The notes beneath the pieces were generated by a model, which had not been told where the DNA came from, did no database searches, and worked only from the letters and a program-made list of their open reading frames with translations. This document shows, in pieces, positions 1-64,000 of a stretch of 64,000 bases of DNA. Each line of letters begins with the position of its first letter. Position 1 is the first letter of the stretch. The stretch is taken from assembly GCA_965224085.1 (NCBI GenBank), contig CBDCYI010000004.1, positions 96,001 to 160,000 on the forward strand, given 5' to 3'. The position numbers and the translations under genes are program-made. Source of the DNA: Candidatus Marinacidobacterales bacterium. GTDB taxonomy: Bacteria; Acidobacteriota; Vicinamibacteria; Marinacidobacterales; SMYC01.

Positions 1-79
1 TTGAATCATTCGGGCCCGACATCCATAGGGAATTCCCCGCAAACTGTTGAAAAGAGGCCCGATCAGGACTTCGCACAAG

Positions 80-96
80 CTGGCACGCCCCTTGCT
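80..96 (+). promoter_or_regulatory. sigma54 (RpoN) -24/-12 promoter
   Basis: CTGGCACGCCCCTTGCT matches the YTGGCACG-N4-TTGCW consensus with exact spacing. Confidence 0.8.
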
Positions 97-106
97 TGGT
101 CCAAGG

Positions 107-226
107 GGTGAGAACGCATTTGGCGTCGCTCCCCAATCTCGACGCCAGCCCCGGGAGGTGCCCCCTGCACCGCCTCTCGGGGATAGAATCAGGGGGACAG
201 GCTTAAAAGCTTGTCCCCCTTTTTCG
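107..226 (+). ncRNA. candidate sigma54-dependent small RNA with three stem-loops
   Basis: Lies between the sigma54 promoter and a terminator. Stems 121-128/140-147, 149-160/171-182 and 191-203/208-220; the only non-Watson-Crick pairs are G-U on the + strand. The 5' end is inferred from promoter geometry. Confidence 0.6.
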
Positions 227-230
227 TTTT
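191..230 (+). terminator. intrinsic terminator
   Basis: AGGGGGACAGGCT-TAAA-AGCTTGTCCCCCT followed by TTTTCGTTTT. Confidence 0.8.
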
Positions 231-251
231 GGGCCAGCGTCGCGGATGGGT

Positions 252-524
252 TCACGGCTCGCTCCCAAAAACCTGACCTCGAAGAACGACGAGCTTCCGA
301 AACGCGCGAAGCCGGCCGTAGAGACGACACGTTTTCCACAGGCTCCAAAGCCGGTAGGTAATAATACCTACTCCCATTCCGCCCGCAATGCCGGTCAAGA
401 ATCGTTCGATGGCCAGATCCGGTGAGGCTCCGGCCTGCGCGACAAGCCAGTCGAGCACGAGGAGTGCTGCGAGCAAAGTGCCGACCCCAACGCTCAGTCG
501 CTGCTTGCGTTTCGAAGCCGCCAC
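252..524 (-). CDS. small hypothetical membrane protein
   Basis: 90-aa ORF with two hydrophobic segments; no family recognised. Confidence 0.35.
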   Translation of the reverse strand: MAASKRKQRLSVGVGTLLAALLVLDWLVAQAGASPDLAIERFLTGIAGGMGVGIITYRLWSLWKTCRLYGRLRAFRKLVVLRGQVFGSEP

Positions 525-531
525 TAACCGA

Positions 532-890
532 CCACGCCCATAGGGCGTGGGTTTAGGAAGGCCCCCCCGAGGGGGCCGATGACGTTGGGAAGGCCCCGTT
601 GGGGCCGTCTCTCGTTAACTCAGGTCGAGATCACCTTGGCGAGACTCAAGCTTTTCTTGCTCCCGGATGTACTTTCTTATTCGCTCCTCGTCAAGGCCAA
701 CCGTACTCACACAGTACCCCTTCGCCCAAAAATGCAAGCCCGTCATACGACGTTCTTTCAGCAATTCTCGGTGGATGCGTACCGCACTCTTCCCTTTCAG
801 AAAACCGATCGTGTGAGATACGCTGTACTTGGGAGGGATGCTCATACACAGGTGGATGTGGTCCGGTTGCGCGTTGCCTTCTATCAGTTC
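532..890 (-). mobile_element. tnpA: IS200/IS605-family TnpA remnant (5' truncated) with end hairpins
   Basis: PDHIHL (HUH motif), SIPPKYSVS..IGFLKGKS, FWAKGYCVSTVG..IRKYI; stop at 615. Downstream hairpins at 532-550, 560-577, 592-606. N-terminus absent. Confidence 0.85.
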
Positions 891-1019
891 TACTGGAATC
901 AAGCCGACTAGGTTGTACAGTCTCGTGGGTTTCGTCCAGTACCCAGACGGATTTGCTGATGCGGGCTCAGGATCGCTCGTCGTCGCTATTCGAGATATCA
1001 TGACAATTGAGGCGGTGAG

Positions 1020-1391
1020 ATGAGTACGACTCGTAGGGAAGAATCCACCGACGCGCTCGCGCGGATTCGCGACCTGCTAGAGCACGAGCGGGTTTCTGAA
1101 GCCAGAGGTGTGCTGCAAGAAGCGCTCGTCTCCCGACCGCACGATGAGGACCTCTTGCGTCTCCAGTCGCTCCTAGCACCACCGCACGTGCGCAAGAGCG
1201 GCACAACACTCGACACCGATCGAACCAAGGACTTCCAGTGGCTCTCCGATAACGCTTCCACGCATCGCGACCGTTGGGTCGCCATTCATGAGGGTCAGCT
1301 CGTCGCCGAGGCGACCTCGCTCGATGAGCTGCTGGAACGCGTGAGCGCTCTTGTGCTGACACATACTCCGCTTATTCATTTCATCGATTAG
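1020..1391 (+). CDS. DUF5678-like small protein
   Basis: C-terminal WL....YR/HR.RWVAIHEGQLVA.ATSLDELL pattern; directly precedes a retropepsin-like gene, the usual partner. Confidence 0.6.
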   Translation: MSTTRREESTDALARIRDLLEHERVSEARGVLQEALVSRPHDEDLLRLQSLLAPPHVRKSGTTLDTDRTKDFQWLSDNASTHRDRWVAIHEGQLVAEATSLDELLERVSALVLTHTPLIHFID

Positions 1392-1394
1392 TGG

Positions 1395-1780
1395 ATGCTG
1401 CGCGATCTCGAAGGGAACTCCTTCGCCACCGGCTGCGCCGTCTTCATGGACACAGATTTACCGGAGGCCTCGCCAAAGATCTATGTCCGCATCCAGCCTG
1501 GGAACATGCCGGCGCCCGTGCTAGCACAGCTAGACACGGGAGCTGCATGGTCGGTTCTCAACGTGGAGATCGCACGTCGCATTGGAGCACTCGACACGAT
1601 CGGTGAGCCGTTCACGGCTATCCACACGAATGGGCAGCTTTCGCGGAAAGCTAGTAAGAGCTTCGGTGTCCCTCGCGGCGGATGCCGGAGAATCGCTCAA
1701 ACTCGATGCCACGTTTCTTCGTCTCATCCGACTGGGTACATGGCACATTCCTTGGATATTCCGGCTTACTCGAGCGGATC
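1395..1780 (+). pseudogene. retropepsin-like (clan AA) aspartyl protease, frameshifted and truncated
   Basis: AQLDTGAAWSVL catalytic motif; homology continues in two other frames (STRMGSFRGKL; TFLGYSGLLERI). Confidence 0.65.
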
Positions 1781-2127
1781 CCCCAGTCGGCGATGTTCTC
1801 GAATAGCGGCTCGTCGGTGGAGGTAGCGATGTCCCCTGTCGACTTCACGAGCGTCCAGCCGTCCGGTGCTCCAGCCGTGTCATCGATGAAGCACGAGTTT
1901 AGGATCTCAGGAGTGATGGCGTCCTCCGCCAGCAGCCCGCGATGGTTGGTCTTGGCCACACCGTCGAGCACTTTGGCGAGTCGTACGTAGCCCTGGCGCT
2001 CGGACGAGTCGACGATGTAGCCCACGTCCGCCCGTATCTCTGCGCGCTTGACTCCTGCGCCTAGGGATGCGATGCCGTTGCGTCGCTGCGCGATGGAGGT
2101 GAGGTCCGGGTTGTCCCACGCCATCAC
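1780..2127 (-). CDS. hypothetical protein fragment
   Basis: Natural-looking ORF composition; collides head-on with the protease remnant; no family recognised. Confidence 0.3.
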
Positions 2128-2500
2128 ATGAGCTCTAACGACGTAGAAGTAAGAGTACGACGTGATGGCTATCGCCGGCGCACGTAGACCGGCAACTCAC
2201 GTTCAAATGCCTCTGGCGCCGTAGCCAACACCGACGGCACAGAAAGGATAGATCCGGGCACCCGTACTCAGCGCTCCACTTTTGCAGTTCATCACCCAAA
2301 CGGAGATCCGCATGTAGTGACGACAAAGACTTGTGCTTCATTCACAACCGCGAAGCCATAAGGAGCTCTGCTCAAAGCTGGCCGATCGAGTCAGGCGACT
2401 AGAGCGGGAGGTCGATCGTCTGACCCTATGCAGCCGGCATCGTGACTTTGCCTTCGCGCTGCAAGGCGAGGGGCCGTCTTCTGCACCGGGGAAACTGAAC

Positions 2501-2576
2501 TGGTGGCGAAGGCAGGATTCGAACCTGCGACCTCCAGGTTATGAGCCTGGCGAGCTGACCGCTGCTCCACTCCGCT
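2501..2576 (-). tRNA. tRNA-Met(CAT), initiator-like
   Basis: Reverse complement AGCGGAGTGGAGCAGCGGTCAGCTCGCCAGGCTCATAACCTGGAGGTCGCAGGTTCGAATCCTGCCTTCGCCACCA; cloverleaf, A1:C72 mismatch, encoded CCA. Confidence 0.93.
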
Positions 2577-2722
2577 CCGAGCCGTGTCCAATCCACGCCG
2601 CCGGCGGGAAACTGTCGCAAAACTGTCGCGATCCTCCAGATAACTCCAGGGGCTCAGGGAGCAAAAAGCCACATTTCGGGCGCCATTTCCATCCCTGAGT
2701 CTCCCTGAGCTATCTGGAGCCT

Positions 2723-3020
2723 CACCGAGCCAAGATGCTCGACTTTGGGCTCGCAAAACCAACGGGTGCGTTTGCCGGAGGCGACGCCGATAGTGCCCTT
2801 CCTACGGTGGCGAAGACAGCCGAGGGAGTGATCGTCGGGACGATGAACTACATGTCCCCCGAGCAGGTAGAGGGACAGGCAATCGATCACCGTTCCGACA
2901 TCTTTTCCGTCGGGATCATTTTTTACGAGATGGCGACAGGCAGACGCCCGTTTCAAGGCGAAACGCCGACTGCCACTCCCTTGTCGATCCTCAAAGACAC
3001 CCCTGCTTCCGTGACCGATT
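2723..3020 (+). pseudogene. Hanks-type Ser/Thr kinase fragment
   Basis: [37 protein letters not shown]; N-lobe missing. Confidence 0.85.
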
Positions 3021-3480
3021 GCCAGTCCTTCACTGCCGCCGCTTCTCGCGAGAATCCACTAGGAACCGTCGCTGTATCCGAAGTAGAACAGGTTGCGGGA
3101 GGGGTCGATGGCAAATCGGCCAGCAAGTCGTCAAGGTCACCAAAGGCTCGGGTGACACCTAGTTTCATCGCTCGTTCACCACTACGGCGCTAGACCGGCG
3201 CATCCTCATCTGGGCAAAGTCGGCTACCGCTGGAGCACAGCGCGAGTGGGCGTACCAGCGCGACGATGGCGATTGGTGGGACGACAGCGGTGAGTCCTGG
3301 GCAGCATCGATAGCGTGGAACGCGCTCGCGCTCACGAACGCGGAGTGGACGCGTACACACTCGAAGCTCATCACGGGCCAAGGCGCAGGTACTGGCGTCC
3401 TCCGCATCGGCAAGAGCGGCGGCAGCGAGTCCTAAACCGTTGATTCTAGGGCTAACACAGGCTGAGACCGATTCATGATT

Positions 3481-3525
3481 TGGTTCCAGGAGCTGAAGCG
3501 GCTCGTTCCGATCGACACCGGATAG
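3481..3525 (+). pseudogene. C-terminal tail of a kinase/beta-propeller protein
   Basis: WFQELKRLVPIDTG* resembles the C-terminus I recall for acidobacterial kinase-PD40 proteins. Confidence 0.5.
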
Positions 3526-3536
3526 GACTCTTTCGC

Positions 3537-6149
3537 TTAGGCTGGCGTCGCGACGGGCTCGCTCGTGAACGTGAACGCACCGTCCTGGACGCCGATCCGC
3601 AGAGTTTTACCCTCCCGAATTTCTCCCGTCAGAAGACGCCGCGCGATTTCCGTTTCGAGCGACTTCTGTATCGTCCGCTTGATGGGCCGCGCCCCGTAGA
3701 CCGGGTCGTAGCCCGCCTCGGCGAGAAGGCGCTTCGCCCCATCCGTGAGCGCGAGCTCGATCCGTTTGTGGGCGAGCCGCCGCGCGAGCCTCTGAAGTTG
3801 GATATCGACGATGGCGACGAGCTGCTCTTTGTCGAGAGCGTGGAAGACGACGACCTCATCAACGCGATTCAAGAACTCGGGCCGGAAGTGTTGCTTCATC
3901 TGGCCGAGCACCTCGCCTTTCATTTGCAGGTAGTGCTCACTGTCCGACGTGCCCTCGAAAGCGAGGATCTCCGAGCTTCCAATATTCGATGTCATGATGA
4001 GCATCGTATTGCGGAAGTCGACCGTACGCCCCTGAGAATCGGTGAGACGGCCTTCGTCGAGAATCTGCAGGAGCAGATTGAAGACGTCCGCATGGGCCTT
4101 TTCGACCTCGTCGAACAGGACGACCGAGAACGGCTTCCGCCGTACGGCCTCCGTCAGCTGACCACCCTCCTCGTAGCCGACATAGCCGGGAGGCGCCCCA
4201 ACGAGACGGGCCACGGCATGTTTCTCCATGTACTCGCTCATATCGATACGTATGAGCGCCTTCTCGTCGTTAAACAGATAAGCCGCCAGTGTCCGGGCGA
4301 GCTCCGTCTTACCGACACCCGTGGGCCCGAGAAAGATGAAGCTTCCGATGGGCCGATCCGGATCTTGGATGCCTGCACGGGCGCGCACGACCGCGTCCGC
4401 GACCGCGTCAACGGCCTCGTCTTGACCGATGACGCGCTCGTGGAGATGGGCGCCGAGTTGAAGCAGCTTGTCGACTTCGCCCTCGAGGAGCTTCGCCACC
4501 GGAATACCTGTCCAGCGAGCGACGACTTCGGCGATATCCTCATCGCCGACCTCCTCTTTGAGCAAAACGCTCTTTCTGTCGGCGAGCGCTGCTTCGGCTT
4601 TCTCGAGCGCGGCGCCGAGCTCGTTCAAGCGCCCGTAGCGAAGCTCCGCGACTTTGTTGAGATCGTACGCTCTTTCCGCTTTTTCGATTTCCTGCTTCGT
4701 CTGCTCGATCGCCTCGCGACGTTGCCGCACAGAGCCGAGAAGGTCTTTTTCTTCCTGCCACTGAGCCCGGAGGCCATCCGCGAGCGCTTTTCCGTCCTTC
4801 AGCTCTTTTTCCAGCTGCCTCAAACGACCCTTCGAAGCTTTGTCCTTTTCCTTCTTGAGCGCCTGGCGCTCAATCTCCAGCTGCATGACACGGCGATCCA
4901 CCTCGTCGAGCTCCGTCGGCACGCTGTCGATCTCGGTTCGTAGACGCGCGGCAGCTTCGTCGACGAGGTCGATGGCCTTGTCCGGCAAGAACCGGTCGGA
5001 GATGTAGCGATGTGACAAAAGAGCCGCCGCGACGAGCGCAGTATCTTTGATACGGACGCCGTGGTGCACTTCGTACCGCTCGTTGAGCCCCCGCAAGATC
5101 GAAATGGTGTCCTCGGTGCTCGGCTCGTCGACGAGCACGGTCTGAAAACGCCTTTCGAGCGCGGCGTCTTTTTCGATGTGCTTGCGATATTCGTCGAGCG
5201 TCGTGGCGCCGATACAGTGGAGCTCGCCGCGCGCGAGCATCGGCTTGAGCAGATTGCCGGCATCCATCGGTGCACCTTCGGCCTTACCCGCGCCGACGAC
5301 GTTGTGGAGCTCGTCGATGAACAAGATGACCCGCCCGTCGGATTCTTGGACCGCTTTGAGGACGGCTTTGAGCCGCTCTTCAAACTCACCGCGATATTTC
5401 GCGCCCGCTATGAGAGCGCCCATATCGAGCGAAACGACCTGCTTGTCTTTCAGTCCTTCGGGAACGTCGCCGCGCACGATGCGCTGGGCGAGCCCTTCCG
5501 CGATCGCCGTCTTGCCAACGCCAGGCTCTCCGATGAGTACCGGGTTGTTCTTCGTGCGGCGCGACAGAATCTGAATCACGCGACGAATCTCGTCGTCACG
5601 GCCGATCACAGGATCGAGCTTGCCGGATGACGCTTGCTGGGTGAGGTCGCGCCCATATTGCTCGAGAGCTTCATAGGTGCTCTCGGGGTTCTGAGAGGTC
5701 ACGCGTTGGGTGCCGCGCACCTCCTTCAAAGCCGAGAGCAACGCCTCCCGGCTGACGCCCCGCTCAGACAGAAGCTTGCCGGACGGGCCGTCATCCGATG
5801 CCAAGCCGAGCAAGAGATGCTCGACGCTCACATAATCGTCCTTGAGGGTTGACGCTTCCTGCTGCGCCTGATCGAGCACGCCTCTCAAGCGCGCTCCGAT
5901 ATAGAGCTGTCCGGCGCCCGGGCCTTTTACGGAGGGAACGGCTTCGAGCTCGTTCTCAACGGCGGCTCTGAGCGACGCGAGGTTCGGCTCGAGACGAGAC
6001 AAAATCGTTTCGGTTAGGCCACCTTCCTGCTCCAGCAGAGCAAGAAGGAGATGCTCGGACTCGATCTGCTGGTGGCCCTGCCTAGTCGCGAGTGCCTGCG
6101 CCTCCCCCACGGCTTCCTGGGATTTTTCCGTTAACTTGTTGAAATCCAT
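3537..6149 (-). CDS. clpB: ATP-dependent chaperone ClpB
   Basis: 870 aa; two AAA modules ([16 protein letters not shown]), [11 protein letters not shown], long coiled-coil M domain, GAPPGYVGY. Confidence 0.98.
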
Positions 6150-6240
6150 AGCCTACATCCTCCTGACATCGAGGTATGCGTAAGTATAACATATTAGTTC
6201 TAATATATCAAATAATATAATGCCATGGCACTCATTTTAA

Positions 6241-6269
6241 TTGACGAACCCGGGGCTATCCGCTATACT
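6241..6269 (+). promoter_or_regulatory. sigma70-type promoter for dnaK
   Basis: TTGACG-N17-TATACT, with an AT-rich tract upstream. Confidence 0.75.
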
Positions 6270-6314
6270 AGTTATCGTAACGTGGTCCAAAACCATTACA
6301 AGCGACTGCGCTGA

Positions 6315-7258
<944 letters not shown>

Positions 7259-8350
7259 GCTGCCTTGGTGCACAACTCCGATAGAGGCCGAGAGCTCGCT
7301 TGGCCCCGACTCCCATCATCCGATCATCTCGCTATCAGGCATCCCGAGCGCCGTCATGGTGTTGAGAATCTTGCACCCGATCCTTGCCTCGACTCTCTGT
7401 GCCGCCAACCCTCTCGCTCGCATCGCTGAGCCCACGATAGCCTTGTAGCGATGGAACGTTGTCTCGACTTTGCTCCGTTTGCTGTAGCCCGATTCTGTGT
7501 GCCACTTTCGTTTGCCGAGCCGAGCTTGTGCTGCAAATGTTGCGATTGCGCTGTCGGCTGCTCGCCGGCCCCGATGCGAGCTGGGCGCCCTTGCGCGGCG
7601 GTATCAGCACCCTCGGTGAGCGATGAGCGCTGTGATTCTCGATTGCCTCATAGACGCCGCTGGCGTCGTATGCGGTGTCAGCTCTGGCCGATGAGATGGG
7701 ACTGTCGATCTGTCTGACAAGCGATGCAACCCGCGATGAATCGCGGGCTCTTTTGCTCGTCAGCTCGCAGGCGACGACTTCGCCAGTCTGCTCGTCGACA
7801 CACAGATGGAGCTTGCGATAGTCCCTGCTATTTGGTGCTCTGCGCAGCTGGCCGGCGTGGACAGCGAGACCGCTGCTGTCGATCAAGATGTGCAACGGCG
7901 TCTTCTGCTTGTCTTGGTAGAAGGGGACCTTACCCAGCTTCGCCTTGCGCCTCGAGATCGTGGTGTGATCGGGCACATCATTGTCTAGCTTCATCAGAGC
8001 GAACAACGATCGCAGCAATCCCTCGCTCTGTCTAGATGACAGATGAAACACCATGCCCAGGGTGACAGCCGTCTCGATGGCGTGGTTCGACTACTTGCGT
8101 TGACGGCCCGGTTTCCTCCTCCTCGGCCGGGGCGCGTCCCAGTTCACAAGCTTGCCGGCGGTGAGCGAGATCCAGACGGTCAGGCTCCCACGGTTGCGTA
8201 GACCCGCCTCATATTCACGCCAATTCCTCACGCGATAGGCCTTCTTCACATACTTCCGCTGAGTGCGTTTGAAAATGCTCATGGGGAACCTCGAATCCGT
8301 GAGTAAAGGACAATTGTGGACCGAGATCGCGAGTTGTGCACCAAGGCAGC
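7259..8350 (-). mobile_element. IS5-family (IS903-like) insertion sequence
   Basis: Perfect 20-bp inverted repeats GCTGCCTTGGTGCACAACTC (7259-7278 / 8331-8350); true ends may be up to 3 bp further in; no target duplication seen. Confidence 0.9.
7335..8282 (-). pseudogene. IS5-family DDE transposase, disrupted
   Basis: YRVRNWREYEAGLRNRGSLTVW, PDHTTISRR, LIDSSG, RKLHLCVD; in-frame TAG at 8091-8093 and a frameshift near 7540. Confidence 0.88.
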
Positions 8351-8832
8351 CTCGGGCCCATCACGGTCGCGCGTGCGAGGGCGACGCGCTGACGTTCGCC
8401 GCCAGAAAGCTGATCGGGACGGTGACCGGCTCTGCCGTTCATCCCGACGCGAGCGATCGCTTGCGTCGCGCGCTCACGCCGGTCCGACAGAGCAATTCCC
8501 GCGAAGACCATCGGAAGCTCCACGTTCTCTAGAGCCGTCAGCCTCGGTACGAGATGAAAGAACTGAAACACAAAGCCGATTTGATGGCGGCGAACCTCGG
8601 TGAGCTCCATCTCGCCCAGCCCTCCTACCTCCCGCCCATCGAGCTTGTAGACGCCCGAGCTTGGTTTATCGAGACATCCAAGGATGTTGAGAAGCGTGGA
8701 CTTCCCGGAACCCGAAGGCCCCATGATGGCGACGTGCTCGCCGTCCTGAATAGGCTCGTCCACGTCGACCAAAGCGTGCACGCGCTCCTCGCCGAGCGGA
8801 AAACTGCGGCAAACCTTTTCGAGCTCGATCAA
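8351..8832 (-). pseudogene. ABC transporter ATP-binding protein (LolD/MacB-like), 3' truncated by the IS
   Basis: GPSGSGKST, LSGGERQRVALARA; the sequence enters the IS repeat before Walker B. Confidence 0.88.
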
Positions 8833-9986
8833 GGCGCGCCTTCTTCCGCCTCCACGACGACTTCGGCGCCCGGCGCGACTTCGGCGCGGTCGAGAGAGAC
8901 GACGACGCGATCCCCGGGCTCGAGACCGGTCAGAATCTCCGTGTAATCCCAGTTACTCAAGCCCACCGTCACCTCACGGCTCGTAAGCATGAGATCGTCG
9001 CCGACGAGCAGAACGCGGCGTCCCTCCATCAGCGCGGCTGTGGGAATGCGAAGCACATTCTCCTTTACCTCGAGAAGCACTTCGACGTCCGCCGAGGTGC
9101 CCGGGAGCAGCTTCGTATCCAGTTTGCTGTCATACAGATCCACTTCGATCTCGACGGTTCGGTTCTGTGCTTCGATGTCGAGTACATAAGGGGCGACCCG
9201 CGTGACCCGACCCCAGAAATGCTTTCCCCGAAAAGAATCGATACTCACGCGGACTTTCTGGTCGACGGCGATCCGCGCCGAGTCCACTTCATCCATGGGA
9301 GCGCTCACGAAGATCGATTCCGGATCCAGAATGTCGATCGCCGGCGGCACCGGAAGTGCGGGCGGTGACGGTGTCACCCATTCGCCGATCTCCGCGTCTA
9401 CCTCGGCAACGATCGCGTCGAAGGGTGCGTGCAGTATCATCTTTGCGACGCGGGTCTCTGCCAGAGTTACGGAAGCGGCCGCCCGTGCCACGCTCGATCC
9501 CGCGGCGCGGCAAGCGGCCGCCGCGCGACGAGACTCGGTCTCCGCATCGTCGAGCAAATCGCGGCTGGCAATCTCTTCCTCGGTCAGTCGCCTAATACGT
9601 TCCAAGTTCCTCGCGGCCCGCTCGGCGGCGAGACAAGATTGTTCCTGCTGGGAGCGCGCCGCTTCGAGCTCTCGCCCTGCGAGGTCGAGCTGTGCTCGCT
9701 GCAGTTGATCATCAAGCTCCAGAACAACGTCGCCTTTCGCGACACGCTGACCTTCTCGAAACGGCAGGGCTATGACCACGCCGCCGACCTCAGGCGAGAG
9801 CTTCGCGCGACGCCTCGCCTCGAGCGTCCCCGCGCGCGTGTTCGTCACCGCTTCCTCGACGCGTCCCGGTTCCGCCGTTGCGACGATCACCGGCACCCGA
9901 TCTCCCACGAAGATATACAGGCGCAAGAGGAAAAAGACCCCAGCCATGGCCGCCAGGGTCGCGACAATCTTGAAGTAACGTTTCAT
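8829..9986 (-). CDS. efflux membrane-fusion/periplasmic adaptor protein (MacA/HlyD-like)
   Basis: N-terminal TM, EGQRVAKGDVVLELD, coiled hairpin, LHAPFDAIV, IPTAAL; 4-bp overlap with the ABC ATPase. Confidence 0.88.
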   Translation of the reverse strand: MKRYFKIVATLAAMAGVFFLLRLYIFVGDRVPVIVATAEPGRVEEAVTNTRAGTLEARRRAKLSPEVGGVVIALPFREGQRVAKGDVVLELDDQLQRAQLDLAGRELEAARSQQEQSCLAAERAARNLERIRRLTEEEIASRDLLDDAETESRRAAAACRAAGSSVARAAASVTLAETRVAKMILHAPFDAIVAEVDAEIGEWVTPSPPALPVPPAIDILDPESIFVSAPMDEVDSARIAVDQKVRVSIDSFRGKHFWGRVTRVAPYVLDIEAQNRTVEIEVDLYDSKLDTKLLPGTSADVEVLLEVKENVLRIPTAALMEGRRVLLVGDDLMLTSREVTVGLSNWDYTEILTGLEPGDRVVVSLDRAEVAPGAEVVVEAEEGAP

Positions 9987-10213
9987 TCACCCTCGTTTTT
10001 TTTACCCGGCGCCGGCGTCGACTCACGAGGTGCTGGAGACGAGCGTCCTGTCCAGGAAACCTGCAGCGAATCCGGACGCTCAATGGCCAGGGTGCTTCGA
10101 GACGCAACACACGGCAAGCCGCCATCTTGTCATAGAACCGGTCCCAGGGTTCTTCCGTGACAAAGAGGTGGGGCTCGACGATGCCGGGCGCCTGCGAGCT
10201 CTGGCAGAGGTGA

Positions 10214-10984
10214 CTAGCTCGACGTCCGGCCGCCGCTTGCTTCGGTCAAAGCATTGCGCACGTCCCAAAGCTCGGGGAAAAAACGGTAGCGTGTCGTCGA
10301 GGTCAAATAGCGGCTCCCCTCGGTGCCACCCGTTCCGATCGCCCGATCGCCAATCATCCGCTCGACCATGCGCACGTGGTTGGAACGCCATGTAAGGATC
10401 TGCCGGTCGAGCTCGACGCATGCTTCACTGAGAGCGAACAATTCGAACTGCTTCCACCGTTGCTCGTAGATTTCGACTAGGCTTCGCGGCTGGCGCTCGA
10501 CGAGCTTCACGAAGGCTCTGTGAAGGGTCGTCGGGACCTCTTCCACGAGGCCCGGCCATTGCGCGCGAACACGGGTTTCATAAGCTTCGCCGACGGTCTC
10601 GCATAGGCCGCCCATCACTTCGATCTGTCGAAACTGCCGCGACTGCAAGCCACTCGATTGCTTCAAGTAGGACCGGAACTCTTGAAAGTCGGCGGCGCTC
10701 ATCATCTCTAATATGCCGAGCTGAGTGTCGAGCGCTTGAAAAATGCGGCCGAGGCGCTGGATAAGCCAAGTCGCTTGCGCGACGGCGTCGCTTTCGAGCA
10801 TGGCGATGATGCGCTCGAGGTCGTGGATCACTTGGCGGAACCAGAGCTCGTAGCTCTGATGCATGATCACGAAGACGCTCTCCTCTGGATGCGGCGACAC
10901 GAACTTCTGCGCTGTCAGAAGCTTCTCTAGCTGCAGATGCTCGATGTAGTTGAACTGCAGATCTTCGGCGCTCGAATCGGTCAT
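10214..10984 (-). CDS. kynA: tryptophan 2,3-dioxygenase
   Basis: FVIMHQSYELWF, SGLQSRQFRQIE, H..MVERMIG...GTGGTEG..YL, FFPELW. Confidence 0.9.
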   Translation of the reverse strand: MTDSSAEDLQFNYIEHLQLEKLLTAQKFVSPHPEESVFVIMHQSYELWFRQVIHDLERIIAMLESDAVAQATWLIQRLGRIFQALDTQLGILEMMSAADFQEFRSYLKQSSGLQSRQFRQIEVMGGLCETVGEAYETRVRAQWPGLVEEVPTTLHRAFVKLVERQPRSLVEIYEQRWKQFELFALSEACVELDRQILTWRSNHVRMVERMIGDRAIGTGGTEGSRYLTSTTRYRFFPELWDVRNALTEASGGRTSS

Positions 10985-11604
10985 GGTCTTGTCATCTCCT
11001 GGCCCTTGCGCAGCTTGTAGCGCTGTATCTTTCCGTTCGCCGTTTTCGGAAGCTCGTCGAGAAACTCGACTTTCCGCGGACGTTTATATTCCGCCAATTG
11101 CTCCCGGCAAAAGGTGATGAGGTCGCCTTCGAGCACGTCCGGATTGCCGTCGATCCAATCGCGATAGGCGACGCTACGTTCGTTCAAACCTCCAATGACG
11201 ACGACGTGCTTCACAAACGTTGCGACGTCGAGAATCGACGCGATCCTGGGCCAGAGACTTTCATGAACGACAAGTACACGGGCGCGGAAATCGTCGAGAA
11301 TATAGGCATATTCCTTCTCGGTCAGGAGTGTGTTGATCCCGACCGAGATCGCGCCGATCTTGAGCGTTCCAAAAAAGACGGAGACCGACTCTGCGCCGTC
11401 GAGCGAGAGCAGCGCAACGGTGTCACCCATCCCGACCCCGAGCCTGCGGAGCGCGTTCCCCACGCGATTGGCCTCAGTCGCCGCCTCTCCGAAGCTCAGA
11501 GTGCGGGCGTCTGAATAGAGGGCGGTCTTGTCCCGGCGCGATGGGAGATTGCGGTCGAGCATCTCGGACGCGTTGTAATAAACAGGTAGGTCCCGCGCTT
11601 TCAA
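10981..11604 (-). pseudogene. benzoate/anthranilate-CoA ligase family protein with a large in-frame internal deletion
   Basis: N-terminus (YNASEMLDRNL..KTALY) joined directly to C-terminus (YKRPRKVEFLDELPKTANGKIQRYKLR); AMP-binding core absent; start uncertain. Confidence 0.8.
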
Positions 11605-11753
11605 GAGGAGGCGATGATGCCGCAGAGGAGCGGTGCAAGGCAACCGTAACTCGAAAAGCCACGAGGTGTGGGACTTGCGAAGCCAGCCTCGGTCGTAGAA
11701 GATCTACCCTGTATTGTTGTCGGACGCGGAGCGAGGGGCGTCTAGGAGTTTCG

Positions 11754-14186
11754 ATGGGGAAGTTTGCTTTGGCCGTGATGGGAATCGCGTCTTTTAGCCT
11801 GGGCGCCAGCTCGCCCATCCAAGCTGAGGAGCCCGAGGCCAGGCTCTCCCCCGAAGCCGCGACCGCGATAGTAGAAGACTATTGCCTCATGTGCCACAAC
11901 GACGCGGCCATGACCGGCGGGCTGACGCTCGAGTCCTTCGACGCCGCCCATCCTGAGAAGAACGCGGAGACCGCGGAGAAGATGATCCGCAAGCTGCGTG
12001 CCCGGATGATGCCGCCGTCCTATGCTTCCCGACCGGATGATGCTGCCGTCGAAGCTCTTCTCACTATGCTCGCAGCGAGCCTCGACGCACGTTATGTCGA
12101 TAATCCCGACCCGGGGCGCCGCACGTTTCAAAGGCTCAACCGAGCGGAGTATCAGCGCTCGGTCAAAGACCTTCTCGCGATCGACGTCGACATCGATGCC
12201 CTACTGCCGACGGATACGGTAAGCCATAGCTTCGACAACATCGCCGACGTCCAGGGCATGTCGCCGACGGTCCTGGAAAGCTATCTTCGTGCCGCGGAGA
12301 GGATCAGCCGCGAAGCGGTGGGTGACCCCAAAGCCACCCCGAGCGAGACGAGCTACAAAGTTCCGCGGACGGGCTCGCAACTGCGTCACGTCGAAGGCGC
12401 TCCCTTCGGTACGCGCGGCGGCGTTTCCGTCGTCCACAACTTCCCCGCGGATGGCGACTACATCTTCAAGATAGAGCCACACAGGTCTCCCCAGGGCTTC
12501 CTTTACGGCAGGACAGCGAAGAACGAGCAAGTCGAGGTCTCGATGAACGGCAAGCGCCTCGCGCTCCTCGATATCGACCCGCTGATGAATGAAGAAGAAG
12601 ACGGCGGATTGATCCTCGAGACCGCGCGGATCGCTGTCAAAGCCGGCCCTCACCGCATCTCCGCCGCATTCCTCAAAACGTCGGAAGGCCCCATCGATGA
12701 CGTCATCGGACCGATCGAGCACACGCTCGCGGACAGCCATATCGGTATTGCTTACGGCATCACGACGCTGCCGCATCTCAGGGATTTCACCATCAGCGGA
12801 CCCTATGACGTGACGGGTGTCTCGGATACGCCGAGCCGGCGGCGGATCTTCACGTGCCGTCCGGTCTCGGCCGAAGAGGAGCAAAGCTGCGCCACGGAGA
12901 TCGTGACTGCAGTCGCGAGCCGAGCTTACCGGCGGCCTGTCGACGAGCTCGGCCTCGAAGGGCTCATGAGCTTCTACGCGCGCGGCCGCGAGAACGGCGA
13001 TTTCGAGAGCGGTGTTCGTCTGGCGCTTCAAGCGATCCTCGCGAGCCCGAGCTTCGTGTTCCGTTTCGAAGAGTTGCCCGAGACGGTAGAGCTCGGCGAG
13101 CGTTACCACGTCAGCGATCTGGACCTTGCGTCGCGCCTGTCTTTTTTCCTTTGGGCGACGCCGCCCGATGAAGAGCTCGTGCGCTTCGCCGCTTTTGGCC
13201 AGCTTTCGGACCCCGTGATTCTCGAACAGCAAGTGCGGCGGATGATTGCCGATCCCCGCTCCGAAGCGCTCTCGACGCGATTCGCTGCGCAGTGGCTGAG
13301 GCTCCAGGACCTCGCGAAGCTGAACCCCGACGCGTTGCGCTATCCGCTCTACGACGCGCGGCTCGCGGTCGCCATGAAACACGAGACTGAGCTCTTCTTC
13401 GACAACTTGGTCCGCGAAGACCGGAGCGTTCTCGAGCTCTTGACGGCCGACTACACCTTTGTCAACGAGCGCCTCGCCCAGCACTACCAGATCCCGAACG
13501 TTGCCGGCGCCGCCTTCCGGCGCGTCCCGCTCGACGGCGATGGCATCAATGAGAACCGACGCGGTGTCTTCGGTCATGGCAGCATTCTCGCGCTCACTTC
13601 GGTGGCGAATCGCACCTCTCCGGTGCAGCGCGGTAAGTGGGTGATGGAAGTGCTTCTCGGATCGCCGCCACCACCGCCACCGCCCAACGTACCCGCTCTC
13701 GAGGAGACGAGCGCTGTCGCCGAAGACCGCGTACTGTCGGTCCGCGAGCGCATGGAGATGCATCGCAAAAACCCCGCATGCAGCTCCTGTCATTCGGTGA
13801 TCGATCCGATTGGGCTCGCGCTCGAGAACTTCGACGTTACCGGCGCGTGGCGGCTCAAGGACGAAAGCGTTCCCATCGACGCTTCGGGCGAGCTCTATGA
13901 CGGGAGCCAGATCGACGGTCCGCTCGGATTGCGCGACGCGATCCTGAACCGTTCGGACGCCTTCGTCGCAACTTTCACCGAAAGCCTTTTGACTTATGCG
14001 TTGGGTCGGCGGGTCGAGCATTACGACATGCCCGTGGTGCGCGCCATTGCACGCGACGCCGCCCTTAACAAGTTCCGCATGTCGTCTTTCATTCTCGGGG
14101 TCGTGGAAAGCCCGCCGTTTCGGATGGGGACAGCGGACCGCACGCTGAGCGAGTCCGACGCCGTCTTCGAAAACGAGGAGAATTAG
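11754..14186 (+). CDS. DUF1592-family (PSD/PSCyt) cytochrome c-type protein
   Basis: Signal peptide, CLMCH and CSSCH haem motifs, RLNRAEY, LASRLSFFLW..PPD, RTSPVQRGKW. Confidence 0.9.
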   Translation: MGKFALAVMGIASFSLGASSPIQAEEPEARLSPEAATAIVEDYCLMCHNDAAMTGGLTLESFDAAHPEKNAETAEKMIRKLRARMMPPSYASRPDDAAVEALLTMLAASLDARYVDNPDPGRRTFQRLNRAEYQRSVKDLLAIDVDIDALLPTDTVSHSFDNIADVQGMSPTVLESYLRAAERISREAVGDPKATPSETSYKVPRTGSQLRHVEGAPFGTRGGVSVVHNFPADGDYIFKIEPHRSPQGFLYGRTAKNEQVEVSMNGKRLALLDIDPLMNEEEDGGLILETARIAVKAGPHRISAAFLKTSEGPIDDVIGPIEHTLADSHIGIAYGITTLPHLRDFTISGPYDVTGVSDTPSRRRIFTCRPVSAEEEQSCATEIVTAVASRAYRRPVDELGLEGLMSFYARGRENGDFESGVRLALQAILASPSFVFRFEELPETVELGERYHVSDLDLASRLSFFLWATPPDEELVRFAAFGQLSDPVILEQQVRRMIADPRSEALSTRFAAQWLRLQDLAKLNPDALRYPLYDARLAVAMKHETELFFDNLVREDRSVLELLTADYTFVNERLAQHYQIPNVAGAAFRRVPLDGDGINENRRGVFGHGSILALTSVANRTSPVQRGKWVMEVLLGSPPPPPPPNVPALEETSAVAEDRVLSVRERMEMHRKNPACSSCHSVIDPIGLALENFDVTGAWRLKDESVPIDASGELYDGSQIDGPLGLRDAILNRSDAFVATFTESLLTYALGRRVEHYDMPVVRAIARDAALNKFRMSSFILGVVESPPFRMGTADRTLSESDAVFENEEN

Positions 14187-14190
14187 TCCG

Positions 14191-15582
14191 ATGTACGTCA
14201 CGAACAAACACTTGTCCCGTCGCGCCGTCCTTCGCGGTGTGGGCGCGACGGTCGCCCTCCCTTTCCTCGAAGCCATGGTGCCCGCGCACAAAGCTTGGGC
14301 CGCGTCAGGAACGGATCACACGCGGCTCGTCTGTATCGAGATGGTGCACGGGGCCGCTGGTAGCAATGCCATCGGGATCGAGAAGAACCTGTGGTCGCCA
14401 GCGGCCGAAGGGGGCGACTTCGACCTCACGCCGAGCAGCTTGAGCCCTCTCGAGCCATACAGAAAATACTTGACCATCGTCAGCAACACGGATTCCCGCA
14501 TGGCCGAAGCCTTCTCCCCGCCAGAGATCGGGGGCGATCACTTTCGCACGAGCGCGGTGTTCCTGACCCAGCTACATCCGAAGCAGACCGAAGGCTCCGA
14601 CGTTGTCGCCGGGACGTCTCTCGATCAGCTCTACGCGCAGCGCTTCGGCCAGGACACGCCCATCCCGTCGATGCAGCTTTGTATCGAGAACATCGATCAG
14701 TCGGGCGGGTGCTCCTATGGCTACGCTTGCGTCTACGCCGATACCATCAGCTGGGCGTCGCCTACCGAGCCGCTTCCCATGATCCGCGACCCTCGGCTGG
14801 CGTTCGATCAACTCTTTGGCTCCGGTGGGACCGAAGAAGAACGCGCCGCGCGGCGCGAGGCCAATCAGAGCATTCTCGATTGGCTGCCCGACGAAGTTGC
14901 ACGGCTCGAAAGACGCCTCGGCGCGGCCGACCGAGCGCGGCTCGGAAACTATCTCGACAACGTGCGCGAGATCGAACGCCGGATCGAGAAGGTCGAAGAG
15001 CGCAACGCGAGCGGCGAAGCGCGGGAGCTCCCCGACGCTCCCGTGGGCGTTCCCGACTCCTTTGAAGAGCACTTGAAGCTCATGTTCGATTTACAAGCGC
15101 TCGCCTTCATGGCGGATATGACCCGCGTATTCTCGTTCAAGTTGAGCCGGGACGTCTCCGGGCGCGTGTTTCCCGAAAGCGGCGTGATGACGGGATTTCA
15201 TAACGCCTCCCACCACCGCGGCCGTGAGAAAAACGTCCTCGAATACGCCAAGATTAACCGCTACCACGTCAGTCTCATTCCCTACTTCCTGGACAGGCTC
15301 ATCAGCATCCAGGAAGGCGAGAGCAACATGCTCGAGAAAACGATGGTTCTCTATGGCTCGTCGATGGGCGATTCGAACTTGCACAACCACAAACGTTGTC
15401 CACTCTTTTTGGCGGGCCACGCCAACGGCCAGCTCACCGGCAATCTGCACGTCAAGGCGGCGGACGGAACACCCATGGCCAATATGATGTTGCCCTTGCT
15501 GCACAAGCTCGGCGTCGATTTGGAAAGCTTCGGCGACAGCACCGGGTCGCTTGATTTGACGCCCGGCGCCACGACGCTCTGA
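14191..15582 (+). CDS. DUF1552 (HXXSHH) Tat-exported protein
   Basis: SRRAVLRGVG Tat motif, HNASHH, canonical position after DUF1592. Confidence 0.9.
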   Translation: MYVTNKHLSRRAVLRGVGATVALPFLEAMVPAHKAWAASGTDHTRLVCIEMVHGAAGSNAIGIEKNLWSPAAEGGDFDLTPSSLSPLEPYRKYLTIVSNTDSRMAEAFSPPEIGGDHFRTSAVFLTQLHPKQTEGSDVVAGTSLDQLYAQRFGQDTPIPSMQLCIENIDQSGGCSYGYACVYADTISWASPTEPLPMIRDPRLAFDQLFGSGGTEEERAARREANQSILDWLPDEVARLERRLGAADRARLGNYLDNVREIERRIEKVEERNASGEARELPDAPVGVPDSFEEHLKLMFDLQALAFMADMTRVFSFKLSRDVSGRVFPESGVMTGFHNASHHRGREKNVLEYAKINRYHVSLIPYFLDRLISIQEGESNMLEKTMVLYGSSMGDSNLHNHKRCPLFLAGHANGQLTGNLHVKAADGTPMANMMLPLLHKLGVDLESFGDSTGSLDLTPGATTL

Positions 15583-15589
15583 TTGATAG

Positions 15590-17407
15590 ATGAGGTTCAA
15601 AGGAAAGACGATGCAAGCTCTTCGATTGAGCACCGCGGCGGCGCTTTGCGCTTTGCTCATCGCGGCTGGGCCCGTCGATTTTACGACGAGTGACTCTCCC
15701 GTGGCCGACGCGGCGATGCAGAGTGAGCGCGCGTCCGTGCGCTCCTTGCTGCGCCAGGGCGGCGACGTCAACGCGGCCCAGGGCGACGGCATGTCCGCGC
15801 TTCACTGGGCGGCGTTGAAAGGCGACGTCGAGATGGCCGAAATGCTGCTTTACGCTGGTGCCATCGTGAATGCGGCGACGAGACTCGGCGCTTATACGCC
15901 CTTGTTCCTCGCCGCCAAGAGCGGCCATCCCGCGATGATCGAGACCCTTGTCGAAGCTCGAGCCGACGTGAACACGGCCACGACAACAGGTGCGACACCT
16001 CTCATGCTGGCCGCCGCCTCCGGAAGCGTCCAGGCCGTCACGCTTCTCTTGGGCGAGGGCGCCGACGTGAATGCGGCGGAGTCGAAGCGCAACCAGACAG
16101 CCTTGATGTTCGCGGCCGCCTATGGACGCGCCGGCGTCATAGAGGTGCTCGTCGAGCGGGGCGCGGATGTCGCCTTGGCGACGAGCCTTGTGGACGTCCC
16201 AGCGCTCGAGAAGGAAGACCGCGCGGCGCTCCGGGCCAAGCTTCACAAGCAGCGCGAAGCACGCGAGAACGCCGCGGCGGCCGACGAGCCGAAGACGGTG
16301 ACCGCGAAGATCGAAAAGAAGGGCGGTCCCGGCTTTTTCTCGAAGATGTTCGGCTGGCTGAAGCCTGGCAAGAGCAAGACCGCGAGTGCTCTGCCGCGCC
16401 GGTCGCGGAGGAGTTATGGCGAGCTCGTTGGCATCCAAGGCGGCTTGACACCGTTGCTGCTCTCGGCACGTGAGGGCCACGTCGAGGCCGTTGAAGCCCT
16501 CCTCGCCGCTGGTGCTGACATCAACCAGTTGAGCGACGGCACCAAGACGAGCGCCATTCTCATTGCCACGATGAACGGGCACTACGATCTCGCCAAGATC
16601 TTGCTCGATCGAGGAGCGGATCCGAGCCTCGTCAACGAGCCGGCGGGCGTCACGCCGCTCTACGCCGCCATCAATATTTGGTACGCACCCCATGCGAGCT
16701 ATCCCCAGCCCACCGCACAGTTTCAGCAGACGCTGAGCCATTTGGAGCTGATGAAAGCTCTTCTAGAAGGCGGCGCCGATCCGAACGTGCGCTTGAAGAA
16801 GAAGATATGGTTCAGCGCCTACAACTTTGATCAATCGGGGCTCGACGAGACGGGCGCGACACCGTTTTGGCGTGCGGCTTATGCGAGCGACGTCGCGGCC
16901 ATGCGTCTTTTGAAGGACCACGGCGCCGATCCTTCCATCCGGACCAAGAAGCCGCCCGAGCGGCCGCGCGTGGCTGACGAGCAAGCCCGAGAGATCAAGG
17001 ATATCTCAGCTCTCCCGCCCGTCCCCGAAGGAGGGCCAGCCATTGCGCCCATCCACGCGGCTTCAGGCGCCGGTTACGGGGAGGGATTTGCCGCGAACGA
17101 GCATCGCAACCACCCGGCCGGGTTTTTGGCGGGCGTTCGGTTTCTCGTCGAAGCGTGCGGCGCGGACGTCACCGCGCGGGACCATGAGGGGAATACGGCG
17201 CTTCACAACGCCGCCGCGCGAGGAGATGTCGCGCTGATCGAATATCTGGTCTCGAAAGGCGCCGACGTGACGGCGGTGAACCGCGAAGGTCAGACCACCG
17301 CCGACATGGCTAACGGGCCGGTGCAGCGCATCCAGCCCTTCCCGGAAGTGATCGCACTGCTGACGAGCCTCGGCGCCGTCAACAACAATAAGTGCGTCTC
17401 CTGCTAA
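15590..17407 (+). CDS. secreted ankyrin-repeat protein
   Basis: Many GADVN..G.TPL..AA repeats, signal peptide, C-terminal CVSC; alternative start 15611. Confidence 0.92.
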   Translation: MRFKGKTMQALRLSTAAALCALLIAAGPVDFTTSDSPVADAAMQSERASVRSLLRQGGDVNAAQGDGMSALHWAALKGDVEMAEMLLYAGAIVNAATRLGAYTPLFLAAKSGHPAMIETLVEARADVNTATTTGATPLMLAAASGSVQAVTLLLGEGADVNAAESKRNQTALMFAAAYGRAGVIEVLVERGADVALATSLVDVPALEKEDRAALRAKLHKQREARENAAAADEPKTVTAKIEKKGGPGFFSKMFGWLKPGKSKTASALPRRSRRSYGELVGIQGGLTPLLLSAREGHVEAVEALLAAGADINQLSDGTKTSAILIATMNGHYDLAKILLDRGADPSLVNEPAGVTPLYAAINIWYAPHASYPQPTAQFQQTLSHLELMKALLEGGADPNVRLKKKIWFSAYNFDQSGLDETGATPFWRAAYASDVAAMRLLKDHGADPSIRTKKPPERPRVADEQAREIKDISALPPVPEGGPAIAPIHAASGAGYGEGFAANEHRNHPAGFLAGVRFLVEACGADVTARDHEGNTALHNAAARGDVALIEYLVSKGADVTAVNREGQTTADMANGPVQRIQPFPEVIALLTSLGAVNNNKCVSC

Positions 17408-17439
17408 AATAGCATGGCGACGGAGTTCTTTCCCGGCTG

Positions 17440-17541
17440 GAACAAACCTCCCAAGCGCCGCCCGGTCTCCTCCGGATATCCGTGGGTCTCGAGAACGCCG
17501 ACGACCTTCTCGACGACTTGCGCGAGGCGCTCGACGGATAG
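17440..17541 (+). pseudogene. C-terminal fragment of a Cys/Met-metabolism PLP enzyme
   Basis: GLLRISVGLENADDLLDDLREALDG* is the family C-terminal signature. Confidence 0.75.
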
Positions 17542-17616
17542 CTCGAAATAGACGACAGGCGGCGTGGCGGTCGGCGGCCCGTTTCGCGTATTACATTAGC
17601 GAAGGAGAAACCGAAA

Positions 17617-18405
17617 ATGGCAGTCACGCTTCCCAAAGCGCCGGCCGTGGACCGCGAAACCTTGCGGGACGCGATCCGCGATGAGTACAAAACCGTAGCC
17701 CAGGACCCCGATCAGGGCTTCCACTTCCACACCGGCAGACGCCTCGCAGGAATCCTCGGCTATGACAAGAGCCTTCTCGACGGCGTGCCCGAGCGAGCCA
17801 TCGAATCGTTTGCCGGGACCGGCAATCCTTTCAGCGTGGGTGCGCTAGAGGCGGGCGAGCACGTCGTGGATGTAGGAAGCGGCGCCGGTATCGACAGCCT
17901 CATTGCCGCACGCATGGTCGCTCCAGAGGGTCGCGTGGTGGGCATCGATATGACCGAGTCCATGCTCCAGAAAGCGACGGACGCGAGAAACGAATCCGGC
18001 CTCGATAACGTGGAGTTTCGCATGGGCTACGGAGAGGAGCTGCCAGTGCTTGATGGTTGGGCCGACGTCATCATCTCGAACGGAGTCTTCAATCTCATGC
18101 CCGACAAGCTCGCCGCGCTGAGAGAAATGGCGCGGGTCCTCAAGCCCGGCGGCAGGCTACAGCTCGCCGATATTCTCGTCAACAAACCGGTCAGCGAGAA
18201 AGCCAAGGAGCGAATCGAGCTCTGGACCGGGTGAATCGCCGGCGCTCTGCTGGAAGCAGAGCTCGAGGCGGCGGTCGCCGCGACGGGATTCGAAGGATTC
18301 GAGATCACTTGGCGCGCCGACGTCTTCGCCGACGCACCGCAGCAGTCGAGCGCAAGAAACTTTGGTACGGTCGGGATCAACTTCCGCGCGAAGAAAGGAT
18401 CTTGA
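17617..18405 (+). CDS. ArsM-like SAM methyltransferase, probable selenoprotein (UGA at 18232-18234)
   Basis: SFAGTGNP, VVDVGSGAGIDS, DVIISNGVFNLMPDK; after TGA the frame continues IAGALLEAEL..FRAKKGS*; WTG-U-IAGA aligns with the ArsM WxGCIAGA motif. Confidence 0.85.
18244..18262 (+). promoter_or_regulatory. bacterial SECIS-like hairpin
   Basis: GCTCTGC-TGGAA-GCAGAGC; loop begins 16 nt after the UGA and has G at position 2. Confidence 0.65.
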
Positions 18406-18418
18406 TTTTTCGTGCCGC

Positions 18419-18672
18419 TCAAACGCGGCAAGCATAGGCGCCTTCGAGCTCGGCCAAAGCTTTCTCGAGCTCGAGCTGCACCAGCGAGCGGAAAGTGCCG
18501 TATAGCTTGCCGTGATAGGGCGCTTGGTCGGCTTCGAGAAAAGATTCGTAGCTTTCGTAGAGCACCGTCGACGCTCGATGGATCGGAGGATTGATGGTCT
18601 GGAAAGGATCGGGCTTTCGAGCGCTCCGGGACTCAGCCATCCGTCATTCTGCCTTTCGTGCCCCTCGTCCAA
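18419..18672 (-). pseudogene. metC: N-terminal fragment of a cystathionine beta-lyase-like PLP enzyme
   Basis: INPPIHRASTVLY...YG....LEKALAELEGA; frameshifted near the start, truncated near 18420. Confidence 0.7.
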
Positions 18673-18721
18673 TTAAAGCGAGGGCCACCGGGCCCGAAAG
18701 GTCGTGAGGCCCGAGGCCTCC

Positions 18722-19957
18722 TCATTCCACCGACAAAAAAGTGAGTGTCGATACATCTTTGACGTAGATGCGGTTGCCGGAGATGCTCGGCTGCGCCCAG
18801 GTCGCGCTCGTGGCCACTTCGTAGCGTTCCACAACCTCGAACGACGTGCGGCTCGCGCGCAGGATGACGAGCTCGCCGTCGTCCTCGAGCGAGAAAATTG
18901 TGTTCTCTGCTCGGACGATGGCAGCGTTTTCTGCCTGGCGTGGGTCGCTCTTCCAAAGAACCTCGCCGCTATCGAGGTCGAGCCCAAAATACTGCCCGCT
19001 GTTCAAGTGGGAGAGCCCGTACAACACGCCATCGACGACGACTCCGTTGGTCATATGCAACGAGATTTCGTCGGTGTGCCAAAGGTTGTCGGTATGAAAC
19101 GCCTCCCCTCGCCGCACGACATGAAAAGCGGTAATGCCATTGCTCCGCCCCGCTTCTATCACCCTGTTCTCGTAGAGAATCGGTGTTTGCGACGTCGTCG
19201 TGCTCGGTGTGGTATAGGGGCGTCGCCACAAAAGCTCCCCTGTTGCACGCGCCACACCGACGAAATTCTCTTGGGTGAACGTCACGACTTGCCGTGTGCC
19301 CGCAAGCTCGAACACCATGGGCGATCCATAGGCCGGCCCGTCTTCGTCCCACTTCCACCGTGCCGCGCCGGTAGCGACGTCGAAGGCGGTGAGCGCGCCG
19401 TCGTCGTGGCCGCCGACATGCACGATCACGACGTCGTCATCCACGATGGGAGACGTCGCCGTATGGTAAAGAGGGTGGACCCGAGGCGACGGGTTCTGCC
19501 AAAGCTGACGGCCGGTCTTGGCGTCGAATGCCGTGACCATACCCGTCATGCCCAAAGTGAACACCCGGCCGTCGGCGAATACGGGTGTCGACTTGGGACC
19601 GGGGCCGTGGCGCCTCGCCGCCGACATTACTTCGAAGGGCGCCGGGTAGGGAGCGGACCAAAGGACGTTTCCCGAGTCGGCGTCGAGAGCCAACAGAACT
19701 TCGTTTTCTTCCTGACGGGTGTACATGTAGATCCGGTCGCCGACCAAGATCGGCGTCGCGTAGCCGAAACCGACCTCCACCTTGAAGAACTCGCTCAGCG
19801 CTTCCGGCCACGAAGCAGGCTCGCGAAAGGAGGCCGCGGCGCCATCGCGGTTCGGCCCCCGCCATTGGGGCCAATCGTGCGCATCGGCCTTTGGCGGCGG
19901 CGCGGCCAATCCCAAAATAAAGGTGCTCAACAGAACGTGTCGACGAATCACTGCCAC
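18722..19957 (-). CDS. PQQ-binding-like beta-propeller protein
   Basis: Signal peptide, DWPQWRGPNRDG, repeated ALDA.TG..LW blades. Confidence 0.88.
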   Translation of the reverse strand: MAVIRRHVLLSTFILGLAAPPPKADAHDWPQWRGPNRDGAAASFREPASWPEALSEFFKVEVGFGYATPILVGDRIYMYTRQEENEVLLALDADSGNVLWSAPYPAPFEVMSAARRHGPGPKSTPVFADGRVFTLGMTGMVTAFDAKTGRQLWQNPSPRVHPLYHTATSPIVDDDVVIVHVGGHDDGALTAFDVATGAARWKWDEDGPAYGSPMVFELAGTRQVVTFTQENFVGVARATGELLWRRPYTTPSTTTSQTPILYENRVIEAGRSNGITAFHVVRRGEAFHTDNLWHTDEISLHMTNGVVVDGVLYGLSHLNSGQYFGLDLDSGEVLWKSDPRQAENAAIVRAENTIFSLEDDGELVILRASRTSFEVVERYEVATSATWAQPSISGNRIYVKDVSTLTFLSVE

Positions 19958-20436
19958 GAGCCCTCTATCGTCAACTGTTGGACCTGGGTCAAGAACGCAT
20001 GCCCACGAGGATCGTTCGCGCGGCTCGTATCCGAGATCTCCGCGAGCAAGCGCCGCTGATCGTCGCGATCGAGCTCGGTGAACTTACGTTGTCGCGAAAT
20101 AGATACATAGGACTCGAGCCATGAGAGTCCATCGCTGAATGCGTTCTGCATGCGCGGCTCCGCACGACTGAGGGCGAGATCGATGTACTCGTGCACAGCT
20201 CGGTCGCGCGCGCCCTGCCTATCGTTTAGAGGGAGAACGCACGCGGATAGACTCGCGGCCGTCTCGACATCTTTGCGGTCGAGAAACCGCGGCTGCCACG
20301 ACGTGTCCTTCGCTGCAGGGACGGAAGGGTGAGGCGGTAGCGCGGGAGGAAGTAGAGGAAGGGCGGTCGCAGAACCGATGAAGCGCAAGGCGTCGCGCCG
20401 GCTGATAAAGCTCGGTCGTTCTCTATTGGATAGCAT
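19948..20436 (-). CDS. gluconate 2-dehydrogenase subunit 3-family protein (Tat), possibly 3' truncated
   Basis: SRRDALRF, LP....GA....VHEYID, F.EL...Q..LL, F...QLTIEG; usual YYTS tail absent. Confidence 0.7.
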   Translation of the reverse strand: MLSNRERPSFISRRDALRFIGSATALPLLPPALPPHPSVPAAKDTSWQPRFLDRKDVETAASLSACVLPLNDRQGARDRAVHEYIDLALSRAEPRMQNAFSDGLSWLESYVSISRQRKFTELDRDDQRRLLAEISDTSRANDPRGHAFLTQVQQLTIEGSWQ

Positions 20437-20446
20437 CCGTGCCTCC

Positions 20447-21018
20447 TTAGTTTCGATCGCAGAGGATATAAGCGTCGATGACAGCACGCTCGCCGGCCTT
20501 TCCCGGCATCGAGTTGCCGTGCTCCATCCCCACGATACCTCGATACCCTTTGCCTTTGAGATGCCGAAAAACGTTGTGATAATTGATCTCGCCGGTTGTC
20601 GGCTCTTTGCGACCCGGATTGTCTCCGATTTGAATATAAGCGATCTCGTCCCACGCCTTGTCCATATTCGGGATCAAGTTCCCTTCCGTGATCTGCTGAT
20701 GGTAGAGATCGTCCAAGATCTTGCACGACGGGCTCGCGACCGCCCGGCAGATCTGGACCGCATGCCGAGCCGCTCGAGCTCGTTTCCAATCCGCTCCTGG
20801 ACTGAGATGTCCCGCCCGGGCATCTCGTTATCCTCCAGTGCGCGAAACCCCTCGTCATGCATGAAACGCAGTTGATCGATCAAGTCGTCTCCCGCGTGAT
20901 GACGAAACATTCCGAAATGCGGCGCGTAGTCAAGGGCGAATGGCGTCCGCTGTGCAGACGGCACCAGCCCCATGCATGCGCCAGCGGCGCCCATTTGGAG
21001 AAACTTTCTTCGATTCAC
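20447..21018 (-). pseudogene. hydroxypyruvate isomerase-family TIM barrel (Tat) with internal deletion
   Basis: NRRKFL, YAPHFGMF, then an out-of-frame jump to KILDDLYHQQITEGNLI..QIGDNPGRKEPTTGEINY..GMEH. Confidence 0.82.
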
Positions 21019-21139
21019 AGCGCCTTTCGTATCAGCCTTGAGAGCCGCGGTCAACTTGCAGCACGGGCGTCGATCGAGTCTACTGCCGGCACGATCTCTC
21101 GTGTTATAACGACGGACTAGAAACTCCGGGAGGTTTCTG

Positions 21140-21481
21140 TTGATTGACATCGTTTTCAGAATCGATCCGGACAACAAAGCTCCGTCAAAGCGAGCGCCTC
21201 GAGACGCGGGTGAGGCTCGAGCCTTGCTCGACGCAGGAAACGAGACGTTCGCGAACCTGTATCGCCATTCAGAGCGCGACCAACGCCATGCCATCCCGTT
21301 GGACGCCAGAGCCCTGGGTCTTTCCGAAGTCGCGGGCCAGGCCCCGAAACAGACGCCCTTCGCCGTCGTTCTCGGGCATTGCAACTGCGGTGCAGTGACC
21401 ACCGCCGTCGACGCCTTTTTGCAGCCGGCGCATTATCTCGCATTGGCGTCGATTCAAGGTTTCGGCGTCGCAGCATCGTAA
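21140..21481 (+). pseudogene. beta-carbonic anhydrase remnant
   Basis: Q.PFAVVLG joined directly to HCNCGAVTTAVD; the CxDxR segment is missing. Confidence 0.7.
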
Positions 21482-21496
21482 CTCCCGGAGACCCAC

Positions 21497-22860
21497 ATGA
21501 AGACGGTCATGATCCTGGCACTCTTGCTCGTCCCAGCCCTTTACGCTCAGACGCCGCGGCGTCCGACGCCGGAGCAGCGACTTTTCGAGTGGACGGATCT
21601 GCAGTTCTCGAAAGGCGTCTATCAGCGCCGGCGCGGCAAGATGCTCGCGCGCCTGCGGCAATCGGGAGGGGGCGTCCTGATCGTGCCGGCTCGCTACGGT
21701 GTCTCGGACGGTTTCACTTTTCGCAGTCGGACGACTTCCTCTACCTCACTGGGCTCGAGCTACCAGACGCCGTGCTCGTACTCGACGCCGACGCTCAGAC
21801 GGTGGTCGTCTTCAGCCCGGAGCGAGACGCGCGCTACGCGAACTCATCGAGGATGAACGACTTTCCTGGACGCCTTCTTGCGGCCGACCCGGACGCTTCG
21901 ACGCGGTCAGGGATCGCGGCCTTTCGCTCCGAGTCCGAGCTTTCGACGGCCGTCGAGGCATGGGTCACACGCGGAAAGACCTTGCGCGTCAACTTGGGGC
22001 GTCGAGGCGCCATTCCTCGCGTCACATCGGACTTCGTTGCCAAGTGGAGCGCCGCCGAAGCCCTCGTCTTTCATTTGCAGAACAACTATCGAGAAGCATC
22101 GATCGCGAATGCTTTCGAAGACATGGCCCGGCTGCGCATGGTCCACGGCCCGGAAGAAATCGACGCGATGCGCCGGGTGTGTGCTCTCACGATCCAAGCT
22201 ATTCGCCACGCGGCGAGTTTCGTCCGCGACGGCATAGATGAGCGCGGGCTCGCGGCTGAGCTCGAGGCCGCTTACAAGCGCGGAGGCGCTCAACGCTTGG
22301 CCTTCGCCTCGATTGTGAAGTCGGGCCCGAACTCGCTCTGGCCTTGGCGCATCCTGGCGGCCAATCACGATCGCCGCAATCGCGTCATGAGGAATGGAGA
22401 CCTCGTCGTATTCGATGTGGGAACCGAGCTCGATTACTATGTGAGTGACGTCGGCCGCACGTTTCCTGTTTCGGGGAAATTCACGCCGCGGCAACGACGA
22501 GCTCTCGAAATGGCGACCGCTGTGTCCGATACGATCATCGCAGCCATCCGCCCGGGCGTGAGATTCGCGGAGCTCAAAGACATCGCGGTCGCGAAGATCC
22601 CGCTCGAAGAGCGGCGCTACATGCAGGCCGGTGGCTTCTATGGACACCACATCGGACTTTCGACCGGCGACCCGGCACTGGTCGACGTCCCTCTCGAGGC
22701 CGGAATGATCTTCACGGTGGAGCCGTGGTACTATAATCACGACGACGATCTATCGGTTTTCGTCGAAGATGTCATCCTCGTCACCGAAGAAGGACACGAG
22801 AACTTGACCTCAGCGCTTCCTCGTGACCCGGACGGACTCGAAGCGATCACGGAGAACTAG
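21497..22860 (+). CDS. Xaa-Pro aminopeptidase (M24), one frameshift near 21720
   Basis: F.QSDDFLYLTG, VFDVG..Y.SDVGRTFP, GHHIGL, FTVEP, VEDVILVT; the frameshift is at a T run and may be a sequencing error. Confidence 0.85.
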
Positions 22861-22900
22861 CTGTTCTTTTATTCACGAACCGTTGACGAGGAGACAAGCT

Positions 22901-23248
22901 ATGACCATAGAGCGCCACGAAGTGGGACCCCGAATGAGCCAATGCGTCGTGCACAACGACGTCGTGTACCTCGCCGGCCAAGTGGACGGCGAGGCATCGC
23001 CGACAGCCGCGCAGCAGACGAAGAACATTCTCGATCGAATCGATGCGCTGCTGTCGACGGCGGGCACCGACAAGACCAAGCTTCTTACTGCCACGATCTG
23101 GCTCTCCGACATGCGCTTCTTCGCGGAAATGAACGGTGTCTGGGATACGTGGGTGAGCCCGGGCAATCCCCCTGCGCGCGCCTGCGTTGAGGCTCGGCTC
23201 GCCAAGACCGAGTTCCTCGTCGAGATACGCGTCGCGGCCGCGCGTTAA
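22901..23248 (+). CDS. RidA/YjgF-family protein
   Basis: RMSQCVVH..VYLAGQV, MNGVWDTW...PARACVEARL..VEI. Confidence 0.92.
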   Translation: MTIERHEVGPRMSQCVVHNDVVYLAGQVDGEASPTAAQQTKNILDRIDALLSTAGTDKTKLLTATIWLSDMRFFAEMNGVWDTWVSPGNPPARACVEARLAKTEFLVEIRVAAAR

Positions 23249-23444
23249 TTCGAGAGCAAACCGCATCTCTGATATCTGAAGCATCGCACAGCAGCCGACT
23301 CCGCGTTCCGAGCACTTGAACGGAAGGTTCGCTCATGAAACGTATAAGAGTGTTGGCTCGGTCGAAGGCTCCACACTTCACGAAATTTCGCGCGACAAGC
23401 CCCTTGTGCCGGTCATGGCCAATGCCATCGTCATCGGAAAGACC

Positions 23445-24752
23445 TCACGCGAAGAGGTCGCTTTTTTGTGCCTCGAGCGTTTCCGCCCCTCGAGCCACGA
23501 GCGCAGCTACGATCCAGAGATTGATCGCGTTGAACAACAGACCGGCAGCGAAGGCTCCTCGATAGGCGCCCGTGATGTCGAAGACCACGCCTCCGAGCCA
23601 ACTACCGATCGCCATGCCGACGGCGCCAAAGAAATAGACGGTCGCGAGCCGCCAACCCATGGAGCCGGGAGGAAAATGCTCGCTTATGATGAGCGCATAG
23701 CTCGGGATGATGCCTCCAAAGGCGAGGCCAAAGAGTCCCGAGATTACGTAGAGGCCGACGAGGCTATCGACCGCAAGATACATGGCGAGAATCAAGGCCT
23801 GGCAGAGAGAGCCAATCAACAACACGCGGAGCGCGCCAATGCGATCGCCGACCGCGCCCCAGGCGATCCTGCTGAAGAAAGCACAGCCCAAGAGCACCGC
23901 GAGCATTTCGGGAGCCCTCGCAAGCGGGTAGCCGAGGTCGGTCGCATGGGATACCACGTGCACGATCGGCATGGCCATGGCCACGCAACAGCAGACAATG
24001 GCGATGCTGAGCAAGACGAGAACATTGCTCTGCGTTAGGCCGAGGATTTGGGCATCAGACGCGCTCACCTCCCGCTTGTGTCCCTTGGGCGCTATCGGCG
24101 CCGGACGTCGGAGCAGTAAACTCAAGGGAACCATGGTGACGAGAGCCACGAGCGCGTATACCCGGTACGCTTCTCGCCAGTTGGACCCTTCGATGAGGAG
24201 CTGGAACGTGGAGGGCCAAAAGACGCCCGCGAGGGCTTGCGCGCTCGTAACGATGGCCACGGCGATGCCGCGCCGGCGGTCGAACCAGCGCGCCGTGTTG
24301 GCGATGAGCGGCGAGAACAAAGCCGCGTTACCGAGCAGGCCGATCAAGACGCCGTGGGCCAGTAAAAATGTCCATCGATCCGTCGTGATGCTCGCCGTCA
24401 ACGCACCCGCAATGATCATAAGAGCGCCAAGGAGCGCCGGCGTGCCGACGCCCACCCGATCCGACCATCTGCCGATGAAGATGCCGCCGAGCCCCATTCC
24501 AAAAACGGACATCGAATAAGCCATCGACGGTACCCATCGCAGCCCTCCGAAATCCTGAGCCACAAGCTTTAGACCGACGATCACCACGTAGTAACCGCCG
24601 GCGCCGACCGTCATCAACAGAAGCGAGCCCGCGACCACGACCCAGCCATAAGGCCGCTCGACGCTTTCCCGAGCTTGGAACACCGTGCGGATGATAGTCG
24701 CCGGACTTCGACTTTGTCGAGAAGAAAGCCAATACGATGGAATACTGCCCAA
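23445..24752 (-). CDS. MFS transporter
   Basis: About 12 TM segments, GRWSDRVG and GAVGDRIG motif A, WFDRRRGIA; start uncertain. Confidence 0.9.
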   Translation of the reverse strand: MGSIPSYWLSSRQSRSPATIIRTVFQARESVERPYGWVVVAGSLLLMTVGAGGYYVVIVGLKLVAQDFGGLRWVPSMAYSMSVFGMGLGGIFIGRWSDRVGVGTPALLGALMIIAGALTASITTDRWTFLLAHGVLIGLLGNAALFSPLIANTARWFDRRRGIAVAIVTSAQALAGVFWPSTFQLLIEGSNWREAYRVYALVALVTMVPLSLLLRRPAPIAPKGHKREVSASDAQILGLTQSNVLVLLSIAIVCCCVAMAMPIVHVVSHATDLGYPLARAPEMLAVLLGCAFFSRIAWGAVGDRIGALRVLLIGSLCQALILAMYLAVDSLVGLYVISGLFGLAFGGIIPSYALIISEHFPPGSMGWRLATVYFFGAVGMAIGSWLGGVVFDITGAYRGAFAAGLLFNAINLWIVAALVARGAETLEAQKSDLFA

Positions 24753-24811
24753 GTTCCCTCCGCGCTTATTGGGAGTTGCGGCGACCGCCCATAGGCGCTT
24801 AGATTCAGCCT

Positions 24812-26257
24812 ATGAACCTTTCCCACTGGCTCCACCGCGCGAAGGCCGCCATCGGCATTGCCATGGTTCTTGGTCTCCCCGAGCTCCCCGCGGCCGCGAA
24901 CGACGACGGGAGCACCTGGCCTCGTTTTCGAGGCCCCGAGTCGATGCCCGTCGCCAACCATCCCAACCTTCCGGAGCGTTGGTCGACCACCGAGAACGTC
25001 GAGTGGGTCGCGGAGGTTCCGGGCGTCGGCTGGTCCTCGCCCGTCGTCTGGAACGGAAAGATCTTTCTGACGGCCGCCACTAGCGAGCAGCCGATGAAAC
25101 AACCGTCGCTGGGGACCGATTTCAGCAACGAGTACGTCGCCGCGCTGCGGGCGGAAGGGCTTTCCTCGGAGGAGACGAACGCACGGCTCTACGCGCGCGA
25201 CCGCGAGATGCCGCATGAGATCGTCATCCGTCTCTTGCTCTATTGTTATGAGCTCGAGACGGGCAAGCTGTTGTGGGAGCGAGTGGTTTATCACGGCAAT
25301 CCGCCGGGGGGACGACACCGCAAGAACAGTTTCGCGTCGGAGACGCCGGTCACGGACGGCGAGCGTGTGTACGTCTACTTTGGCCATCTCGGCCTCTACG
25401 CCTACGACTTCGAAGGCCGTCAAGCTTGGGCCACTCCGTTGAAGCTCTATCAGAAAGTCCGCGATTTCGGGACCGGGGCCTCTCCCGCTTTGCACGGGAA
25501 CAGCGTTTTCGTCTTGAACGACAACGAGGACCAAGGCTTCATCGCCGCGTTCGACAAGCGCACCGGAAAGGAGCTTTGGCGCACGGCTCGGGACGTTGGA
25601 GAACGAAGGAAGACGGGTTGGTCGACCCCTTTCGTATGGGAGAACGTGTTACGCACCGAGCTCGTGACGGTCGGCCCCGGCGCGGTTATCAGCTACGGCC
25701 TCGACGGCCGCGAGCTCTGGCGGATGAAGCGCCTCGCGGTGGTCACCATCCAAACTCCCTTTGCTTGGAATGGTCGCCTCTTCGTGACCTCGGGCAGCGC
25801 GGGCGAGCAAAACAAGCCCATCGCCGTCATTCGTCCAGGGGGCTCGGGAGACATTACCCCGCCGGAGCGGGTGAACAAGAACGAGCACGTCGTGTGGTAC
25901 AACCGGCTCGCCGGGGGCACTTACCTCCCGACACCGCTGATCTACGACCGCGCTCTCTATGTGCTCTACGCGAAAGGTATCTTCGCGCGCTTCGACGTCG
26001 AGACGGGCGAGCGCGTGTTCCGCGCCCGCATCGCTCCCGGCGCGGCGGCGTTCACGGCTTCGCCCTGGGCCTATAACGGAAAAGTCTTCACGATGAGTGA
26101 GGAAGGGGACACCTTCGTGATCGAAGCCGGCGAAGAGTATCGGTTGCTGGGGGTCAATTCGCTGAACGAGTGGGCGATGGCGAGCCCGGCGATCGTCGGC
26201 GACCGGTTGTTGATCCGCACTCAACGTCGTCTTTATTCCATCCGCAACCTTCCATAG
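24812..26257 (+). CDS. PQQ-binding-like beta-propeller protein
   Basis: Signal peptide, WPRFRGP, GWSSPVVW, ASETPVTDGERVY, AFDKRTGKELW. Confidence 0.9.
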   Translation: MNLSHWLHRAKAAIGIAMVLGLPELPAAANDDGSTWPRFRGPESMPVANHPNLPERWSTTENVEWVAEVPGVGWSSPVVWNGKIFLTAATSEQPMKQPSLGTDFSNEYVAALRAEGLSSEETNARLYARDREMPHEIVIRLLLYCYELETGKLLWERVVYHGNPPGGRHRKNSFASETPVTDGERVYVYFGHLGLYAYDFEGRQAWATPLKLYQKVRDFGTGASPALHGNSVFVLNDNEDQGFIAAFDKRTGKELWRTARDVGERRKTGWSTPFVWENVLRTELVTVGPGAVISYGLDGRELWRMKRLAVVTIQTPFAWNGRLFVTSGSAGEQNKPIAVIRPGGSGDITPPERVNKNEHVVWYNRLAGGTYLPTPLIYDRALYVLYAKGIFARFDVETGERVFRARIAPGAAAFTASPWAYNGKVFTMSEEGDTFVIEAGEEYRLLGVNSLNEWAMASPAIVGDRLLIRTQRRLYSIRNLP

Positions 26258-26545
26258 ATTCCATCGAAAGCCGCCGTCCAGCTCGTGCCGCCTTCTGGGA
26301 GGCTTCGTGCGGAGCCCTCTTCTCGCGGCGTCCTAATATGCGGTTGATGGGAGACGTTCGGTTCGCGTCGATGAACAACCCGCTCACGCGGCCGAACTGC
26401 TCGTATCGAGTAGGTTGCCGTCCTGATCGAAAATCTGGATCCGATGGTTCCCCTTGAGCCGGATTCTGGTACAGCGCTCGTCGAGAAGCAAATTCTCTTG
26501 CCCAGTGCTTGCGCTTCCGGCGAAGGGGGATTTATCCTCGCCGCC

Positions 26546-27840
26546 ATGCGGGTCCTTCGCCGACGCAGCCTCGAACCGCCTCGCCTCCTGCAGACGGTCC
26601 GACGTATTGGAATTCTGCTCACCTGCGTCCTACTCGTCTTTCTGCTCATCTGTGTCACGCTTCTCGCGCTGGCGCCCCATCGACTCGAGACGCCCGCGCG
26701 TATTTCGAGCACCGATGAGCTCACAGCGTTCCTCGCGCGTCTCGTCGCCACCGAAAACCCTCCCGGCCTCTCTGTGGCCGTCGTGAAAGATGACGAACTC
26801 GTCTACCAGCGCGCGTTCGGCTTCGCCGACGGCCCCGCAAGTATCGAGGCGAAACCCGAATCGATCTATCGGTGGTGGTCTCTCACGAAGATTCTGACGG
26901 CGATGGCCATTTTTCAGCTTCACGAGCGCGGACAGCTCGACATAGAGGATGAAGTTGCCAGTACTTGCCTTTTTTTCAAACCACGTTCCGTGGCGAAGAG
27001 GCTCCTCAAATACGACTGCGACAGCTCCTGAACCACAGCTCGGGGCTTCCAAACTTGAGGCTCGAAGTACTTCGCTGGATGCATCCCGAAGACGGGACGG
27101 GAAGCAACGCGAACGAGCTCCTTGGGGAGAACTTCGAGCGCTTCTCGCGTCTCAGAGCGAGTCCCGGCCGCCGAGGCCGCTATTCCAACTTCGGCTACTT
27201 GGTGCTGGGAGCCGTTGTGGAAAAAGTGTCGGGTCAGAGCTACGAGGACTACGTCGTCGAGAACATTCTGAAGCCACTCGGCATGGAACTCACGGGTTTC
27301 ACGATCGGCGAGGCGATGCGACCTTACATCGCGGCGGGCTGTCATCCACTCGTCAACTTCCAGACCATTTTTCTCCCAGCGATCCGCAATGTCGACGCCT
27401 ACGTTCAGGAAATCGAGAACGGTCGCATCTGGTTGGCGCCTTTTTATCTCGACGCGAACGCTTATGGTGGCGCCATGGGACCGGTGACGGACGCGACAAA
27501 GCTGCTTCGGGCCTTGCTCAATGAAGGAACGCTCGAAGGCCGGTCCGTTCTCGCCCCCGCGACAGCGCGCATGATGCTGCAAGGAGGCCGGGTTCGCGCC
27601 GGGCCGAGCAGCGTCGCGCCTCCGTACTATCGGCGTGCCGGGATGGAGCACGGCCTGGGCTTTTGGGTCTTTCCCTCGCAAGAGGGTGAGCGATACGAGC
27701 ATACCGGAGCCGGTCTGGGTTTCGCGACGCTGTTCCGGCTCTACCCGGAGCAACGCCTCGCCATAGCTCTTCTTGCGAACGGCACGTCACTCGACCGCGA
27801 AGGAATTGCCGACCGGCTCTTCGAGCTATTCCGGGAATAA
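26546..27840 (+). CDS. serine hydrolase (beta-lactamase family), frameshift near 26960
   Basis: SLTK (SxxK), LLNHSSG, YSN, HTG motifs split over two frames. Confidence 0.85.
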
Positions 27841-27895
27841 TGGGCTGTCGTGTCGCCGCTGGTGTAGCGTTTATGATGCGCGAGGGAGGTGCCCA

Positions 27896-28819
27896 TTGCG
27901 GTTTTCAATCTTCCTGATGGCACTGTGCTTTTTGCAAAGCTCGCCGGTCCGCGCGGACGGCGACAACACGATCTTCGAGTTGGGGGACTTCGCTTTCGAA
28001 AGCGGAGTGACGCTGCCCAACGCACGCTTGTCCTACGTGACCTGTGGAGCTCTGAACGAGAGCAAGACCAACGTGGTTCTCCTGCCCTCCTGGTATCTCA
28101 CGGCGCAGGAGCCGATTCGCGTCTTCGCGGCGGCGAGCTTGACCGACGCGCTGGCCACCGCTATAGCCGATTTCCACGAGGCGCACCCTTCGTCGCGCGT
28201 CGTGCCTCAGTTCGGTGCGTCGAGTGATCTCGCGCGTCAGATTCTCGCCGGGGCGCCCGCGGACCTGTTCTTCTCGGCGGACCAGCGGCAGCTGGATCGG
28301 GTCGCGGCGGTAGGACTCATCCTGAAAGGGGGACGCGCGGACGTGCTCTCGAACGAGCTCGTCGTCGTGCGCCATCGCGAAGAGCCCGACACGGTGGACG
28401 GCCTCGCGGATCTCGAGACGTTCGGCCGTATCGCTATGGCAGATCCGCAGATCGTCCCGGCCGGCGTCTACGCCCGGCTGTTTCTCGAGAGCCAAGGCCA
28501 TTGGGTACGCCTTCAGGAAAAGGTCGTCCCGACCCTCGACGTCCGAGGGGCGCTCGCGGCGGTAGCGAGCGGCAACGTCGAGGCCGGATTCGTCTACCGC
28601 ACCGATGCTGCCATCGAGGATCGCGTGAAGATCGTCTACACCGTGCCGCGGGAGGAGGGGCCACGGATCTTGTACTCGCTCGGAATTATAGAGGGTCGCA
28701 AGCGGCACGAGGTCCATGCGCTCTACGACTTCTTGAGGTCAGAGGCGGGGGGCGAAGTTTTTGCGAAATTCGGATTCGTCTCTCTCGGCGATGCGGAGGC
28801 GGTTTCGAGAGTCCCATGA
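27896..28819 (+). CDS. modA: molybdate-binding protein ModA fused to the N-terminus of a homoserine acetyltransferase-like protein
   Basis: LGDFAFESGVTLPNARLSYVTCGALN..NVVLLPSWY, then VFAAASLTDA, FGASSDLARQI..GAPADLFFSA, VPAGVYA, AGFVYRTDA. Confidence 0.8.
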   Translation: MRFSIFLMALCFLQSSPVRADGDNTIFELGDFAFESGVTLPNARLSYVTCGALNESKTNVVLLPSWYLTAQEPIRVFAAASLTDALATAIADFHEAHPSSRVVPQFGASSDLARQILAGAPADLFFSADQRQLDRVAAVGLILKGGRADVLSNELVVVRHREEPDTVDGLADLETFGRIAMADPQIVPAGVYARLFLESQGHWVRLQEKVVPTLDVRGALAAVASGNVEAGFVYRTDAAIEDRVKIVYTVPREEGPRILYSLGIIEGRKRHEVHALYDFLRSEAGGEVFAKFGFVSLGDAEAVSRVP

Positions 28820-29548
28820 GGGGTGCACGACATGCTCGCCAGATTCTCGAGCTCGGAGAGTTTTAGCCACCACCTAATGAGTTGCTTGAAACGCTCGCTT
28901 GGATGCGGTAACTCCTAGCTTGGCGGAGGCTAGGAGGTTCCAATGAACGCACGGACTGCCTATCGTGGTCTCGGCGTGTGCGCCGTGGTGCTCGTTTCCG
29001 CTGCCGCGGTCGCGCAGAGAAACGGCCAACCGGCCAGCGACCAGCTCGGACAAGAAGACATCTGGGGGAACCCGACATTCGTTTTAGGGGTCAACAACGG
29101 AGGGCCGGCGGGCCACAGCGTGTGGTGACCGCCTCAGGCGGCGCTGGATCGCGTCCATCAACGACTCTTTATCGCCGGCAACGGCGAGTCGAGGTCCGCT
29201 GCATGACGATCAGGGCGCGCGCGTCGGCAACTCGGAAAAAGTGATAGGCGCCGGTGAGAGCGTGAGTTTTCCGGCGAGTGATGTGGGGAGCGTCCAAACC
29301 GGCTCGTTGCGGGTTCACTCAGAGCACGAGTTCTTCATAAGCGCGACTCGGTTCGCGAAAAACACTCGCCGAGAGTCCATCCTCGCCGCGGCCCCGGTTG
29401 CGACGCAGAGGCGGCGGCGCGAGCCTCCGGTTCTTCTCACGCGACGGCGAAGAGATGGCGGTGATCCTTCGATAACGTGAGTCGCTGTCGCTTTGTTCCA
29501 TCTCTTTTCGACAGCATATACTTCGCGCGATTCTTGAAAGGAGCGAGC

Positions 29549-32536
29549 ATGAATTCACTCCGAGTGGCTACGGTAAATTTGGCTTTGTTGCTCTTGATGA
29601 GCTCTCGTGCGTCTGCACAAGAAAAAGTTCATTGGGACGTCGTTGCCAAGATTAGAGAAGAGAGCTCCGAACGTCCGCAGGTAATGGATCATATCTGGTA
29701 CTTGAGCGACGTCATCGGTCCTAGATTGGCAGGCTCTGCCAGCATCGGTAAAGCCCAGCTATGGGCTCGAGCCAAAATGGATGAAATGGGACTGACGAGC
29801 ACGGCTCTCGAGCCTTGGGGGGAAACGGGTGTTAGCTGGGAGCAAAAATACACTTCGATCCACATGCTCGAACCGACTTATCAACCGATCATCGGATACC
29901 CCTACGCGTTCTCCCCTGGAACGAATGGCAAAATTGCTGGAAGTCCAGTGATAGTCGATATCCAAAGCAAGGAAGACTTGGAGAAATACCGTGGCAAATT
30001 GAGCGGTGCCATTGTGCTGGCCCATCCGGAGAAGCTCATCAACGAACGTTTTACTGCCGATGCCGTTCGCCATGATGAAGAATCGCTCGCTGCTTACGCG
30101 GCAACGGGCACGAACATCAACTTCCAACGTAGGCAGCAGGCGCCGTGGTGGCAGTTGAGCCCACCGGAGGACGTCACAGAAGAAGAGCTCGAACAGTTTT
30201 TCAAATCTGAGAACGTCTCGGTCGTACTGAATCCGGGAAGGGGTGGAGACGGAACGGTTCGCGTTGGCGGTCGTCAGGGTTACAGAGGCGACATGACGGT
30301 GCAAAATATCGAGAACGCCGTTCCCTGGCTAGTACTCGTTCCTGAGCACTACAACCGGGTCTATCGGCTCACCAAGAAAGAAATCCCAGTTCAACTAGAG
30401 ATTGAAGTCACCTTAGAAATCTCGGAAGAACTTACAGAATTCGTCAACGTAGTGGGCGAGATCCCGGGCACCGATCTCGCCCATGAAGTCGTGATGATAG
30501 GCGCCCACCTTGATTCATGGCATACAGCAACGGGGACTTCCGACAATGCCGCCGGTGTCTCGGTAGCCCTAGAAGCTATGCGCATTCTCAAATCCATCGG
30601 CGCAGAGCCACGTCGTACCATACGCATAGCTCTCTGGGACTCTGAGGAAATGGGCCACAAAGGCTCGGTAGCCTACGTTGCCAAACATTTTGGCAATCCG
30701 CGAGATGGGATAAAGCCGGCATATGACGACTTCTCCGTATACTTCAACTCAGATAATGGCGCGGGACAATTTCGCGGCGTTCACAGGCAAGGCAATGAGC
30801 TCGTCGCCCCCATTTTCGATGCGTGGATGAAGCCTTTCTATGACCTCAACGTCGAGACCCTAACCAAGTTCAGCAATACCGGCTCGGACCAAGTTAATTT
30901 CGACAGAGCCGGACTGCCTGGCTTTCAATTTCTTCAAGACCGGCTCGCTTATTGGACCAGAAGATGGCACTACAACATGGACTTTTATGACCATGTTATT
31001 CCAGCGGATTTGAAAACCAACGCAGCCGTGATGGCAACCTTTGCCTACCACGCCGCCATGCGTGACGAGAAGATTCCGAGAAAGATATTCAAGGATTGGA
31101 ACCCCGAGCTTACGTTGTTACAAGAGGACGTTTTCAAGGATGGAAACACTTTCACGAATGCCGTCGCAGATTTCGACAATGACGGAGACCTCGACATCTT
31201 CGTGGGGTTCGGAGACAAGCCAAACCGTCTCTACCGGAACGACAATGGAATTTTTGCTGATATTGCGAAGGAAGTCGGGCTTGCGGATTCCGACGTGACT
31301 CGAGCCTCTGCCTGGGGAGACTATAACGCCGACGGCCATCTCGACTTGTTCGTTGGGTTCGTATCTCGCACCCAGAGCAGGAACAAGCTTTACCGAAATG
31401 ACGGGGATGGCAAGCATTTCACCGATGTAACGCAATCGTCCGGTGTTCAGCTGAGCGGCAGTTTTCGCCAGGCCAGCTGGGTCGACTATGACAATGATCG
31501 CGATCTCGATCTATTCGTCGCCTTAAGAGATCAACAGAACGTTCTTTTTCGAAATGATAGCGGGAAGTTCACCAATGTCGCAGGAACACTAGGCGTTGAT
31601 GACCCGCGCCGAACGGTAGGTGCCGCTTGGTTTGATTTCGATCAGGATGGGGATCTAGACCTTTTCGTCGCGAATATGGATGGCGACGCCAATGGTTTGT
31701 TTCGCAATGACGGCGCGATGTTTGTAGATGTTGCCACGGAATTAGGCGTTGAATCTGGAGGAAGGCCGCTAGGGATGTCCAGCTACGGAAGTGTCAGACC
31801 CAGCCTCGCCGACTTCGACAATGACGGCCATATGGATATTTTTCTCGCCAACTACGGACCGAATGGACTCTACAAGAACGAGAATGGTACCGCTTTCGTC
31901 AACGTCGGCCCGAAACTCGGTTTAGCGATCGACGGAAGATATGACACGGGAACGTGGGGAGACCATAACAACGATGGGTATCCAGACCTTTATGTCAACG
32001 GAACCATCTCTGGAGGCAAGAATTACCGTGACTACCTCTTCAAGAATGACGGCGAGCGATTCGTCGACATAACTCCCGAACTATTGGAGAAACAAGAGGC
32101 CGATCACGGCGCACAGTGGGCCGATTTTGACAATGACGGCGATCTGGATTTGGCGCTTACAGGTTTCGGCATGCACCATATCTTCCAGAATCTTCTATCC
32201 GAGGGAAAAGGCCGCCAATCACTTCAAATTTTGGTGCTCGATGCACATGGACGCTACACTTATCCGGGCTCCGAAGTAAGACTCTTTGAATCCGGCACCA
32301 GGAAACTGCTGGGGATGAAAATTCTCGATACCGGATCCGGATACAATTCTCAGAATGCCATGCCGGTTCACTTTGGTTTACCAAACGAGGCGCTGGTCGA
32401 CGTTGAAGTTACCACTTTGACCAAGAACGGAAGAAAGACGGCTGTGTTGTCACGTGTTGATCCTCGAGAACACACTGGTCGCTGGCTTGTCGTAAAAGTG
32501 GACGACGAAGGAACCTTGATGAACCAGACACGCTAG
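29549..32536 (+). CDS. M28 metallopeptidase fused to FG-GAP repeats and an ASPIC/UnbV domain
   Basis: GAHLDSW, GTSDNAAG, SEEMG, FNSDNG; repeated DFDNDGDLDLFV; GSGYNSQNAMPVHFGL. Confidence 0.9.
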   Translation: MNSLRVATVNLALLLLMSSRASAQEKVHWDVVAKIREESSERPQVMDHIWYLSDVIGPRLAGSASIGKAQLWARAKMDEMGLTSTALEPWGETGVSWEQKYTSIHMLEPTYQPIIGYPYAFSPGTNGKIAGSPVIVDIQSKEDLEKYRGKLSGAIVLAHPEKLINERFTADAVRHDEESLAAYAATGTNINFQRRQQAPWWQLSPPEDVTEEELEQFFKSENVSVVLNPGRGGDGTVRVGGRQGYRGDMTVQNIENAVPWLVLVPEHYNRVYRLTKKEIPVQLEIEVTLEISEELTEFVNVVGEIPGTDLAHEVVMIGAHLDSWHTATGTSDNAAGVSVALEAMRILKSIGAEPRRTIRIALWDSEEMGHKGSVAYVAKHFGNPRDGIKPAYDDFSVYFNSDNGAGQFRGVHRQGNELVAPIFDAWMKPFYDLNVETLTKFSNTGSDQVNFDRAGLPGFQFLQDRLAYWTRRWHYNMDFYDHVIPADLKTNAAVMATFAYHAAMRDEKIPRKIFKDWNPELTLLQEDVFKDGNTFTNAVADFDNDGDLDIFVGFGDKPNRLYRNDNGIFADIAKEVGLADSDVTRASAWGDYNADGHLDLFVGFVSRTQSRNKLYRNDGDGKHFTDVTQSSGVQLSGSFRQASWVDYDNDRDLDLFVALRDQQNVLFRNDSGKFTNVAGTLGVDDPRRTVGAAWFDFDQDGDLDLFVANMDGDANGLFRNDGAMFVDVATELGVESGGRPLGMSSYGSVRPSLADFDNDGHMDIFLANYGPNGLYKNENGTAFVNVGPKLGLAIDGRYDTGTWGDHNNDGYPDLYVNGTISGGKNYRDYLFKNDGERFVDITPELLEKQEADHGAQWADFDNDGDLDLALTGFGMHHIFQNLLSEGKGRQSLQILVLDAHGRYTYPGSEVRLFESGTRKLLGMKILDTGSGYNSQNAMPVHFGLPNEALVDVEVTTLTKNGRKTAVLSRVDPREHTGRWLVVKVDDEGTLMNQTR

Positions 32537-32697
32537 TCCCCTGGAACAGAGGTTCGTGGCCTAAAGCTCGAGGTCATTTTGTGGGCTCGCAAGGCGTGAC
32601 GACGAAGTCATATTGGGATATTTCGAGGAGAAACAACGCAGCCAGCGCGCAAAAGGGCCCGAGATTTAGGTTACGAATCTCTGTTCCAGGGGACTAG
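32533..32697. repeat. 165-bp palindromic MITE/REP-like element bounded by CTAG
   Basis: Arms CTAGTCCCCTGGAACAGAGGTTCGT.. / ..ACGAATCTCTGTTCCAGGGGACTAG; imperfect pairing extends about 50 bp. Confidence 0.75.
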
Positions 32698-32783
32698 GCA
32701 GGCAAGCACTAGCATGCTCCTTGCTCGCTGGCTCATGCAGGTCTCGTGAATGCTGTATCCGATGGATGACGTGTTCGCGCGTA

Positions 32784-33140
32784 TCAAGCCAACGTCCCGA
32801 GGACCTTCAGCAGATGCTGGACATCGCTTTCGTTGTTGAACAACGAGATCGACACGCGGGGTAGTCCGGAAGCGTTCCCGCGGCTTGCCCGTGGCCATAG
32901 CGATCCGCCTTCAGCCAGCCGAGGTGCTCTTCGAGGACGTAGAACGGTGCTGCGCCCCAGCTCGACAAAAGCCACTTGTAGGAGTTGGTTCCGGCGAAGT
33001 CGATCCGATCTCGTGGAGATCGACTGGGAATTGACCGAATGCTTGAATCCCATCGGCGTAGAGGTAAGAACCCTTACTGTGCGCAAGCTCGGCAAGCATG
33101 CGAATCTCCTGGCGAAAACCGTTCCGGTTCGACACCCAGG
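32784..33140 (-). pseudogene. class V aminotransferase (cysteine desulfurase-like) remnant
   Basis: LAELAHSKGSYLYADGIQAFGQFPVDL and RVSISLFNNESDV in different frames. Confidence 0.7.
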
Positions 33141-33318
33141 GGGTCGGAGGCGGCGGAAAGTGCCGTCGCGCGAGCCGAGGGCATGGCGGCCAATCCAGCC
33201 GCGCGAGCCCAGTTGCGCAGACCGTGGCCGTTTGATATTCTCATTATTCATCGCGAAGATGAACCGAGGTTCGCAGCGAGACCCCCTCCTCGACGGGCCT
33301 TCGGGGGGGGGGAGTCGA

Positions 33319-35049
33319 ATGTACGAATCCCACTTCAATTTAAAGGGGTATCCGTTCCGGGCCACGACAGAGCCCGATCTTATTTACGAGAGCGCCGGAC
33401 TACGCGACGCCCTCAACCACTTCACCTACGCCATCGACAGCGGCGAGTCTTTCGTCCTCCTCACAGGAGAGGTCGGATGCGGCAAAACGACGGCTGTTCA
33501 GGCGTTCCAGCAGAGACTCGATGGCGACGTCTTGATGGCGACCATCAGTCACGCGACCCTGGACGTAGACGAGATGTTGCATGACGTCGCGGTCCGATTC
33601 GGCATCTCCGTCGATCCGGGGATTACCAAACCGCGGCTCGTCGCTCACCTCAAGAATCTCTGGCGGAGGCGAAAAGAATCGGGATCATCATCTCTACTCG
33701 TGCTAGACGAGGCACAGCTATTGAAACCCGCGTTGCTTGAGGAGCTGAGACTCCTCTCGAATCTAGAGCACGGAGGCGCACGGCTCATTCATGTGTTCTT
33801 GGTCGGGCAGCCGGAGATCGAGGACCGTTTGCGGCAGCCCGAACTGAGACCTCTCCGGCAACGCATCAGCCTGAGGTACAAGTTGAAGCCACTGGACTTC
33901 GAAGAGACAAGGCGGTATTTGATTCATCGACTGGTTGCGGCGGGTGCCGTAAGCCCGTCCGATCTGTTCACGTCAGCGGCCGTCTTGGCGCTGCACCACC
34001 TTTCTCAAGGCCTCCCCCGCGAGATCAACGTCATCGCGGGACACGCGATGCTGAACGCCTATGTGGACGGCGCGCAACACGTCGAGGCGGAGCACGTGCA
34101 GTTGGCAAAGAGCGAGTCCGGGTTCGAGGGCGTCGCGGAGTCGTCGCCTCGCCCCGTCCCCACGCCGTCAGCCACGGCGGCACCGGAGCTCGAACCCGAG
34201 CAAACCGCCGCTGATAGACCGCTCCCGGAAAGTACGGGCGCGGAGCTTCGTCCAGAGGGATCTCTTCAGACTGTTCCGCAAGCGGCGGCAGAGCTCGAGC
34301 CCGAGCCCGAGCCCGAGCCCGAGCAGGAGCTGGTCGAAGAGACCGTGGTCGCCTCGGACGCGCCGACGGCCGAACGCCCCACAGTGTATGTCGGCGTGGT
34401 TGTGATGGTCGGTCTCGTGGCGGTTATCTTTAAGCTGTCACTGGCAACGTCTTTGTCGCGGGAAACGCTGTGGCAGAGTTTCCCGTCGGTCGCATCGCCC
34501 TCGTCCTCGAATGGCGCGCGGCAGGCTCCACCGGTGCCGGATGCGTGGAGCGTCGCGAACTCGGTTCGGGATCGACCGGCGCCTCCCGCGCCGAGGTCGC
34601 CACCACCGCCCGCAGAAATTCCTGTGCTCGCGTCCGAGCCAGGCTACCTCACCGTCGTGGTCGAGCCGTGGGCGCGGGTCGCGATCGACGGCAACGCGGT
34701 CGGAGAAACACCGCTCGCGCCACTCGAGCTCTCCGCGGGCACGCATAGCATCGTGCTCGAAAACGATCACATCGTGGGCGTCATCCGTGACGAAGTCGTC
34801 ATCGAATCGGGTGCGAGGATGACGAAGCGATACAGTTTCGGCGACACGGGCTACCTGAGCCTCGCGGCTACACCCTGGGCCGACGTCGACGTCGACGGTC
34901 GCTCGATCGGTCAAACTCCCCTGGCACGAGTCGCCGTGCCCGAAGGGTCGCATTCCATTCGATTCGTCCACCCCGAGCTCGGAGAGACCGAGCGCGAAGT
35001 CATCGTCGTCTCCGGGCAAACCACGCTCGTCAAAGTACAATTGCAATAG
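33319..35049 (+). CDS. ExeA/GspA-like AAA ATPase with TM segment and two PEGA domains
   Basis: MYESHFNLKGYPF, LTGEVGCGKTT, LVLDEAQ, LVGQPE, LRQRI, GLPREIN; two PWA.V.IDG..VG.TP repeats. Confidence 0.88.
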   Translation: MYESHFNLKGYPFRATTEPDLIYESAGLRDALNHFTYAIDSGESFVLLTGEVGCGKTTAVQAFQQRLDGDVLMATISHATLDVDEMLHDVAVRFGISVDPGITKPRLVAHLKNLWRRRKESGSSSLLVLDEAQLLKPALLEELRLLSNLEHGGARLIHVFLVGQPEIEDRLRQPELRPLRQRISLRYKLKPLDFEETRRYLIHRLVAAGAVSPSDLFTSAAVLALHHLSQGLPREINVIAGHAMLNAYVDGAQHVEAEHVQLAKSESGFEGVAESSPRPVPTPSATAAPELEPEQTAADRPLPESTGAELRPEGSLQTVPQAAAELEPEPEPEPEQELVEETVVASDAPTAERPTVYVGVVVMVGLVAVIFKLSLATSLSRETLWQSFPSVASPSSSNGARQAPPVPDAWSVANSVRDRPAPPAPRSPPPPAEIPVLASEPGYLTVVVEPWARVAIDGNAVGETPLAPLELSAGTHSIVLENDHIVGVIRDEVVIESGARMTKRYSFGDTGYLSLAATPWADVDVDGRSIGQTPLARVAVPEGSHSIRFVHPELGETEREVIVVSGQTTLVKVQLQ

Positions 35050-35057
35050 GAAGCGCG

Positions 35058-35753
35058 ATGCTACGCTTCTGGATCCTGGGCGTTGCGGTCTCGGCTCAAA
35101 GCTTCGAGCTCGCACTCGACGAAGGCATCCGACGATATTGGAACGGGGAGTACGAAGAGACCATCCTCGTTCTCGAGCCCGCGTGCAACTTGAATGCGAG
35201 CTCGGGCGAGAAGCTCGAGTGCCACAAATACATCGCGTTCAGTCACGTCGCGCTCGGCGACGATAACGAGGCTCTCCGGCAGTTCGGCCACAGGACGCTC
35301 GAGCTCGATCCGACCAACGTGCTTGCGCGCTAGTACCGCGAGCTGTGCGTGGAACGGATGCGCATGAGCGAAGCGCGTGCGATCGCAAACGCTCATGAAC
35401 CACCGCCGACGCCCGAGCCCGTCGCCGCTTCCAAACCCGCGCCCGAGCCCGAAGACAAAGTGTACCGGCTCACCAGCGACATTACCCGGCCCGTCCTCGT
35501 CCAGCGCGTTGCGGCCGAATATCCACGAGCGGCGCGTCTTCGCCGGGTCGAAGGCTCCGTCGTCCTTTCCGTCGTGATCGATCGAGACGGATGGGTCACC
35601 CAGTCAAAAGTCATCCGTTCGGTCAGCGAGAGAGTGGACCAAGCTGCACTCGACGCCGTCGAAGCGTGGCGCTACCAACCGGCCACACTGAACGGCTTCC
35701 CGGTGGCGGTGTACCGCAACATCGAGCTGAGCTTTCACTTAGAAGACGATTGA
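35058..35753 (+). pseudogene. TPR + TonB C-terminal domain protein with in-frame stop
   Basis: TAG at 35331-35333, same frame continues to YPRAAR..VEGSVVLSVVIDRDG..ALDAV..WRYQPA..G.PV. Confidence 0.75.
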
Positions 35754-35765
35754 TCCGTCCAACAC

Positions 35766-38093
35766 TTAACGGCAAAAGGCTTCCACGTCAACCGGGTTTT
35801 CCCCCCCGTGGAGCGCGATTCTGACGACGGCGATCGCGCGGCGATCGCCGCGCCCTACCGTGCGGATGGGTTCGACCGAAACATCGAGCTCAGCAGTCGA
35901 CGAAGACGGCACCTTCAGCTCGCGCTCGAGACCCGGGCCGCTCACCGTCACGCCGTGCGAGCCACCGGTGCCGTGGAACCTCAGGCGTGGTGCGCGCGCG
36001 CCACAATCGGGAAGCGCGACATAGAGCGGCCGGGGACTTCGAATCCGTGCCGCGCCGGTCCCAGGCCGCCCTCGGATCCAGTCTCGAGGTTGGCTCCAGG
36101 CGGATGCGAGGCTTCCCACCGCAACGACCATCGCCACGACAGCGGCCGCGAGCACGGTCGGCTGCGCTCGCCATCCTCGCCCCTCCCACATCCACACGAG
36201 TCCGAAAACGAGCACCAAGAAGACGGGATAAGCGCCTCGCTGCCAGACAGATTGCGCGGTGCCCACCGAGCCCAAGACGGGCGACGGATCGACCACTCCG
36301 GAAGCGAGAAACGCCGGTCGATCATAGACGAAGTGCCGCTCCGTCAACATGCTCTGACCGATCCAGAAACCCCCTGCGGCGACGAAGGCCAAGGCCGTCC
36401 AGCGAAGCCGCCGCATTTCCGGGTCGCGCAGCCACGCCGCCAGGCAGAGTGCCATCACCGGAACGAGAGGAACGAGGTAGCGCGCGGGAGGCGCCCAGGC
36501 ACCCAAGCCGCCCTGGTCGTGGGACGCAGCCGTGAAGAGGTACGGTACGACGATCACGAGGCCTAACCCGAAAGCGAACGGCGACTGCCGGCGAAGCGCC
36601 CAAGCACCGGGAAGAGCAAACAGATAGAGAGGCGAATAGACGAGAAGTCCCTCGGCGCGATCCAGAAGAAGGTAGTAGAGACCCGGCAGAGTCTCCTGGT
36701 TGAGAAAGGTCGCTCCGCGTGGATAGCCTCTCGCCACCCACAGGGCGTCGGGCAATAAACTGCCGCTGATGTGAAAGACGTAGAGGCACTGAAGGCCCAT
36801 CCCGAGACAGGAAAGTGTCAGAGCCCACCCGAACAACTTCCATCCCGCTTTCGATCGAAACCCTTTCCAACAGTAAGCGAGCAACAAGACGCCCCAAATC
36901 GGCAGGTACTTCGTGTGAAGCCACGGAAGGAGCGCTCCTGAAAGACCGAAGGCGATCGCCCACCGGAGCGTGAGTCGTGTGGAGAGGACCGCGATGAGCA
37001 TCAGCGTGATGCAAATCGTCGCCGTGACTTCTGTATAGACCTGGAAGTGGTAGAAGAAAAGCGGCGGCGTGACACCGATCGCGAAGGCCAAGCCGACGCC
37101 GCCTAAGCGGCTCCCGATCGCGGGCTCGACGAGCCGGGCGACCGCGAGTGTACAAAAGGTCCCGAGGAGCAAACACGTGAAGAGGGTAAAGACGAGCCTG
37201 TCAGGATTCACGAAAGTATCGACCGCCATCGACGGGGTCAAGAGAAAAGGAAGGCCCGGCAGAAACACGTAGAAGGTTCCGCCCTTTCTTCCCTCGAGTA
37301 CCGGCCCGCCGATCCATTCGACGCGCCCTCTTGGCTCGATCCCGAAGATGGACTTCGCCGCTTCGTAAGCGGTCCCGATCGTCGCCGGTATCCAGGCGGC
37401 GACGTGGGTCAAAGCCCGGGCTGGATCCGGCCGCTTCCCGATGAGCTCTTCCGCGTTTCCGACATCGGCATCGCCGTCATGCAACAAACTGGCGGTGATG
37501 CGCACATATCTGGGCTCGTCGCCCGTGCCCCAACGCTCGTCGTAGGGTTGGGTGAAACGTCGCTCGGGAATCGAGGCAAGAAGCGTCGCCAGGAGTCCGA
37601 GAACAAGTCCCAGGAACGCGAGCCGCGAGCCCGAGACCCGCCTCCATCGATCGCGATGGGCGTCGAGAAAAGGCGCCAGGAATGTGACCTTGAGATAGAT
37701 CGCGCATGCCACGACGAGCGTGGCGATCCAGGCTCGCGCATCCACGACGAGCCACCAGCCGATAAATGGAAGCGGAGCTCGACCTGGGACCAGAACGGGC
37801 ACATATATGAGCAGGAGAACGAGCGGCGTATACGTCCGCACCGTCTCACGGAACGCGACCCTCCATTCCAGACCCAGAACGCGCCGGTAAAAGAGCGACT
37901 CTCCCATCCATAGCGCGGAGAGCACGAGCACGAGAACTATCGAGGTCTGGAGCCCACGAGGCGGGAGAAGCAGTGCGGGCGCCGAAAGCAATATTTGCGG
38001 CTGTGCCCGGTAGAGCGGCTCGACGAGATGGCTCAGCCCGAATGCGATCAACCCGCCGATTATCAGGAACGCGCGCACGACCCAGCCCATCAC
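35766..38093 (-). CDS. polytopic membrane protein, GT-C glycosyltransferase-like
   Basis: Many TMs; TGDEPRY...SLLHDGD luminal loop, YTE, LPWLHTKY, ARYLVP. Confidence 0.7.
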   Translation of the reverse strand: MMGWVVRAFLIIGGLIAFGLSHLVEPLYRAQPQILLSAPALLLPPRGLQTSIVLVLVLSALWMGESLFYRRVLGLEWRVAFRETVRTYTPLVLLLIYVPVLVPGRAPLPFIGWWLVVDARAWIATLVVACAIYLKVTFLAPFLDAHRDRWRRVSGSRLAFLGLVLGLLATLLASIPERRFTQPYDERWGTGDEPRYVRITASLLHDGDADVGNAEELIGKRPDPARALTHVAAWIPATIGTAYEAAKSIFGIEPRGRVEWIGGPVLEGRKGGTFYVFLPGLPFLLTPSMAVDTFVNPDRLVFTLFTCLLLGTFCTLAVARLVEPAIGSRLGGVGLAFAIGVTPPLFFYHFQVYTEVTATICITLMLIAVLSTRLTLRWAIAFGLSGALLPWLHTKYLPIWGVLLLAYCWKGFRSKAGWKLFGWALTLSCLGMGLQCLYVFHISGSLLPDALWVARGYPRGATFLNQETLPGLYYLLLDRAEGLLVYSPLYLFALPGAWALRRQSPFAFGLGLVIVVPYLFTAASHDQGGLGAWAPPARYLVPLVPVMALCLAAWLRDPEMRRLRWTALAFVAAGGFWIGQSMLTERHFVYDRPAFLASGVVDPSPVLGSVGTAQSVWQRGAYPVFLVLVFGLVWMWEGRGWRAQPTVLAAAVVAMVVAVGSLASAWSQPRDWIRGRPGTGAARIRSPRPLYVALPDCGARAPRLRFHGTGGSHGVTVSGPGLERELKVPSSSTAELDVSVEPIRTVGRGDRRAIAVVRIALHGGENPVDVEAFCR

Positions 38094-40021
38094 TTCAATC
38101 CTGTTTCCCGCCTCGCCCGGACCAAGAGCTCCACGGCGAAGACGAGAAAACCCAAAGGGATGAGGAGCTCTTTATATTCGGTGACGTCCCAGTATCGAGA
38201 GAAGTTGCCAACGATCAGGAGCTCCGCCTGGATGGCGACGAGCGAAATAGGAAGAAGAGCGTAGTAGATCTTGTCAGTGATACCGCCTACTCCTTTGCGG
38301 AAGAAGAGCATAGCGTAGTACAGGCAGACGATCACGGTGGCATAGAAGAGCCACTGAACCAGAGGGAAACCCCACGTATCGTAGTTGAACGCCGAAAGGG
38401 GTGCGCTCGCGAAGGCGACCGCAATGGACGGGATGACGAACTGCATGACCGAGAATCGGCGAAGAGACGAGCTGCGCTCCTGCACGAACGGCACGAGTAT
38501 CAGAAAGACGGTGGCGAGCGAGTAATAGGCTTGTTCGAAGAGGTCCGTCGCGATGTTGTGCAAGTTGGTCTCCGCCTGGTCGTTCTCGAGAAAGGGAGTT
38601 GGTGACTCGAACCCGACGATGCGTTGGCCCCAGGATATCTCCTCGCCGCCGATCACGAAGAAGACGAAGGCGAAGGCGGCGGCGACGAACGCTCGAAACC
38701 GCGCCCCTCTTCGCCGGAAGAGCCAAGCGCCGGCAACGGCAAGAGCCGTCGTCAGGAAAAGCAGAACGGCCGACGCGTTCTCGATGAGCCCGTCTTCGCG
38801 TCCCAGCATCGAAAAAAGCTCGGCATCGTGCGCGTGGAGAAGAGCGAAGCCGAGCGGTACGAGCAAGAGAGGCCACCGAGCCACACGAAAGGAGTCACCG
38901 GGCCAGGCGACCGCCGAGGCGCCTCCGGCTGCCCACGAGCGAAGGTGAATGAACCGGACGAACCACGCCGCGCTCGCCAGCAATAGCAATGAACGAAGCA
39001 CGTCCGGTGGATCGAAAGTCGGTCCCAGGCGCCGGTCCGGAGTGCCCCAAACCGTTATGTCCAACACCGGTACGGCGAGCCCGCACCCCAGGGCAAGGAA
39101 GACGGCCGTACGCGAAGGGCTCGGCCCGAGCGCCGGCTCATCAGCGGCGAGTCCACTCACGTGCTCCATTCCGCGGAGCAAGAGTCCACAGCCAAGGCAC
39201 CACCAAACGGTTCCCAGGAGAAGAGACAAGACGATGCGCCAAAAGGCACGGCGGCGCTCGGGCGCCGTCAGGCGATCCGCCGAGTCCGCGACATGGTGCT
39301 CGAGTCCGAGGATCTCGAGAAAAGCCGGGCTGCTCCAGCGCAGCGCGAGGTGGGCTGGTCCACGTTCCTGCTCGTAGCGCATACGGAACCGATGCATTCC
39401 CGCATCGAGATGGAGCTCTTCCTGCCCGAATGCCGCTCCTTGGACCACGGGCGTTCCATCGACCCAAAGGGAGCACCGGTCGTCGCAATCGGTCTCGAAA
39501 CGATAAACACCGGCCCGTGGCGCCGAGAGCACGGCGATCAGCTCGAGCCCGACGTCACGCCGACGTCGGGCCACCCGGTTCAGGTCTTTGCGGCTGTCGA
39601 GCCGAAGCGCGTCGACGAGGACGCGCCGCGCTCGACCAAGCTCTTCCGCGAAGGGACGATAGACCCGGACCGTCTTTTGAGGGGTGATTCTCACGACGCT
39701 ATCTCGCCACGCCGAGAGCGGCCAGACGACCACGAGCAGCCCCACTACGAGAACGGTCATCGGCCATTGTCGCAGCCGTTTTCGTGACGGCCCGACGAGG
39801 AAGGCGGCCGCCGTCAAGAGGAGACCAAACCACCATAGACTTACGTCCGGGACGCCCGGGCCGAACCGCACGTCGTGTCGCCCCGCGACCCGCAGCAAAG
39901 CGAGCACGGCTAGCAGAAACCAAAAGAAACGACTCGTACGACTCAGAGGGAACATGGAAGGTAGCCGCGGCGTATGGACATCATCGAAGCGACGATTCGA
40001 GGCCCCGCGATTTTCGTGCAT
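38090..40021 (-). CDS. membrane protein with PA14-like domain
   Basis: GVYRF..DCDD..LWVDG..L.AGMH....YEQ..G..L.L.W; C-terminal REDGLIEN, GEEISWGQR, ETNLHN. Confidence 0.7.
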   Translation of the reverse strand: MHENRGASNRRFDDVHTPRLPSMFPLSRTSRFFWFLLAVLALLRVAGRHDVRFGPGVPDVSLWWFGLLLTAAAFLVGPSRKRLRQWPMTVLVVGLLVVVWPLSAWRDSVVRITPQKTVRVYRPFAEELGRARRVLVDALRLDSRKDLNRVARRRRDVGLELIAVLSAPRAGVYRFETDCDDRCSLWVDGTPVVQGAAFGQEELHLDAGMHRFRMRYEQERGPAHLALRWSSPAFLEILGLEHHVADSADRLTAPERRRAFWRIVLSLLLGTVWWCLGCGLLLRGMEHVSGLAADEPALGPSPSRTAVFLALGCGLAVPVLDITVWGTPDRRLGPTFDPPDVLRSLLLLASAAWFVRFIHLRSWAAGGASAVAWPGDSFRVARWPLLLVPLGFALLHAHDAELFSMLGREDGLIENASAVLLFLTTALAVAGAWLFRRRGARFRAFVAAAFAFVFFVIGGEEISWGQRIVGFESPTPFLENDQAETNLHNIATDLFEQAYYSLATVFLILVPFVQERSSSLRRFSVMQFVIPSIAVAFASAPLSAFNYDTWGFPLVQWLFYATVIVCLYYAMLFFRKGVGGITDKIYYALLPISLVAIQAELLIVGNFSRYWDVTEYKELLIPLGFLVFAVELLVRARRETGLK

Positions 40022-41693
40022 GAATCTGGAAGATCCCGATCTCCTCGACGAGCTCGAAACGAGAACGGATATAGCGCCGTGTCCGGGGAAGCTTGGAAAG
40101 TCGCCTCTTCGTTCCCTGGAAAGAATCCTTTTCCAGTATCACGTGTTTCACATCGTTCGCGACAAGCTCTCTCACGATCCGATGGTCCAGCGCCGGGTCG
40201 TGGTGGTCGCTATAGGTGAGCCCCGGATGGAACCAGACGAGAGGTTGAGGGGGCACCTTGCCCGAGAGCCCGTACATTACGGTGAAGTCCGGGAAGATGA
40301 AGAAGTTGCCTTCCACGCTTTGAAGGAAGGCCGCGAGCTTGTCGACGTCGTCGACCGAGATCTCGTGCGGCGATCGGCGCGCCGCCCGCGTGGGAATGCC
40401 CCACCTTACCGGGGCGAGCGCCTTCGAAACGACGTCCTCGCGAAACTCGGAGCGCCAGAAGATGTCGTGCGCAATACGCGACTGCGATACCTCCCATCCT
40501 TGCTGGATTAGCAGGAGCGCCGCGGAAATCGCAAGTACAGGAAGCAGGGCCAGCCGCACGCTGTCCTTCGAGCTTGCCTCGGCGACGACGACGCCCGAGC
40601 CCGTCTCCACGAGATCGCGAACGAGGAGCGCGCCGAGCGCCAGTATGACGCCGCCGAAGGGAAACCCGATCTCCGGCTCGTTCAACGTGACTTGATTGAA
40701 GAGCGCTTGTAACAGATAAAGGGTGACGACGGTCGTGGCTGCCAGGATCCCGGGTTCTCCCAGACCGGAACGCTTCACCAGACGGAAGCGCGCATGGATC
40801 ACGAGAGCTGTGGCGGCGGCGAGGAAACACGCGAGCACCACGGCCCGGTTGGCGCCCGCGGCGGAAAATTCTTCTAGCAAGAAGCGGTGAAACGTCGCGC
40901 CGGCGATCCGGCGCATCCCTTCTTCATGGGGGATGACGAAGAAGTAAATCCAGAAGTTGTCTGGATGCGAGAAGCGCCACAGCCACGCTCCGAAAACGAG
41001 CCCGACGGCCGTGAGGCCAGTAAGAAACGACCCGAGAAAGCGGAACCTCGTCCGAACACCCCCCGGTGCCGCGACGACGATGATGGCGGTGCAGGCCGCC
41101 ACCGAAAGCAATCCCGCGTTCTGCTTGCTCAACAACGCCAGACCGGTCATCCATCCCGAAGCTCCCACGAGAACCGCGGTCCAAACGCGTTTCCGCTCGG
41201 CAAGCCTGAAACCGTAGAACAGGAGCAGGGACGCGAGAAAGTGAAATAGAAAAGCGGTTTGCTCGAACCAGGGTGTGCCGAGCGGAGGATAGAACCAAAA
41301 CGCGGTGACCGCGGCCGCGAGCAACGCGTAGCCAAAGGATTCGGGATAGATGCACCGCACCCACAGATAAGCCGAGAACACGGCCAGCAGATTGGCTATG
41401 GCCGCGTGCAGGAGGTACGCAGAATAGTTTACCGAGAACAGCTGGAAAAAAATTCCTTGAATCCAAAACGGAACAGGTCCAGTAGGAATGAAGAAGTCCA
41501 GGTAGGGGATCTGGCCGAGGAAGATACGGTACCCGCCATCGAAGAGGATGGACTGATCGAAAGCGAGGAAGCCACGACTGCCGCTATCGAAAACGAACTC
41601 TACGGAAACAAGAGCGAGCGCACCGAGGCCCAGAATGTGAACGATCGCCTTGAAGATCGCCTTGAAGAGTCCGCGCATCGAGGTGGTGCGCAC
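39981..41693 (-). CDS. polytopic membrane protein, GT-C-like
   Basis: DQS....G.RI..GQIPYLDF..P.GP loop, SKQN.G, many TMs. Confidence 0.7.
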   Translation of the reverse strand: MRTTSMRGLFKAIFKAIVHILGLGALALVSVEFVFDSGSRGFLAFDQSILFDGGYRIFLGQIPYLDFFIPTGPVPFWIQGIFFQLFSVNYSAYLLHAAIANLLAVFSAYLWVRCIYPESFGYALLAAAVTAFWFYPPLGTPWFEQTAFLFHFLASLLLFYGFRLAERKRVWTAVLVGASGWMTGLALLSKQNAGLLSVAACTAIIVVAAPGGVRTRFRFLGSFLTGLTAVGLVFGAWLWRFSHPDNFWIYFFVIPHEEGMRRIAGATFHRFLLEEFSAAGANRAVVLACFLAAATALVIHARFRLVKRSGLGEPGILAATTVVTLYLLQALFNQVTLNEPEIGFPFGGVILALGALLVRDLVETGSGVVVAEASSKDSVRLALLPVLAISAALLLIQQGWEVSQSRIAHDIFWRSEFREDVVSKALAPVRWGIPTRAARRSPHEISVDDVDKLAAFLQSVEGNFFIFPDFTVMYGLSGKVPPQPLVWFHPGLTYSDHHDPALDHRIVRELVANDVKHVILEKDSFQGTKRRLSKLPRTRRYIRSRFELVEEIGIFQIHARKSRGLESSLR

Positions 41694-41837
41694 GCTCGTG
41701 CGAGCTCGAGTGCGCGCGTCATTATGTATCGGAGAGTGCGACTCCGCCAGCGCCCCGTTAAGGCAAGGCGCGAAAAAGTGGCCACAGTGTCTATTCCGAC
41801 AGTTTGCTCAGCGTCCAGCGACCCGTGATGGTAGCGT

Positions 41838-42218
41838 TCAGTCCGGCGGCGGGAGCACCACCGGTTTGCCGTGCGGCGTGCGACGATAAGCGTCCACCCA
41901 CGCCTCTTTGCGGGCGTCGAGCTCGGGAGAGTCTGCCAGCCCTTTGGCGGCGACGAGACGCTCGAGCGTCGCGACCCAGTGGTGGTAGTAGCGCGAGCCG
42001 TCGTCCGTCTCGCCGCGATCGGCCGCGGCTTTCAGCTCGTCCGCGAGCGCACCCGCCCACTCCTTCCAGGTGAAGTGGCCCTGCTCGGAGAGCTTGACGG
42101 CAAGCGCGAATGCCTGCGCTTGCCACGGCTCGGCGAACACCGGGCCCTCTTCGTCTCGGGGCAGAGGCGGCAGCGCGTCGAGCCGCTCCGCGTCGACCGC
42201 GAGATCAGACCGGCTCAA
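41838..42218 (-). CDS. nitrile hydratase accessory protein
   Basis: GPVFAEPWQAQAFALAV.L...G.FTW.EW, YY.HW..TLE, W..AY..TPHGKPV. Confidence 0.9.
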   Translation of the reverse strand: MSRSDLAVDAERLDALPPLPRDEEGPVFAEPWQAQAFALAVKLSEQGHFTWKEWAGALADELKAAADRGETDDGSRYYHHWVATLERLVAAKGLADSPELDARKEAWVDAYRRTPHGKPVVLPPPD

Positions 42219-42849
42219 GGTAGTCCTCCCACATCTCGACGTAGATGGAGTCGCGCGCCGACCCGCGCTCGTCCCAAAGCTCCCGCGCGCCGAACCGCAC
42301 GGTGTAGACCTCTTGACGCCGTCCGCCGAGACTGATTCCGTTCTCGTCAGTATCTTGCAGGCCGAACACCCCTCGCTGCTTGAACACCGTTCCTCTTTTG
42401 CCTCGGGTGTAGCGCGGCAGGCGGGTGTGACCGCGGGGATGGAGGTTCCGGACGCGCACCGGATCTCCAGGACGAAATCGCGGACTCGGGTCGTTCTCGC
42501 GCGCCGCTCCGTCGTTGGGAACTGCGGGAAAGAGCTCGGGCGGGGGCCGATTCGGATCGGCCGTTCCCCTTTGAAGCTCCTCGGGCGTCACGAGCTCGGC
42601 CCGGAGCAGACGGGTCGTGAGCATCGCGAACCATTTCTCGTAGTAAGACATGCGAAGGTACTCGGCAGCGGGAATGCTTTCGATCGCCCACCTAAAGCCG
42701 ACCCAGGTCCGGCCGCGGCCCCAGCGCCCGACCCCGCGCAGCATGGCGTAGACCCGGCGCTCCCACGGCTCATGAAACACCGGCTCGTGCGCCTCCCGCT
42801 CGATCGGCCCCATGCCGTCCATCCCGCCCATGTCGTGGATGCCGTTCAT
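42205..42849 (-). CDS. nthB: nitrile hydratase beta subunit
   Basis: [51 protein letters not shown]. Confidence 0.95.
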
Positions 42850-43589
42850 GAGTCGTCTCCTCTTCGAGGCGCTTCGAGTTGCGCCACTCCAATCATCGAG
42901 TCGCGCGAGACGATCTCGACGAGTTCTTCTTCGGTCATGCCCTCGGTGCCGGGCGGCCGTTCCGGCAGAACCATGTAGCGGAGCTCCGCAGTACTGTCCC
43001 AGACTCGGATCTCCACGTCGTCCTCGAGCGCGACCCCAAACTCCTCGAGTACCCTACGTGGATCGATCACCGCACGCGAACGATAGGGCGCAGACTTGTA
43101 CCAAACCGGTGGGAGACCCAGCGTAGACCATGGATAGCACGAGCACAGCGTGCAGACCACGAGATTGTGAACTTTGGGCTCGTTCTCGACCACTTCCAGA
43201 TGCTCTTGCTGGGGCCCTTCGAAACCGAACTCGGCGATGGCCTCGCTGGGCCGCTCGAGAAGCCGACGTTTGTACACGGGATCGACCCACGCGCGGGCAA
43301 CGACGCGGGCGCCGTTTCGCGGACCGACTTTGTTCTCGTACATATCGACGATCGCATCGAGCTCCGCCGGGTCGACCATATCTTTTTCGACCAACACGGT
43401 TTCGAGCGCTCTGACGCGCAGCGCAATGTCGGCAGGCACGACCTGATGCTCGTGATCGTGCTCCTGTTTTTGGGATGCGTCTTGCTCAGCGGAGGCGTCG
43501 TCTGTTTTTCCGACCATCGCCGCAGCCGTCGCCGCCGCACCGGTCAGAAACTTCCGTCGCCCCACGGAACCTTTCTCGTTCGTGGCCAT
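42846..43589 (-). CDS. nthA: cobalt-type nitrile hydratase alpha subunit with N-terminal Tat-like extension
   Basis: VCTLCSCY (Co-type), [31 protein letters not shown]; N-terminal GRRKFL. Confidence 0.95.
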
Positions 43590-43819
43590 TTCGGATGCTC
43601 CCCGGTTCGGTTCGGATTATACCTTCCACGCGCATTCCTAGGTGATCGAGATGACGCATTGCTCGAGTCCTTCCGATTCGGACGCGTAGCGCTGGAACGT
43701 GAGCCGCGCCAACTCGCCGCCGGGCGGCATGAATGCCTGCTCCGCCAACATGCGCTCGACATAGTTTGCCCGGTAGGTCACGTACGTTCTGTTGGGTTCT
43801 CTACGTTTGGCACCAAGTT

Positions 43820-45045
43820 GGCACCAAGCACTGGGCGATGATGACAAGGTCCTCGAGAATCATATCGAAGCGCTTCGTGTTCGCGAGGAGATCGGGCAGC
43901 GGCAAGCTCAATGTACCAGCCTCATCAACCTCGGGAGGCTATACCTACGTAGGATGGAGGTCGACAAAGTTCTCGCAGTGCTCGAGCGATCGCTCGCGAT
44001 CGCCTGCGCCATCCAGTCGAGACCGAAAATCTATCAATCCCATCAAGCTCTTTCCGAGGCCCACGAGCTCCTTGGCGACACTGCGGAGGCACTCAAGCAT
44101 CACCGCGAGTTCCAACGGGTCAAGGAAGACGTGTTCAGCAATGACGCGAGAGCCCGCTTGAAGAATCTTCAAACCGGCTTCGAAGTGGAGAAGGCCGAGA
44201 CGGAAGCCGAGATCGCGCGGCTGAGAAACGTGGCGCTGAAGGACACGAACGAGCAATTGGAGAAACTACTGGAGGAGTTGCGGCCTACCCAGGCCCAGCT
44301 CGTTCACTCGGAGAAAATGGCCGCCCTCGGAAAATTGGTGGCGGGAATCGTTCATGAGCTGAATAGCCCAATCGGGGCGATACGTACCGCCAATGATGTG
44401 ATCTCTCGACGTATCGGCAAGCTCCAGGGCATCTTCGAAACGACGGACCGGCTCGATGAGTCGCAGACCCGTACCATGCGAAGCGCGTTCGGGCTCGTAG
44501 ACGGCGATACGGACGTGATCGCCAGCGCGGCGGCGCGTGTCACGACGCTCGTGCGGAGTCTCAAGAACTTCGCCCGTTTGGACGAGTCCGAGTTTCAACG
44601 TGCCGACATTCGCGAAGGTATCGATAGTGCGCTCGACCTATTGAGCGGTGAGCTCGAAGGCCGTGTGGCAGTGATCCGAGCGTACGACGATGTCCCCAAG
44701 ATCCTGTGCTACCCCGGCGAACTGAACCAAGTATTCCTCACTCTTTTGACCAACGCCGCGGAGGCCATCGAAGGCGAAGGCACCATCCGAATCCACGCCG
44801 GCCAAGAGGAAGATTCGGTCTACGTTCGTATTGCCGACGACGGGATAGGCATCCCCGCAGAAAGGCTCGAACGACTCTTCGAGTTCGATTTCACTGCAAC
44901 CGGCTCGCGAATCAAAATGGGCGCTGGATTGGTGATCGCGCGCAACATCATCCACAAGCACCGCGGCGACATCGACGTGCAAAGCCAGGCGGGAGTTGGC
45001 AGCACTTTTGCCATTCGTCTCCCCAAGACTCCGCCCGAAGCGTAA
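43820..45045 (+). pseudogene. TPR-containing sensor histidine kinase, 5' truncated
   Basis: QLVHSEKMAALGKLVAGIVHELNSP, ELNQVF..LL.NA, DDGIGI, GAGL, G.GSTF; begins mid-TPR with no convincing start. Confidence 0.8.
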
Positions 45046-45125
45046 CTGCCGGACTTAGCCCACGACCTCCCAAAACACGCGCGCTTCCCCGTGAGCCTTT
45101 CCCGATTGCAGTGTGGTGGGAAGTG

Positions 45126-45690
45126 TCATGGGTGGGTCGCTCGAAGGGCTGACACGAAGTCGTAGTCTTCGAAGCGAGGTTTGCGCATCTCCTGATGGAA
45201 GCGTCGCGCACTCCAGGGCCACAAGGTAGGGACGCCATCCTCGTCGAGGTACCAGCTGTTGCATCCCGTCACCCAGACGGTGCCTTCCATCGCTTCGAGC
45301 AGACCCCTGTGAAAGGCCTCAGTCGCCTTGCGCGTTGGCACGAGCGCCATTTCTTCTGCTGCCAGGATCTTCTCGAGGCACCGCATGATGTAAGAGGCCT
45401 GCGTCTCGGATACGTCGATCACGGACATGTTCCCGATCGAGCTGTTCGGTCCGCACATCATGAAGAAATTCGGGAACCCGGGAATCGTGATCGAGCGATA
45501 GGTACGCGTTCCGTTCGCCCACGCCTCCTTCAGGGTCGAGCCGTCGGCGCCCACGACCTGATCGACCCCCCACTCATGCGCGTGAAAGCCCGTGGCCAGC
45601 ACGAGCACATCCAGCTCGTATAGCGTTCCATCTGCCGTCACGATACCCCGCGGTTCGACACGCTCGATGGGGTCGACGACGAGTCGACGT
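45126..45690 (-). pseudogene. C-terminal fragment of a flavin (Baeyer-Villiger-type) monooxygenase
   Basis: DVLVLATGF, PGFPNFFM..GPN, GCNSWY...G....WP. Confidence 0.8.
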
Positions 45691-45739
45691 TGTTTCGCTG
45701 CATGGTTCGACGGCTCTGGCGACCTCGGTTCGCGGGTTC

Positions 45740-46926
45740 GCGCATGGGAGCGAGAGCAGTATGCGATCCACGTGCACGATCCGAACGACATCGAAGCGGC
45801 CGCGTTCTACGCGTTGTCGCATCTTTCGTCGGGTCTGTTCGCGAAAGACCCGTTGCAGCATCGGAGAGAGGCAGGCGCTCTTCTGGAAAAGCTGATGGAG
45901 CGCGCCCCGAAACACCCGGGTGCCATCCACTATTTGATTCACGCTTATGACGACACGGCCTTGGCGTCCCGCGGTGTCGACGCCGCACGAGCTTATGACG
46001 TCATTGCGCCTGACGCTCCCCACGCACTTCACATGCCTTCCCACATTTTCGTTCGCCTCGGGATGTGGGAGGAAGACGTCGCATGGAACCGTCGCTCGGC
46101 GGCCGCCGCGCTCCGCTTGCCCAAGATCGGCGGGCTCGTTTCGAATCACTACCCTCACGCCTTGGACTACCTCGTCCATGCGCTGCTGCAGCGCGGTGAG
46201 GACGAGGCCGCGCGCGCTGCCGCGGACGCGCTTGCAAACAATGGCGACTACGAGAGCGAACAAGGCGTCGCTTTCGCACTGGCGGCCGTGCCCGCGCGCG
46301 ACGCGCTCGAGAGACGGCGTTGGACCGAGGCCGCGGAGCTCCCCGTCCGTTCGCCCGATTCCTTTCCGTGGAACGACTATCCCGGGATCGAGGCGGTGAG
46401 CTGGCACGCACGCGGTCTGGGAGCGGCACGCTCCGGCCGGAGCGCCGTCGCGCGGGAGGCCATCGACGCCCTGGATACCCTCCACCAGCGGGTCGCGGGG
46501 CGCTCGTCGGAGTGTGACTGGGGCGGCAACATCGACGCGCAAGGAACCACGATCGCCGCGTGGCTCGCGTTCGACGACGACCCGTCCGCTGCGCTCGAGC
46601 AGATGAAGCGTGCCGCGGAGATCGAGAACGGCGAGCGAAGCTGCACCGGAGTGGAATGGATCATGACGGTTCCCGCGATCGAGCTCCTCGGCGACATGTA
46701 CGCGGAGCTCGAGAGTTGGGACGACGCCCTGCGGGTCTACGAAGAGGCCCTCGCACGACTGCCCAACCGGCACAACAGCTTGTACGGGGCCGGAAGGTCC
46801 GCGGAGGAAATCGGCGATTCGGAAAAAGCGCGTACTTACTATCGTCACCTTCTCGACATCGTCGGTGATGCGGGCGCTGATCGCGAGACCGTTCGCGCGG
46901 CGCGGAATGCACTTTCGCCGCGCTAG
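45740..46926 (+). pseudogene. TPR-rich protein, 5' truncated
   Basis: HPGAIHYLIHAYD, APHALHMPSHIFVRLG.W; back-to-back with the monooxygenase fragment, no start region. Confidence 0.7.
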
Positions 46927-47077
46927 TGGTTCGTCTCAGAGGTGATGTTAACGAGTAAGCGGTAGAGCTGGGCCGCAACCATAGGGGCGAATCTTTACTG
47001 GGTTAATCCCGAGTACGTTCGACTGTTCCCTTCAAAGAAATTTCGTCACTCGGGCGATTCCTATAGTCCTTGAAAAA

Positions 47078-47154
47078 TGGCGCGCCCTGGGCGATTCGAA
47101 CACCCGACCTACAGATTCGTAGTCTGTCGCTCTATCCAGCTGAGCTAAGGGCGC
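47078..47154 (-). tRNA. tRNA-Arg(ACG)
   Basis: Reverse complement GCGCCCTTAGCTCAGCTGGATAGAGCGACAGACTACGAATCTGTAGGTCGGGTGTTCGAATCGCCCAGGGCGCGCCA. Confidence 0.96.
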
Positions 47155-47177
47155 GTCATGCGGTAGGTGAGAGGGCG

Positions 47178-47206
47178 ATCCTAACAACACCGTCCGGGGG
47201 CGTCAA
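47178..47206 (-). promoter_or_regulatory. sigma70 promoter for tRNA-Arg
   Basis: TTGACG-N17-TAGGAT with TGn extension on the minus strand. Confidence 0.6.
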
Positions 47207-47246
47207 GAGAGCTCGCGTCGACGTAGAATCTCCCAGGGGAGGAACC

Positions 47247-47690
47247 ATGCCGAAGCCATTGTTTTGGGTGGTCGCCGCTTTTGCGGTAGGAGTGTCGGTA
47301 AGCTCGCAGCAGGAGCGCTACGTCCCCTCGACCGACCAGCTCGTCGTGGAGCTTTTCGTCGATGACCTCGATCGCTCCATTGCCTTTTATCGCGACCTCG
47401 GTTTCCTATTCGCGCGGCGGGACGAGACGTTTGCCGAGCTCTCGTGGGAAGGCCACCTTTTCTTTCTCGATGCGACCCAGCCGTCGCCGGACGCCCACAC
47501 CACCGCTGGTAATCTCCGCATCATGGTCGCCGACGTAGACGCGCATTGGAAGCCGGTGCAGGGCTCGGGAGCGCGCGTGCTCAAGCCGATCGACGATCGT
47601 TATTACGGTCTGCGCGATTTCACGATCGCAGACCCCGATGGCTTCGGCATCCGCTTCGCGACGCGGCTCGAGGAACCTAAGGCGCCCTGA
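47247..47690 (+). CDS. VOC/glyoxalase-family protein
   Basis: LFVDDLDRSIAFYRDLGF, V.DVDA, YGLRDF.I.DPDG; GGAGG RBS. Confidence 0.88.
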   Translation: MPKPLFWVVAAFAVGVSVSSQQERYVPSTDQLVVELFVDDLDRSIAFYRDLGFLFARRDETFAELSWEGHLFFLDATQPSPDAHTTAGNLRIMVADVDAHWKPVQGSGARVLKPIDDRYYGLRDFTIADPDGFGIRFATRLEEPKAP

Positions 47691-48132
47691 TCGGGCGGAA
47701 GGCGAACGTTTGAACGCCTTCGTCTCCGTCGATTCGCGCGGTAAGGCTTCCGTCCTCGCCCAATCGGTAGCGGATGATCTTGGGATGGTCGTGCTCGGGG
47801 TTCTCGAACACGGCGCTTTCGCGTTCGAGCTTGGTGAGCTTGAAGTCCGTTCCCGCTCGCCCGTTCGGCTGAGCGACGTAGTAAACGCCCTCGGCGCGGA
47901 CTTCGATGCGTAGAAACTCGAACCCGACGGCTTTGTCACCGACCACCGTTCGGGAAACGCCGAGCATCATCCCGCCGGCCGCTTTTGTCCAGCGCTCCTC
48001 GATGACGGCTCGGCCCATCTCGCCGCGCCATCCTCCTGCGAGCCAGCTCAGTTCCGCAAGATCCTCCTGGGCGCCCGCTCGCCCACAAAGAATGAGACTG
48101 ATGACGCCAAGCGCGAGCCAAGGACCTTTCAT
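47677..48132 (-). CDS. secreted DUF6265-like protein
   Basis: L.WLAG.W.G...EE.W....GMMLG, FEFLRI, FENPEHD.P..I.Y. Confidence 0.75.
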   Translation of the reverse strand: MKGPWLALGVISLILCGRAGAQEDLAELSWLAGGWRGEMGRAVIEERWTKAAGGMMLGVSRTVVGDKAVGFEFLRIEVRAEGVYYVAQPNGRAGTDFKLTKLERESAVFENPEHDHPKIIRYRLGEDGSLTARIDGDEGVQTFAFRPIRAP

Positions 48133-49067
48133 GTCCCGACCTCCGGTTCGGTCATGCCTTCGGCCAAATAGGCGTAAGCCATTTGAGGTGTATTGAAGGC
48201 ATAACCAAGCTCGCCTTTGGAATCGACGAGGACGATACCGCCCCGTCCTTGCGTCCGCGACTCGAGCATGCGCACGGCTTGCTGAGCCGCTTCTGCGGGG
48301 CCGAGTCCCGATGTGATCGAATCGACCGCTCGCAGCGCCAACACGACCCGCAGGATCCCTTCCCCCCAACCCGTCGACGAGCCGGCCCCTCGGCGGTCAT
48401 CGGCATAGAGCCCAGCGCCTATGAGCGGTGAGTCCCCTACGCGTCCTGGAAGCTTCAGGAGCGATCCGCCCGTTGAAGTCGCGGCGGCGACGTGGCCGTG
48501 GGCATCGCAGGCCACAGCGCCAACAGTATCCGCGGGCCCTCCGACTTGGTCGAGTCCGCCTGACTTCGACACTTGCTTCGCTCTCTCGTAACGCTCCCGC
48601 TCGCGCTCCACGATGAGGGACTCGGGCGAGCATGTCGCGACCCCCCATTCTTCCGCGAAAGCCCGCGCGCCGTCCCCGACCAACATGACGTGGGGAGCGC
48701 TCTCCAGAATCTCGCGCGCGAGTGCTACCGCATGCACCACGCCGGTCACGCAAGCCACAGCCCCAGCCTTCAAATCCGCGCCGTTCATGATCGCTGCGTC
48801 AAGCAGTACTTCGCCCTCGGCGTTCAGGACGGCGCCGCGGCCCGCGTTGAAGGTCTCGTCGACCTCCATGTGCTCCACTGCTTTTTGGACCGCGTCGAGG
48901 GCGGAGCCGCCCGTGAGCAAGGTCTCGAATCCCGCCATGGAGGCTCGATGGACGCCTTTTTTGTGCGCCTCACGCTCGACTTTGGGAATCGCCCACGCCC
49001 CTCCATGGACGAAAATGGCCGGACGCGCTTTTCGTTTGGAAGGTCTGTCCATCCTCTGCTCACCCAA
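48129..49067 (-). CDS. isoaspartyl peptidase/L-asparaginase (Ntn hydrolase)
   Basis: VHGGAW, FNAGRGAV, DTVGAVA..AATSTGG, GRVGDSPLIGAG, TGWGE. Confidence 0.93.
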   Translation of the reverse strand: MGEQRMDRPSKRKARPAIFVHGGAWAIPKVEREAHKKGVHRASMAGFETLLTGGSALDAVQKAVEHMEVDETFNAGRGAVLNAEGEVLLDAAIMNGADLKAGAVACVTGVVHAVALAREILESAPHVMLVGDGARAFAEEWGVATCSPESLIVERERERYERAKQVSKSGGLDQVGGPADTVGAVACDAHGHVAAATSTGGSLLKLPGRVGDSPLIGAGLYADDRRGAGSSTGWGEGILRVVLALRAVDSITSGLGPAEAAQQAVRMLESRTQGRGGIVLVDSKGELGYAFNTPQMAYAYLAEGMTEPEVGT

Positions 49068-49101
49068 GAAGACACGCCGCTCGAAGGTAACGATAGTGGC
49101 T

Positions 49102-49177
49102 TGGTAGCGCTACGGGGATTCGAACCCCGGTTTGATGGCTGAGAACCACCCGTCCTAGTCCCCTAGACGATAGCGCC
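49102..49177 (-). tRNA. tRNA-Glu(CTC)
   Basis: Reverse complement GGCGCTATCGTCTAGGGGACTAGGACGGGTGGTTCTCAGCCATCAAACCGGGGTTCGAATCCCCGTAGCGCTACCA. Confidence 0.95.
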
Positions 49178-49199
49178 ACTGCCAAGCAGTACGAAAAAA

Positions 49200-49228
49200 A
49201 AATTAGCACAGGGGCACGGAGCTGTCAA
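49200..49228 (-). promoter_or_regulatory. sigma70 promoter for tRNA-Glu
   Basis: TTGACA-N17-TAATTT with TGn extension on the minus strand. Confidence 0.55.
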
Positions 49229-49343
49229 TTTAGTCGGGCCCGCGTCACGGTCGCAAAAGTCACTCAAGATGCTAAGATAAAGGCCAACACCAACAATTCG
49301 GTGAGTTTCTTCCCAGGGGCATCCCTCTGGCGGCCTCGACTCG

Positions 49344-52196
49344 ATGCTAGACGATCTTCGCAAACGTTTCGGTAGCCTCATTTCCGGTAGGGTCTCGGTA
49401 GTCGAGGAAGAGCTCGCCGACGGGCCACGAGAGCTCTCGCCCCAACAAGGGCAAAAGAAACGCGCGGTCGAAGCCCTCCTTCTGGCACGGCGCGAGTCCC
49501 AGAAACGGGAAGCGCGGCTCATCCTCACCGAGCGGATCCATAACCGCGCCGCCATGCTGCTGAACGAGATTCGCACCGACTTGCTGCAGAGGGTCCACGG
49601 GCGGATCGAAGAGGAGAATCAAAGCGAATCGTTGCACAATCTTCTAGAGGTAACGCTCGATCCCGCCTTCACAACCCGTCTCGATGCCGAGATCGACGAG
49701 CTAACGAAAAAGCTGCTCGAGACGATGAAGTCAGAGCTGGCCGGCGAGCCCGACGCCGCGCAGTTGTTCCCTAAGCCCGATGCCTTCATCACAGAGCTCC
49801 GGAAGTATCGAGACGACATCCTCCGCAAGCATCTTCTCCAGCAGATCGAAGTTCTAGCCCTCCCCACTTCGGCGCAAGCACTCCCTCTCGAGCCCGGCGA
49901 CGCGCAAGTGCTGATGGAGCGGATCGCCGAATGTTGGACGAGCTGCCGCGACGCGCTGGACAAATTCTTTCGCTCTGTCGAGATGGTGCTTCTTTCTGGC
50001 GCTAGAAGCGAGATTCGGCTTGAACCCGATCTCATTCGGAGCCGGCTGGTCGCCGCGCAATATCGCAACGGCTACCAGGTGCTCGACGAACGGTTCCGGC
50101 GCCTTTTCGGCGAGGCCGCCCAGCTCCAGACGAGCACGGAGCCAACGGACAACGAACGTGCGGCGCTCGACGGACGTGTCGTTAACGAGGTCATCGTCCC
50201 ATTGGCCTACTTCATCAGGGAGCGTCGCGAGCCCGAGCCGCGGGAAGCCCTCGCGAGCCGCGCAGAGCTTTTCCGCGATATCGTCGACAAAGTCGTCGCG
50301 GTACCGGATCCGATGAATCAGACCGCCGAAGCGGTCAAACCGCTGCTTCGAAAAAGCGTGGCGCATGCGCGCCCGCTTCTGCAGGACTATTCCTACCTGC
50401 GTACCGTTTTTGAAAGCTTGAATCCCGCCGCCATCCATCGCACGACGGCCCTGCTGAAAGTGTTCGAGACTCTGGTGCAGTCCGAGCTCGATGAAGATTC
50501 TCTCGAGTCCCTCGAGAACGTCATCCGTTTGAATCGTGCTCAGTACCGACTGCTCCAGCACCTAGAAGGTGATTACGATGCGAGTTTGCGGCGTCTACAG
50601 CCTCTCGACCGCGTCGATGACGAAAGCGCCGCTGTGATCGCGAAGGCCATCGAGGAGTCCGCACCCCCCGCGGAGCTCTTGGAAGACGTTTTTACCGTGC
50701 TCGGATATTTAACGCTGCCTGACGCCGTGCCCGAGAAACAAACGCAACTTTTGCGTCGTATTGCAACGTTCGCGCTCACCCCCGAGGAGCTCGGCTCGCA
50801 ATACGCACTCTACCGGGACAAAACGACATCGACCGAGGACCGTGCCCGCATCGCGCAAGCACTCTTCGAACGCCTCGGGCCAAGCGCCCTCGGACATGAC
50901 GAACGCCAGGCGCGCCTCCGGGCAACCCCTCTGCCGATCGATCTAGCAAAAGCGCTCATGGCCATCGGCTACCGGCCCGACGACAAGGATCGGCTAACGG
51001 CATTCAAAGAGGAAGTGCGTAGCGCCGTCGAAGACGGCGACACTTCCAAGCTGGCCAAGGCGGTACGGGACATCGAAGAGTTGAAAAAGGCGGTCGAGCG
51101 CGAGCGCATCCAGCTCGGCGCAACCGGCACCAACGGCGACCCCTATTTCGTAGAGATCTGGCTCACGGAGTCGGGTGCCATGGTCGGGCTGATTTTCTTT
51201 CAGGAAAAGGGCTTCGGACCGAGTCCAGTCGAGACCGTGAAGCTCAATCCGGACAAAGGCAACCGCAAAGAGGCCGAAAAAAAGCTCAGGCGCCAGCTCA
51301 AGAATCAAGCTCTAATCTATCGGACGTTTTATACGTTGTTCGCGCACGACCAGCTTCTCCACAAAGACCAGCGGCGAACGCTCCCTTCTTTCGTCAAGAA
51401 ACTCTTCGAGCCCGTCGTGCCCAACCGCCATCTCCTGCTGTCGCGCATGCGTTACGCCAAAGAGCTCGTGGAGCTCATAGATTCGTTCGTCGAGCTCATC
51501 GTGAACAGCGAGACTTCAGCGGCCAGGGAGGGCAAAGCCGCACGCCAGGTTCTCGGCGGGATCTCCAAGAAACTGACCGAGCTCGTCGCGTCGACGGAGA
51601 AAGCTCGGGACCATGCAAAACTTTCCCGAATCTTGAAAGAGTACGACCGAGCGCTCAAGTATCTGAACACTGCCGTAATCCACTCGGTGAACCCGTGGCT
51701 CGAGCGGCAAACCGCGGAGCTATCGACCGAGTTCGAGTTTCGCAAGAACGAAGTGCTCGAGGCGGTGCGCGAGCACACAGCGCATCACGGCATCGACTGG
51801 GAGCGCGACGTCGAAAGCTTCGAGGCGCACGGTATTCGAGGGACGTTAGGCTGCCGTTCGCTCATGCGTCTATCGGATGGATCGTCGAAAGTCGTCCTCC
51901 TAAGCTATCACCGGCAGCGCCAAGCGTGGCAGGTACGCCATCTCGGGCCACGCGTCACTGACGTCGTGCGCGACGCGCTCCGGGCAAAGGGCAAGAGCCT
52001 TCCCGACGACTACGACGAGAAGCGTGAGCAGCCCACGTTCAGCCTCGATGAGCAGTCTTGTCGGTTCTTCATGCTCAAGCGCGAAGTCACGCGAGTGGAG
52101 GCCACGCTCGTGCTGGATGGAAGCCGCCACGAGAACCCATGGGATGTCGTTTTTCTAAAATACAACGACGAGGTTCTGGTGGATCGTAGTACATAG
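49344..52196 (+). CDS. large hypothetical protein (950 aa), mostly alpha-helical
   Basis: Uninterrupted ORF rich in E/L/R/K; no motif recognised. Confidence 0.85.
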   Translation: MLDDLRKRFGSLISGRVSVVEEELADGPRELSPQQGQKKRAVEALLLARRESQKREARLILTERIHNRAAMLLNEIRTDLLQRVHGRIEEENQSESLHNLLEVTLDPAFTTRLDAEIDELTKKLLETMKSELAGEPDAAQLFPKPDAFITELRKYRDDILRKHLLQQIEVLALPTSAQALPLEPGDAQVLMERIAECWTSCRDALDKFFRSVEMVLLSGARSEIRLEPDLIRSRLVAAQYRNGYQVLDERFRRLFGEAAQLQTSTEPTDNERAALDGRVVNEVIVPLAYFIRERREPEPREALASRAELFRDIVDKVVAVPDPMNQTAEAVKPLLRKSVAHARPLLQDYSYLRTVFESLNPAAIHRTTALLKVFETLVQSELDEDSLESLENVIRLNRAQYRLLQHLEGDYDASLRRLQPLDRVDDESAAVIAKAIEESAPPAELLEDVFTVLGYLTLPDAVPEKQTQLLRRIATFALTPEELGSQYALYRDKTTSTEDRARIAQALFERLGPSALGHDERQARLRATPLPIDLAKALMAIGYRPDDKDRLTAFKEEVRSAVEDGDTSKLAKAVRDIEELKKAVERERIQLGATGTNGDPYFVEIWLTESGAMVGLIFFQEKGFGPSPVETVKLNPDKGNRKEAEKKLRRQLKNQALIYRTFYTLFAHDQLLHKDQRRTLPSFVKKLFEPVVPNRHLLLSRMRYAKELVELIDSFVELIVNSETSAAREGKAARQVLGGISKKLTELVASTEKARDHAKLSRILKEYDRALKYLNTAVIHSVNPWLERQTAELSTEFEFRKNEVLEAVREHTAHHGIDWERDVESFEAHGIRGTLGCRSLMRLSDGSSKVVLLSYHRQRQAWQVRHLGPRVTDVVRDALRAKGKSLPDDYDEKREQPTFSLDEQSCRFFMLKREVTRVEATLVLDGSRHENPWDVVFLKYNDEVLVDRST

Positions 52197-52233
52197 CGTT
52201 GCTTGACGACACCTTCCTGGCTTAAGATCCGTC

Positions 52234-54801
52234 GTGTCGCAAAGGCGCGCTCTGCTTCTCCTGACGTTCTTTATCAGCGGAATCGCGGCGCTCATTTTCG
52301 AGCTCGCGTGGACGCGACTTCTTCTACTCTCCATGGGAACGACGGCCACGGCCGTTGGCATCGTGCTCGGCGCCTTCATGAGCGGGATGGCGCTCGGAAG
52401 CACTTTGAGCGGACATCCTCGAGTTGAGAAGCTCAACCCCGTCTTGACCTTCGCCGCGCTCGAAGCGTTTATCGGAATCTACGCACTCGCGTCACCGATG
52501 ATTCTAGGCGCTGTTGGGAATGTCGCCGGCCAAGAGCTTCGCTTTTTTCTCGCACTCGTGTCTTTGCTCCCTGCGACGGTGGCCATGGGCGCTTCGCTCC
52601 CGGTGCTCGTGCGCGCTCTCTCCGCCTCCGGGGGTGGTGCCATCGCCGTGAGCCTGGGGACACTCTACGCCGCCAATACGGCGGGCGCGGTGCTCGGACC
52701 GCTGCTCGCGGTCTTCTGGCTCTTCCCGAGCGTCGGTCTCACGGCGACACTTTGGGTCGGTGCCGGCCTCGATTTTCTTGTCGCGACGACACTCGTTGTG
52801 GCACATCGTCGTTTCTCGTCACCTCCCGTGCACGCAGTTGAAGGGAAGCGGAGCCCGGTGTCGTGGCTCGTGCTCGCCACAGTCGCGATCTCGGGTGCGA
52901 GCGCCATGGTGTACGAGGTCGCTTGGGGGCGCACGCTTTCGATGGTCTATGGCTCTTCGGTCTACGGCGTCTCGATCATGCTCTCAACTTTTCTGCTCGG
53001 CATTACTCTAGGCGCCGGGCTCGCGTCCTATCTCCTGTACCGCCATCCGACAGAGCAACCGCTGCCACGACTGTCCAAGACCCTCGTGGCCTCGGCTACG
53101 CTCGCCTTTTTTAGCCTCATCATCGCGAGGAGCCTCCCGTTTCTTTTCTTGAATTTATACACGTCGATCGAGGCCCGAGAGGGCACGCTCTTTCTGTCGC
53201 AGTTCATCATCGCAGCGCTTCTCATGCTCCCGTCAACCATGGCGCTTGGGGCCACGCTCCCGCTTGCCGCCGATGCCCTCCCCAAACCACGGAGGAGCGC
53301 CCACGTTGCCAAACTCTATAGTTGGAACCTCATCGGCTCGGCGTCCGGCGCTATCACCGCCTCAGTTTTGCTCCTAGCGAGCTTAGGCGTCGACTTCACG
53401 ATACGAGGCGCCGCCGTCGTGGCGCTCGGCATGGCCATCCTGCTCCTCACGCGCTCCGGCCGGTTCTCCGTCCCCACCGCGGCGATGGCGGGCTCTTTCA
53501 TCCTCATCATCCTCGCGCTCGATCCGAGCGGCGCGCGCGTCATGAAGAGTTTCGGCGTTTATAGCGGAGCACGAACCTATGCGAGTTACGAGATCGGACA
53601 GCTGCGCGACATCGTCGCGAGCCACGAGCTGCTCTATTATCGTGACGGCCCGACAGCGACGGTCGCGGTGCAACAGATCGAGCGCTTTCGTCTTCTGAAG
53701 ATCAACGGCAAGACGGACGCTTCGAATGGGCCGGGTGACGTCGCGACGCAGCTTCTTCTCGGTCATCTGCCGTTTCTCCTGAAGGACGCGAAGCGGATCG
53801 GCGTGATCGGCTGGGGAAGCGGTATGACCGTCGGCGCCGTGCTGCGGCATTCCGTGGAGCGTGTCGATGCGTTCGAGATCGAGCCGGCCGTCATCGAAGC
53901 GTCCCGTTTCTTCGAGCCCTTGAATGGGCAACCCCTCGACGACGAGCGCGTCGTGCTCGTTCTCGCCGACGCGCGCAACCAACTACAGCGTGGCGAAAGC
54001 ACCTACGATGTCATCATCTCGGAACCTTCGAATCCTTGGATCACCGGCGTTTCCAATCTATTCACGAAGGACTTCTTCGAGATCGCCGCCGAGCGTCTCG
54101 AGCCCGACGGCCTCCTTTGCCAGTGGTTTCACCTCTACGGCATGTCCGAAGAGTCGACGCGCTCGCTCATCGCGACGTTTCGCGAAGTATTCCCGTACGT
54201 CATCGCGTTTCAAGATCGCGACCTCATTCTCATCGGCGGCCGCAACCCTCTCGAGCTCTCACTCGATCGCCTCGACGCGTTCTATCGCGACCCGGAGATC
54301 CACGAAAGCCTGACTCGCGCGGAGATGCAATATCCGAGCGACATCCTCGCGAGCATGACGCTCGACGCCGACGGCACCGCGGCGTTTTCGGATGGCACGA
54401 GGCTCAACACCGATGACAACATGTATCTTGAGCTTCAGGCGCCACGCTCCTTGTATCGTGACAACATCGAGGCGATCCTCGTCACCATGCGCGAGCATCC
54501 TCCCAATGTCCTGGCGCACCTCACCGATGTGGAATCCGAGACCGAAGTGCGGCTCGAGCTCGCGGCGTCCTACTTCACCGCGGAGCGGCTCGAGGAAGCG
54601 CTCGTGCAAACGGAAGAGGCCGTCGCGATCGAATCCTCTTTCGAAGGGCAGAAGCTACGGGGTCAAGTTCTGCAACAGCTCGGGCGTGACGACGAGGCGA
54701 AGGCGGCGCTGCAGCACGCGCTCGACGAGGGCGGCGACGATGCAGGACGCCGCTTCGTGGAGGCGATGCTGCGCGCGCTCGACGCCCCCGCGGGTCCCTA
54801 G
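52234..54801 (+). CDS. fused membrane domain/spermidine synthase-like protein with C-terminal TPR
   Basis: SG..AL.FE..W.R.L, LYAANT.GA..G, LKINGKTDAS, IGWGSG.T, YDVIISEPSNPW, LNTDDN. Confidence 0.88.
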   Translation: MSQRRALLLLTFFISGIAALIFELAWTRLLLLSMGTTATAVGIVLGAFMSGMALGSTLSGHPRVEKLNPVLTFAALEAFIGIYALASPMILGAVGNVAGQELRFFLALVSLLPATVAMGASLPVLVRALSASGGGAIAVSLGTLYAANTAGAVLGPLLAVFWLFPSVGLTATLWVGAGLDFLVATTLVVAHRRFSSPPVHAVEGKRSPVSWLVLATVAISGASAMVYEVAWGRTLSMVYGSSVYGVSIMLSTFLLGITLGAGLASYLLYRHPTEQPLPRLSKTLVASATLAFFSLIIARSLPFLFLNLYTSIEAREGTLFLSQFIIAALLMLPSTMALGATLPLAADALPKPRRSAHVAKLYSWNLIGSASGAITASVLLLASLGVDFTIRGAAVVALGMAILLLTRSGRFSVPTAAMAGSFILIILALDPSGARVMKSFGVYSGARTYASYEIGQLRDIVASHELLYYRDGPTATVAVQQIERFRLLKINGKTDASNGPGDVATQLLLGHLPFLLKDAKRIGVIGWGSGMTVGAVLRHSVERVDAFEIEPAVIEASRFFEPLNGQPLDDERVVLVLADARNQLQRGESTYDVIISEPSNPWITGVSNLFTKDFFEIAAERLEPDGLLCQWFHLYGMSEESTRSLIATFREVFPYVIAFQDRDLILIGGRNPLELSLDRLDAFYRDPEIHESLTRAEMQYPSDILASMTLDADGTAAFSDGTRLNTDDNMYLELQAPRSLYRDNIEAILVTMREHPPNVLAHLTDVESETEVRLELAASYFTAERLEEALVQTEEAVAIESSFEGQKLRGQVLQQLGRDDEAKAALQHALDEGGDDAGRRFVEAMLRALDAPAGP

Positions 54802-54885
54802 CGTCCCCGCCATACGGGATCCTCGCGCGTCCGGGAATACCGCGAGCGGGTTAACTCCGAAGATAGGGCGTGTGCTATTTTCCCG

Positions 54886-57800
54886 ATGAGGTCGAACATG
54901 AAAGCCAAATGCTCGTTGTTGAGTCTCGTGCTCGTTTGCGCAGGTGCTGTCGCGGTGGAGGCTGCCGGCGCGGTAGAGGCGTCGCTCTTTCAAAGCTTTC
55001 GCTACCGGCTCATTGGCCCGTTTCGGGCGAGCCGAACCGTCGGCGGCGTGGGCATCCCGACGCAGCCGAACGTGTTCTTCGCCGGTGTGAACAATGGCGG
55101 CGTATGGAAGACGGACGATTTCGGCCGCACGTGGAGGCCCATCTTCGACGACGCGCCAACGGGATCGGTCGGCGATCTCGCGGTATCGCCGTCTCATCCG
55201 AATGTCATCTACGTCGGCACGGGCGAAGGTCTTCATCGCCCCGACCTCGGCGTCGGCGACGGGATCTTCAAATCCATCGACGGCGGCGACACGTGGGAGC
55301 ATGTTGGGCTTTCGGACGTACAGCAGGTCGGCCGGCTCGTCGTGCATCCAACGGAACCCGACGTGGTCTTCGTCGCTGGCCTCGGGCACCCATACGGGCC
55401 GAACGACGAGCGCGGTGTCTTTCGTACCACGGACGGTGCCACGACCTGGAGCAAGGTGCTCTGGGTCGACCACAACACGGGCGCCACCGCGGTTGAGCTC
55501 GACCCGAGCGACCCGCGCACAGTGTACGCGGCTTTGTGGGAGCATCGTGAAGGGCCGTGGGAGAACGCGCGCTTCTCGGGCACCGCTACGGGTCTCTACA
55601 AATCAACGGATGGCGGCGATACATGGGTGCGGTTGAGCGAAGGCTTGCCATCTGAGAACTGGGGACCGCTTTTCATCGGCATATCACCAAGCAACGCAGA
55701 CCGACTATACCTGACGGTCAGCGCCCGCGGCGGGGGAGGCCTTTTCCGCTCCGACGATGGCGGCGCGAGCTGGACGCAAACTTCCGACGATCCGCGACTC
55801 GGCGGTGACGTGCGGGTCCATCCCGAGAATCCCGACATCGTGTTCGTCGGCACGATCGCCGCGTATCGATCGGACGATGGAGGCCATACGTGGACGTCGA
55901 TCAAAGGCGCGCCGGGCGGAGACGACTATCAACGCATCTGGATCAATCCAGAAAATCCCGACATCATGCTCTTCACTGCCGACCAGGGGGCCACGATCAC
56001 GGTGAATGGCGGCCGCACGTGGAGCTCCTGGTACAACCAACCAACCGCGCAGCTCTACCACGTGTCGACGGACAGCCAATTCCCTTACTGGGTGTATGGC
56101 GGCCAGCAGGAAAGCGGCGCGATCGGAACGGCGAGCCGCGGCAATGGTGGCCAGATCTCCTTTCGTGACTGGGTGGGCATCGGGGCCGATGAATACGCCT
56201 ATGTCGCGCCGGATCCACTGAACCCCGACATTATTTATGGAGGGCGCGTGATGCGCTTCGACAAACGCACCGGACAGACGCAGAACGTGGCGCCAGAAGC
56301 GCTTCGTTCGGGGAAGTACCGCATCCTGCGGACGATGCCTCTCGTGTTCCACCCGGCCGAGCCACGCCTGTTGCTCTTCGCGACAAACGTGCTCTGGAAG
56401 ACGACGAGCGGCGGCCAGCAGTGGGAGGTGATGAGCCCGGACCTTTCCCGGGAGCGACCCGAAGTCCCGGAGAGCATCGGTGACTTTTACACGACCGAAT
56501 TCGAAACGATGCCACAGAGGGGCGTGATCTATGCGCTCGGCCCGTCGCCTCTCGACGTCGATACGATTTGGGCGGGCACGGATGACGGGCTCGTACACGT
56601 GACGCGGGATGGCGGCAAGACTTGGCGCGACGTCACGCCGCCGGAGCTCCGTGCATGGGACAAAGTCTCTCAAATCGACGCCGGACATTTCCACGTCGAC
56701 ACCGCGTATATCGCCATCAACGCGATTCGGCGCGACGATATGCGGCCGCATATCTACCGTACGCATGACGGCGGCGCCACGTGGACGCGTGTCGTGAACG
56801 GTCTGCACGAGATGGGCCCCGTCAACGTCGTGCGCGAGGACCCGAAGCAGGCCGGACTCTTGTTCGCGGGAACAGAACGCGAGACTTACTTCTCGGGCGA
56901 TGACGGCGACACGTGGCAATCGCTTCGGATGAACATGCCGGCCTCTTCAATCCGAGACCTCGTCATCCACGATAACGACCTCGTCGTCGGAACCCACGGC
57001 CGCTCGATCTGGATCCTCGACAACATCGCGCCGCTGCGCGCGCTCGGCGAGGCACAGGACGCCGAGGGCGGCTTTCTCTTCGCGCCGCCGACGGCAACGC
57101 GCGTGCGCTGGAACATGTTTGGCGACACACCGCTTCCACCCGAAGAGCCTGCCGGCGAGAACCCGCCGGACGGAGCCATTCTGGACTACGTCCTTGCCCG
57201 AAGCGCTTCCGAAGTCACGCTGGAAGTCTTGGAGGGGAGTGAGTTGATCCGGCGCTACTCGAGCCAAAATGCCCCTGAAGAGGTGACTCCAACCTCGCTC
57301 CGGCACCCGACCTATTGGATTCGTCCGCCCCAGAACCTCGCCACCGACCCCGGGCATCATCGCTTCGTCTGGGATCTCCGTCACACACCTCCGCCAGGAA
57401 GCGGAAGGTCCTTCGCAATCGCCGCCGTTTACGGGCGCACCCCCGTAAGCCCGGCGGGCCCGCTCGTCCACCCGGGCATCTATACGATCCGCCTCACCGT
57501 CGATGGGATTGTTTCCGAGCGCGAGCTCCGCGTTCGCATGGATCCTCGGGTTGAAATCAGCGATGAGGCGCTGAAGCTTCAAACCGAGAACACGATGGCG
57601 TGCTACCGAGGTTATCTGACGGCACAAGATCTGCGGGAGGCGATCGAGACCGCATCGCTCGCGGAAGGGGCACAGGAGGCGTGGAGCACACTTCGCGGCG
57701 CGCGCTTACCTGGCGCCGCCGACACGCTCTACGGCAGCATTTACGAAACATCACCTGAAGAAGAAACGGTGACGGGACTCCAGCAGAAGTTTCTCTACAT

Positions 57801-57915
57801 GATGACGCTGCTTCAGCAAGCGGATGCCCGGCCGACCGCGCAAGCGATCCGAGCTGTAGAGCAACTTACTGGGACGCTTCAGGCTCTCTCCCAACGCTGG
57901 GCCGCGATGCGCTAG
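54886..57915 (+). CDS. BNR/VPS10-repeat glycosyl hydrolase-like secreted protein
   Basis: Repeated (K/R)S.DGG.TW Asp-boxes, RLIGP.R..R, PTAQLYHV, GGQQESG, GTHGRSIWILD. Confidence 0.88.
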   Translation: MRSNMKAKCSLLSLVLVCAGAVAVEAAGAVEASLFQSFRYRLIGPFRASRTVGGVGIPTQPNVFFAGVNNGGVWKTDDFGRTWRPIFDDAPTGSVGDLAVSPSHPNVIYVGTGEGLHRPDLGVGDGIFKSIDGGDTWEHVGLSDVQQVGRLVVHPTEPDVVFVAGLGHPYGPNDERGVFRTTDGATTWSKVLWVDHNTGATAVELDPSDPRTVYAALWEHREGPWENARFSGTATGLYKSTDGGDTWVRLSEGLPSENWGPLFIGISPSNADRLYLTVSARGGGGLFRSDDGGASWTQTSDDPRLGGDVRVHPENPDIVFVGTIAAYRSDDGGHTWTSIKGAPGGDDYQRIWINPENPDIMLFTADQGATITVNGGRTWSSWYNQPTAQLYHVSTDSQFPYWVYGGQQESGAIGTASRGNGGQISFRDWVGIGADEYAYVAPDPLNPDIIYGGRVMRFDKRTGQTQNVAPEALRSGKYRILRTMPLVFHPAEPRLLLFATNVLWKTTSGGQQWEVMSPDLSRERPEVPESIGDFYTTEFETMPQRGVIYALGPSPLDVDTIWAGTDDGLVHVTRDGGKTWRDVTPPELRAWDKVSQIDAGHFHVDTAYIAINAIRRDDMRPHIYRTHDGGATWTRVVNGLHEMGPVNVVREDPKQAGLLFAGTERETYFSGDDGDTWQSLRMNMPASSIRDLVIHDNDLVVGTHGRSIWILDNIAPLRALGEAQDAEGGFLFAPPTATRVRWNMFGDTPLPPEEPAGENPPDGAILDYVLARSASEVTLEVLEGSELIRRYSSQNAPEEVTPTSLRHPTYWIRPPQNLATDPGHHRFVWDLRHTPPPGSGRSFAIAAVYGRTPVSPAGPLVHPGIYTIRLTVDGIVSERELRVRMDPRVEISDEALKLQTENTMACYRGYLTAQDLREAIETASLAEGAQEAWSTLRGARLPGAADTLYGSIYETSPEEETVTGLQQKFLYMMTLLQQADARPTAQAIRAVEQLTGTLQALSQRWAAMR

Positions 57916-58614
57916 AGGAAGGTCGCTTCCACGAACGATTCCACCCTGTCGGAGAGTCACACCGTGGATTTCGAGGGCGAGCCATCCACTTCATTGGTCG
58001 TGACGACCCTATTCGCAACGAGGAAGTCGCAGGCAGACCGAAAGATCTCGCGGACGTTTCACGATTGCGCAACGAATAGCTCAAAAGCCCCGGAGCAACA
58101 GGGCGTTCCAGCAGAACACCATGGCGCCGAATGCGCGTAACTCTTGGTTACGCTCGCTTCAACCCAGGTCCTCAACTGAGGCGTCATTTCAGCGAATCTC
58201 GTCAGGATTTCTTTGTCATGGTTCGATGGGCGGCACGGCGATGACGTCACCGAAGTCGCCGCCGTCTTAAGATAACTCGCCACACTACCGAAGGCTCTGT
58301 GCCGTCCGCTCGATCTGATCGTTATCCCGTTTCTGCAAAGACGCTAGGCCTTCCAGTGGACGTCCTCCCGGTGGAGATGGACTACTGCGAAGACGCTGAT
58401 CTTGCTGCCACGAACTCGGTAAAAAACGCCGTAGGGAAAGTGCCGCGTGATTGCGTGGCGGATATTGCGGTGAAGAACCCGATACTGCTCAGGGTTCGAC
58501 TCGAGCGGCGGCACTGCGAGGGCGTTGACGAAACCTTGACTCTATCAAGTCGTTTTGCGTCTTCACGAAGGCTTGGTGCCGTCCGCTCAAACTCAGAGAT
58601 CCTCATACAGGCCC

Positions 58615-59558
58615 CCTCCCGCGTACTCCCAGCATTGGGAGTACGCTAGGGAGGATTCAACTCACCTAAAGGAGAGAGCCTGATGAGATTCTACAATACG
58701 AGCCACTTGTATTACTGCGGCATCGACCTGCACGCGAAGTCGATGTACCTGTGCGTGCTCGATCAAGAAGGCAAGACCCTGCTCCATCGCAATTTTCCTA
58801 CGCAGCCCGAGATCTTCCTCAAGGCCATCGCGCCTTTCGCGAAGACCTCGTCGTCGCAGTCGAGTGCATCTTCACTTGGTATTGGCTCGCCGACCTTTGT
58901 GCCCGCGAGGGTATCGCCTTCGTACTCGGTCATGCTCTGTACATGAAGGCGATTCATGGTGGCAAGGCGAAGAACGATCGTATCGACGCTCTCAAGATCG
59001 CTACGCTTGTTCGCGGTGGCATGTTGCCGCAAGCCTATGTCTATCCACAGAAAATGCGCTCCACGCGCGACCTGCTTCGCCGTCGACTCACCTTGGTCAG
59101 ACAACGAGGCGAGCTTTTAGCCCATATTCAAAACACGCACCATCAGTACAATCTGCCAACGCCCAAGGCTCGTATCAACAACCGGTGCAATCGCGAAGGC
59201 ATTGCAGAAGAATTCTCCGATGCTGCTGCGTCCAAGAGCGTTGCCGCAGACATCGAGCTCGCCGGGCACTACGACGCGCTCATCAAAGACCTCGAGCTCT
59301 ATCTCACCGCTCAGGTCAAAATTCATGACCAGGACAACTTCCTCGGGCTTCGCTCCATCCCCGGCACCGGCAAGGTCCTCGCCTTGACCTTCATCTACGA
59401 GATTCACGATATCGACCGATTCGAGCGTGTACAAAACTTCGCTTCCTACGCCCGATTGGTCAAGTGCGAGAAAAGCTCCGCTGGGAAACGAACTGGTTCC
59501 GGCGGCAATAAAATCGGCAATGTCCACTTGAAGTGGGCTTTCTCAGAAGCCGCTGTCA
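58615..59558 (+). mobile_element. IS110-family element remnant; transposase from 58683, frameshifted near 58836, 3' truncated
   Basis: CGIDLHAK, VAVE, KNDRIDA (DEDD), SIPG.G, SSAGK, GN.HLKWAFSEAA; left boundary approximate. Confidence 0.85.
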
Positions 59559-59803
59559 GGGCATCGGCTTTTCGTTCGGGACTTCGCTGGTGCTGAGGCT
59601 ACCGCAATGTCCGCAGCACCGAGTGCCATGCCAGATTGCAGCCTCGAACCATTTGGTTGCCGCTTCATCGGTCGGGAACATGTCCATGAGCTGAACAACG
59701 GTTATGCCTTCCCGGTGCCCTCGCCCTGGGGAGTTGTATCGCGTCATCATGATCGTAGAATACACGATCACGGGCGCCTTGTCAAGCGTTTCTTATAATT
59801 CCC
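59556..59803 (-). mobile_element. IS1595-family left end and N-terminal zinc-ribbon fragment
   Basis: F..DEAA..WFE..IW....CCGHCGS; TTGACA-N17-TATTCT promoter (59785-59757) 6 nt before ATG 59750. Confidence 0.7.
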
Positions 59804-60227
59804 TTTCCGTTCGTGCATGCAGGTTCTCCTTTCGGAGGCCCCACAGGGTCTTTCCGGAGGGGGAACCTAGCACACGCCGGATCGCTCGAAGCTCTTCGGG
59901 TCACGCCGCCAGAGGCGGCGCGTTTATTAGCGGACTAATGTGTTTCTAGTGCCGCAGGATGCTCGATATCTTGCACCGTCAACGTGAAACCTTACCGATT
60001 CACTTAGATCTCGACGGCTGAGCCTCTATAGGAGTTTGGTACAGAGCTTTCGTTTCAACGTACCAGCAGTCCTGAAACGAAGTCAGAGCTATTTCCGCGA
60101 GCATTCGACACTCTTGCTCAGGTACGAGACCGTGCCTTCGCCGAGATCTGCCTGTTGACAAACGGGGGCCTGATAGGGGTTAGACGACTCCCTCATCATG
60201 ATGACTCTGCTCCGTCGGGTTGCCGAA

Positions 60228-60434
60228 CTAGTCGCTGTTGCTCTCGAACTTGGCGATGAGTTCGCGAACGGCAGGCAAAAGCTTGTTCGGGACCTCGACG
60301 AAAGTTTGCGTCGAGCTATCGTGGGCGGCCTCATCCTCGGCGACTGCCTCCTCTTCGCTCTGACTTTCATAATGTGCGAGCAATTTTCGCACCCGAGCCT
60401 CGTCCCAGCCCGATGGGAACTCGCTTTGTTTCAT
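60228..60434 (-). CDS. putative antitoxin paired with a BrnT-like gene
   Basis: 68 aa, FP.GWDE.RV..LL.HYE.Q.EEEAVAEDEAA; ATGA overlap with the upstream toxin. Confidence 0.7.
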   Translation of the reverse strand: MKQSEFPSGWDEARVRKLLAHYESQSEEEAVAEDEAAHDSSTQTFVEVPNKLLPAVRELIAKFESNSD

Positions 60435-60671
60435 CGTCTCTTCCTTCGGCGTCTACGATATGCCAGAAGCGGCTTGCCCTTGAGCTCGTACGCGGTGATC
60501 ACGAAGACGCTGTCCGCGTCAAGGTCCGGAACGTAGATGACCCGAAGGTAACGACCGGCTTCGGTTTGCCCGATGGCGACTCGAGAACCTCCTCGACCTC
60601 TTCTTCGACACATCGTGATCATAAATGTGAGGCCGGCCTGTGGCTGGGCCGACATAGAACCGAACCCTCAT
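60431..60671 (-). pseudogene. BrnT-like toxin, frameshifted by a short deletion
   Basis: MRVRFY..P.TG.PHIYDH.V..EEVEEVL, then RVAIGQTEAGRYLRVIYV...VFVITAY in another frame. Confidence 0.7.
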
Positions 60672-60729
60672 TTACTTCGATTGTACCTCGACCGGTCGGT
60701 GTCCCGCTGCGTAGGCGGGACTCTAAGTC

Positions 60730-60850
60730 GTCTAACGTGGCGATGAGCGGCGAGGCCGGCGCCACCAAGAATGCTTCGCCTTCCAGAGAGGCAACTTTTG
60801 GCTAGTTCTCAAACGGAGAGGGCCGCGTCCGCTCGATCGCCGTGTTACGC
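60730..60850 (-). other. integron attC recombination site
   Basis: Minus strand: GCGTAAC-ACGGC-GATCGAGC-GGAC...CC-GCTCATC-GCCAC-GTTAGAC; 8-bp L'' versus 7-bp L'; upstream ORF stop lies inside R''. Confidence 0.8.
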
Positions 60851-61086
60851 GGGCACTCTAATGAGCGAGTGCAGAAACTCCGGGGCGAAGTCGGCACCGT
60901 TTGGCCATGTCACTGTGTGCAGATCCGGATGCACCTGAAAGAACGAAACGTCTGCACATCCCGAAGGGGCTCAAAAACTGGACCAGTCAACTCGCCCCGC
61001 AAGTCGACTTCTCCTTCTACGCCGTCGGTGAAACGGAGCCACAAAACAAAGTCTCGTACATACCGTGCTTCCTCAAGTCGTACCAT
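60845..61086 (-). pseudogene. DUF2442-family protein (TA component), frameshifted
   Basis: L.LRF.DG..GEVDL...L.GPVFEPL.D...F, then TV.WPNGADFAPEFL in another frame. Confidence 0.8.
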
Positions 61087-61091
61087 AGTCG

Positions 61092-61340
61092 TTACTCCAG
61101 CGGTTCGATTGGCTCCAGAGGCTCGCTCTTGCGCGCGCGTTCCCAGTTGGACTCGAGTTCGCTCCTGTGCAACTCGTACCATTCCAAAACATGGCGAAGA
61201 GCTCGTTTCGGAAACTTCCCGGTGACAACGCCTTCTGCTATTTCCACCGTGACCTCATATTCACCGTACTTCGCGTGAAAATGCGCTGGTCCATGATCGC
61301 GATAGTAAATCGCGATGACGATCCCGAGAAAGCGATTAAA
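61092..61340 (-). pseudogene. DUF4160-family protein (TA component), start codon missing
   Basis: RFLGIVIAIYYRDHGPAHFHAKYGE..VLEW..LH..EL..NW..A...PL.PIEPLE*; not in the ORF track. Confidence 0.8.
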
Positions 61341-61417
61341 TCAACCCCCGGAAAGGGACACTGAAACTAGAATACCGCGTCCAGCGTGGATCGTGCGAGC
61401 CACACGCGGTCCTCCTC

Positions 61418-62587
61418 TCATCCCAGCTCCCCATACAGCTCGATCAGCTCGTGGACGCGCGTCGACCACGAAAATTCCCCTTCCGCGATCCGGCGGCCTT
61501 CATGGCCCCATTCGGCCAGCATCTCGCTCTCCGTGACGGCCGCGGCGATCGTGCGCGCGAGCGCGTCGACGTCGGCGGGTGGCACCAGGATCCCGGAAAC
61601 GCCATCGATGATCTTGTCGGGGATGCCGCCGACGCGCGTCGCGATGATAGGCTTGCTGTGCGCCATCGCTTCGAGCGTGACCATGGAGCTTCCTTCGTAT
61701 CGTGTCGGGTGGACGAATAGGTTCGCCCGTTTGTAGAGCGCGTGGAGTTGCTCGTCGGAGGCGGAGCCCACGAGCGATGTCTTGGGACCAATGCCTCGCT
61801 CGTTTACGACGCGCTCGATCGTCTTCCGCTCCGGACCGTCACCGACGAGGACCCACTTCCAATGCTCCGGCATCTCGTCCCGAATCTCACCGAGCGCGGT
61901 CGCCAGATCCGCAAAGCCTTTGTTCGCTTCGAGGCGGCCGACGGATAGCAGCAAGGTGTCCCGCGCGTCAAGCTCGAGCACGGACACATCGCCGTCGGAT
62001 CTTTGATCGATCTCCTCGATGTCGATGGCGTTGGGAATCACTGCGATTTTTTCCGGCTCGACGCCGAGTAGCCTCCGCACCTCCTCCTTCATCGAATGGT
62101 CCGGGGCAATCACGCGCGCCGCTCGGGAGGCCGCATAGCGGATCGCGTTTCGGAGCGGGAAGTAGGCAGCCCGCTTGAGGGCCGTCGTTTTGAACTCTTC
62201 CATCCCGTGCGGGTGGAGCACGAGCGGCGCGTGTTTTTCGACGCTGAGTCTTGCGTAGCCGAAACCCGCGCCACCGTCCGCTTGGACGATGTCGGGCTCG
62301 AAAGATCCGATGAGCTCGCGCGCGGCGCGCACGCTCCAGATCAAGTAGTTCGTGTTGCGTTCGAGCACGACGAAGCCGGGACGGCGCGGCCATGGGAGCA
62401 TACGAGACGAGGTGAACGTAAAGGTCTCGTCGCGCGGCTCCGAGAACTCTTGAACGGGCGGCGTCGTGAAAACCCGCACGTCGCAGCCAGCGCGCTCGAG
62501 GTAGCGCTTGAGCGCCGCGGTGTGCCGCTCCAGTCCACCATGGCCGTGCAACGGGTGGATGGCGCGCGTGAGAAGAGCGATCTTCAT
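61418..62587 (-). CDS. glycosyltransferase family 4
   Basis: GGLERH, VIPNAID, VGRLEANKG, VGDGPE, FVHPTRYEG...LEAMA..PIIATRVGGIPD. Confidence 0.92.
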   Translation of the reverse strand: MKIALLTRAIHPLHGHGGLERHTAALKRYLERAGCDVRVFTTPPVQEFSEPRDETFTFTSSRMLPWPRRPGFVVLERNTNYLIWSVRAARELIGSFEPDIVQADGGAGFGYARLSVEKHAPLVLHPHGMEEFKTTALKRAAYFPLRNAIRYAASRAARVIAPDHSMKEEVRRLLGVEPEKIAVIPNAIDIEEIDQRSDGDVSVLELDARDTLLLSVGRLEANKGFADLATALGEIRDEMPEHWKWVLVGDGPERKTIERVVNERGIGPKTSLVGSASDEQLHALYKRANLFVHPTRYEGSSMVTLEAMAHSKPIIATRVGGIPDKIIDGVSGILVPPADVDALARTIAAAVTESEMLAEWGHEGRRIAEGEFSWSTRVHELIELYGELG

Positions 62588-63777
62588 GGCGCACTCACGC
62601 TTCGGTAGAGAGCTTCGATGCGCGGCAGCACCGCCTTCTCCGAGAAGACGACCTCTGCGCGGGCTAAAGCACCTTGGCGAAGTCGCTCGGCGAAGGCCTC
62701 GTCGGTGAGCACGCGAGCGAGCTCTTGGCCGAGGGCTTTGACGCCCGTCCCCAAAACACCGCTCTCTCCATGCACCACGAGCTCGGCGCTGCCGCCCGTG
62801 GGCTCGACCACGAGCACCGCGCCGACGGCGAGGCCGTCGAGGAGCACGCGCGAGAGTGGCTCTTGCCATCGCGATGGGAAGAGCACGGCGTCCGCGTGCT
62901 GCATCAACGCGCGGGTTCGCTCTTCGTCGACCCAGCCGAGCCAGGTGACGGTTCGGCCGATCCGCTCCGCTTCGCGCCGAAGCTCAGCCGTCATGCTCCC
63001 GGAGCCTGCGACCACGAGCGGTATCTCGGTCTTGGCCGCTTCGAGGACCGGGAGCAAGCGATCGGGTGCTTTGTTCGGCTCGAGCTTCCCGACGAAAAGG
63101 AGATAGCGATCGGGCAGGTCGCTTGGTTTCTCGAACGACGTGTCGAGCTCGCTCGAGAAATTGGGGATGACCTCGACCTCGGCCCCGGCCTTCTCAATGC
63201 CCGGCAGAGACCGCGCCACATGGCGGCTCACGGCCACGACCGCTCCCGCTTCCGCAAGAAGCGTTGCGCGCCTTTGAAGCTCGGCGCCAATGAAGGGCGG
63301 AACGAGCGGTGTGAGCGGCCACATCCACGGCCGCCGGCGGCCCGCGCAAACGACGCGGCGTGCGTAACTGCATCCCGGGCATGCGTTTGTGCCCGAGAGC
63401 ATCGTCGACCAGATACAGCTCGGCCAGTAGTCGCGCACCGTCACGACCATTGGGAGGCGTGGGGCCGCGAGGCGTGTCGCGATGGCAGACAGCCAGTGCT
63501 GCGCGTGGACGAGGTCCCACGCCTCTTCACCGAGCTCGCGCTCGAGTCCATGGGCATAGGCCGTCTCGCGAGCGCGGCTTCCCATGCGCGCGGCGGGGAT
63601 CGCGACTTCGGAAACCGCAACACCGTCCCATTCCGTCTGGTCGTTGGTCTCACGCCGCGCCACGACGACCCGCACACGATGCCCCCGCCCGGCGAGCGCG
63701 CTAGCGAGCGTCGCCGTCGATCGGCCGCTACCTCCTCCGCCAGGTGGAAACACATCCGTCGTGAGCAAGACGTTCAT
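62584..63777 (-). CDS. glycosyltransferase family 4
   Basis: FPPGGGGS, DLVHAQH, AVSRHV, FVGKLEPNK, FPSRWQEPLSRVL. Confidence 0.9.
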   Translation of the reverse strand: MNVLLTTDVFPPGGGGSGRSTATLASALAGRGHRVRVVVARRETNDQTEWDGVAVSEVAIPAARMGSRARETAYAHGLERELGEEAWDLVHAQHWLSAIATRLAAPRLPMVVTVRDYWPSCIWSTMLSGTNACPGCSYARRVVCAGRRRPWMWPLTPLVPPFIGAELQRRATLLAEAGAVVAVSRHVARSLPGIEKAGAEVEVIPNFSSELDTSFEKPSDLPDRYLLFVGKLEPNKAPDRLLPVLEAAKTEIPLVVAGSGSMTAELRREAERIGRTVTWLGWVDEERTRALMQHADAVLFPSRWQEPLSRVLLDGLAVGAVLVVEPTGGSAELVVHGESGVLGTGVKALGQELARVLTDEAFAERLRQGALARAEVVFSEKAVLPRIEALYRSVSAP

Positions 63778-64000
63778 CGCTTCCCTATCATCTCTTTCAG
63801 GATACGATCCAGGGCTTCGCAATGCAGTTGCCAACTGAACTGCGCCACGACGCGCTCGCGCCCGGCGCGGCCCATGGCCTGGGCCCGGTCGCGGTCTTCG
63901 AGAAGCGACCCGATCGCTCGCGCCATCGCATTGACATCGCCCTCTTCGAGCAAAAGACCTTCCTGTTCCGGACGGATGATGGCGCGCAGGGGCGGCACAT
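63774..64000 (-). CDS. glycosyltransferase family 4, C-terminal part (runs off the window)
   Basis: GLL...GDV.AMA.AI..LL.D......MGRAGRERV...FSW. Confidence 0.8.
   Translation of the reverse strand, partial: VPPLRAIIRPEQEGLLLEEGDVNAMARAIGSLLEDRDRAQAMGRAGRERVVAQFSWQLHCEALDRILKEMIGKR

Follow-up and report, generated by a model that had tools for sequence, protein, structure and literature searches.

A candidate sigma-54-controlled small RNA gene near an NtrC-type activator gene in uncultured Vicinamibacteria

In the present study, we analysed a 64,000-nt stretch of DNA from a Candidatus Marinacidobacterales bacterium (the window). We found that its plus strand, from about position 107/110 to about position 230, probably carries a stand-alone gene for a trans-acting small RNA (sRNA) controlled by sigma-54 and an activator; we give this reading a probability of about 0.6. 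The evidence consisted of the anatomy of the gene, its conservation, a promoter and upstream boxes that were kept in relatives, the linkage to other genes and one RNA-library contig that began and ended where predicted. From these observations, we infer which activator would act on the gene, which stress would be signalled and how the RNA might pair with its targets. It is very probable that the locus encodes a real, separately transcribed non-coding RNA, and its dependence on sigma-54 and the neighbouring activator is likely. For an action in trans through base pairing, we consider the chances to be even. Acidobacteriota are abundant in soils and sediments, and next to nothing is, to our knowledge, known of regulatory RNAs in this phylum. 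In the open-access literature, we found no paper joining Acidobacteria, small RNAs and sigma-54, and none naming the order. The RNA appears to be a new example of a known regulator type.

Promoter and upstream elements

The features of the gene are collected in Table 1. A consensus sigma54 promoter had been proposed at 80-96 in an initial annotation of this DNA, and it was confirmed that this segment (core 81-96) matched the extended -24/-12 consensus in full. In the whole 6.87-Mb genome, the pattern TGGCAC-N5-TTGCW gave 16 matches on both strands versus 6.4 expected from base composition, and the extended form YTGGCACG-N4-TTGCW gave 4 versus about 1; chance matches therefore amount to about 0.06 per 64-kb window. 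The form TGG(C/T)(A/G)(C/T)-N5-TTGC was retained in 16/16 family loci. The promoter was also present in all nine metagenome matches (one of them G004's own contig), which were found with a pattern that left both the stems and the promoter free. The distance from TTGC to the start of the conserved block was 12-17 nt in 15 of the 16 loci and 21 nt in G012. A sigma-54 promoter is silent without an enhancer-binding protein (EBP). The genome carries one copy of rpoN and also encodes hfq.

Table 1. Positions of the RNA gene, its presumed control elements and one context gene in the window
Feature	Position	Strand	Details
Promoter-proximal dyad box, right half	1..8	+	presumed activator-binding site
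Semi-conserved A/T-rich block	38..55	+	partly conserved columns in the alignment of 16 upstream regions
Sigma-54 (-24/-12) promoter	80..96	+	C TGGCAC GCCCC TTGC T
Inferred transcription start	107-110	+	start of the conserved block; start of the contig X15 match
Conserved single-stranded 5' segment	107..120	+	GAGAACGCAUU
Hairpin 1	121..147	+	8-bp stem, 121-128 with 140-147; 11-nt loop CUCCCCAAUCU
Hairpin 2	149..182	+	12-bp stem, 149-160 with 171-182; 10-nt C-rich loop CCCCCUGCAC
Intrinsic terminator	191..230	+	13-bp stem 191-220, then T-run 221-230; TTTTTCGTTTT
clpB (context)	3537..6149	-	convergent; often 100-300 nt from the RNA end in relatives

Two dyad boxes upstream of the promoter were kept in all 16 family loci, and the surrounding intergenic DNA was otherwise unalignable. 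The proximal box corresponds to 9992-10008 and the distal box to 9959-9975 in L031 (the L031 coordinate minus 10000 is the window position); most of the former and all of the latter precede the window. The spacing was 33 nt from start to start in G000, in a part of the alignment that was free of gaps, and the -24 element lay about 75 nt downstream of the proximal box. Both boxes were also present at the diverged G031 locus, where a spacing of about 44 nt was read by eye. A crude expression search for the boxes returned 69 single sites and no tandem pair, with a pattern so strict that it missed even the window's own distal box. Between the boxes and the promoter lies the A/T-rich block, possibly a site of IHF-type DNA bending.

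Structure and coding capacity of the RNA

The stretch 105-230 folded with an energy of -65.5 kcal/mol (z = -5.2), and 0 of 200 shuffled sequences were as stable. Hairpin 1 had an additional U-G closing pair. The initial annotation had described C-rich loops in both hairpins and three non-canonical pairs that were all G-U on the plus strand, and both descriptions proved correct. Its layout of three consecutive stems ending in a U-tailed terminator held for the window but not as a general layout, as the third hairpin occurred in about half of the genomes. This terminator hairpin was separate in 8 of the 18 family sequences, and G012 had an unrelated hairpin in its place. In the remaining nine sequences, the T-run came straight after hairpin 2, so hairpin 2 is the terminator. 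The 13-bp terminator hairpin was found in the window's genus and in G009, G010 and G011, with small changes that left the stem intact. A T-run followed the last hairpin in all loci. Judged from the sequence, the RNA would be about 120 nt long here and about 85 nt in relatives without the third hairpin.

No credible ORF was found, in agreement with the initial annotation. The longest frames had 35-36 codons, namely a 36-codon TTG frame (96-206) and a 35-codon frame on the minus strand, and a micro-protein gene is barely conceivable. Neither frame had a ribosome site, and the start was located within the promoter. Any common frame was shifted and disrupted by 1-3-nt indels that distinguished the genomes in the 5' part and by the additional C that G012 carries in loop 2. 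Moreover, the sequence beyond hairpin 2 was not conserved between genera, and no third-position pattern was seen in the substitutions.

Copy number and distribution

Only one full-length copy of the element was present in the genome, and blastn returned 12 further matches, all of them fragments of 15-26 nt with E of at least 1. A covariance-model search of the 19 family genomes, which are Vicinamibacteria-class metagenome-assembled genomes (MAGs), detected a single locus in each of 18. All genomes compared were MAGs, with no cultured member among them, and the sole family genome without a match, G007, is an 84%-complete MAG of 2.8 Mb. With one copy in its own genome and one locus per relative, a REP-type or otherwise dispersed repeat, which the initial annotation had raised as a refuting case, was ruled out. 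The core was 92-96% identical between genera, and the flanking DNA was unalignable. The neighbouring proteins were less conserved than the RNA core, with identities of 56-88% for the J-domain protein and 77-95% for the activator.

Searches with the covariance model R1 in 55 genomes of the order and 151 of the class yielded only weak and mostly spurious matches, and most of them were coding or promoter-less on inspection. The only genuine homologue at this level was that of G031, from a sister family. It retained only the outer 10 bp of hairpin 2, with an identical stem, and the C-run of the loop. A match in G027 was left out, being from an unpublished genome, and inspection of the syntenic gap in G029 revealed no counterpart of the RNA. 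A pattern scan of the genome collection returned the family members plus chance matches in Streptomyces and others.

The family had not been recognised in the initial annotation, and Rfam likewise gave no family match (cmscan, window 1-3000, E up to 10), including Pxr, Qrr, Acido-1, Acido-Lenti-1, 6S and SRP. The chance matches over 69-297 were all sub-threshold: P11 with 20.5 bits (gathering cut-off 70), STnc400 with 21.4 (80) and BjrC80 with 19.3 (80). Membership of a known RNA family was ruled out on this basis. Collectively, the results supported the earlier proposal of an independently transcribed, non-coding small RNA gene of the sigma-54 type.

Linkage to the activator and neighbouring genes

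A hybrid histidine kinase gene and an NtrC-type activator gene were located about 1.7 kb upstream of the RNA in 15 of the 16 loci, including that of the window, and a J-domain gene on the opposite strand sat between this pair and the RNA. The initial annotation had suggested looking for an NtrC-like gene just upstream; such a gene exists, together with a kinase, but not directly adjacent. The activator contained REC, Sigma54_activat and HTH_8 domains. The 6.9-Mb genome encodes about 21 full-length activators, and therefore one would be found within a few kb by chance in about 2% of cases. The activator gene is not directly adjacent and is linked to the RNA by position only; the role of the activator is putative.

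The two genes were also compared across genomes in which the RNA was absent or altered. The activator orthologue was absent where the RNA was absent (G007) or decaying (G004). In G004, the kinase and activator were locally deleted, and the best activator match anywhere was 49% identical, versus 77-95% for orthologues. A stem-breaking change was seen in the G004 RNA alone, which also had a loop change and a -24 variant found in no other locus. In G031, a 72%-identical activator occurred with its kinase; another contig held the diverged RNA, whose promoter was weaker and whose two boxes were both kept.

On the downstream side, no constant co-oriented gene was found among the 16 loci. In three of them (G005, G017 and G018, one genus), dnaK was on the same strand and began about 290-340 nt downstream of where the conserved core starts. 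This arrangement would suit an RNA that acts in cis on dnaK as its leader or attenuator, with transcription from the sigma-54 promoter reading through under some condition, but we consider such a leader very unlikely. In seven loci, clpB came next, in opposite orientation and no more than about 300 nt from the core start, and variable DNA followed in the others. In the window, the RNA is followed by inserted DNA, which has displaced clpB and comprises an IS200-type tnpA (615-1001, strand opposite to the RNA), a tRNA and gene fragments. The T-run present at every locus also speaks against a leader, as does a sigma-70-like sequence before the dnaK start. Such sequences, read by eye, preceded the starts of clpB, dnaK and the J-domain gene alike; within the sequences read, namely the intergenic DNA beside the RNA and the regions preceding the neighbouring gene starts, the only sigma-54 promoter was that of the RNA.

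In several relatives, the clpB stop codon was about 10-40 nt from the RNA end, as would be expected if the element acted at the DNA level or as a shared 3' end, that is, as a bidirectional terminator or as antisense to the convergent clpB 3' end. We regard this as highly improbable. The reverse strand of 105-230 folded weaker (-60.1 kcal/mol, z = -4.1), had no U-run after hairpin 2 and turned the G-U pairs into C-A mismatches. In addition, a terminator needs no conserved promoter with activator boxes, and the element was intact in the window although clpB is 3.3 kb away. The arrangement of these loci is instead best read as that of a stand-alone sRNA gene.

Proposed mechanism and mode of action

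In the mechanism that we propose, the RNA would be transcribed from the sigma-54 promoter. Its most likely activator would be the NtrC-type protein whose gene lies, together with that of the hybrid histidine kinase, about 1.7 kb upstream. This response regulator would contact the pair of conserved dyad boxes some 100-140 bp ahead of the transcription start, and the 3' end of the RNA would be set by the intrinsic terminator. The invariant single-stranded 5' end and the C-rich loops 1 and 2 are candidate pairing segments, with G-rich mRNA stretches such as Shine-Dalgarno regions as possible partners, and the kinase signal would in this way be relayed to translation or mRNA stability. The chaperone-related neighbours, namely a Lon-N-domain gene, the J-domain gene, clpB and dnaK, hint that the signal is protein-folding stress.

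To look for partners, we computed duplex energies between the three single-stranded segments and about 5,900 inferred translation-start regions. The energies had the same distribution as reversed controls, with gene starts taken from a homemade caller, so that weak target signals could escape. Among the neighbours, the start regions of the J-domain gene, clpB, dnaK and the kinase and activator genes showed no conserved pairing. A genome-wide seed and duplex scan was noisy, and its best matches fell inside genes. The 11-mer complementary to loop 1 had 64 sites outside the RNA gene in 19 genomes versus about 60 expected from composition; as it includes TA steps, which are rare, the backwards 11-mer served poorly as a control. 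All five cross-genus site clusters of this 11-mer fell in long ORFs on either strand. One of these clusters was the Walker-B coding motif of activator genes; it was rejected as a target and read as coincidence, as the 18 G000 activator genes with the motif (of 21) were not generally complementary.

Of the best loop-1 matches, one fell within a small upstream ORF that belongs to a transporter operon. Another lay in the start region of a PATAN/J-domain/TPR paralogue (G000:C5:1535845-1537341, minus strand), whose sigma-54 promoter was conserved in 6/6 genomes. The complementarity to loop 1 was 7-8 nt in four of the six genomes and was weakened in G003; this start region is a lead only. In total, no convincing conserved target site emerged from the start-region, neighbour-gene and 11-mer searches, and the idea of the initial annotation that the C-rich loops could pair with G-rich ribosome-binding sites gained no support from these searches.

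The substitution pattern was then considered. In the family alignment, 0 of 20-21 pairs were changed on both sides. Although 99.7% of the alignment cells were paired, the stems hardly varied, so the covariation test had no power; the invariant stems therefore speak neither for nor against the fold. The covarying homologues that the initial annotation had called for were thus not obtained; the promoter was kept in all homologues examined. The stem of hairpin 1 showed a single change, from U-A to U-G, and four of the five variable stem pairs shifted only between Watson-Crick and G-U. The loop of hairpin 1 varied in 3 of 18 sequences, each time by one C/U transition, and all four loop substitutions were of this kind. 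Stems of invariant sequence are not what one usually sees in an sRNA that works by base pairing alone; they would agree with recognition by a protein.

It was accordingly considered whether the RNA acts mainly by binding a protein, through sequestration, as a scaffold or as a structured ligand, for instance of a regulator or the PATAN/J-domain/TPR neighbour. Both stems were invariant across genera and identical in 9/9 metagenome variants, even though the search pattern left them free; the target signal was not above the controls; and the RNA was constantly linked to the J-domain gene and the chaperone genes. However, no test pointed to a partner, and no repeated protein-binding motif was noticed. 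The U-tailed terminator and the presence of hfq suit classical base-pairing sRNAs, and the loop changes are transitions that are tolerable opposite G. Overall, we judge this mode of action unlikely. A more specific version, in which a phosphorelay that senses proteostasis has the RNA as its one direct output and the frozen stems of the RNA serve as a structured ligand rather than as antisense, is speculative and distinctly improbable. If true, the PATAN/J-domain/TPR protein, for example, could recognise the RNA and couple the RNA signal to the DnaK/ClpB machinery, and the locus would give Acidobacteriota a heat-shock-type response with an RNA arm under sigma-54 control.

For the trans-acting sRNA, the whole cassette can be read from the sequence: the kinase, the activator, the boxes, the sigma-54 promoter, the RNA and the terminator. 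It is family-wide in uncultured bacteria and offers a test case for heterologous reconstitution, and in metatranscriptomes the RNA could serve as a marker transcript. Two features, the frozen stems and the location among chaperone genes, could point to something out of the ordinary.

Comparison with known regulators

The Qrr sRNAs of Vibrio are the output of the NtrC-type LuxO, which is fed by a phosphorelay, and are transcribed from sigma-54 promoters with upstream activator sites. Their genes, in 1-5 copies, lie near the activator gene and end in a U-tailed terminator, in genomes with hfq. The present RNA shares the sigma-54 promoter with upstream sites, the nearby NtrC-type activator gene, the U-tailed terminator and hfq. 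Its activator has LuxO (5ep0, E 6e-81), NtrC1, ZraR and NtrC among its closest solved relatives, and it scored below every NCBIfam equivalog cut-off, LuxO included (355 vs 800 bits). In contrast to Qrr, this RNA is single-copy, belongs to another phylum, has C-rich loops without the Qrr seed and is separated from the activator gene by the J-domain gene. It had no sequence or structure match to the Rfam Qrr family at E up to 10.

According to two reports, pxr of Myxococcus xanthus lies downstream of nla19, a gene for a response regulator that depends on sigma-54, and has a predicted sigma-54 promoter, and Pxr has three stem-loops, of which the first two are conserved and the third is variable (PMC5568312, PMC5684412). 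The third hairpin was likewise the variable one in our RNA. The resemblance to Pxr drawn by the initial annotation stood in design only and failed as kinship, given the absent Rfam match. Whereas pxr is intergenic right after nla19, our RNA is 1.7 kb off across another gene, in another phylum and among other neighbouring genes. The targets of Pxr are not known either, so that it lends no mechanism to this RNA.

Four non-coding RNAs were listed for the sigma-54 regulome of Desulfovibrio vulgaris, two of them downstream of the two-component activator genes DVU0653 and DVU0679 (Kazakov et al. 2015; PMC4641369). They form the same type of activator-plus-RNA module in another phylum, and they, too, have no known targets; they are likened here by arrangement, not by homology. 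We therefore regard the RNA as probably analogous to Qrr, Pxr and the EBP-linked Desulfovibrio RNAs, outside their families.

For the protein side of the cassette, a report on the HsfB/HsfA system of Myxococcus xanthus describes a hybrid histidine kinase that phosphorylates an NtrC-like activator, which directly induces the heat-shock gene lonD (PMC9109919). Similarly, a receiver-containing kinase and an NtrC-like activator are found here amid Lon-N-domain, J-domain, clpB and dnaK genes. In this case, however, the sigma-54 promoter found serves the RNA and no chaperone gene, and the likeness drawn here is one of gene arrangement.

Presence in RNA libraries

The core of the RNA was present on RNA-library contigs in three of four runs, and the fourth, X16, had no contig on the stretch. 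Contig X15 (157 nt) matched 110-225 only. Directly 5' of position 110, it carried 18 loose adaptor-like letters, which we take to be the end of a template-switching adaptor, and its 3' side continued for about 6 nt beyond 225, followed by an A-run. These ends fit a discrete RNA, within the limit that contigs are incapable of proving ends. Contig X18 extended upstream through the promoter and may represent DNA or read-through. The three runs with a contig were labelled aquatic, estuary and marine sediment.

Fold and promoter of the small RNA gene

The element was found to be a real, conserved small RNA gene under predicted sigma-54/activator control. It constituted a new family, whose overall design is already known from other bacteria. 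The fold of window 105-230 had an energy of -65.5 kcal/mol (z = -5.2), and none of 200 shuffled sequences was as stable. The minus strand folded more weakly over the same interval, and the non-canonical pairs were G-U when read on the plus strand. No credible open reading frame was present across the RNA, and an Rfam search with E up to 10 matched no family. Given these results and the promoter match listed in the table, the initial annotation was accurate in what it had observed, namely the promoter, the fold, the plus-strand G-U pairs and the lack of a credible open reading frame. The three-hairpin design that it described applied to the window but not to the whole family: the third hairpin varied between sequences and was missing from 9 of 18, in which a T-run followed hairpin 2 instead. 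This hairpin behaved like an ordinary terminator.

Features of the RNA locus and related loci (L031 is a locus slice that includes upstream DNA; window position = L031 position minus 10000; G000 is the window's own genome)
Feature	Coordinates	Strand	Remark
Proximal box, right half	window 1-8		remainder just upstream of window
Sigma-54 (-24/-12) promoter	window 80-96	+	C-TGGCAC-GCCCC-TTGC-T, extended consensus matched in full
Hairpin 1	window 121-147	+	loop CUCCCCAAUCU
Hairpin 2	window 149-182	+	loop CCCCCUGCAC
Terminator	window 191-220	+	13-bp stem, T-run directly 3'
tnpA	window 615-1001	-	IS200-type Y1 transposase gene
RNA-clpB insert	window 615-1001, 1020-1826, 2504-2576, 2735-3193	-, +, -, +	in this genome alone
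clpB	window 3537-6149	-	set apart from RNA by tnpA, tRNA and gene fragments
clpB-dnaK intergenic region	window 6150-6338		A/T-rich, 10-bp palindrome
Broken dnaK and adjoining stretch	window 6339-7276, 7335-8054	+, -	divergent from clpB
Two further Hsp70 pieces	G000:C4:102526-102978, 102980-103276		beyond broken dnaK
Lon substrate-binding-domain protein	L031 4227-5027		upstream of RNA
Kinase	L031 5393-6991		receiver, HisKA, HATPase domains; upstream of RNA
Activator	L031 6960-8393		receiver, Sigma54_activat, HTH_8 domains; upstream of RNA
DUF4388/PATAN, J-domain, TPR protein	L031 8426-9904		upstream of RNA, on the opposite strand
Paralogous PATAN/J-domain/TPR gene	G000:C5:1535845-1537341		slice L144 1535845-1537641
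Diverged RNA of G031	L086 7997-8260	-	slice of contig G031:C43

Over the whole 6.87-Mb genome (60% G+C, both strands), the strict motif TGGCAC-N5-TTGCW occurred 16 times against 6.4 expected, while the extended -24/-12 form had 4 occurrences where about 1 was expected. A search of window 1-1200 for sigma-70-like promoters found none. Flanks were retrieved for 16 family loci, and in every one the motif TGG(C/T)(A/G)(C/T)-N5-TTGC lay 12-17 nt ahead of the conserved block (21 nt in one genome, G012). Two A/T-rich dyad boxes, presumed to be activator sites, were also kept in 16/16 loci amid non-conserved DNA. The proximal box lay about 75 nt 5' of the -24 element, and the boxes of G000 were spaced 33 nt start to start, about three helical turns, where the alignment was free of gaps. 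The boxes and the promoter were arranged as is classical for enhancer-dependent promoters.

Distribution and conservation

The element was single-copy in its own genome. It was detected by blastn in 17 of the 18 other family genomes and by the covariance model R1 in 18 of 19, the window's genome counted. All carriers were MAGs of Acidobacteriota, class Vicinamibacteria, with labels including 'Candidatus Marinacidobacterales' and 'Vicinamibacteria bacterium'. In G011 two short contigs each carried the element at an end; most likely the assembly had broken a single locus. The core (window 110-185) was 92-96% identical across genera, and its flanking DNA was not alignable between genera. The J-domain protein of the locus was 56-88% identical, well below the conservation of the RNA core.

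Model searches of 55 order and 151 class genomes outside the family returned weak matches only, most of which were dismissed on inspection as coding or promoter-less. The exception was a diverged RNA in G031, a sister-family MAG: its -24/-12 element was weaker, and its hairpin 1 was shortened and lacked the loop-1 motif. The outer 10 bp of its hairpin 2 were unchanged, a C-run stood in the loop, and both upstream boxes were kept, by eye one helical turn further apart.

The stems varied too little to show covariation: two-sided changes were seen in none of 20 pairs of our own structure and none of 21 pairs from RNAalifold, with 99.7% of alignment cells paired and almost every pair invariant. 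When metagenomes were scanned with a pattern that put no constraint on the stems, 9 matches were obtained, one being the own contig of the family MAG G004, and the stems were identical in all. Four of the five variable pairs alternated only between Watson-Crick and G-U, and one invariant U-G pair would become a C-A mismatch on the opposite strand. These rare stem changes were compatible with an RNA made from the plus strand. Each of the four loop substitutions was a C/U transition, and a G in the pairing partner would tolerate either base.

Linkage to a kinase and an activator

Kinase, activator, J-domain gene and RNA followed one another in this order in 15 of 16 loci, the window's included. 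The genome encoded one rpoN, about 21 full-length activators and hfq; with that number of activators, the chance of one lying within a few kb was about 2%. The activator was a generic NtrC-family member. It scored below every NCBIfam equivalog cut-off, and its closest solved relatives were NtrC1, ZraR, LuxO and NtrC.

G004, a MAG of the same genus, was the exception to this gene order: the kinase, the activator and part of the J-domain gene were deleted beside the RNA (L035, slice G004:C52:3400-19500). The best activator match across this MAG was 49% identical, versus 77-95% for orthologues. Its RNA carried the family's only stem-breaking substitution, a unique loop-1 change and a -24 variant, TGGCGC, unique among the family loci. 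This single case fits decay of the RNA following loss of the activator. G007 (84% complete, 2.8 Mb) had neither the RNA nor an orthologous activator (best match 48%). In G031, a 72%-identical activator was paired with a kinase (L142, contig G031:C29), and the RNA lay on another contig.

Evidence for transcription

Six RNA runs shared sequence words with the stretch, and four (X15-X18) were compared, all as assembled contigs, which cannot prove ends. In X15, a 157-nt contig matched only over 110-225, followed on its 3' side by six further letters and an A-run and preceded on its 5' side by 18 extra letters, which we take to be the end of a template-switching adaptor. A discrete RNA of about 120 nt, copied into full-length cDNA, would give a contig of this form. 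The 5' end of the match fell 12-15 nt past the GC of the -12 element, the expected sigma-54 start zone. The 249-nt contig of X18 extended upstream across a sigma-54 promoter and was thus possibly DNA or read-through. In X17 the match, over 120-183, was to a more diverged relative, and no contig of X16 matched the stretch. These contigs gave moderate support for transcription.

Search for targets

The invariant single-stranded parts are obvious candidates for pairing. Duplex energies against about 5,900 inferred start regions had the same distribution as reversed controls, and no conserved pairing was found with the start regions of neighbouring genes. Across 19 genomes, and not counting the RNA gene itself, the 11-mer complementary to loop 1 occurred at 64 sites, versus about 60 expected from composition, and all cross-genus clusters of sites fell in long open reading frames on either strand. 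One cluster was the Walker-B motif of sigma-54 activator genes, (D/E/Q)-I-G-E, for which the 11-mer is one possible coding sequence. We rejected it as a coincidence: the 18 G000 activator genes with the motif (21 examined) mostly used other codons and had no general complementarity to loop 1.

No convincing target emerged from these searches; the sole remaining candidate, to be regarded as a lead, was the paralogous PATAN/J-domain/TPR gene. Its sigma-54 promoter was kept in 6/6 genomes, and 7-8 nt of its ribosome-binding region were complementary to loop 1 in four of the six, with a weak match in G003. The 8-mer of this match occurred in only 3-5 of the roughly 5,900 start regions. The paralogue also scored 45.1 bits for an MshE-related c-di-GMP-binding motif, above the NCBIfam cut-off of 38 bits. 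Because the stems are frozen, there is also room for a protein-binding mode of action.

Comparison with known systems and the chaperone setting

The Qrr sRNAs with LuxO are a known case of a small RNA driven by sigma-54 and an activator. The Pxr RNA with Nla19 shares this design: a predicted sigma-54 promoter precedes pxr, which lies downstream of the activator gene, and the RNA folds into three stem-loops, of which the third varies (PMC5568312). The account of the Desulfovibrio vulgaris sigma-54 regulome lists comparable ncRNAs downstream of activator genes (PMC4641369). By the Rfam search, the present RNA belonged to none of these families, in sequence or in structure. No published report of such an RNA in Acidobacteria was found among the open-access papers searched.

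The constant theme of the neighbourhood was proteostasis (Lon-N domain, J-domain, ClpB, DnaK). One of two genes came after the RNA in relatives. In 7 of 16 loci this was a convergent clpB, no more than about 300 nt from where the conserved core begins; in one genus (3/16 loci) it was a co-oriented dnaK. By eye, sigma-70-like sequences preceded the starts of clpB, dnaK and the J-domain gene; no second sigma-54 promoter was seen there or in the RNA-adjacent intergenic region. In Myxococcus, the HsfB/HsfA phosphorelay, in which a hybrid kinase acts with an NtrC-like activator, is described as turning on the heat-shock gene lonD (PMC9109919). The resemblance of a kinase and an NtrC-like activator amid proteostasis genes may, with the chaperone neighbourhood, be taken as a hint and no more.

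Besides tnpA, the insert between the RNA and clpB held two small Pfam-less open reading frames, a tRNA (65.5 bits) and a Ser/Thr kinase gene fragment. The clpB-dnaK intergenic region, in which no -24/-12 element was seen by eye, may hold a heat-shock operator. The frame of the broken dnaK was gone after about 66 codons, which could reflect a pseudogene or an assembly error. A DDE transposase gene came right after the two further Hsp70 pieces, and at least two full-length Hsp70 genes were present elsewhere in the genome.
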